From: a bacterium
GTDB taxonomy: Bacteria > Hydrothermota > 32-111
Direction: 5' to 3'
DNA length: 33,901 nt
Assembly (NCBI GenBank): GCA_050239825.1
Contig: JBFXGO010000025.1
Location: 1 to 33,901 of the forward strand
Shown here: positions 1 to 33,901 of the stretch, one piece after another
Layout: every line of letters starts with the position of its first letter
Numbering within the stretch: position 1 is the stretch's first letter
Translations under genes and position numbers: made by a program
The notes under the pieces: generated by a model
Databases searched by the model: none
Told to the model about the DNA's origin: nothing
What the model saw: only the letters and a program-made list of their open reading frames with translations

Positions 1-784
1 TATCGATTCATTTAAACTTTTAAAAATTATAAAAGCAAATAAACAGTTGTGTTTCACTCATGAGGCGGGGATTATAGGGCTTCTTCTCAAAAAAACGACG
101 GGGACAGGTTACTGGCTTGATTATCAGGGGTCTCTTCATAAGGAAATGTCAAAACAGCATCCGATATTCAGCCTTTTCCTTCCTATCAGACTGTTTTCGT
201 TTGTAGAAAAAAAAATAGAGGATGAGGCTGAAGCTGTCATTTACAATTCATCGGAATCATATGCAAATTCTGCTAAAACCGCAAAATATCTTATTGAGGA
301 TGATTCATCTGTCTATGACGGCTACACGGAGCCGCAAATGAAGAGAGAAAAAAACATCTTCAATATTCTTTGGGTCGGAGTGATGACCCCTGTGCAGAAT
401 ATAGATGAATTTGTGCTTTTGTCTGAGAGGCTTCTTTCGAAGTATGATAATCTGAGAATAACCATAGCGGGTTTCCCTGTAAAGCAAAAATACAGGGATA
501 GGCTTAAATCATTTTCAGAAAGGGCTGTCTTTACCGGAAAGGTTGACTATGAGAAACTTCCCGCAATGGTGATGAGTTCAGACCTTTGCGTTTCGACAAA
601 GGGAGAGTCATCAGAGGGAAATGCAAAACTTCATCTCTTCAAAAGATTCGCTACGAAAATAATTGCACTAAGGACAAAATCTTCTCAGGAGATTCTTGAC
701 AGCGGATCTTTAGCCGACAACCTATCTGAGCTTGAAATCAAAATAAAGGAGATAATAGAAAATGCAAATAGTGCTTCTGCTTGA
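1..784 (+). CDS. Glycosyltransferase, probably family 4 (GT-B); 5'-partial
   Basis: Frame is open from base 2. C-terminal GT-B-like segment (ILWVGVM...ITIAG...VFTGKVDYEKLPAMVMSSDLCVS). Confidence 0.7.
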   Translation, partial: IDSFKLLKIIKANKQLCFTHEAGIIGLLLKKTTGTGYWLDYQGSLHKEMSKQHPIFSLFLPIRLFSFVEKKIEDEAEAVIYNSSESYANSAKTAKYLIEDDSSVYDGYTEPQMKREKNIFNILWVGVMTPVQNIDEFVLLSERLLSKYDNLRITIAGFPVKQKYRDRLKSFSERAVFTGKVDYEKLPAMVMSSDLCVSTKGESSEGNAKLHLFKRFATKIIALRTKSSQEILDSGSLADNLSELEIKIKEIIENANSASA

Positions 785-1460
785 AATAGTTTCAATCGGC
801 TTGATCTTCGGGGGGCTTGAAGCTCCCGGAATAATACTTCTTTCTTTTTCAGTTCTGTACGGAATCTATTTTCTTTTCAAGGGTAAAAAGAAAGAGAGCC
901 CGGAGGCGCATAAATATATTTTCACATACAATGCCATTATGAATGAAAATCTCTCTCAAATAGTGGAGCATGGCATTATAGAAGGAGATTTTTATGTATC
1001 GACAAAGATTGTTTCTGACAAGAGAAGTTCAGATCGGGATTTCACGAAGAATGATATACTCTTTGACAATCTCTCTGCCTTAAAGAAGAATGGGAGGCTT
1101 ATGTATGTCAATTCTGGGAGCAACATATCCGAAATATTATCTTATGCCTATAAAAATGATTGTTCGGTTGTTTCATCAAATGAAAATATCAGCAAGAAGA
1201 TACTTCAAATTTTTAGTGTTAAGGTGATTGACATAGGTTTTTTAAAGAAATCTTATGATATCAATTACAGGAAAGGAGACATACTGACGGTTTATGTGGC
1301 AAAGAAAACAGAGGAGGGATTCAGAGGGTTGGAGGCAAAAACCGCAAATGTTATTTTGGATGACATGTCTCTCACTGAAAACACATTCATTGAAGCAGAG
1401 GTGGAGAAGGTTCTTGAAATTTCCGGGGAGAAGACAATATATGCCAATAAAAGAGTATGA
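762..1460 (+). CDS. Membrane-anchored protein, probably a divergent PIN/TRAM (YacL-like) protein
   Basis: N-terminal hydrophobic helices and a C-terminal TRAM-like segment (KGDILTVYVAKK...IEAEVEKVLEISGEKTIYA). It sits directly upstream of ispD-ispF, the usual position of yacL. Confidence 0.5.
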   Translation: MQIVLLLEIVSIGLIFGGLEAPGIILLSFSVLYGIYFLFKGKKKESPEAHKYIFTYNAIMNENLSQIVEHGIIEGDFYVSTKIVSDKRSSDRDFTKNDILFDNLSALKKNGRLMYVNSGSNISEILSYAYKNDCSVVSSNENISKKILQIFSVKVIDIGFLKKSYDINYRKGDILTVYVAKKTEEGFRGLEAKTANVILDDMSLTENTFIEAEVEKVLEISGEKTIYANKRV

Positions 1461-2154
1461 AGATGTCAATGTAATAGTCGTAGCGGCCGGCGATTCCAAA
1501 CGTTTCGGAGGAAAGATAAAGAAAATCTTCATGGAGGCGGATAAAAAACCCGTGATAGTGCGGTCTGTACATAATTTCACACGCATCTTCAAACAGGAAT
1601 CAATAATTGTAGTAGCTGCAAAAGAGGATATGAAGAAGATGAGAAGAGTTCTTGATGCGGCTATGCTGAAAAAAGTCAGAATAACCGAGGGAGGAAGCGA
1701 CAGATGCCTCTCTGTTCTCAACGGTCTTTTAGAGGCGGATAAAGAAAGGGTGCTGATACACGACGGGGCGAGATGTTTTGTGCCTGAAAAAAACATTCTC
1801 GAAGTGTGTGATTCTCTTAAAAGCGGAATCTCCTGCTCAGCGCCGGCTGTCAGGCCTTCTGAAACCGCAAGACTGTTTAGCGGCATAAAATATGAACTTG
1901 TTGACAGGGAGAGACTTTATTTGATGCAGACTCCACAGGCTTGCAGAAGAGAGGAGTATATAAAGCTTCTTAAGGAGAGCGTCAGAAAGAAAATAATCTA
2001 TACTGATGACATGGAATACTTTACAAGGAACAATTTAAAGGTTATGATAGTTGAAGGAGATAAAAGAAACATCAAGATAACAACAAGGGAAGATTTAAAT
2101 CTTTTGGAAGAAATAATAAAAAAGGAGAAAAATGTTCATAGGAATTGGCATTGA
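1441..2154 (+). CDS. ispD: 2-C-methyl-D-erythritol 4-phosphate cytidylyltransferase
   Basis: Motifs VVAAGDSKRFGG, GGSDRCLSV, VLIHDGAR, QTPQ, TDD, NIKITT. Start moved to ATG 1441. Confidence 0.93.
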   Translation: MPIKEYEDVNVIVVAAGDSKRFGGKIKKIFMEADKKPVIVRSVHNFTRIFKQESIIVVAAKEDMKKMRRVLDAAMLKKVRITEGGSDRCLSVLNGLLEADKERVLIHDGARCFVPEKNILEVCDSLKSGISCSAPAVRPSETARLFSGIKYELVDRERLYLMQTPQACRREEYIKLLKESVRKKIIYTDDMEYFTRNNLKVMIVEGDKRNIKITTREDLNLLEEIIKKEKNVHRNWH

Positions 2155-2596
2155 CGCTCACAGATTTTCAAGAGAGAGGAAACTCATACTCGGAGGAGTT
2201 GAAATTCCATTTGAAATGGGTCTTGAGGGGCATTCCGATGCAGATGTGCTGACACATGCAGTTGCGGATGCTGTATTGGGCGCGCTTTCAAAGGGAGATA
2301 TAGGAAGGCATTTCCCCGATACAGATTCCAGATTTAAGGATATTTGTTCTCTTAATCTGTTGAAGGATATCAGAGCACGTTGGAAGTTCAAGATACACAA
2401 CATAGACTCTGTCATTGTGTGTCAAAAACCCAAACTGGCTTCTTATATGGAGCAGATGGAAATAAATATTGCGGAATCTTTGAAAATAGATAGAGATATT
2501 GTCTCCGTAAAAGCAACTACAACCGAATATATGGGATTTACTGGAAGGGGTGAGGGAATCTGCGTTGTAGCGAATGTTCTGTTGGAGAGGGAATGA
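2132..2596 (+). CDS. ispF: 2-C-methyl-D-erythritol 2,4-cyclodiphosphate synthase
   Basis: Motifs GIGIDAH, GHSDADVLTHA, GDIGRHFPD, SVKATTTE..GFTGRGEGI. Confidence 0.97.
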   Translation: MFIGIGIDAHRFSRERKLILGGVEIPFEMGLEGHSDADVLTHAVADAVLGALSKGDIGRHFPDTDSRFKDICSLNLLKDIRARWKFKIHNIDSVIVCQKPKLASYMEQMEINIAESLKIDRDIVSVKATTTEYMGFTGRGEGICVVANVLLERE

Positions 2597-3204
2597 AAAG
2601 AGGGCTTCTTGCACTTCTTCTTATTCTTTCCGCAGTTGGCATTTCCGCATCATTCAAGGAGAATGTGCTTAATTATTTTGATGATACAGCTATACCCGAA
2701 GAGGTTGCTGTGATGGCAATTTCCGCCCTGCCGATATTCGAATTAAGGCTTGGTCTTCCTATCGCAATACAGCTTTTTGAAATGGATATCAAGAGAGCCT
2801 TACTCTTTTCCTTCATAGGAAACATGATTCCTGTTCTGCCGATTCTCTTTTTTCTGCACTGGATTTACGCCCTTCTCGGAAGATGGAGATTGACAAAAAA
2901 GCCGATTGAAAAATTCAAAAAACGGGCCGAAGAGCAGTCTAAGAAGATAGGAAAGTATGAGATGCTCGGACTGATACTCTTCATAGGAGTTCCTCTTCCC
3001 GGCACAGGAGCATGGACCGGTTCTGCTGTGGCAGTGGCTCTTGAAATGGACATAAAAAAAGCATTTATATGCAATATCGCGGGAGTCGCAATGGCAGGCG
3101 CAATAGTCACTGCATTCACGCTTCTCGGTTGGTTTGGAGCGGCGGCGGCGGGTCTTTTAATAGCTCTTTTAACTGCATTGCCGATACTAAGGTTGAGATC
3201 ATGA
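2593..3204 (+). CDS. COG2426 / small multi-drug export family membrane protein
   Basis: Motifs SALPIFELRLGLP and LFIGVPLPGTGAWTG. Confidence 0.85.
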   Translation: MKRGLLALLLILSAVGISASFKENVLNYFDDTAIPEEVAVMAISALPIFELRLGLPIAIQLFEMDIKRALLFSFIGNMIPVLPILFFLHWIYALLGRWRLTKKPIEKFKKRAEEQSKKIGKYEMLGLILFIGVPLPGTGAWTGSAVAVALEMDIKKAFICNIAGVAMAGAIVTAFTLLGWFGAAAAGLLIALLTALPILRLRS

Positions 3205-4439
3205 GAGAGAGAGGAATTCTTGCGGCATTGTTTCCAAAATCGACGCCTCAGAACCGTATGGACAGGCGGATAGCTGAAATTATAGATTTGAGCAATTCTA
3301 TTTCCATTGAAATCCTTGAAACAATAGTCCAGAAAATAGGGACCGTAAATCCGGCTACATTTATGGGAATCGGAAAAGTAAATGAGCTTAAGGAGATTGC
3401 AAGGCATTTGAAAGCAAAGACCCTTATTCTCTCTACAGAGATAAGCCCGATGCAGTTGAGAAATCTTGAAGAGCAGTTATCAATGAAGGTTATTGACAGA
3501 AACGAACTTATACTGTCGATATTCGCAAAGAATGCCTCGTCAAATATCTCAATGGCGGAAGTCGAGCTTGCTCAATACAGGTATCTTCTGCCTCGCCTCA
3601 CTGGAAAGGGTATACTGATGTCGCGGCTCGGCGGAGGAATCGGCACAAGGGGCCCCGGGGAGACAAAACTTGAAACAGACAGACGGCATATAGAAAAGAA
3701 AATAGATACTTTAAAGAAGAGACTTGAGCATTACAAAAGAAATGCCGATGTCAGAAATAAGAACAGAACAAATGTATTCAGCGTCTGCCTTATCGGCTAC
3801 ACAAATGCGGGAAAGACAAGACTGATGAACTCGCTTGTAAGCGAGGGTTTCTTATCCGACGATAAACTTTTTACCACACTTGACACTGTCACCAGAAAAC
3901 TTTCAAGGTCTGTCGTTCTGACGGATACCGTAGGATTTCTCGGAGAATTGCCGCATGAGATAATAAAGTCATTTGAACTCACGATAGAAGAAGCCGCAAA
4001 TGCAGACCTCAAACTGATAGTGATAGATATTTCCGACAAATATGCCCATGAGACTATCGAAGATCTGCATAAAATAATTGAGGAGCTGAAGCTTGACACA
4101 AAAAAGAGGCTTTATGTATTCAACAAAACCGACATACTCGTAAATGATGCACTGATAAATGAACTCAGGGAGAGGTATCAGGACTCTGTCTTTGTGTCTG
4201 CAAAGACAAAAGAGAATGTCGGATTGCTGAGAGATAAGATTATGGAAGAGTTCTATTCAACAATGGACTATTATAAAGTCCGGATTGAACCTTCAAGAGC
4301 AGATGCCATAAGTTTTATAAACACAAACGGTCATGTAATGAAACAGAGGATAGTGAAAAATAAGGTCGAAATTGAGTTTTTTCTGAACAAACGGTTGACG
4401 CAGACATATAAGAAAGATTACAGAGGCGACGAAGAATGA
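3201..4439 (+). CDS. hflX: Ribosome-associated GTPase HflX
   Basis: GGGIGTRGPGETKLETDRR, G1 GYTNAGKT, G3 DTVGF, G4 NKTD. Start at the ATGA overlap at 3201. Confidence 0.96.
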   Translation: MRERGILAALFPKSTPQNRMDRRIAEIIDLSNSISIEILETIVQKIGTVNPATFMGIGKVNELKEIARHLKAKTLILSTEISPMQLRNLEEQLSMKVIDRNELILSIFAKNASSNISMAEVELAQYRYLLPRLTGKGILMSRLGGGIGTRGPGETKLETDRRHIEKKIDTLKKRLEHYKRNADVRNKNRTNVFSVCLIGYTNAGKTRLMNSLVSEGFLSDDKLFTTLDTVTRKLSRSVVLTDTVGFLGELPHEIIKSFELTIEEAANADLKLIVIDISDKYAHETIEDLHKIIEELKLDTKKRLYVFNKTDILVNDALINELRERYQDSVFVSAKTKENVGLLRDKIMEEFYSTMDYYKVRIEPSRADAISFINTNGHVMKQRIVKNKVEIEFFLNKRLTQTYKKDYRGDEE

Positions 4440-5200
4440 GAATAGGAGTGATAGGAGCCGGTTCAATCGGAAGGCCCCTTATTGAGGCTTTAAAAAAAGA
4501 CGGGAAGAACAGAGTCCTGGTCTGCGACAAAGACTCATGCGCTGTAAAAAAAGGGGAGTATGCCGCTTTAAAGTCAATTCTGGAATGCGAACACCTCTTC
4601 ATATGCGTTAATGATGACGCAACAGAGAGCGTGTTGAAACAGACAAAGGATTATTTCGGAAGAGTCGTTCTTCTCTCAGCATCCTATGAAATCAAAGCAG
4701 TAAAAAGAATCATGAAAAAAGCGAAATCCGTCTCCATATTTCATCCGATACAGTCTTTTTCAGCCACGAGCAGAAGGAATCCTAAATTTTCTTCATTCTA
4801 TGCAACTCTTGAATCGACATCAGAAAATGCTTTTCTTTTAAAATTTGCAGAGAAAAACAATATAAAAATAATAAAACTGAAAAAGCCGACAAACAGGAAG
4901 ATTTATCATCTCTCAGCCATGCTTGCCGGAAACTATACTCTTGCTCTTCTGTATATTGCAGAGAAGCTGTTGAAGGAATCAACAGGAATAAACAGTCTTA
5001 CTGCTGAAGTCTTTCTCCCGATGGTAAGAAACATTGTGGAGAGAACAGCATGTGAGAATGCCGCCGAAGCTCTGTCTGGACCATCCGCGAGGGGCGATAA
5101 AAAAAGACTGAAAGAAATAATGCTTGAAATAAAAGATGCAAAGCTCAGAAATCTGCTTAAAGTTCTTGACTCTGCGACAGGAGATATTCTTAGAAAATGA
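4436..5200 (+). CDS. Rossmann-like / DUF2520 oxidoreductase (PanG-like)
   Basis: GxGxxG (GAGSIG), FHPIQSF, YHLSAMLAGNY and LSGPSARGD, typical of DUF2520 proteins. Adjacent to coaX. Confidence 0.75.
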   Translation: MRIGVIGAGSIGRPLIEALKKDGKNRVLVCDKDSCAVKKGEYAALKSILECEHLFICVNDDATESVLKQTKDYFGRVVLLSASYEIKAVKRIMKKAKSVSIFHPIQSFSATSRRNPKFSSFYATLESTSENAFLLKFAEKNNIKIIKLKKPTNRKIYHLSAMLAGNYTLALLYIAEKLLKESTGINSLTAEVFLPMVRNIVERTACENAAEALSGPSARGDKKRLKEIMLEIKDAKLRNLLKVLDSATGDILRK

Positions 5201-5895
5201 AAGAGACTGTTGTATTCAGCATTGGCAATACGAATGTAAGATATGGAATATTCAGCGGCTCCAAGCTGGAAAAGAGCGGAATATACACTGAGTCTCTGAA
5301 GGATAAGATAAAAAAGACAAGCTATGAAAAAGCATTCATGATATCTGTGAACAAGAGAAAAGAAAAAATATTTTTAGAGAATTACAGAGACGAATCTGTC
5401 ATTAAACTTCAAAAAGCAAATAAGGTGATTAATTCAGAGTATGATGTAAAAATGCTTGGTATTGACAGGTTTGTTGCAATTGTTAAATGTTTGAAAGAGA
5501 AAACGTATCCCGCTCTTCTTATCGACACCGGAACTGCGGATACATTTGATTATATTGACGGATATGGAGTCCATAAAGGAGGATTCATCACACCCGGACT
5601 GACGACAATGGCAAGGTCCCTTGAAAAATTCACTTCCGTTCTGAAAGAGACAGAGCCTGAGGACGGCGGTCTGAAGATAGGAAAGAACACATCTGAGGCG
5701 ATGAAATACGGAATATACACAGTGTGGGTTACCGGAATACTCTCATTCTGCGCTATGTTTAAAAACAAAGAACCTAAATGCAGATTCATCATCATGGGAG
5801 GAAACTCGGCAAGACTCAAAGATTATATCACAGAAGCAATTGTAGATTCGGATTACCTTCTGAAAGCAATCTATGAATATGGTGCGGGAGTTTAA
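5197..5895 (+). CDS. coaX: Type III pantothenate kinase
   Basis: Motifs SIGNTN, LGIDR, IDTGTADTFD, GGFITPG, NTSEAMKYG. Confidence 0.92.
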   Translation: MKETVVFSIGNTNVRYGIFSGSKLEKSGIYTESLKDKIKKTSYEKAFMISVNKRKEKIFLENYRDESVIKLQKANKVINSEYDVKMLGIDRFVAIVKCLKEKTYPALLIDTGTADTFDYIDGYGVHKGGFITPGLTTMARSLEKFTSVLKETEPEDGGLKIGKNTSEAMKYGIYTVWVTGILSFCAMFKNKEPKCRFIIMGGNSARLKDYITEAIVDSDYLLKAIYEYGAGV

Positions 5896-6295
5896 GGTGT
5901 GCCGCGAGAATGAACTCTCGATGTGTGCGGAGTTCATAAGAGAAAACATGAGATTAAACCAGCTGGTTTTGCTCTATGGCGAACTCGGGAGCGGAAAGAC
6001 TGCTCTGGTAAAGGCTTTTTCCTCTCACTACGGAATTGATAATGTGATGAGCCCCACTTTCAATATTCTGCATATATACTTCGGCGAAAACATCAGAATC
6101 GCCCATGCCGACCTTTACAGGATTGATTCTGTAAAGCATGTCAGGGAACTGAATCTGGAAGAGCAGATTGATGAAAGTTTGATAACTTTTATAGAGTGGC
6201 CTGAAAAGGCGGACGGAATATTTGATGCATATTCGCCTATGAAAATAGAAATATCTTTTGAAGAAAAGTGCAGGAGGATAAAGGCAGTATGGTGA
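5873..6295 (+). CDS. tsaE: tRNA t6A biosynthesis ATPase TsaE
   Basis: Motifs GELGSGKT, SPTFNI, HADLYRI, IEWPE. Confidence 0.95.
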   Translation: MNMVREFKVCRENELSMCAEFIRENMRLNQLVLLYGELGSGKTALVKAFSSHYGIDNVMSPTFNILHIYFGENIRIAHADLYRIDSVKHVRELNLEEQIDESLITFIEWPEKADGIFDAYSPMKIEISFEEKCRRIKAVW

Positions 6296-6855
6296 CATTA
6301 GCAATTTCAACTGTGACAAGAATCGCATCAGTTCTAATATGCGGCGACAAAAAACTCTCGTATATCGAATCGATTGAGGGTGACCTTGTTAAGGAGCTTC
6401 CTCTTGCTTTTATGAAAGCCGCGGCGGGAAAAGAGATGAATTTGAAATCAATTGATGAGATTATAATCTCGGGCGGGCCGGGCTACTACACATCTCTTCG
6501 GATAGGAGAATCTTTTGCCAAAGGGCTTCTTGTGGGCGATTCTCTTCTTAAACTAAAGAAGATTGATTCTCTTGAAGTGCTTGCATCAATGGTCGCCGAA
6601 GAGAAGAGAATCCTGACAGTTCTGAAAGCAAGGAAGGATGTTTACCATGCGGCATTGTTTGCAAAATCTTCAAGCGGGCAGTTTCAGAGAGAGACGGAGA
6701 ATCTGCTTCTTTCGGAGAGCGAACTCTCCAAATGGCGAGGATTGCCGGCGGCCGGAGAGGGATTGAATTATCTCGAAAAAAGGTGGGAGAACAGAATAGA
6801 AGCTGTTAATGACCCTGATGCGATGGCGATGTACAAATACATTCATGGAGAATAA
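6289..6855 (+). CDS. tsaB: tRNA t6A biosynthesis protein TsaB
   Basis: LAIST N-terminus, GPGYYTSLRIG (GPGSFTGLRIG-like), SLEVLA, ARK.DVY. Follows tsaE. Confidence 0.85.
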   Translation: MVTLAISTVTRIASVLICGDKKLSYIESIEGDLVKELPLAFMKAAAGKEMNLKSIDEIIISGGPGYYTSLRIGESFAKGLLVGDSLLKLKKIDSLEVLASMVAEEKRILTVLKARKDVYHAALFAKSSSGQFQRETENLLLSESELSKWRGLPAAGEGLNYLEKRWENRIEAVNDPDAMAMYKYIHGE

Positions 6856-7518
6856 ATGAAGAGGATATCAATAGTAATACCGGCATACAATGAGGAGAGG
6901 TTCATAGAGAAGACGGTTAATGAGCTGAAAAGGCTTTATGAAAATAAGGTAATTGTGGCAGACGACGGCTCGTCAGATTCAACTTTTGAAAGAGCTGAAA
7001 AATGCGCAGATATAACACTTAAGCATGAAAAGAATATGGGAAAGGGCAAGACCCTCATCGATGGGATACGAAGGGCAAAAGAAATATCTGAGTATGCGCT
7101 TCTTATGGACGGAGATTATCAGCATCTCCCATCCGATGTCAAAAACTTCCTTGACAGCGACTTTGAAAAGTATGACATAATAATAGGGCAGAGGAACATG
7201 AGCACATCCAACATGCCTCTTTTGAGATACCTGACAAACAAAACAACCACCCTAATTGTCTCTGTGCTTGCAGGAAGAAAGACATACGATTCCCAGAGCG
7301 GATTCAGAATGGTAAAAATAAATTCATTCAATAAACTGCCGATAAAGACATTCAGGTTCCAGATGGAGTCCGAAATGCTCATAAAGGCCGGCAGGCTCAA
7401 ACAGAGGATAGGAAGAGTGACTGTGGAAACGGTTTACGGAGATGAGGTCTCAAAAATCAATCCCTTCAAGGATACGGCAAGGTTCATAAAAATGGTTATG
7501 GAGGCATTATGGGTATGA
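6856..7518 (+). CDS. Glycosyltransferase family 2 (DPM-synthase-like)
   Basis: Motifs VIPAYNEE, ADDGSSD, NMGKG, MDGDYQH, DSQSGFR. Confidence 0.92.
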   Translation: MKRISIVIPAYNEERFIEKTVNELKRLYENKVIVADDGSSDSTFERAEKCADITLKHEKNMGKGKTLIDGIRRAKEISEYALLMDGDYQHLPSDVKNFLDSDFEKYDIIIGQRNMSTSNMPLLRYLTNKTTTLIVSVLAGRKTYDSQSGFRMVKINSFNKLPIKTFRFQMESEMLIKAGRLKQRIGRVTVETVYGDEVSKINPFKDTARFIKMVMEALWV

Positions 7519-8255
7519 AGATTCTTATTTCGAATGACGATGGTTTTGAAGCTCTCGGGCTCAAGTGCCTGAGAAATATTCTTAAAGCCGGAGGTCATGA
7601 TGTCTTCGTTGTTGTGCCAGATAAAAACCAATCCGCTACGAGCCACTCTTTAACTCTCACGGTGCCTTTGAGAATCCGGAAGGTTGTAAAAAATGAGTGG
7701 ATGACAACCGGCACTCCGACAGACTGTGTTCTAATGGCAACCCATGGATTAATAAAGCAGAAAATGGACCTTGTTATTTCAGGCATCAATCACGGACCCA
7801 ATATGGGAGAGGATGTGCTTTACTCGGGAACAGTCGCCGCCGCGATGGAGGGAGTTATGATGGGTATTCCTTCAATTGCTGTCTCCCTGGCTTCATTTTC
7901 AAATCTTGATTTCAAGATAGCGGAAGAAGTTGTACCGAAGCTTCTTGAAATAGCTATGGATATCAGATACGAGAGAATGCTTTTGAATGTCAATATTCCC
8001 AATATCCCGGTTTCAAAACTCAAAGGGTATAAGTTCACAAGACTTGGAAGCAGAGTCTATACTGACACTCTGATAACAAAAGTGGATCCGAGGGGAAAAA
8101 AATACTATTGGATAGGAGGAGAGCATCCGACATTTAAAGTAAAAAACGGAACAGACTTTCAGGCGATAGAAAGAAATTATGTTTCAATAACCCCCATATC
8201 AGTTGATATAACAGATTATAAATGCCTTTCTGCGCTTTTAAAAAAGAGGTTTTAA
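7515..8255 (+). CDS. surE: 5'/3'-nucleotidase SurE
   Basis: Motifs ILISNDDG, GTPTDCV, SGINHGPN.G.DVLYSGTVAAA, DPRGKKYYW. Confidence 0.97.
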   Translation: MKILISNDDGFEALGLKCLRNILKAGGHDVFVVVPDKNQSATSHSLTLTVPLRIRKVVKNEWMTTGTPTDCVLMATHGLIKQKMDLVISGINHGPNMGEDVLYSGTVAAAMEGVMMGIPSIAVSLASFSNLDFKIAEEVVPKLLEIAMDIRYERMLLNVNIPNIPVSKLKGYKFTRLGSRVYTDTLITKVDPRGKKYYWIGGEHPTFKVKNGTDFQAIERNYVSITPISVDITDYKCLSALLKKRF

Positions 8256-8256
8256 C

Positions 8257-8907
8257 ATGTCCTTTGCAGAGCTCAGAAAGCAAATGATTGAAGAACAGCT
8301 TGTAAAAAGGTCAATAAAGGATATAAAACTGCTTGAAGCCATGTCTGAAATCCAGAGAGAGATGTTCGTGCCTTCCCATCTGAGAAATTCCGCATATGAT
8401 GATTCACCTCTTCTGATAGGAAACGGACAGACGATATCCCAGCCGTATATAGTGGCTAAAATGACGGAACTTCTAAAAGTGGAGTCGGAGAGCACCGTGC
8501 TTGAAGTGGGAACAGGCTCCGGCTATCAGGCAGCGGTGCTTTCAAAACTCGCCAAAAGAGTTTTTACAATAGAGAGGATAACAGAGTTAAGACGAGGCGC
8601 TGAAGAGCTTTTAAGTTCTCTCCGCATCTCCAATGTCTTTGTGATGAGCGGAGACGGAACAATAGGACTGTCGCAGTATGCGCCTTATGATAGAATAATT
8701 GTCACTGCCGCAGGTCCAAGAATTCCAAAGAATCTTCTTGACCAATTGAAAGATAACGGTATAATAGTGATGCCTGTCGGAACACAGGCAGAGCAGGTTC
8801 TTTTAAGAGCGGTGAAGACAGAAGGCAAAATCGAAATAGAAGAGCATGACAGCTGTCGTTTCGTTCCCCTTCTGGGAAAATACGGTTTCTCTGACAACGG
8901 GGTGTAG
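8257..8907 (+). CDS. pcm: Protein-L-isoaspartate O-methyltransferase
   Basis: Motifs GQTISQPYIVA, VLEVGTGSGYQAA, APYDRIIVTAA, RFVPL. Follows surE. Confidence 0.97.
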   Translation: MSFAELRKQMIEEQLVKRSIKDIKLLEAMSEIQREMFVPSHLRNSAYDDSPLLIGNGQTISQPYIVAKMTELLKVESESTVLEVGTGSGYQAAVLSKLAKRVFTIERITELRRGAEELLSSLRISNVFVMSGDGTIGLSQYAPYDRIIVTAAGPRIPKNLLDQLKDNGIIVMPVGTQAEQVLLRAVKTEGKIEIEEHDSCRFVPLLGKYGFSDNGV

Positions 8908-8970
8908 CGCAGATGGTAGCGCGCTTGGTTCGGGACCAAGAGGTCGCTGGTTCAAATCCAGTCACCCCGA
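8898..8970 (+). tRNA. tRNA-Pro (anticodon CGG); CCA not encoded
   Basis: Cloverleaf: acceptor CGGGGTG/CACCCCG, D stem GCGC/GCGC, anticodon arm CTTGG-TTCGGGA-CCAAG, T arm GCTGG-TTCAAAT-CCAGT, discriminator A. Confidence 0.97.
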
Positions 8971-8983
8971 TTTTTATAAAATT

Positions 8984-10744
8984 ATGAAATATTTATTTTC
9001 TCTGCTTCTCATTCCATTATTCATTTTCCCCTTTGATGCATACAAAGTTGATGAGATTCAGGTAGTATACCAGTATTCAGATCAACCCTACGACTATGTG
9101 TCAATGATAGTTGAAAAAGGGTATGTGAACTCAACCGACTTCAACCAACTCAATTCTATTGTAAACTATGTCAAGGGAGATTCAATTGACGCTTATATAA
9201 AATGCTATCCTGATTACACGGTGATGGAGTTTTATTCAAAGAGCCCGGGTTCCGTAAATGTGCTTCTTAAAATAAGAAGAGCCTTAAATGAAAAACCTAT
9301 GCAGTCAACCGAGCCAGCCTATGACCTTCTTGATATAGCAATTCTTGAGAGGTGGGGCTACTCTATCAGGGAAAAAGAGAATCCGAAGTCTCTGACCCTC
9401 GGAGGAGGTATATCCGCTTCAAAAACATCCATATTTATTAAGACAATGAGAAGCAGGGAAGAGGTTGACGGGATAATAAAGGCAATGAATCTGAACCCCT
9501 CTCTCTCTGAGAGTAGCTTTGTGGGTAAACCGCTTCTGGGAGAATACTGGCTGGGCGACATACCTGCAGATATATATTTTTATGATTTCCGCGGATTGAA
9601 GGATTTTGACCTGAGCATGTACCTTTTGCTTCTCTATGCAATGAATGCTGAGAGCAAAAGAGCAGACATAAGGTCTGTCGGAAAAGACTTTTTCATAGTG
9701 TCAGCGGCAAACATCGATAAAGCCGGGAGAGAAGAGACATTTGAACAAGCAAAGAAGATGCTCATCGCAGACATCGAAATCTCCGAAAGCAATATTTCAG
9801 AGTTGGTCTATAAGATGAATTTTATTTTTCATGAAAATCCCAGGTTTAAGTTTATCGGAGTGAAGAATAAAATTGAGAGGGCAATATATAAAGACTACAC
9901 CGGCTTTATATCCTCTTTGAAGCACGCGCTGGTATTCAGAAGAGGGTATCCTGAATTATCCGAGGTTGGGTATGAAGCAAAAAAGCTGAAGAACAACATT
10001 ACACTGCTCTACAGAAACAAGACGGAATCCGGCACTGAAATAGCCGTTGCATTCAAAAATGTAATTCAAACGGAAAGGGAATGGTCAAAGCAGTTTGCCT
10101 CCGATATGATCTTCGCAGACCTTGAATCACGGTTTAGAAGCTGGAAAAGCGAAATAAGCCTCCCTAGGTCAAATCTGAGAATTTTTTCATTCAAATCTTC
10201 CGAGAGCTCCTCAATCTTTTCTCTAACGGAATTTATATCCCAGCTCGTCAAGCTTGACATGGAAAATATCAGAATGAAGAGCAGAGCCGAGGAGATTATG
10301 AACACATGGAAAATTATAAATGAAACCCGAGGCCTTCAAACTGAGATTGATTCATCATTTATTCTTCTTTCAGACGGAGAATACAGGATGGCGGCAGGCA
10401 AGATTTTCTCTGGAGCAAATATAATCATCTCAGTCGAATCTGCCCTGCCTATGGAAAAGTTTGCGGATTTTTTGGAGAACATACCTCTTCAAAAGGGTGT
10501 TGAGACTCTCAGCATCGAACCGAAAAGCGCCGAAGATGTTTACATAGACTATGCGTTTAATCTGCTGAACAGATATCTGACTGAGGATTTACGGGTAATC
10601 CATGTAGGAGATGTTTTTCCTCAGCCGTTAAAATATCCTTCCCGCTACTATGATCTTGCGAAACGAAACAAAATAAATATTCTTGCTCTGCTTTCTTATA
10701 TTCTTTATTCGGACGCGAATAAACTGATTTTACATTTCAAGTAA
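8984..10744 (+). CDS. Secreted hypothetical protein (586 aa)
   Basis: Long ORF. ATG 8984 gives a signal-peptide-like start (MKYLFSLLLIPLFIFP). No catalytic motif recognised. Confidence 0.75.
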   Translation: MKYLFSLLLIPLFIFPFDAYKVDEIQVVYQYSDQPYDYVSMIVEKGYVNSTDFNQLNSIVNYVKGDSIDAYIKCYPDYTVMEFYSKSPGSVNVLLKIRRALNEKPMQSTEPAYDLLDIAILERWGYSIREKENPKSLTLGGGISASKTSIFIKTMRSREEVDGIIKAMNLNPSLSESSFVGKPLLGEYWLGDIPADIYFYDFRGLKDFDLSMYLLLLYAMNAESKRADIRSVGKDFFIVSAANIDKAGREETFEQAKKMLIADIEISESNISELVYKMNFIFHENPRFKFIGVKNKIERAIYKDYTGFISSLKHALVFRRGYPELSEVGYEAKKLKNNITLLYRNKTESGTEIAVAFKNVIQTEREWSKQFASDMIFADLESRFRSWKSEISLPRSNLRIFSFKSSESSSIFSLTEFISQLVKLDMENIRMKSRAEEIMNTWKIINETRGLQTEIDSSFILLSDGEYRMAAGKIFSGANIIISVESALPMEKFADFLENIPLQKGVETLSIEPKSAEDVYIDYAFNLLNRYLTEDLRVIHVGDVFPQPLKYPSRYYDLAKRNKINILALLSYILYSDANKLILHFK

Positions 10745-11471
10745 AATTTCTTTCAATTCTATCAATCATATCCGAAAGAGTCTTTGACAATTCAATGATG
10801 ACGTTGTCGTGATATTTCAGACACAGCTTTTTATTCAGATTTATCTTTCCGCCCTCTTTAGAATAGAGAAGGCAGGCCGCGGGAGCGGGAACAGAGCTTA
10901 TACCATCAACCATATTAAAGTACTGGTTTTTGTCTTTAAGGTGCTCTTCTCTAACCATCTCAGGGTCAATTGCGAGCATCATTGCAGTTTCGTCGACTCC
11001 TCCGTGCCCTCCATCGGTTTTAAAGATTTTTTTGCAAATGGGATATGCAAAAACCCACCAGTGTACGATGTACACGAACATGCCGGTTTTAAGGAATATT
11101 TCTTTTTTGATTCCTTCTATTGCGGAATTGTTGCCGCCATGTCCGTTCAGAATTATGAAGTGTTTGAAAGAGTTGTTCTTGCATGAGAGAGCGATGTCAA
11201 GAATCGTTTCTGAGAGAGTTTTTTCGCTGATATTAACTGTTCCCGGGTAGGGAAGAAGAGATGTGGTCACTCCATAAGGGATTGCGGGAAGGATCAGAGA
11301 ATCAATGCTTTCTGCTATTTTATGAGCTATCCTCTCCGGTATAAAAGTGTCGGTTCCGTTTGATGTAATTGAATGCGCTTCAAGAGTGCCTACAGGAAGT
11401 ATCACCTTATCAATCTTCCTGACCGCCTTTTTTACATCTCTCCAGTTCATCCTGTCGATTCTTCTTTCCAT
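10737..11471 (-). CDS. Creatininase-family amidohydrolase
   Basis: Motifs LPVGTLEAH, GTD, PGT, NGHGGN, GHGGVDET. RBS AAGGAG upstream. Confidence 0.93.
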   Translation of the reverse strand: MERRIDRMNWRDVKKAVRKIDKVILPVGTLEAHSITSNGTDTFIPERIAHKIAESIDSLILPAIPYGVTTSLLPYPGTVNISEKTLSETILDIALSCKNNSFKHFIILNGHGGNNSAIEGIKKEIFLKTGMFVYIVHWWVFAYPICKKIFKTDGGHGGVDETAMMLAIDPEMVREEHLKDKNQYFNMVDGISSVPAPAACLLYSKEGGKINLNKKLCLKYHDNVIIELSKTLSDMIDRIERNFT

Positions 11472-11535
11472 GATTCTCTCCTTTTCTAGTATATTTAATC
11501 TAATGCGTTATACAGCTGGCAATATCAAAAAAAGA

Positions 11536-12528
11536 TTAAATGTCTTTTCCCGATATGAAATCTGCAAAGCGCCTGAGGGATCTGATATAAATGTTGCCGG
11601 CGCTCTCAGCTATGCAGGGAAAGAGACATCTTCTGCAATTCTGAAGATTCTTTACATTGTAATGGCGCGTGCTTTTATTGTGAATCAGAGTTAACCCCTG
11701 ATTGAGAATGTTTCCGTAATCCTGCATGCTCTCGACGAACCTCTCTTCGCATGGAGTTATCTTGCCGTTGGAATCTACATGTACTGCGTTCCTTGCCATG
11801 TTGCACCTGTATGCAGAGTCGCCTCTCATCAGCTTTAATGCCTCCATTGAATTATTTACAGGCATACCATTTTTTTTCAGTTTCATTATTGCGGTGAAGA
11901 CTCTGTATTTTTCTTCAGGAGAGAATATTATCTCTTCATTGTAATCGGAGAATATGTTTGAAGGAAAGAACTCAACAGACAAACCATTCTCATGGGCGAA
12001 TTTCAGTATAGGCAGAATTGAATTATTGTTAAGTCTGTTTATATGAGACCAAATTTTAATTTTAGCCTTGCCTCTCTCTCTGAACTTTTTAACTCCGCGG
12101 ATTATTCTGTCGAACAGACCCGGTGTATTGCGGATTTTGTCTTGATTTTCATAGACTCCCTCAAGAGAAAGAAGAATTATGTCTATGTAACCGTTTATAT
12201 CGTCAAATCTCTCTTCGAGCATATATCCGGAAGTGCAGAGGCTTGTTTTGTATCCGAGTTTCTTCGCATGTTTCAGCCATATTCCGAGATCTCTCACCAT
12301 CAGCGGCTCACCGCCCCAGAGAGAGTATGTTGTCAGACCGGCCTTCCATCCGTCGTCAAGCATCTTAATCACATCTTGGGTCTTTACACCCGGCTCCGTA
12401 TCCTGATTCTTCCAAAAGTCGCAGAATTCGCATCTGCAATTGCAGGATGTGGTCGGTTTATGATAGAGTATGAATTGGTCTCCCCTGAGAATTGATAAAG
12501 CCGTGTGGGTGAAATATTGAATGTTCAT
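11536..12528 (-). CDS. Radical SAM protein with C-terminal SPASM/twitch-like cysteines
   Basis: CNCRCEFC (CxxxCxxC), GGEPL, C-terminal CNMARNAVHVDSNGKITPC...CRRCLFPC. Start placed downstream of the consensus promoter; exact start uncertain. Confidence 0.88.
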   Translation of the reverse strand: MNIQYFTHTALSILRGDQFILYHKPTTSCNCRCEFCDFWKNQDTEPGVKTQDVIKMLDDGWKAGLTTYSLWGGEPLMVRDLGIWLKHAKKLGYKTSLCTSGYMLEERFDDINGYIDIILLSLEGVYENQDKIRNTPGLFDRIIRGVKKFRERGKAKIKIWSHINRLNNNSILPILKFAHENGLSVEFFPSNIFSDYNEEIIFSPEEKYRVFTAIMKLKKNGMPVNNSMEALKLMRGDSAYRCNMARNAVHVDSNGKITPCEERFVESMQDYGNILNQGLTLIHNKSTRHYNVKNLQNCRRCLFPCIAESAGNIYIRSLRRFADFISGKDI

Positions 12529-12553
12529 CACTCTCTTTCTCATCATGAAGATT

Positions 12554-12582
12554 ATTATATATAAATTGACTGTCATTGTCAA
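12554..12582 (-). promoter_or_regulatory. Sigma70-type promoter for the radical SAM gene
   Basis: Minus strand TTGACA (12582-12577), 17 bp spacer, TATAAT (12559-12554): perfect consensus. Confidence 0.75.
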
Positions 12583-12609
12583 TTGATTTCACTTCTCTCT
12601 CTTGTCCTC

Positions 12610-12638
12610 TTGTCAAACCGCCGGCTTTTTAGTATAAT
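12610..12638 (+). promoter_or_regulatory. Sigma70-type promoter for the rmuC operon (divergent from the radical SAM promoter)
   Basis: TTGTCA (12610-12615), 17 bp spacer, TATAAT (12633-12638). Confidence 0.65.
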
Positions 12639-12656
12639 TGCATAAAAGAGGTGCAA

Positions 12657-13673
12657 ATGCTTTATTTATTTTTATCAATGTTGAGTGTTTTGTCGGTTAT
12701 CATAATCATTATTCTATTGTATCTGATTAAAGTCCGGCACACCGGAGTACCATCTGACATTGAGAACAAACTTCTGATAATGAAGGGAGAACTCACCGAT
12801 ACCGTGAGGAGCAATAAGGATGAACTTGAAAAAACCAAGGATATGATTTCGGTCAATACACTCGAATCAATGAAGATGATAAGAGAACTCAATGAGACAA
12901 TAATGAAATTGACAATGGAGCAGAAGACGGCAACGGAGATTTCAAAGGATTTGAAGTATTTTTTTGACAGACCGAAGTTGAGGGGCAATTACGGCGAATA
13001 CATACTTGAAGAGCTGGTTTCAAAGATAATCCCTTCTGAGATGTTCAAAACTCAATACTCCTTCAATGATGGAAGCAAGGTTGACCTTGCTTTATTTTAT
13101 CGGGATTTGATAATACCAATTGATTCAAAATTCCCCACAGAACTGTTCAGCAGGTATATGGATGAAAAGGATGAAAAAACCAAGGAAGAGTCCTATAAAA
13201 AATTTGCCGACAATGTGAAGACCACTGCCGCATCTATTTCAGCAAAGTATATTAAGCCGGAGAATGCAACATCTGATTTTGCCATTATGTTCGTCCCCTC
13301 GGACGCCGTTTATTTTGAATGTTTGAGGGCTTCGGAAAATCCTAAGAAAAGCGAGCTTTTTGAGAGTCTTTTAAAGAGCAGAGTGATGCTTGCGTCGCCG
13401 TCCACCCTCTTTGCTTTCCTTTCAGTTATCATGACAGGTATGAAGCAGTATAAGTTCTACAAGCATACAAAGCAGATTCAGGAAGAATCGGAAAAATTAA
13501 AGAAGCATGTTGATAATTTCATCCGCCAGTATGAAGGTGCTGGAAAGGCTATTCAAACTGCAGAAATCGCGTATGAGGTCTCCAGAAAGCACCTTGACAG
13601 CATTAAAAATTCGGCAGACAGGATAACGAAAGTTCAGGGCGGAGAAGAGAGCGTCGAAATGAAGGAGGAATGA
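12657..13673 (+). CDS. rmuC: DNA recombination protein RmuC
   Basis: N-terminal TM plus coiled coil; PKLRGNYGE..LE, IPIDSKFP, KYIKP..TSDFAIMFVPSDAVY, SPSTL. Confidence 0.92.
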   Translation: MLYLFLSMLSVLSVIIIIILLYLIKVRHTGVPSDIENKLLIMKGELTDTVRSNKDELEKTKDMISVNTLESMKMIRELNETIMKLTMEQKTATEISKDLKYFFDRPKLRGNYGEYILEELVSKIIPSEMFKTQYSFNDGSKVDLALFYRDLIIPIDSKFPTELFSRYMDEKDEKTKEESYKKFADNVKTTAASISAKYIKPENATSDFAIMFVPSDAVYFECLRASENPKKSELFESLLKSRVMLASPSTLFAFLSVIMTGMKQYKFYKHTKQIQEESEKLKKHVDNFIRQYEGAGKAIQTAEIAYEVSRKHLDSIKNSADRITKVQGGEESVEMKEE

Positions 13674-13674
13674 A

Positions 13675-14292
13675 ATGAAAAGAATGCTTATGGCATTGAT
13701 TATGTTGTTTGTTCTGACCTCATGCGCGGCTCCGCTGAAACTGAAAGTGAAGTTCGTCGGTGAGACGGGGATAATGCCGCGCTCAGATGTGATGCTGGAA
13801 GATGAAGTCATAGGCAAAGTCACAAAGGTTGAGAGCGACGAAAAGAAAACAATTGTTTCAATCATTATAGACCCAAAGTACAGAGACAAGATGAATACAA
13901 AGACGCTGTTTTTCAGAGTGGGAGAGAAGGATGATGAGAGGGTGATGGTCATCCTCCGGGAAGGAAATGATGCTGTCATGCTGAAAGACGGAGATTCTGT
14001 CGATGGAATGGGTGAAGTAATGTATTATAGCCTCCGCTCGGGAAAGTCGGTCACAAACAAGGTAAAGGAATTTTTTGAAAGCAGGGAGTGGAAGGAATTC
14101 AGAGAGGATGTCAGCGGAAAGATAAAATCCGCATTTGATGCCACAAAAGAGGAGCTTGATGAAGAGACATATGAAATAAGACAAAAAGCCGTCGAATTTA
14201 TAGAAAAAATGAAAGAGAAATACGGTGAGGATTTTGCTGACAGGGTTATGGAATTCACTGATTCCGTGATTGAGGAGATGAAAATCAAATGA
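13675..14292 (+). CDS. Lipoprotein with MlaD/MCE-like domain
   Basis: Lipobox LTSC; MCE-like VKFVGETGIMPRSDVMLEDEVIGKVTKV; helical C-terminus. Confidence 0.6.
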   Translation: MKRMLMALIMLFVLTSCAAPLKLKVKFVGETGIMPRSDVMLEDEVIGKVTKVESDEKKTIVSIIIDPKYRDKMNTKTLFFRVGEKDDERVMVILREGNDAVMLKDGDSVDGMGEVMYYSLRSGKSVTNKVKEFFESREWKEFREDVSGKIKSAFDATKEELDEETYEIRQKAVEFIEKMKEKYGEDFADRVMEFTDSVIEEMKIK

Positions 14293-15608
14293 GTGTATTC
14301 AGCGGATCGGATTTGAGAAGACGCTGGAAGGAGATAGAAAAGTACAATGAGTTTTACAGCGAAGAGAGCGTTAAAAAGAATATTATCGGGATAATGGGGA
14401 CAACGGAAGATTGGAAGATGCAGTTGAGTTCTTTTCTCGAAAAGCTGAATCTTCCGTTCAGAGACGAATCTACAATCGAAACAACCGAGGCAGATGGAAA
14501 AATTCAGAAAATCAACCTTGACCTTAGGGGCATTGACCTTTCAAATGAGAGATTTACTGCCCGCAAGTTCAATGATTTTGCTTACATGAAAAATTCAAAC
14601 AGCCATATTTCTTCGATAGGAGACATGTCAGGCCTACATCTTGAATATGCAATCCTTGAGAATGTTCATTTTGAGGGGGTTGATTTGTCCCACTCCTTCT
14701 TTGATTTCGCGTCTATGAAAAACTCCACTTTCAAAGAGGCAAAGTGCAGAAAGAATTCATTTGTTGGAATAGACGCAAAAGGCATGTTGTTTGAAAAGAC
14801 CGACATGAGCGGTAGTTCTTTTATTTTCTCAGATATGCGGATGTGCGAAATAACCGAGTCTATAATGGAAGGATGCGATTTCACCGGAACGAAGCTACTT
14901 CATATCAAGCTGAGTTTGAATATTTGCGATGCATCTACAAGGTTCATCTCCCAGAAAACAAATTTTCTGCAGACGAATGACGGGAAGGTCGTAACTTTAA
15001 GGGGAAGGCGTGCGCTTATAGGAAAAAACAAAGAGGTTTTAATTAGCCCCCTTATAGAACAGCATTCTGATTTTCGCTTAAGCACTGCTGATTACAATGT
15101 AATCAGAGATGAAGCGGATGCTTATTCGGATGAAGATATCTGGTCTGAGATAAAAGAGGTGTACAGGCAATTGAAGCTCATGTTCAGGTCATTCGGCTTC
15201 TATTCCGAAGCCGATATGTACTTCTTTCTGGAGCTTAAAGCAAAGAGAAAGTCCCACACATCAGTTTTTTACAGGATTGTGATGAAGATTGTGGAAATTC
15301 TGACCGGATATGGAATAAAGATTGAAAGGATGGTTTTCCTTGCTCTCGTCAATGTTCTTCTTTTTTCTTTTATCTACTATTTCGGAAGCGGGTATCTTGT
15401 CTCAGCGGATGGCGCATCAATGTTTTCCGGAGGAGAGAAGATTGCAAGGTCTGTCTATTTCTCTATCGTCACTTTCACGACTGTGGGATACGGAGATATA
15501 CACCCGATAGGCTACATGAGGTTTGTGGCAAATGCAGAGGCATTTTCAGGGCTTCTTGTGATGGGGCTCTTCGTAGTATCTATCACCAGAAAATTTATAG
15601 GTGACTGA
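14289..15608 (+). CDS. Pentapeptide-repeat protein fused to a 2TM K+ channel pore domain
   Basis: Pentapeptide run (LEYAILENVHFEGVDLSHSFFDFASMKNSTF...). C-terminal YFSIVTFTTVGYGDIHP selectivity filter between TM helices. Confidence 0.88.
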   Translation: MSVFSGSDLRRRWKEIEKYNEFYSEESVKKNIIGIMGTTEDWKMQLSSFLEKLNLPFRDESTIETTEADGKIQKINLDLRGIDLSNERFTARKFNDFAYMKNSNSHISSIGDMSGLHLEYAILENVHFEGVDLSHSFFDFASMKNSTFKEAKCRKNSFVGIDAKGMLFEKTDMSGSSFIFSDMRMCEITESIMEGCDFTGTKLLHIKLSLNICDASTRFISQKTNFLQTNDGKVVTLRGRRALIGKNKEVLISPLIEQHSDFRLSTADYNVIRDEADAYSDEDIWSEIKEVYRQLKLMFRSFGFYSEADMYFFLELKAKRKSHTSVFYRIVMKIVEILTGYGIKIERMVFLALVNVLLFSFIYYFGSGYLVSADGASMFSGGEKIARSVYFSIVTFTTVGYGDIHPIGYMRFVANAEAFSGLLVMGLFVVSITRKFIGD

Positions 15609-15667
15609 GAACCTTGACTATGCTAAATATTTTGTTATTATATTATATTTAAGTTACGGAGGTTTAA

Positions 15668-16449
15668 TGACAGAGAGAATCATTCTTTCTGAAATCAACT
15701 TTAAAAAGATCGCGGAGCATCTTTCTAAAGAGTTGGCTTTGGAAATAAAGAAGCGCAAAGCAAAGAAAGCCATATTAGGCCTTTCAGGAGGACTTGATTC
15801 ATCCGTTGTGCTCAAGCTTTTGACTCTCTCTCTTCCCACAGAGAAAATTCATCCGGTATTTATGCCCTATAAAACAACCGCAAAATCATCGCATGATGAT
15901 GCCCTTCTGATGTGCAGTATGCTGAAGCTGACTCTTGAAACAAAGGAGATAGCTCCTCAGGTTGATGCCTACTTTCAAAGGGAGAAGGATGCTGACAGGA
16001 TAAGGTTCGGCAATAAATGCGCAAGGGAGAGAATGTCTGTCCTCTATGACATATCAATGAGAGAGAAAGGGATAGTAATAGGCACGAGCAACAGATCTGA
16101 GATAATAATGGGGTATGGGACAATTTTCGGAGACCTTGCGTGCGCAGTAAATCCTCTTGGCAATCTTTACAAATCCCAGATATTTCTTTTGGCAAAGTTT
16201 CTCGGAATTCCAAAGAAAATAATCAATAAAAAGCCCTCTGCAGACCTTTGGAAGGGGCAGACGGATGAGAAAGAGATGGGGATTTCATACAAAACAATTG
16301 ATGAAATAGCCTTTCTTTGCTTTGACAGGAAAAAAAATATGAATGAAATTATAAAGCTCGGATATAAAAAAAGCGACATAGAAACTATCATGAAGCGCTT
16401 TGAGAGCAATGCTTTCAAGAGAGAGATGCCGCTCATCATAAAATTGTAA
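15668..16449 (+). CDS. nadE: NH3-dependent NAD+ synthetase
   Basis: Motifs GLSGGLDS, GN..ARERM, GTSNRSE, GYGTIFGD, KKPSADLW.GQTDE. RBS GGAGG before ATG 15668. Confidence 0.96.
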
Positions 16450-16466
16450 CAAACAAAGGAGAAAAT

Positions 16467-17111
16467 ATGGGAGACTCAGTCGGAATCGAAAAGACTCTGA
16501 AGAACCAGGAGGTTCTTTTCCGCGAAGGAGATGTCGGCGATGAGATGTATCTCATAAAATCCGGCAAGATAAAGATAGTGAAGAAGGTCGGTGAAGAGAA
16601 GAAGGTTTTGGCTGTTCTCACAGAGGGGGATTTTTTCGGGGAGATGGCGATTATTGACGGAAGCTCCCGTTCCGCTACTGCAGTATCCGAGGGTGAAACA
16701 CAGCTTATAACATTCGATAAATCTGCATTCAGAAAAAAAATCGGAGAGGAGCCTCTTATTGAATACATAGTCACAGAACTCACCAAAAGGCTCAGAAGAA
16801 CAGACGAACAGATAAAATTTCTCATGATTAAATCGGATGAAAAACGACTGATAGCTTTTCTCATCACTAAAGCTCAAGAGGACGGCATAAAGCAGGAGGA
16901 TGGAAGTTATCTTCTCAATTTCGACTTTTCATACGAAGCCATCGCGCCTATAGTGGGCATGGGAGTTGAAAAACTGAAGAGATTGGTGGACAATCTTGAA
17001 AAGTCGAATTTGCTTTCCATTTACAATGACAAGCTCATTGTGAAGAATGTGACAAATCTTGAAGAGTATCTGAGATACATTTCACTTAAGGAGAAGTATG
17101 GTGAACAGTAA
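16467..17111 (+). CDS. Crp/Fnr family cNMP-binding transcriptional regulator
   Basis: LFREGDVGDEMYLIKSG, GDFFGEMAII...RSATA, C-terminal HTH. Confidence 0.92.
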   Translation: MGDSVGIEKTLKNQEVLFREGDVGDEMYLIKSGKIKIVKKVGEEKKVLAVLTEGDFFGEMAIIDGSSRSATAVSEGETQLITFDKSAFRKKIGEEPLIEYIVTELTKRLRRTDEQIKFLMIKSDEKRLIAFLITKAQEDGIKQEDGSYLLNFDFSYEAIAPIVGMGVEKLKRLVDNLEKSNLLSIYNDKLIVKNVTNLEEYLRYISLKEKYGEQ

Positions 17112-18015
17112 ACCGAAGGCAGGCGGACAGGCTGTCATTGAAGGTGTTATGATGCTCGTTCCCGGCGGCTACGCCATGTCGGTTAGACAGCCCGACAAGC
17201 AGATAAAGACGGAAAAAAAGCCTTTTAAGAAGATTACAGAGAAGAATAAAATCCTAAAGCTAATCTTTATAAGAGGAATCGCATCATTTGCGGAATCCAT
17301 GATACTTGGATATGAGAGCATCAATAAATCAGCTGAAATAGCTTTCGGCGAGACATCCTCGGGCACTTTTAAAGAGACATTTTACAATATACTCATCATA
17401 GTTCTCTCTCTGGCACTGGGTTTCGGAATATTTTTCTTTATTCCCATATATGTGGGTTCGCTTCTTAAGCTTCAGTCGAACCAGATAGTTTACAATCTCT
17501 TCATAGGCGCTTTTCGTTTCCTGCTATTCATAATTTACATAGTTTCAATAAGTTTCATAAAGGATATCAAAAGAATTTTCATGTATCACGGAGCAGAGCA
17601 CAAAACAATCTACGCTTATGAAAACGAAGAGGAATTGACTGTCGAAAACATAAAGAAGTATTCCACAAAGCATCCGCGATGCGGAACAAGCTTTATTTTT
17701 ATCACTCTCTTCAGCGCAATTGTTTTCTATTCGGTCATTGACTATTTTGTCTTCATGACCCTCGGAATACCGAATTCTCCTCTCAACAGGTTCATCAATC
17801 ACATGATTTTCCTGCCGATAGTCGCATCCGTTTCATACGAACTTCTTATGCTTGCCGGAAAATACTACAAAAATCCCATAGTGAGGGTTTTGGTTTATCC
17901 CGGGATTCTCTTTCAGTACATTACCACCAAAGAGCCGACTGATGACATGATTGAAGTAGCAGTTGAATCGCTGAAATCAGCATTTGAGGCGGCGGGAGAA
18001 ACAGAGAAAAAATGA
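17098..18015 (+). CDS. DUF1385 membrane protein
   Basis: Motifs GGQAVIEGVMM, YHGAEHK, HPRCGTSF, TTKEP. Usual neighbour of prfA/prmC. Confidence 0.93.
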   Translation: MVNSKPKAGGQAVIEGVMMLVPGGYAMSVRQPDKQIKTEKKPFKKITEKNKILKLIFIRGIASFAESMILGYESINKSAEIAFGETSSGTFKETFYNILIIVLSLALGFGIFFFIPIYVGSLLKLQSNQIVYNLFIGAFRFLLFIIYIVSISFIKDIKRIFMYHGAEHKTIYAYENEEELTVENIKKYSTKHPRCGTSFIFITLFSAIVFYSVIDYFVFMTLGIPNSPLNRFINHMIFLPIVASVSYELLMLAGKYYKNPIVRVLVYPGILFQYITTKEPTDDMIEVAVESLKSAFEAAGETEKK

Positions 18016-19082
18016 AGAATGAACTTTTGAATCTCAAGCTTGATGAATACATGCAGATGGAACAGCTTCTCTCCGACCCTAAAACTGCAAATGACACAAA
18101 GAGGTACAAAGAGATTTCAAAAAAATATTCCGACATGGGGCTGTTGATAGAGAAGATACGATCTGTTCTCGGCGTGAGGAAGAACATTGAAGAGAACTCT
18201 GAGCTTATGAAGACAGAGAAGGACCCGGAATTGAAGAATCTCTTTTTTGAAGAGACGAAACAGTTGAAGCTTCTTGAAGAGACTCTCATTTCTGAAATTA
18301 ATGTTCTTCTCATACCAAAGGATCCGAATGACGATAAAAATGTCATTTTTGAAATAAGAGCCGGAACCGGAGGAGAAGAGGCCGCTCTCTTTGCGGCTGT
18401 GCTTTACAGAATGTATAAAAAGTATGCGGAGACCAAGGGTTATGCAGTTGAATCGATTGACTTTCACCCGACCGAACTTGGCGGATTCAAAGAGATGATA
18501 TTCGGCATAAAAGGCAAGAACTCTTACGGGCTCTTTAAATTTGAAAGCGGAGTCCACAGAGTTCAGAGGGTGCCGTCAACTGAGAACAGCGGAAGGATAC
18601 ACACCTCTGCCGTTACTGTAGCGGTTCTCCCCGAAGTGGAAGATGTTGAGCTTGATATAGCTGAAAAGGATTTCAAAGTAGATATATTTCATGCTTCCGG
18701 AGCCGGAGGGCAGAATGTGAACAAGGTTGCCACTGCGGTGAGAATAACACACCTTCCGACAAATACCGTTGTTGTATGTCAGGATGAGAGAAGCCAGCAT
18801 AAAAACCGCGAGAAGGCGATGAGAATAATGAAGGCGAGACTCTACGAACAGAAGGTGAAAGAACAGCAGGCTGAGATTTCAAAGAGCAGAAAGGACCTTG
18901 TCGGCACAGGCGACCGTTCGGAGAGGATACGCACATACAACTACCCTGAGAGGAGGGTGACCGACCACAGGATTAACCTCACTCTTTACAAACTTGAGGC
19001 GATTGTTGACGGAGACCTTGACGACATAATTATTCCTCTGAGGGACGAGGACAATAAAAGAAAACTCATGGAGCTCTCTTGA
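18012..19082 (+). CDS. prfA: Peptide chain release factor 1
   Basis: EIRAGTGGEEAALF, ESGVHRVQRVPST (PxT), GAGGQNVNK, RIRTYN. Confidence 0.98.
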   Translation: MKNELLNLKLDEYMQMEQLLSDPKTANDTKRYKEISKKYSDMGLLIEKIRSVLGVRKNIEENSELMKTEKDPELKNLFFEETKQLKLLEETLISEINVLLIPKDPNDDKNVIFEIRAGTGGEEAALFAAVLYRMYKKYAETKGYAVESIDFHPTELGGFKEMIFGIKGKNSYGLFKFESGVHRVQRVPSTENSGRIHTSAVTVAVLPEVEDVELDIAEKDFKVDIFHASGAGGQNVNKVATAVRITHLPTNTVVVCQDERSQHKNREKAMRIMKARLYEQKVKEQQAEISKSRKDLVGTGDRSERIRTYNYPERRVTDHRINLTLYKLEAIVDGDLDDIIIPLRDEDNKRKLMELS

Positions 19083-19951
19083 TAAAAAAGCATCTTACGG
19101 CAAAATACCTAATAGACGAATCTATCTTTCTTATGAAGAAAGCCGGCATAGAGAGTCCGAAGCTTAATGCAGAGCTTATTATGGCTCACTGCATGAACAA
19201 GGATAGAACATACCTTTATTCAAATTACAATAAGACTCTTACGAGGATTGAGTCGAACTACTTCAAATCTCTTGTGAGAAGGAGGCTCAAGAGGGAGCCT
19301 GTTCAGTATATCGTGGGTGAGTCGGAGTTCATGAGCCTTCCGTTTAAGGTTAACAGGAGTGTTCTCATACCGAGGCCGGAGACAGAAACTCTTGTAGAGC
19401 ATGCTTTAAACTATTGCCTTGAAAACAGAAAAAGAAGCTTTAGAGTGCTTGATATAGGATGCGGAAGCGGAAATATAATTATTTCAATAGCAAAGTATGC
19501 CCCTAATTTGACATATGTCGCCACGGACATTTCAAGAGGAGCGTTGAGAATAACAAGGGAAAACAGAAATATCAACAAGGTCAAGGATCCGATTCATCTG
19601 ATTCAGTGCGACTCATTCTCAGGCCTTAAGAGAAAGAGAATGTATGATGCGGTTCTTTCAAATCCTCCGTACATTTCTTCGGCGGACATTCTGAATTTGG
19701 AGCCTGAAGTCAGGGATTATGAACCGGAGACGGCTCTCTGCGGCGGAGCAGACGGCCTTCAGAATGTGAAAAGCATCATTGACAATGCTTCTCACTATAT
19801 GCGAAAGGGGGCTTTGCTTGCAGTTGAAATAGGGTTCAAGCAGAATAAGGATGTATTGAAATACATAAGGGAGAACAAATCGTACAAAGACATAAAAATA
19901 ATCAAGGACATTGCGGGAATCGAAAGAGTCCTGACTGCCAAAAGAAAATGA
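19079..19951 (+). CDS. prmC: Release factor glutamine methyltransferase
   Basis: Motifs EPVQYIVG, VLIPRPETE, LDIGCGSG, SNPPY. Confidence 0.97.
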   Translation: MIKKHLTAKYLIDESIFLMKKAGIESPKLNAELIMAHCMNKDRTYLYSNYNKTLTRIESNYFKSLVRRRLKREPVQYIVGESEFMSLPFKVNRSVLIPRPETETLVEHALNYCLENRKRSFRVLDIGCGSGNIIISIAKYAPNLTYVATDISRGALRITRENRNINKVKDPIHLIQCDSFSGLKRKRMYDAVLSNPPYISSADILNLEPEVRDYEPETALCGGADGLQNVKSIIDNASHYMRKGALLAVEIGFKQNKDVLKYIRENKSYKDIKIIKDIAGIERVLTAKRK

Positions 19952-20808
19952 AAAATGTTTTTATAAATGCCAATTTTGAGAAGCAGAAATCTAAGCCGGT
20001 GCTTGCGAGATTTGAAAAGTGGGCGAAAAAAAATAAAATTAATATATATCCTCTCTTGAAAAGACCTGAATATTCCCAAATAATGAAATCAGTGAAAGAG
20101 GAACTGAGTTTGCCTGAGATTAAAAGAATAAGGAAAGACTCATTCGCAGTCTCCTTCGGAGGAGACGGCACAATGCTTGCAACCGCACGCATCGTCTCAT
20201 CCCTCTCAGTTCCGCTTCTGGGAATTAATTTGGGTTCTCTCGGATTCCTCTCCACCATAAAAGAGGAGATGATGGAAGGGAAACTGGATATGATTTTGAA
20301 GGATAGGTTTGAACTGGAGAACTGCGCCATCCTCGGCGCAAAGCTTGACGGAAAAGAGATAACTGCTTTCAATGACATAATAATGCTTTCAAGAGAGCCG
20401 CAGAGGCTCATCAAGATAAAGATTGATGTAAACGAGAAGAATGCTCTGACAATATCGGCGGACGGTGTCATCATATCCACTCCAAAGGGCTCTACCGCTT
20501 ACTCCATGGCGGCAGGGGGACCGATTGTCTTTTCTGATGTGGGCTGTTTCATAATAACTCCGATTTGTCCTCACCTTCTTGTGCAGAGGTCGATTGTAAT
20601 AAAAGAGAATGCGATAATAAGACTGACTCCCGTCTCCTCAGATGCAGTCATTTCAGGAGACTCTCAGACAAAGCATCCTGTTTTAAAGCAGATGTCTGTG
20701 ATTGTTTCAAAGCACAAAAATCAGGTATCTCTGATAAAATTTCCGGATGTTGACTTTATAGACATAATGAAGGAAAAATTTTATTTTGGGAGAGACCCAC
20801 GGCTATGA
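19948..20808 (+). CDS. nadK: NAD kinase
   Basis: Motifs GGDGTML, GINLGSLGFL, ADGVIISTPKGSTAYSMAAGGP, TPICPH. Confidence 0.96.
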   Translation: MKNVFINANFEKQKSKPVLARFEKWAKKNKINIYPLLKRPEYSQIMKSVKEELSLPEIKRIRKDSFAVSFGGDGTMLATARIVSSLSVPLLGINLGSLGFLSTIKEEMMEGKLDMILKDRFELENCAILGAKLDGKEITAFNDIIMLSREPQRLIKIKIDVNEKNALTISADGVIISTPKGSTAYSMAAGGPIVFSDVGCFIITPICPHLLVQRSIVIKENAIIRLTPVSSDAVISGDSQTKHPVLKQMSVIVSKHKNQVSLIKFPDVDFIDIMKEKFYFGRDPRL

Positions 20809-22445
20809 TAAAACAGCTTCTACTGGAGAATGTTTCATTCTTCGAGAGCGCCTCTCTTGATTTCTCCGACGGATTCAATGTCATAACAGGAGAGACCGGA
20901 GCGGGCAAGACCCTGCTTGTAAGCACTCTTCTCACGCTTACGGGAGAGAGGGTGGAGATTGAAATTCTCAATAAATCAAAACAAGGATTTATCACCGGAG
21001 TATTTGAACTCTCAGATGCGGTTATTGAGGAGCTTCGTTCGATAGAGCTTGATGTGGAGAATCCTGTTATCATAAGAAGAAGCTTCAAGAAGGACGGCAA
21101 AAGTTTGTCTTACATGAATGATATTCCTGTGAGCGGCCAGACTCTGAAAAGAATAGGGGCTCTGTTGTTTGACATACACGGCCAACATGAGCATCAGCTT
21201 CTTCTAAAAAAGGAGTATCATATCAAAGTTATCGATATAATGGCGGGAAACGAGGAGCTTCTGGAACTTTACAGGGAAAATCATTCAGAGTATAACAAAT
21301 TGAAACAGAAGCTCTCTGACGCAGTTAAGAGGATGGAGGATTCGGAGAAAGAGAGGGAGATGCTTGAATATACAGACAGGGAGCTGTCCGAAGCCGGTCT
21401 CGACGGAATAAACGAAGAGGAGCTTGTGAACCGCCTGAAAGAGATGGAGTCCGGAGAGGAGATAAAACAGAGCATGAGCGGCGCTCTCTCACTCTTCAAT
21501 TCTGAGGATGGACCTTCGATAAATGTTTTTCTCTCATCTCTGAAAAAGCACCTCTCAGAGGCGGCGAAGAAGACCCAGAGGGCGGAGATTCTTTTAAATC
21601 AGCTTTCGGATATTATTTCTCTCTCAACCGACCTTGAAAGGGATGCAACATCATTTGCCGAATCTGTTGTTTACGATGAAGAACAGCTGACAGCAAACAG
21701 AAGAATCTATGACAATCTGGAGAGATTGAAGAAAAAGTACAGATGCGACCTTAATGAGCTTATGCAGATTGCACAGAAGACGAAGGAACAGCTTAAGATG
21801 ATTGAGAATCCCACACAGACTCTGGCATATTTAAAAACATCTTTGGAGGAGTCGCAGACGAGGATGACGGACGCGGCGCTCAAACTCCATGAGAGAAGGC
21901 AGAAGACATCCGCTCTGTTTGAGAAAAAGGTCAACAAATCACTCAAACAGCTCAATATGTCTGATTCCGAAATAAAGGTTTTTTTAGAATACAATGAAGA
22001 GTCAATCTATGAAAACGGATACGACTCTCTTGAAATATTCCTATCCAACAGGTTTGCGCCCGAGGGGATGCCACTGAAAAAGATCGCATCCGGAGGAGAG
22101 ATATCAAGAGTCATGCTCGCGGTAAAGGGAGCCCTCAATGAATCAGATCCTGTGGGCACAATGATTTTTGATGAGATTGACCAGGGCATCAGCGGAGAGA
22201 CGGCGGTGATGGTGGCAGATGCAATGGCATCGTCATCAAAACACAAACAGATTATAGCTATCACGCACCTTCCTCAGATAGCCGCGAAGGGAGACAGGCA
22301 TATTTATGTCTGCAAGGAGAAGAAGTCGATTGAAGCAAGGGTTTTAGAAAAGAGCGGCAGGGTAAAGGAGATTGCGCGTCTTCTCGGGTCATCACTCTCT
22401 CCGGAAACAGCCGAAAAGCATGCAAGAGCTCTCCTTAAGGAATGA
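20805..22445 (+). CDS. recN: DNA repair protein RecN
   Basis: Walker A TGETGAGKT, DIHGQHEHQ, ASGGEISR, FDEID, ITHLPQIAA. Confidence 0.96.
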   Translation: MIKQLLLENVSFFESASLDFSDGFNVITGETGAGKTLLVSTLLTLTGERVEIEILNKSKQGFITGVFELSDAVIEELRSIELDVENPVIIRRSFKKDGKSLSYMNDIPVSGQTLKRIGALLFDIHGQHEHQLLLKKEYHIKVIDIMAGNEELLELYRENHSEYNKLKQKLSDAVKRMEDSEKEREMLEYTDRELSEAGLDGINEEELVNRLKEMESGEEIKQSMSGALSLFNSEDGPSINVFLSSLKKHLSEAAKKTQRAEILLNQLSDIISLSTDLERDATSFAESVVYDEEQLTANRRIYDNLERLKKKYRCDLNELMQIAQKTKEQLKMIENPTQTLAYLKTSLEESQTRMTDAALKLHERRQKTSALFEKKVNKSLKQLNMSDSEIKVFLEYNEESIYENGYDSLEIFLSNRFAPEGMPLKKIASGGEISRVMLAVKGALNESDPVGTMIFDEIDQGISGETAVMVADAMASSSKHKQIIAITHLPQIAAKGDRHIYVCKEKKSIEARVLEKSGRVKEIARLLGSSLSPETAEKHARALLKE

Positions 22446-23071
22446 TACTTTCAATTCTCGTTTATCTTTTGATTTTCATTTACACATTCTTCTCAATAGT
22501 ATTCATGATTAAATCTCCCGATTTTGCCTGGATATTCACAATGAGCCACTTCTGGTTCTATTCTGGAGCCGCATTCTATCTTCTTTTAAAACTTTTTATC
22601 AAGCCTTTGAGGGAGAACACCCTATTCTTCGAAACATTTCAGCATGAGGCGACCCACATGCTCTTCGCTCTGCTTTCATTTAAAAAGGTTTATAAATTTC
22701 AGGCAACAACATCCGACGGAGGTGAGGTGAAGACAGAGGATGTCACTCCTCTGATAGCTCTCTCTCCCTACTCTTTGCCGATTCTTTCAATCGGAGTCTC
22801 TCTCCTCATTTACATTGTCAAGGAGAAATATGTCCCATTTGTCTTGGCTGTATCAGGGATTCTTTTTATGCAGTTTTTTACATCTGCTTTGAAGGATATT
22901 TTCACCTTAAAACAGCCTGACCTGCACAGGTACTCTCCTTTGGTATCATACCCCACAGTAATTGTCTCTCTCTCTTTCGCGCTTATCTTCTCATATCTTC
23001 TGCTCTCTTATGGGATTGATGCAGTGATACTTATTCCAAAATCATCAATATTCGTACTCTTCCAAAAATGA
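22442..23071 (+). CDS. Membrane protein with HExxH (peptidase M50B-like)
   Basis: Hydrophobic protein with FQHEATH...GGEV...LIALSPY...D pattern. Confidence 0.65.
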   Translation: MILSILVYLLIFIYTFFSIVFMIKSPDFAWIFTMSHFWFYSGAAFYLLLKLFIKPLRENTLFFETFQHEATHMLFALLSFKKVYKFQATTSDGGEVKTEDVTPLIALSPYSLPILSIGVSLLIYIVKEKYVPFVLAVSGILFMQFFTSALKDIFTLKQPDLHRYSPLVSYPTVIVSLSFALIFSYLLLSYGIDAVILIPKSSIFVLFQK

Positions 23072-25149
23072 GAATAGCCAAGGTTCTTCTTTATCACGAC
23101 AATGATGAGGGGTTTGATTATATGGTTCCGGAAGAGCTTGACGACATTATAAGGGAGGGCTCAATAGTCAGCGTCGATTTCAGAAAGAAAAAACTAATCG
23201 GTCTTGTCGTGGGATTCAAATCATCATCTGACGCAAAAAATCTTAAAACCATTGAAAAGAAGATTTATACGGAGGATTTAGGCAGGGAGATGCTTGATTT
23301 CATGAAATGGGCTGGAGAGTATTATTTCACAGGAATGGGAAGAATTTACAGGCAGTTCACACCCTCAGAGGTTGAAGTGAAGAGAAGGTTCGTGTGCGTC
23401 TCTAAGGATATTGAACATCTTGAGCTTTTTATAAAATCAAAGGAGAAGCCATTCACAAGGTCGGAGGCTGTCAAAATACTGAAAAACGAAGAAGTATTCG
23501 AACAACTCCTGCAAGATAAGATAGTTTTGGAGGATGTTACGGCTTTCTCCATGCCGAAAAAAAGAGATGTGAAGCTCAGTGATGAGCAGGAGTTCGCATT
23601 TAACGAGATTAAGAATAGAATAGATTCATCAACGCATAAAGGATACCTACTCTACGGAAAACCTTCGACCGGAAAGACGGAGGTGTACTTCAAACTGATA
23701 CACCATATAATTGAGAATACAAAGAAAACAGTTCTTCTGCTTTTCCCAGAGATAGGTTTGGCAGACATATTTTTTAAGAGAGTATCAGAGGAGTTCGGCT
23801 CGATTACAACTGCGAGGATACATTCGGAGATGACTGAGGGAGAGTCTAATTTTTATTTTCAAAAGATTTTGAATAAGGAGAAGAGAATTATTGTGGGCAC
23901 CCGCTCTGCGGTTTTCTCTCCGGTGAAAGACCTTGGGCTTGTGATTGTTGATGAGGAGCAGGACCAGTCGTATAAGCAATTTGACGCTTCGCCGTACTAC
24001 AATGGCAGGGATTGCGCTGTTTACAGGGCATTCATAAACAATGCTCCGGTTCTCCTCGTGAGCGCAACACCGTCTGCGGAGAGCTATGCCAATGCAAAGA
24101 GCGGCAAGTATGAGCTTTTAAAGCTTGAGACAAGGTATCTGAACACGGAACAGCCGGAAGTAAAAATAATTTACAACACAGTCGCTCATAAAAATGTTGC
24201 GACCCTTGCAGTAGATGAAGTCGCTAAAACCCTATCGCAGGGGAAACAGGTGCTTCTCTTTTTAAACAGGCGGGGTTACCTGAATCTTTACAAATGCTCA
24301 AAATGCGGAGAATATTTCAAATGCGGGAACTGCTCGGTTTCCTACTCATTTCACAAATCGCAAAGAGAATTCGTGTGCCACTACTGCGGTTCAACGAAGC
24401 AAAAAGATGCGGAATGCCCGCACTGCGGCGGAAAGATATCATCTGCGGGAGTGTGGGGCACTGAGATGGTGGAGAGCGTTTTCAGCAACATCTTTCCGGA
24501 GGCAGTAATAGAGAGGTTTGACACTGATTCAACAAGAAAGAAGGGAGAGAGAAAGAGAATAATCGAAAGGGTTTTGAACAGGGAGGCGCACATACTTGTC
24601 GGAACTCAGATGGTCTCCAAAGGGTATGACATACCCAACATACACGCGGTTCTTATACTCAATGCTGATTCGATAATAAATATTCCCGACATAAGAAGCG
24701 AAGAGAGGTTTATGCAGATGCTTGTGCAGACATCCGGACGCGCAGGAAGAAGAGAGGAGCGCGGGGTGATTATAGTCGAAATAGGACCATCAGGAATTCA
24801 TCTGAAGGATTTTATTGAAAATCTCGATTATATAAAATTCATGGAAGAGGAGCTGTTGAGGAGAAAAAACCACTCATTTCCCCCATATAAAAGAATGCTG
24901 AGGATAATGCATAAAAATAAAGACAGGGAGAAGGCGATTCAAAATATGTATGAAATCTACAAAATGCTTGAAGAGAATAGAAGCAAGGGCGTTAAGGTTC
25001 TTCCGCCCGGCTTCAACTATGTTGAAAAAGTTAACAACCTTTACAGAACAGAGATGTTTGTGATATACTCGGATATGAAAGCAGTTAAGAAAATGATGCT
25101 TTGCATAAAAGCGGATTTTGAATATTCTATTGACAATGACACATTATGA
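23068..25149 (+). CDS. priA: Primosomal protein N'
   Basis: GKTEVY, GTRSAVF, VDEEQD, SATPS, LNRRGY, four CxxC pairs, GTQMVSKG, Q.SGRAGR. Confidence 0.96.
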   Translation: MRIAKVLLYHDNDEGFDYMVPEELDDIIREGSIVSVDFRKKKLIGLVVGFKSSSDAKNLKTIEKKIYTEDLGREMLDFMKWAGEYYFTGMGRIYRQFTPSEVEVKRRFVCVSKDIEHLELFIKSKEKPFTRSEAVKILKNEEVFEQLLQDKIVLEDVTAFSMPKKRDVKLSDEQEFAFNEIKNRIDSSTHKGYLLYGKPSTGKTEVYFKLIHHIIENTKKTVLLLFPEIGLADIFFKRVSEEFGSITTARIHSEMTEGESNFYFQKILNKEKRIIVGTRSAVFSPVKDLGLVIVDEEQDQSYKQFDASPYYNGRDCAVYRAFINNAPVLLVSATPSAESYANAKSGKYELLKLETRYLNTEQPEVKIIYNTVAHKNVATLAVDEVAKTLSQGKQVLLFLNRRGYLNLYKCSKCGEYFKCGNCSVSYSFHKSQREFVCHYCGSTKQKDAECPHCGGKISSAGVWGTEMVESVFSNIFPEAVIERFDTDSTRKKGERKRIIERVLNREAHILVGTQMVSKGYDIPNIHAVLILNADSIINIPDIRSEERFMQMLVQTSGRAGRREERGVIIVEIGPSGIHLKDFIENLDYIKFMEEELLRRKNHSFPPYKRMLRIMHKNKDREKAIQNMYEIYKMLEENRSKGVKVLPPGFNYVEKVNNLYRTEMFVIYSDMKAVKKMMLCIKADFEYSIDNDTL

Positions 25150-26420
25150 ATATGAATAACTTAATATCAGATAGCAGAGAAAGGTTGAGACACACTCTAA
25201 GGGCATTCAGGTACCGCAATTACAGGCTCTTCTTCTTCGGACAGGGCGTCTCTCTCATTGGCACATGGATGCAGTCTATAGCAGGTTCATGGCTTGTCTA
25301 TCGGCTGACCGACTCTCCTTTTATGCTCGGTCTTGTCTCATTTGCCGCTCAAATTCCCAATCTTTTTGTGACTCCCTTCGGAGGAGTGATTGCGGACAAA
25401 TTCGACAGAAGAAAGATAATGTATTTAACTCAGACATCCCTGATGATTTTTGCATTCATACTTGCATTTCTCGTATATACAGACAGAGCTACAATTGAAC
25501 TTATATTTCTTTTGACTTTACTTTCCGGAATCATGAATGCGATTGATGCTCCCACAAGGCACTCTTTCATATTTGAGATAGTCACAGACAAGGAAGATCT
25601 TGTCAATGCAATAGCCCTTAACAGCGCAATGTTCAACGGAGCGCGCCTTATAGGTCCTGCTGTCGCGGGGCTTATCATAGCATCTTTCGGGGAGCAGATG
25701 TGTTTTTTAATAAACGGCATTAGCTTCCTTTCGGTTCTTGTAGCATTGTTCGCCATGAAATTGCAGAAGAGAGTCATAGAGAAGGGGACAAACAACTTTT
25801 TTACCAATTTCAAAGACGGATTTAAATACTCTTTCAATCAACCTGCGATTAAATCAATTCTTCTTCTTGTGACGGTGATTTCCGTCTTCGGAATGTCATA
25901 TAACACACTCCTTCCTGTTTATGTGAAGGAGATTCTCAACTCAGGCCCTAAGATGCTCGGATTCATGATGGGTTCAATAGGATTCGGGGCATTTACCGGA
26001 GCTATCTTCATTGCTTCAAGGAAACATTTCACCACTCTTGTAAAATTGATAAGCATAGCAGGTTCGATATTCGGAATGGGGCTGGCGCTTCTCTCGTTTT
26101 CAAGGATTCCAGCCCTCTCACTTGCTTTGATGTTTCTTATAGGATTCGGCATGGTCTCTCAGGTTTCCGTGTGTAACACAATTCTGCAGAAAATTGTGGA
26201 TGACAGGATGCGGGGAAGGGTTATGAGTTTCTACAATCTTGCATTTTTGGGGATGGCTCCATTGGGCAATCTTCTTATGGGATACCTCGCAAAGAAGGAG
26301 ATTCTGGGAGTCACAAACACGCTTCTTCTTATAGGCGGGATATGCATTTCCATATCCCTTATATTTCTAATTCAGATAAAAAAATTCAAGGCAAAGTTGG
26401 AAGGGCAGAACGGAATCTGA
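25146..26420 (+). CDS. MFS transporter (H+ antiporter / DHA3-like)
   Basis: RNYRLFFFGQ.VS.IGTWMQ, GVIADKFDRRK, RLIGPAVAG, MRGRVMS; about 12 TMs. Confidence 0.93.
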   Translation: MNMNNLISDSRERLRHTLRAFRYRNYRLFFFGQGVSLIGTWMQSIAGSWLVYRLTDSPFMLGLVSFAAQIPNLFVTPFGGVIADKFDRRKIMYLTQTSLMIFAFILAFLVYTDRATIELIFLLTLLSGIMNAIDAPTRHSFIFEIVTDKEDLVNAIALNSAMFNGARLIGPAVAGLIIASFGEQMCFLINGISFLSVLVALFAMKLQKRVIEKGTNNFFTNFKDGFKYSFNQPAIKSILLLVTVISVFGMSYNTLLPVYVKEILNSGPKMLGFMMGSIGFGAFTGAIFIASRKHFTTLVKLISIAGSIFGMGLALLSFSRIPALSLALMFLIGFGMVSQVSVCNTILQKIVDDRMRGRVMSFYNLAFLGMAPLGNLLMGYLAKKEILGVTNTLLLIGGICISISLIFLIQIKKFKAKLEGQNGI

Positions 26421-26423
26421 ATT

Positions 26424-26960
26424 CTATCTCTTTTCCGCCTTCTTTGCAGAGCCGAGAATAACACCCAAAACTACAGACCATAATGCCGCAAGACCTATCT
26501 GATAATCGACAGGAAGGGCAAATGTCACTGTGTGAGCGGGTATCCAGAACCAGATGAGTGTCTTGAAAGAATTTTCGATACCCTGAAATCCCTGTCTTTT
26601 CATTATAATATTTTCTTCGACTCTGTGAAATGTCATCATCTGCGGACCAAAGATAATGTTTGTGAATACGGAGAGAAAGAATGCATAAAGAATCGTTCCG
26701 TTCTTCATATACATCATCATATTGTGTTCTATAAGATTATTCAAAAATCCGCGCATCCCCGTGAATCCGTATTTTATGATTATGCCGAGTATTCCCCATG
26801 CGAGCATCTTTAAAATTATCTGAATCCAATTTCCTATTTCCTTTAATGGACGCTTAGTTATGAAGTATGAAACAACCTCTCCTAAAAATCCGAGTATGCC
26901 GAACTGAATGAATGCAGAGAGAAGGGGATTCGCTTTAACGAAAGACAAATAGAATGCCAT
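26424..26960 (-). CDS. Mpv17/PMP22-like membrane protein
   Basis: WFWIPAHTVTFALP..YQI..AALWSVVLG pattern. RBS AAGGAG and TTGACT-16-TATTAT upstream of ATG 26960. Confidence 0.7.
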   Translation of the reverse strand: MAFYLSFVKANPLLSAFIQFGILGFLGEVVSYFITKRPLKEIGNWIQIILKMLAWGILGIIIKYGFTGMRGFLNNLIEHNMMMYMKNGTILYAFFLSVFTNIIFGPQMMTFHRVEENIIMKRQGFQGIENSFKTLIWFWIPAHTVTFALPVDYQIGLAALWSVVLGVILGSAKKAEKR

Positions 26961-27152
26961 AATTGACTCCTTTATGTTTAATGAAATAATAACACATAAA
27001 AACACAGAGTCAAGAAGAAGACATATACTGTTAGGACATAAATGAAGTTACGAGACGACTGTGTATTCAAAGTCGTCGTATAGTAAATTCCATAGTATTG
27101 CAAAGTAAAAAGAGAAGGCATCCTGAACTACGCAATAGTTATGACTCAGATA

Positions 27153-27201
27153 TGTCACCCTGAACGCCTCTGTGGTTATGACTATAGTGAAGGATCTATC
27201 A
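27153..27201 (+). repeat. 49-bp REP-like direct repeat, copy 1
   Basis: TGTCACCCTGAACGCCTCTGTGGTTATGACTATAGTGAAGGATCTATCA; 46/49 identical to 27568-27616. Confidence 0.9.
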
Positions 27202-27239
27202 TTTTATTGTTAATTGAAGATTATTTATGGGCTGCTGTC

Positions 27240-27362
27240 GGGTGTAGCGTCGGCTCACACACTCCGCTTCGCCGCTTAATCAAGATGGGATAGCGTAGCA
27301 AGGGGTCAACCACTTGATGGGCGTCTTCGCGGAGCGTCCTCGCCGACTTTGAGCTTTCACTC
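27240..27362. other. GC-rich nested inverted-repeat (rod-like) element of unknown class
   Basis: Nested pairings GTCGGC/GCCGAC, CTCCGC/GCGGAG, ATCAAG.TGG/CCA.CTTGAT and outer GGGTG.AGC/GCT..CACTC. Confidence 0.55.
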
Positions 27363-27482
27363 TCAATAAGTATTGACTTGATTGTCCTCGGAAAAACATT
27401 GAATAGCAGTGCGGAGATGCACTGGAATTTTTCCTCGGAACTGAAAAGGCAAGACATTTAATCATCTGTCCTATTGTATTTA

Positions 27483-27514
27483 AACTCGTAACCCGCAACC
27501 CGTAACTCGAAACT
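27483..27514 (+). repeat. Heptamer tandem repeat (AACYCGH x4.5)
   Basis: AACTCGT-AACCCGC-AACCCGT-AACTCGA-AACT. Confidence 0.8.
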
Positions 27515-27567
27515 GAATTATCTTTGATTATTGAAGATTACTGTAAAGACAAAATCTTACTCAACCG

Positions 27568-27616
27568 TGTCACCCTGAACGCATCTGTGGTTATGACTAT
27601 CGTGAAGGGTCTATCA
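27568..27616 (+). repeat. 49-bp REP-like direct repeat, copy 2
   Basis: TGTCACCCTGAACGCATCTGTGGTTATGACTATCGTGAAGGGTCTATCA. Confidence 0.9.
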
Positions 27617-27750
27617 GATAATTACAAGTTTGAAATACAAAGAGAGTACGCTCATGAACTGGTGAGCTGGTAAAATACAATTCGGCGGTAAATAATGATG
27701 TTGATTTTTAGCTGTTTCGGGATATAATCATAAAAAGGGATAGATTTAAA

Positions 27751-27774
27751 ATACGGAGGAAAGATTGACAGAGA
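27751..27774 (+). repeat. 24-bp exact direct repeat, copy 1 (contains RBS and TTG start)
   Basis: ATACGGAGGAAAGATTGACAGAGA, identical to 30747-30770. Confidence 0.9.
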
Positions 27775-28880
27775 ACGGAAAGAACACAGAAATACAAAAA
27801 CAGTTTCCGGTTCAGAAAATCGAAACAAAGAGAATGATAATAATGACTATGCCGGTTGTTTTCATTGATAAACTCATTGTGAATGATGACACAGCATATT
27901 CGGATTATAACATCGTGCAGACAAATGAATGGCTGAAAAATGAATTCCATGAAATAATTTCAAAGATAAGAGAAGGAATGACTGAAGAAAAAGAGGCAAG
28001 CGGATTTGATGCTTGGATATTCATTGATAAAACGGACAGAACGATTATTGGAGACGGAGGATTCAAGGGAGAGCCGGATGCCGAAGGCAGAATTGACATA
28101 GGATATGGAATTGTAGCGAGCAGAAGGGGAAATGGATACGGGTTTGAAGCAGTATCAGCCCTTATAGAATGGGGCTTCAAGCAGAAAAAAGTAAAAGTTA
28201 TAACGGCTGACTGCAATCTTGATAACACAGCTTCTCAGAATCTTCTTGATAAAATAGGAATGAAAAGAGTAAGATCGGATGAGACTCTGACTTTTTTCGA
28301 ACTTAAAAAGAACCAATACAAAGGCGAACCGTATAATTCAATCTGGTTCAGAAGACTCACAGAAGTTGATCTGAAGCTTATGACTCAATGGCTCAGTGCG
28401 GATTTTGTGAATGAGTGGTATAAGATGGATGATACTTCTTTTGAAAAAGTCAGTGCAAAATACCTTCCGAGAATAAATGGGGAGGAACCGACAGAATGCT
28501 ATATCGCAATGCATTTTGACAAACCTATAGGGTTTTTGCAGACCTACTTTATAAAAGACTACCCTGATTACAATAAATATGTGCAGGCGGATGACAAGAC
28601 AGCAGGCGCAGATATTTTCATAGGAGAGGAAGAGTATATTCACAAAGGATGGGGAACTGCAATTCTCAGAAAATTCATTGATGAAGTGATATTCTGCAAA
28701 GAAAATATTGATTCATGCATAATGGGTCCTGATCCGGAGAATGTTACTGCAATAAAAACATACGAGAAATTGGGTTTCAAATATTTACGAACAATCCGCA
28801 ATTTTGAAGAAGGTTCTGACGAGTATCTTATGGAACTAAAAAACCCCAAAAGCAAAATCTATTCATCCCAAGAAATGTAA
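27765..28880 (+). CDS. Tandem GNAT acetyltransferase (RimJ/RimL-like domain plus AAC(6')-like domain)
   Basis: Domain 1: IGDGGFKG.P...IDIGYGI...RGNGYG...N.ASQ.LL.K.G. Domain 2: PIGFLQ...GADIFIGE..YIHKGWGT...PDPEN..AIKTYEKLGF. GGAGG then TTG start. Confidence 0.88.
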   Translation: MTENGKNTEIQKQFPVQKIETKRMIIMTMPVVFIDKLIVNDDTAYSDYNIVQTNEWLKNEFHEIISKIREGMTEEKEASGFDAWIFIDKTDRTIIGDGGFKGEPDAEGRIDIGYGIVASRRGNGYGFEAVSALIEWGFKQKKVKVITADCNLDNTASQNLLDKIGMKRVRSDETLTFFELKKNQYKGEPYNSIWFRRLTEVDLKLMTQWLSADFVNEWYKMDDTSFEKVSAKYLPRINGEEPTECYIAMHFDKPIGFLQTYFIKDYPDYNKYVQADDKTAGADIFIGEEEYIHKGWGTAILRKFIDEVIFCKENIDSCIMGPDPENVTAIKTYEKLGFKYLRTIRNFEEGSDEYLMELKNPKSKIYSSQEM

Positions 28881-28920
28881 AAACACCGACATATCGATTT
28901 GGATTTCTATAAAGTTTCAC

Positions 28921-28948
28921 TTGACAAAATATAAGAAAATGTTATAAT
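28921..28948 (+). promoter_or_regulatory. Strong sigma70-type promoter for the XRE/ImmA gene
   Basis: TTGACA (28921-26), 16 bp spacer, TG-n-TATAAT (28943-48); RBS AGGAGG 28958-63. Confidence 0.75.
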
Positions 28949-28967
28949 TTTAGCATTAGGAGGTAAA

Positions 28968-30098
28968 ATGTATAACAAAATAGGTGATAAAATCAAAAAA
29001 GAGAGAGAGTGTGCGGGCTTAAGTCAAAGGGAATTGGCTGAAAAAGCGGGTTACAACAATTATCAGACTCTTTTGAAGATTGAAAAGGGCGATAGAAACA
29101 TCACGATAGGAGACCTTGGAAGGATTTCCGAGGCATTGAATCTTAATATGAATTATTTTCTCTTTGAAAAGGAACAAAAAGATTATCCTGTATTATGGAG
29201 AGAGTGCAAGGATATAAAAGCATGTAAAATCTATGAGAATAGGCTCAAAACATACACTGACAATTATTTTCATTTACGTAAGCTTTTAGATTTGCATATT
29301 GACAATTTCATTCCTGAAAATGTGAACGACTTTATTGAAAGATATTCCGATTTTCTTACTGACAGATATAAGCTTGCCTCTGAACTTGCTGATGATTTTA
29401 GAAGGAGTTTTAATCTTGGTGATTATCCTGCAGACACCCTCATGAATGCGATTGCAGACAAAGGAATTTTAGTGTTCAGTTTTAATATGGAAGATGCCGG
29501 TTCCGCCGCGTCTTATGTGACTCCTAATGGTGCATCAATTCTATTGAACTCGAAGGAATCTCCATGGCGGAAATTTTTTGATATAGGACATGAATTGTAT
29601 CATATACTTACATGGAATCTATTGGATTATACTATGCATGATTATAAGTTAAGAGACAGTGATGCGGAAGAGCATTTTGCCAACGCATTTTCGGCAAATC
29701 TTCTGATGCCGAAATCTTCAATAAGAAAGGAGATAAATTCTCTCTCCTCAATTGATCAGATAAATGAGAGTTTTATTTGGAGAATGGCTGTAAAATTCAA
29801 AGTGTCAGTGGATGCTCTAATGAATCGTCTTGAATTTTTGCAAATCATTGATGAAAAAAAGAAAGATGCAATAAAAGCGACTTGTGTAAAAAAAGATTTT
29901 TGGAGAGAGTATAATAAAAAGAACAGCAAGGAATGCTGTCAGAAAAGTAAAGATGAATATGACGAGTCGTACTTCACTCTTGTTTATTCAGCTTGGATAT
30001 CTGAAAGAATAACAAAAATGAAGATGGCTGAATATCTCAACAAGAATATCGGGGAAATTGATTATTATCTAAAACAAAGGGGATTGGCTTATGAATAG
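28968..30098 (+). CDS. XRE-family HTH fused to an ImmA/IrrE (COG2856) Zn-metallopeptidase domain
   Basis: IGDKIKKERECAGLSQRELAEKAG...IEKGDR HTH; R.FFDIGHELYH (HExxH); EHFANAFSANLLMP. Confidence 0.93.
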   Translation: MYNKIGDKIKKERECAGLSQRELAEKAGYNNYQTLLKIEKGDRNITIGDLGRISEALNLNMNYFLFEKEQKDYPVLWRECKDIKACKIYENRLKTYTDNYFHLRKLLDLHIDNFIPENVNDFIERYSDFLTDRYKLASELADDFRRSFNLGDYPADTLMNAIADKGILVFSFNMEDAGSAASYVTPNGASILLNSKESPWRKFFDIGHELYHILTWNLLDYTMHDYKLRDSDAEEHFANAFSANLLMPKSSIRKEINSLSSIDQINESFIWRMAVKFKVSVDALMNRLEFLQIIDEKKKDAIKATCVKKDFWREYNKKNSKECCQKSKDEYDESYFTLVYSAWISERITKMKMAEYLNKNIGEIDYYLKQRGLAYE

Positions 30099-30297
30099 AA
30101 ATGGTCACATGGCATTTGGAACAGGTGTTGGAATTATAAACAGTCTTTATCTGATTTCAGATAAACCGGCAGATAAAAATACAAAAGATTCTGCAAAAAT
30201 ATTTGAAGCATTATTATATACAGGTACAGCAATCTTCGGTTCAGTAGCTCCTGATATGCTTGAACCTGCGAACAATCCGAGGCACAGAAAGATTTTC
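30091..30297 (+). pseudogene. N-terminal fragment of a YdjM-like metal-dependent hydrolase
   Basis: MNRNGH...GSVAPDMLEPANNPRHRKIF matches the H...PD...HR..HS pattern but stops just before the expected HS. The rest of the frame is unrelated. Confidence 0.6.
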
Positions 30298-30575
30298 AGA
30301 GCAAGCTTGATAAATTTCAAAGCCACGGAATTGAAGTTCATCCCGGAGAACTGGAGGCAATTGTTTTTATATATAAGAATAAAGAGTATAAATTGTGCGC
30401 CGGTGATGCAGGAGCATATAAATTCATGGGGTATTTGGGGCTTTCGGAAAATACAATTTCTTTGGAAAATATCATGGGAAAAATCAAAAATTTGCCAAAA
30501 CAATATAGTGAAGAAATAAGAAAAGAATGTGTAAAGCAAGGATCAAAGATGATGATAAGCGATTTTGAACTATAA
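30291..30575 (+). pseudogene. C-terminal fragment of a PIN-like protein, in a different frame from the hydrolase fragment
   Basis: Frame open 30264-30575: ...IEVHPGELEAIVFIYKNKEYKLCAGDAGAYKFMGYLGL..ISLE, resembling the GExEAI...xxD motif of PIN/DUF3368-like proteins. No start codon lies upstream of the motif. Confidence 0.55.
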
Positions 30576-30589
30576 ATACCAATTACGGC

Positions 30590-30617
30590 TTGACATCAAA
30601 CAAACAGGGGGTATAAT
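30590..30617 (+). promoter_or_regulatory. Sigma70-type promoter upstream of the dinD-like remnant
   Basis: TTGACA (30590-95), 16 bp spacer, TATAAT (30612-17); GGAGG before ATG 30651. Confidence 0.7.
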
Positions 30618-30650
30618 CACAAAAAAGGGATAAAAAAATCGGAGGATGAA

Positions 30651-30764
30651 ATGGATAAGAACTTAATTGTAAAACTGAACAAATCATACCATTTTGTTGA
30701 AGTCAACAAAACGATCCGGATGCCTAAAGAAGCATTGATGAGTTTTATACGGAGGAAAGATTGA
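30651..30764 (+). pseudogene. 37-aa ORF, probable internally deleted dinD-like remnant
   Basis: MDKNLIVKLNKSYHFVEVNKTIRMPKEALMSFIRRKD*. HFVEVNKTI.MPK resembles the conserved HF..V.K.I motif of DinD/BRO-like proteins. Good RBS. Confidence 0.5.
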
Positions 30765-30770
30765 CAGAGA
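30747..30770 (+). repeat. 24-bp exact direct repeat, copy 2
   Basis: ATACGGAGGAAAGATTGACAGAGA. Confidence 0.9.
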
Positions 30771-30865
30771 GTGTAAAGAATCCATGCATTATCCCTCAGA
30801 ATTGCAATTTTTACCTCCTGTAAGATTATTATAACTATTCCGTCGATAAATGCAACCGAGGCAGC

Positions 30866-30922
30866 TCAATATACAGGGGTTACCCCCTGTATGTTGACAA
30901 ACCATCATTCATATTGTATTAT
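30866..30922 (+). promoter_or_regulatory. 14-bp-stem inverted repeat overlapping a sigma70-type promoter
   Basis: TCAATATACAGGGG-TTAC-CCCCTGTATGTTGA (30866-30897); TTGACA 30894-99, 17 bp spacer, TATTAT 30917-22. Confidence 0.6.
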
Positions 30923-30961
30923 TTACACTATATGAGGACACTATCGCTGAAAAACTCGGAT

Positions 30962-31114
30962 CTGCTTGAAGGCGGCACGTACCTTAGATATATTCAAGAA
31001 CTGCTTGGTCATACAAGTTCTAAAACTACAGAAATATATACGCATGTAAGCCAGAAGTCATTGGGAAAGATAAAGAGTCCATTAGACACTTTAAATTTGA
31101 AGAAAGGAGGTTGA
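30962..31114 (+). pseudogene. C-terminal remnant of a tyrosine recombinase (integron-integrase-like)
   Basis: [30 protein letters not shown]...IKSPLD retains the catalytic H and Y and the SPLD tail. The HxxR box and everything upstream are missing. Confidence 0.88.
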
Positions 31115-31171
31115 AGCTGACAATATTTGTTAATAAAGAGGAGAAATCTGGGTTTTCGCCCATAGTAAAAA

Positions 31172-31242
31172 TATCCGCATTGCGTCTACACCACCAAATG
31201 AGGGATATATACGCAGTAATTACGGATACAATCGAGTTATCT
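31172..31242 (+). other. attI-like primary recombination site (predicted crossover G31236|T31237)
   Basis: GTTATCT at 31236-42 is the exact reverse complement of AGATAAC at the end of cassette 1. It is preceded by an imperfect palindrome (TATCCG..TGCGT / ACGCA..CGGATA). Confidence 0.65.
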
Positions 31243-32362
31243 GCAATTTCGGCTAATAAGGAGATGACAAAATGAGTCTATGGTTGGTAAGAGCAGGAAG
31301 ACATGGAGAACAAGAACAAGGGGCACTCGATAACAATGTAGTGACAATCGGATGGAACGAGTTTGATGATTTATCAAAAATAAAATCCAGAGAAGAATTA
31401 ACGGAGTTATATCTAAAACTGAATCCCGGCTCTAAAAAAATGAAAGTGGCAAATGAAGTTGGTCAGATATGGAGATTCATTCGGGAAATTCAAAAAGGTG
31501 ACCTTGTGGCTCTCCCGCTAAAGATGCAATCTGGGATTTCAATTGGTAAAGTAGAAAGCGACTATGAATATAAGGAAATAACTCCAAATATAAAACACAT
31601 CAGACATGTAAAATGGATTAAAACAATCCCCAGGTCCGCGTTTGACCAAGATATCCTTTATTCACTTGGCGCATTTATGACGGTCTGCCAGATAGAAAGA
31701 AACGAAGCGGAAAATCGTGTTAAACAACTCCTTGAAGGAGAGGTTACCCCGACAGAAGAAGGTGAGCCTGAAGGTGAAGGAGTTATTGACATTGAGGAAT
31801 ATGCTAATGACCAACTCATCAAATACATAGATAGAAAATTTAAAGGGCATAATTTAGCAAGATTGGTTAATGTGATTTTGAAAGTTCAAGGGTATACAAC
31901 AACGATGTCTCCACCCGGAGCTGATGGTGGAGTGGACATTTTGGCCTCAGGAGGGCCCTTGGGCTTTGATAATCCAAAAATATGTGTCCAAGTAAAATCA
32001 TCATCTTCTCCCGTCGATGTTAAAATATTAAGGGATCTCAAAGGTACGATGAGAGATGTAAAGGCCGAACAAGGACTATTAATTTCTTGGTCTGGTTTTA
32101 AAGATACAGTTATTAGAGATGCAAAAAATGATTTCTTCTCCATCCGATTGTGGGATCAGGGTGATTTACTTGAAGAAATTTTCAAATATTACGATCGTTT
32201 TGATGATGAGCTTAAGGCGGAATTGCCATTAAAAAGGATATGGGGGTTAATTATTGAAGAATAAAGGAGCCGAAACAGTAGATAACAGGCGTGTATCTGG
32301 CTACGTGCCGTCGGCACTTCGTCCAAATCCTGCTTCGCAGGACTTCAGATTCGCTCGGAACG
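31237..32362 (+). mobile_element. Integron gene cassette 1
   Basis: One promoterless ORF with RBS, bounded by G|TTATCT and a downstream attC whose R'' is complementary to it. Confidence 0.8.
31272..32264 (+). CDS. Mrr-family (COG4127-like) restriction endonuclease
   Basis: N-terminal WLVRAG..GE...IGW...GDLVALP...R.VKW domain; C-terminal Mrr catalytic ADGGVDILA...CVQVKS...GLLISWSGF. Confidence 0.9.
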   Translation: MSLWLVRAGRHGEQEQGALDNNVVTIGWNEFDDLSKIKSREELTELYLKLNPGSKKMKVANEVGQIWRFIREIQKGDLVALPLKMQSGISIGKVESDYEYKEITPNIKHIRHVKWIKTIPRSAFDQDILYSLGAFMTVCQIERNEAENRVKQLLEGEVTPTEEGEPEGEGVIDIEEYANDQLIKYIDRKFKGHNLARLVNVILKVQGYTTTMSPPGADGGVDILASGGPLGFDNPKICVQVKSSSSPVDVKILRDLKGTMRDVKAEQGLLISWSGFKDTVIRDAKNDFFSIRLWDQGDLLEEIFKYYDRFDDELKAELPLKRIWGLIIEE

Positions 32363-32368
32363 TTCTAC
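32280..32368 (+). other. attC site of cassette 1 (89 bp, branched terminal structure)
   Basis: R'' AGATAAC (32280-86); L'' region GCGTGTATCTG pairs with CAGATTCGC (32346-54) with bulged bases; internal hairpins GTGCC-GTC-GGCAC and TCCTGC-TTC-GCAGGA; R' GTTCTAC (32362-68). Confidence 0.82.
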
Positions 32369-33597
32369 GCAATTCGTTGTAATTAAAATAGGAGGATATT
32401 ATGAGCATAATTGATTATTTATTAAACACACCTGATGTAATTAAAGGAAAACGTATTCAGCAAATATTATCAATATGTGGTGATGGAAAATTACTTGATA
32501 ATAATAATACATCTTTAGAATTTCGAGAATATTTGGATAATATAGAATCTGAATTAATCGTTAAATATGCTAATGAATGTTTGAATAAATTTGAAGATAG
32601 TGGTTTCGCACTACAAGATTTGATAAATCAAACAGGGAAAAGATTAGGTTTTACTGTTAAATTTGGTTTATATAGAGGAAAACCAGGTGATATTGGACAT
32701 GATGGTTTGTGGCAAACAACAAATAATTATAATATTATAATTGAAGTTAAAACTACTGATGCATTTAGTATTAATTTAGATAATATTGCTGAATACAGAA
32801 AAAAACTAATTGAAAATCATGAAATTGATGAAGATAATTCATCAATATTAATAGTTGTTGGCAGACAAGATACTGGAGGTTTAGAATCTCAAATTAGGGG
32901 TTCGAAATACGCATGGGATATAAGATTAATAAGCGTTGATTCATTATTAAAATTAATGAAATTAAAAGAAAATTTTGATGAACCTTCAATGATTCAAAAG
33001 ATTACTGATATATTAATACCTATGGAATATACAAGAGTTGATGAAATAATTAATTTAGTATTTAATGCAACAAATGAAATTATACAAGACAATATTTCTA
33101 ACAATAATATTGTTATTGATAGTAGCAATAATGAGAATATAATCCCAAGATTTACTCCAGTGAATTTTCATAGTTTATGTATTGATAGAATTTCAAATCA
33201 TTTTAATAAAATATTTATTAAAAAAACAAAGGCCAGTTTTATTTCTTCAGACAATTCAATTAAATTAATTTGTATAATTTCAAAAGAATATTTAGTTTCA
33301 AATAATTATAAATATTGGTTTGCTTTCCATCCCCATTATAAAGACTATTTGGATAATTTTGCTCAATCTTATATTGTATTTGGGTGCGGTAATGAAAATC
33401 AATTAATTAAAATACCATTTAGTAATTTTAAATCTTGGCTTGATGGTCTAAATATAACTGAAATTGGTGATAAATTCTATTGGCATGTACATATAATTAA
33501 AAAAGAAAATAAGTATTATTTATTAAGAAAAACTGAATTTGAACATATTGATATAACAAATTTTCTTTTATAATATTATAACGAACATGCGTAGAAC
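32363..33597 (+). mobile_element. Integron gene cassette 2 (attC interrupted by IS)
   Basis: Starts at G|TTCTACGC and ends with the complementary GCGTAGAAC (33589-97); contains a single, very AT-rich ORF. Confidence 0.75.
32401..33573 (+). CDS. Uncharacterised PD-(D/E)xK-type nuclease (restriction-endonuclease-like)
   Basis: FALQDLIN..GKRLGF.V..G.YRG...IGHDGLW......IIIEVKTT fits a (Q/E)..D..ExK nuclease core. Distinct C-terminal domain (YWFAFHP...FYWHVHI). RBS AGGAGG. Confidence 0.72.
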   Translation: MSIIDYLLNTPDVIKGKRIQQILSICGDGKLLDNNNTSLEFREYLDNIESELIVKYANECLNKFEDSGFALQDLINQTGKRLGFTVKFGLYRGKPGDIGHDGLWQTTNNYNIIIEVKTTDAFSINLDNIAEYRKKLIENHEIDEDNSSILIVVGRQDTGGLESQIRGSKYAWDIRLISVDSLLKLMKLKENFDEPSMIQKITDILIPMEYTRVDEIINLVFNATNEIIQDNISNNNIVIDSSNNENIIPRFTPVNFHSLCIDRISNHFNKIFIKKTKASFISSDNSIKLICIISKEYLVSNNYKYWFAFHPHYKDYLDNFAQSYIVFGCGNENQLIKIPFSNFKSWLDGLNITEIGDKFYWHVHIIKKENKYYLLRKTEFEHIDITNFLL

Positions 33598-33901
33598 TAT
33601 AATGGCCTCTTGAAATAGGACACGATTTAGTGATAGAATGTGTTAAAAAAGGAGGCAGAAATGGACTCTAAGAGACACGAATCAGGATTCAAGGCGCGGG
33701 TGGCTTTAGCAGCAATAAGAGGAGAGAAGACATTGGCGGAATTATCGCAGGAATACGGAGTGCACCCGAATCAAATAAGCCGGTGGAAGAAGGAGGCGGA
33801 AGAGAACATGGTAAAAGTGTTCGAGCGTGATAAAGCGGAGAGTGCCTTGTTAAAGGAGAAGGAACAGCAGTTGGAGGAGACGCTAAAAAAGCTTGGTGAG
33901 G
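33598..33901 (+). mobile_element. IS3-family insertion sequence, left end (runs off the window)
   Basis: Abrupt composition change; IRL-like TATAATGGCCTCTTGAAATAGGACAC followed by RBS and OrfA. The exact first base is uncertain because IS3 ends are usually TG. Confidence 0.8.
33661..33901 (+). CDS. IS3-family transposase OrfA, 3'-partial
   Basis: MDSKRHESGFKARVALAAIRGEKTLAELSQEYGVHPNQISRWKK... (HTH_Tnp_1-type pattern followed by a leucine-zipper-like segment). Confidence 0.9.
   Translation, partial: MDSKRHESGFKARVALAAIRGEKTLAELSQEYGVHPNQISRWKKEAEENMVKVFERDKAESALLKEKEQQLEETLKKLGE

Follow-up and report, generated by a model that had tools for sequence, protein, structure and literature searches.

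The DNA analysed here (the window, meaning the whole 33,901-nt stretch) carries a decayed gene-cassette platform at 30960–33597, which consists of the 3′ remnant of a recombinase gene, a docking region, and two cassettes of one gene each. The window holds two recombination sites, of which one is complete and one is interrupted by an insertion element. The features are as follows.

30805–30963, + strand: copy of a ~155-bp repeated element, which abuts and truncates the recombinase gene and has copies elsewhere in the genome
30960–31114, + strand: 3′ remnant of a tyrosine recombinase gene, ~51 codons plus stop, of a HARP-domain, insertion-less IntI/XerA-like family
31115–31242, + strand: candidate attI-like docking region, ending in GTTATCT (31236–31242), with the cassette junction at G/TT
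31236–32361, + strand: cassette 1, with an ORF at 31272–32264 (330 aa) for an Mrr-type nuclease matching PDC-S02; its ends pair at 16/19 positions
32268–32368, + strand: attC-like site 1, matched by our covariance model R2 at 32277–32367 (44.5 bits, E = 2.5e-07)
32362–33597, + strand: cassette 2, with an ORF at 32401–33573 (390 aa) and an extended R″ arm at 33576–33597, including GTAGAAC at 33591–33597
33598–33901, + strand: left end of an IS3-type element whose insertion point immediately follows the R″ box, with the orfA ATG at 33661

An earlier note, made from the sequence alone, had recognized a tyrosine-recombinase C-terminus here, and the frame at 30914–31114 indeed matches PF00589 (E = 9e-07, profile positions 138–170 of 172). 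The remnant matches the last 45 positions of TIGR02249 (271–315) with 45 bits and is 89% identical to residues 319–371 of protein P0002. Comparison with a longer, 133-aa fragment on contig C7 of the same genome shows that true homology begins at ~30960–30968. The repeated element that adjoins it is found at 92–96% identity in contigs C40, C61, C17, and C66 and in part in C48. It contains a strong promoter-like match (TTGACA-17-TATTAT, 30894–30922, 11/12) aimed into the array; no such match is found on the + strand at 30994–31341, the scan being a weak consensus test from which an absence of cassette promoters is not demonstrable. The two remnants have the recombinase end and the docking region in common and then continue into different cassettes. 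The docking region is near-identical in both loci, with identity unbroken up to GAGTTAT, 122 bp past the stop, and collapsing thereafter, which bears out the GTT site proposed at this position. By its sequence and placement, the region is a likely attI-type insertion site beside the integrase gene.

Both ORFs reported previously are present. The product of cassette 1 contains an Mrr_cat domain (E = 2.5e-21) and matches the candidate anti-phage PDC-S02 over its full length (PADLOC, E = 2e-135, residues 1–326). The cassette 2 ORF lies at 0.20–0.26 in the GC profile and has no family match in Pfam, NCBIfam, or PADLOC; its atlas neighbors are auto-named “Restriction endonuclease” (score 0.98, TM 0.86), a lead that would make both cassettes nuclease-like and cassette 2 restriction-endonuclease-like. 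The IS3-type element (HTH_Tnp_1, E = 1.5e-06) has removed the remainder of site 2 and anything beyond it, and six other contigs contain its first ~120–137 bp amid unrelated flanking sequence.

The first bases of each cassette had been described as the reverse complement of the box that follows its stop codon. These boxes are real in both cassettes and longer than first noticed. In cassette 1, GTTATCTGCAATTTCGGCT agrees with the reverse complement of 32268–32286 at 16 of 19 positions (13/16 beyond GTT), and 13/16 is not attained by any of the window’s 2785 background GTT/AAC pairs. In cassette 2, agreement covers the first 10 bases and, once a 1-nt shift is allowed, resumes at TTCGTT and TAA; the ungapped score of 9/16 is reached by 26 of the 2785 background pairs. 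The hybrid pair at site 1, between R″ of cassette 1 and R′ of cassette 2, scores only 5/16, which is what integron cassettes should show. The first 16 bases of 44 cassettes from related loci behave in the same manner: the cassette’s own 3′ end is the better pairing partner in 40 and the adjacent site in 2, with 2 ties (means of 9.84/13 versus 5.80/13; Wilcoxon p = 4e-08). The cassette boundary thus lies at G/TT, with a start complementary to the cassette’s own 3′ inverse core. Cassette 1 is also seen in a second context, as 37 of the 39 bases at its 5′ end (counted by eye) recur immediately after a different R2 site in L114, a metagenome contig, and divergence sets in exactly before GTT. Loci L120 and L126 likewise begin GTTATCT. 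Among metagenome loci with cassette 1 homologues, 19 of 20 have no R2 site, so that this gene family is either mostly not borne on cassettes or associated with site types that escape the model.

Site 1 has an extended R″ arm at 32268–32286 (AGATAAC at 32280–32286) and an R′ box, GTTCTAC, at 32362–32368, which enclose a degraded L stem and two inner hairpins (GTGCC/GGCAC and CCTGC/GCAGG). An archaeal chromosome (L080) contains a site that shares 92% identity with it over 72 nt; relative to this archaeal copy, the L stem of site 1 has a 2-nt insertion and one mismatch. The earlier note had described an 89-bp bulged hairpin in which the R and L boxes should pair (32280–32368). When the window copy is folded alone, this pairing is absent; the minimum-energy fold is two small hairpins rather than a single bulged one and is no better than that of shuffles (z = −0.32 for the top strand and −0.67 for the bottom strand). 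Folding as DNA, site by site, likewise gives no signal over shuffles. The proposed structure becomes apparent only by comparison with relatives. In an alignment of 73 sites, 94.9% of the stem cells are paired, against 70.2% in shuffled and 24.5–41% in slid alignments, and double-change stem cells number 244 versus 70, counts that lean toward structure because the alignment was fitted to the model. Pairing within the 10-bp stem stands at 94.2%, and 9 of its 10 pairs have changed on both sides. Six window-type sites, from five taxa together with both copies of the source genome, show compensatory changes in 12 of 18 pairs.

Across the related sites, which range from 56 to 215 nt, the R box TAAC/GTTA is near-invariant and the 5′ spacer measures ~3 nt and the 3′ spacer ~7 nt. 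The sites are therefore imperfect hairpins with an unpaired spacer and an L stem conserved by structure, as in attC, although the L stem of the window copy is degraded. The boxes are noncanonical, as had been claimed, only in part: 22 of 73 R′ boxes fit GTTRRRY and 23 of 73 R″ boxes fit RYYYAAC, with most others having T at position 5. Pairing of the R arm extends over ~18 bp and includes a conserved A–C mismatch at position 11 (A opposite C in 34 of 44). This mismatch of the top strand is a G–T wobble on the bottom strand, an asymmetry that is sensible only for a folded strand and that hints at recombination of the sites as folded bottom strands. Rfam contains no matching family (one match at E = 0.86 is noise), and a DNA search of the source genome with the site returns the C7 copy (79% identity) and otherwise just short chance matches. 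Two other site definitions were discarded: the strict motif CG[CT]A2-5CGTT is too narrow, and a self-built AAC-stem-GTT detector is too permissive to discriminate (439 matches on the + strand downstream versus 444 on the − strand). Covariance models replaced this detector.

With R2 at E ≤ 1, all 73 matches lie on the + strand, and the 71 further matches, spread over 27 bacterial and archaeal loci, all fall 3′ of the stop of a homologous recombinase gene and share its orientation; this compartment makes up only 14.4% of the strand-bases searched. In the entire 2.1-Mb source genome, R2 finds two sites, both at recombinase remnants. At least one match is present in 25 of the 35 related loci that have at least 1.5 kb downstream and none in the other 10, these loci having been selected via the recombinase, with stand-alone sites outside the sample. 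Arrays contain up to 11 model matches in 10 kb, and the ORFs of the 35 loci are diverse, many of them defence-like or without a Pfam family. Four relatives from the same phylum have family recombinase sequence with co-oriented R2 sites downstream, the recombinase frame being open at full length in two (G012 and G025) and in pieces in the other two (G029 and G037). The family is patchily distributed among relatives, frequently as broken copies, and also occurs in archaeal loci (L080, L023, L027, L051, and L058). The earlier note had proposed an atypical integron-like layout, with the array 3′ of the recombinase remnant and co-oriented with it, and had named homologues without downstream arrays, or a lack of related sites elsewhere, as evidence to the contrary. 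The covariance search supports the proposal: intact relatives show the identical order, homologues head cassette arrays, related sites are present in other loci downstream of recombinases, and co-orientation holds in the window and in all 27 related loci with R2 matches.

The supposition that the recombinase might be a true IntI, recognizable by the IntI-specific insertion, fails in the full-length homologues, which have 24 residues where VchIntIA has 66. TIGR02249 matches the family in two stretches, skipping approximately positions 180–235. The C7 fragment covers the position where the insertion would lie but does not contain it, and matches TIGR02249 at 236–315 only while matching NF040815 continuously from 146 to 260. 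All 8 full-length homologues (213.9–235.8 bits) and all 14 array-linked members (205.4–250.7 bits) score below the curated TIGR02249 cut-off of 265 bits. The NF040815 cut-off of 220 bits is passed by 8 of 8 full-length relatives (229.9–247.7 bits) and by 12 of 14 array-linked members, the window fragment being too short to score; the name of this model covers “integron integrase”, so passing it leaves function unsettled. The best match in the PDB, and the top Foldseek match, is VchIntIA (2A3V, E = 1e-43). The N-terminal domain has HARP matches in Pfam in 34 of 57 members. Fold searches with this domain are weak (Foldseek, SMARCAL1 HARP 4O66, E = 0.097, prob 0.94; VIA-align, T4 UvsW Z 6.8, XPB Z 5.7, and 4O66 Z 4.2, all below the ~8 that the tool calls common), and the label “HARP-like” therefore rests mainly on Pfam. 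These recombinases are closest to integron integrases and have a HARP-like N-terminus in place of the defining insertion, which suggests that integron logic is run here by a non-IntI enzyme. In the open-access literature searched, we found no earlier account of recombinases at cassette arrays that have the HARP domain and not the insertion.

These observations make it highly probable that the window array is the broken, inactive remains of an integron-like gene-capture platform. It is scarcely conceivable that the end complementarity arose by chance and that the 89-bp element is an ordinary hairpin, such as a terminator or a REP-like repeat. The fold that does no better than shuffles and the empty Rfam search would fit such an origin, but no background pair reaches the cassette 1 score, the R2 matches track recombinase loci (the only two model sites of the 2.1-Mb genome are both at remnants), and the near-identical archaeal site is hard to reconcile with it. 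Neither inner hairpin is called terminator-like, and the sole terminator call in 30800–33700 lies elsewhere, on the − strand; we therefore rejected this explanation. IS91-type elements with an upstream tyrosine recombinase that land in attC sites exist, and the remnant could be part of one, as a passenger in the array. One related locus (L068) does have an IS91-type transposase with its own integrase. However, a scan of 92 ORFs from the 35 loci detects Y2_Tnp/Zn_Tnp_IS91 at this one locus alone, encoded on the opposite strand alongside a separate integrase, whereas the recombinase is followed by a docking region and cassettes, not a transposase, in both loci of the source genome and in 27 related ones. 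With no Y2/HUH transposase gene placed directly downstream of the recombinase in the 35 loci, we regard this origin as very improbable and rejected it. A classical integron remnant whose enzyme is a true IntI with the additional domain is similarly improbable. The SPLD-type C-terminal ending and the best PDB match do resemble VchIntIA, but the alignment, in which the C7 fragment and the full-length relatives alike have no insertion, and the scores below the TIGR02249 cut-off led us to reject it.

A reading that keeps this anatomy but gives it Xer/dif-like chemistry, with an Xer-like recombinase exchanging cassettes via double-stranded sites rather than a folded single strand, is unlikely. The family aligns unbroken to XerA and scores over the NF040815 cut-off, and it is without the IntI insertion, which is tied to single-strand attC recombination in the cited sections of PMC9024848. 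Against this, the L stem stays paired even though its sequence varies freely, as the 244 double-change cells attest, which argues for selection on intrastrand folding and not on a duplex read by protein. The A–C pair at arm position 11 makes a G–T wobble on the bottom strand only. Dif-type core sites are also much shorter than the related sites found here, with their 56–215 nt.

Returning to the integron-like platform, its intact form, as relatives show it, comprises a tyrosine recombinase of ~290–430 aa, a docking site ending in GTT roughly 80–170 bp past the recombinase stop (where sequence was inspected), and a series of co-oriented cassettes, most of them with one gene. The recombinase has a SAM-like core-binding domain between its HARP-like N-terminus and a catalytic domain from which the IntI insertion is absent. 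A site of 56–215 nt closes each cassette; it has an extended R arm (..nnCnnnTAAC), a short spacer that is unpaired, an L stem of ~10 bp that keeps its pairing with variable sequence, a variable tip, and the partner arm (AC/GTTAnnnG..). The recombinase probably catalyzes cassette exchange, with the site acting as a folded single strand, and crossover at G/TT would leave each cassette with first bases that pair with its own 3′ end, as a former circle should have. In the source genome, the repeated element cut down the recombinase gene and the IS cut the second site. No intact family recombinase is left in that genome, and with site 2 cut as well, both nuclease-type cassettes would be frozen in place. 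The locus has one complete site, one site cut after the R″ box, and a dead recombinase remnant, and it might count as an integrase-less cluster (CALIN), a class that requires at least two attC sites and no functional integrase nearby. While the window copy is dead, its value lies in clean comparative evidence, with two remnants in one genome followed by different first cassettes and one cassette in two contexts.

Integron searches, in the cited parts of PMC4889954 and PMC9024848, define the integrase by its extra domain, which is tied to folded single-strand sites and held necessary for attC recombination, and almost no complete integrons are reported there in Firmicutes, Bacteroidetes, or Nitrospira. 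The window and its relatives display the full cassette logic of integrons beside a recombinase family without the extra domain. If the enzyme acts on these sites, views on how integrons arose and on what the I2 region does have to be revised, an integrase can be assigned to many “integrase-less” arrays, and a large hidden pool of mobile cassettes becomes searchable, here with nuclease-type candidate anti-phage genes. We find the case evenly balanced as to whether the family constitutes a second widespread integron lineage, spanning archaea and bacteria (Bacillota, Bacteroidota, Nitrospirota, and Spirochaetota among them), whose integrase has no additional domain and relies on HARP-like and long-R-arm recognition. 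In such a lineage the I2/additional domain would never have been present or would have been lost, the HARP-like N-terminus might bind the junction, and the R arm would carry the fixed A–C mismatch. Were this true, single-strand cassette recombination would work without the IntI insertion, phyla said to lack integrons would hold many that are listed at best as integrase-less clusters, and the near-identical site in a bacterium and a Methanoperedenaceae chromosome would mark a cassette pool that crosses domains.

The closest counterparts are the sedentary chromosomal integrons, such as that of Vibrio cholerae with VchIntIA, the nearest in sequence and fold. They likewise have mostly one-gene cassettes in a single orientation, a docking site beside the recombinase, AAC…GTT site ends, an unpaired spacer, a covarying inner stem, and the common G/TT crossover with a cassette start that pairs with its own end. 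Unlike VchIntIA, the recombinases described here have no IntI-specific insertion and possess an extra HARP-like N-terminal domain, and their gene is co-oriented with the array where a classical intI is divergent. The R arm of a classical integron site is 7 bp, versus ~18 bp here. The alignment of the family with XerA (NF040815, PDB 5HXY) covers the entire core and is gap-free. XerA is present in single copy and resolves chromosome dimers at dif, whereas the family recombinase heads cassette arrays, has the HARP-like domain, and is patchily distributed.

Co-orientation has precedent, as a co-oriented minority exists among accepted integrons in the cited sections of PMC4889954. There, Cury et al. 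define integron-integrases by the intI_Cterm profile, with the inverted-integrase group included; going by that description, the Treponema-type integrons are set apart from the present family, which is without this region. In archaea, attI lies immediately downstream of intI, the arrays are mostly integrase-less clusters, and cassette sites are shared between domains, according to the cited parts of Ghaly et al. 2022 (PMC9668308). The near-identical site in L080 mirrors this cross-domain likeness, whereas the archaeal IntIs described there carry the IntI-specific additional domain that our recombinases do not have. Finally, the cited text of Cury et al. 2016 (PMC4889954) sets aside four PF00589-only integrases near attC sites as “not IntI”, placed between IntI and Xer and like ordinary integrases at patch III. 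This description fits the family reported here. Those four proteins co-localized with fewer than three attC sites in that text, while the present relatives head arrays of up to 11 matches per 10 kb.

The platform and the elements that adjoin it are arranged as follows.

30805–30963: ~155-bp repeated element adjoining the recombinase remnant; copies in contigs C40, C61, C17 and C66 of the source genome, and partly in C48
30914–31114, + strand: frame holding the tyrosine-recombinase 3' remnant; PF00589 at E 9e-07 (profile positions 138–170 of 172) and TIGR02249 positions 271–315
31272–32264, + strand: ORF1, the gene of cassette 1 (ORF call)
32401–33573, + strand: ORF2, the gene of cassette 2 (ORF call)
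from 33598: left end of an IS3-type element, directly after the R'' box of site 2, the site that follows cassette 2
from 33661: orfA of the IS3-type element (HTH_Tnp_1 match)

The match of the frame at 30914–31114 is confined to the end of the tyrosine-recombinase catalytic domain, and both ORFs follow on the same strand. GC content falls from ~0.36–0.41 in cassette 1 to 0.20–0.26 in cassette 2, as expected if the genes were acquired separately. The first 26.4 kb of the window are core chromosome, with ispD, ispF, surE, pcm, nadE, prfA, prmC, nadK, a RecN/SMC-type ATPase and priA (named from Pfam families), so that the platform lies in variable sequence bordering a housekeeping block. Just upstream of it, the accessory genes at 27765–30098 encode a protein with two GNAT acetyltransferase domains (27765–28880) and an HTH_3–Peptidase_M78 fusion of the ImmA/IrrE type (28968–30098).

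Cassette 1 begins at 31236 with GTTATCTGCAATTTCGGCT, and the reverse complement of 32268–32286 is GTTATCTACTGTTTCGGCT. The two agree at 16 of 19 positions (13 of 16 beyond the GTT), a stronger case than the earlier note had made for each cassette opening with the reverse complement of its own end, and the window's 2785 background GTT/AAC pairs all score below 13. Cassette 2 opens with GTTCTACGCAATTCGTTGTAA, and the reverse complement of its end is GTTCTACGCATGTTCGTTATAA; here too the claim holds, as the first ten bases agree and, after a 1-nt offset, so do TTCGTT and TAA. The ungapped score for this cassette is 9/16, a value reached by 26 of the 2785 background pairs. The arms that actually flank site 1, the complete site between the cassettes, match at only 5/16. 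Such a low score at the hybrid site, with high pairing of own ends, is exactly the look expected of integron cassettes. The 89-bp bulged hairpin described at this site is a weaker point: the element alone folds no better than shuffles (z −0.32 and −0.67), and the minimum-energy structure consists of two small hairpins.

A second locus of the source genome, on contig C7, carries a longer fragment (133 aa) of the same recombinase. Beyond it come the post-stop region seen in the window, a methyltransferase-like ORF of 290 aa and a related site. C7 and the window are near-identical from ~30968 to GAGTTAT (31234–31240) and unrelated directly beyond. The two loci thus have one docking site in common and different first cassettes, which is direct evidence of insertion at the GTT. 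The C7 cassette starts with GTTATACGCCATTTGG and ends with CCAAACGGCGTATAAC, 15 of 16 positions agreeing (counted by eye). Past the C7 site (L015:8852–9508), a short membrane-protein ORF ends abruptly, and a short ORF on the opposite strand resembles, from a reading of its translation, the start of a transposase. The C7 array also seems to have been cut by a mobile element.

Relatives of the C7 recombinase fragment number in the thousands; the best of full length are 290–430 aa long with 70–86% identity to the fragment. A scan of one genome per species gave 80 loci across many bacterial phyla and archaea. Window positions 32293–32364 share 92% identity over 72 nt with a site on a Methanoperedenaceae chromosome (L080:11067–11156), ~480 bp downstream of a fragment of the family recombinase and with an mcrC-family gene 1.4 kb away. 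This site type is present too in Thermodesulfobacterium, Gemmatimonadota and Ignavibacteriaceae loci. The consensus of six window-type sites (five taxa plus both copies of the source genome) is one 10-bp stem around two small hairpins, with compensatory changes in 12 of 18 pairs. A covariance model built from these six (R1) gave 27 matches at E ≤ 1, all on the recombinase strand, and the model rebuilt from the R1 matches (R2) gave 73 of 73 on that strand. The search with these models finds related sites elsewhere, and the homologues do have downstream arrays: 71 of the 73 R2 matches fall in 27 related loci, every one downstream of the recombinase stop, a compartment that makes up 14.4% of the sequence searched. 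Over the whole 2.1-Mb genome, R2 finds two sites only, site 1 of the window and the C7 site. In the 73-site alignment, which was fitted to the model, 94.9% of stem cells are paired (70.2% in shuffles, 24.5–41% when slid) and double-change cells number 244 versus 70. Each site runs from TAAC through ~3 unpaired nt into a stem whose two strands enclose a variable tip, then through ~7 unpaired nt with AC at their end to GTTA; the AAC-to-GTT length is 56–215 nt (median 115). Together the sites make up a conserved family with a common structure, linked to the recombinase.

In 44 cassettes with a model match at either end, the first 16 nt were compared with the cassette's own 3' arm and with the adjacent arm. 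Mean matches beyond the GTT, of 13 positions, are 9.84 for the own arm and 5.80 for the adjacent one; the own arm scores higher in 40 cassettes and lower in 2, with 2 ties (Wilcoxon p 4e-08). The cassettes behave like former circles. Arm pairing extends to about position 18. At position 11 after the G of GTT, A stands opposite C in 34 of the 44, and position 10 is often A opposite A; all three cassettes of the source genome have the position-11 mismatch too; we know of no counterpart of the position-11 mismatch in classical attC sites. Among 20 metagenome loci encoding ORF1 homologues, one (L114, 71% amino acid identity) has an R2 site directly upstream (2902–2970), and the 39 bases after it agree with the start of cassette 1 at 37 positions (GTTATCTGCAATTTCGGC.AATAAGGAGATGA.AAAATG). 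Before the GTT lies a different site in L114 and the docking region in the window. L120 and L126 also open with GTTATCT; the remaining loci of the 20 show no such cassette context.

The IntI-specific insertion, which the earlier note had proposed seeking in full-length homologues, is absent. All 8 full-length homologues score 213.9–235.8 bits with TIGR02249, below its cut-off of 265, and align in two stretches that skip approximately positions 180–235; with NF040815 ('site-specific tyrosine recombinase/integron integrase') they score 229.9–247.7, above the cut-off of 220. All 14 array-heading recombinases likewise fall below the TIGR02249 IntI cut-off. The closest solved structure is VchIntIA (2A3V, E 1e-43), residues 119–283 aligning with 13–179 and 308–380 with 246–318; the family has 24 residues where VchIntIA has 66, whereas it aligns with XerA in a single stretch. 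An AlphaFold model (pLDDT 85) has no extra helix at the insertion place and matches 2A3V first, then XerA. By the accepted test, the recombinase does not qualify as an IntI. Its N-terminal ~75 residues are modelled as a separate beta-beta-alpha-beta-beta-alpha domain; Pfam HARP matches 34 of 57 family members at E ≤ 0.1 (best 4.1e-05), and fold searches point weakly to the N-terminal domains of SMARCAL1 (HARP), XPB and T4 UvsW, which bind branched or damaged DNA. In Arundinibacter roseus (L046:11102–11446), the family recombinase is followed first by an ORF for a single-strand DNA-binding protein (SSB, E 5e-31), an intriguing neighbour if the system works, as presumed, on folded single strands.

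Other readings of the locus were weighed against these data. A true IntI is ruled out by the alignment, in which the insertion region is absent. Carriage as an IS91 passenger fails: of 35 loci, one has an IS91 transposase, which lies on the other strand and is accompanied by an integrase of its own. Chance fails against the strand agreement of R2 (73/73), the two sites in the genome and the cassette 1 score, seen in 0/2785 background pairs. The only live rival is about the chemistry, a double-strand, Xer-like exchange in place of a folded strand; against it, the stem covaries independently of sequence in the 73-site alignment and the position-11 mismatch is strand-asymmetric. An A-C on the top strand would be a G-T wobble on the bottom strand, a hint that is the sole clue to the folding strand. 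The observation in the earlier note is confirmed and its reading as an integron-like platform supported, with the qualifications that the recombinase fails the accepted IntI test and that the 89-bp element has no significant fold alone.

As to cargo, the match of ORF1 to PDC-S02, a candidate defence family, covers its whole length (E 2e-135). ORF2 has no family match; the Atlas clusters nearest to it carry the automatic name of restriction endonuclease, which is a lead only. The first 3 kb of related arrays hold SIR2, KAP NTPase, GmrSD, TIR, HEPN and NERD domain genes, along with restriction-modification genes and numerous ORFs with no assigned family.

No intact recombinase of the family is left in the source genome, which has just the two fragments and two Xer-like genes at 33–37% identity; the platform is dead there. 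Among 40 relatives the family is patchy: G012 and G025 have full-length open frames, G020 has a shorter one of 281 aa, and in G037, G029, G022, G016 and G015 the gene is broken or reduced to a short C-terminal piece. Relatives with sequence available have co-oriented R2 sites after the recombinase. The C-terminal 70–140 codons alone are kept in several relatives (the last five named) and twice in the source genome. This repeated survival of the 3' end beside the docking site may be beyond chance, for example through signals for cassette expression there. The ~155-bp repeat holds a short palindrome and a near-consensus promoter-like TTGACA-17-TATTAT (30894–30922) directed into the array, which might now drive the cassettes. 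The IS is a plain insertion, since other copies of its left end have unrelated flanks. The first ~120–137 bp of this element (33598–33901) recur in C18, C48, C55, C7, C61 and C45, and all of these copies except that in C18 run into a common short sequence in place of a transposase gene; the recurring ends have the look of a MITE-type element derived from the IS by deletion.

In the open-access literature searched, we found no account of an insertion-less, HARP-bearing recombinase family. The window contains a dead member of an integron variant that would appear to be undescribed in print. Cury et al. 2016 (PMC4889954) report 21 PF00589-only integrases beside attC sites, four of which fell between IntI and Xer with <3 sites each and were judged not IntI, and Firmicutes without any complete integron. 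Neron et al. 2022 (PMC9024848) count a single complete integron in Firmicutes and, for Nitrospira, two CALINs. In the archaeal integrons of Ghaly et al. 2022 (PMC9668308), attI lies just downstream of intI, and the archaeal IntIs are stated to have the additional domain.
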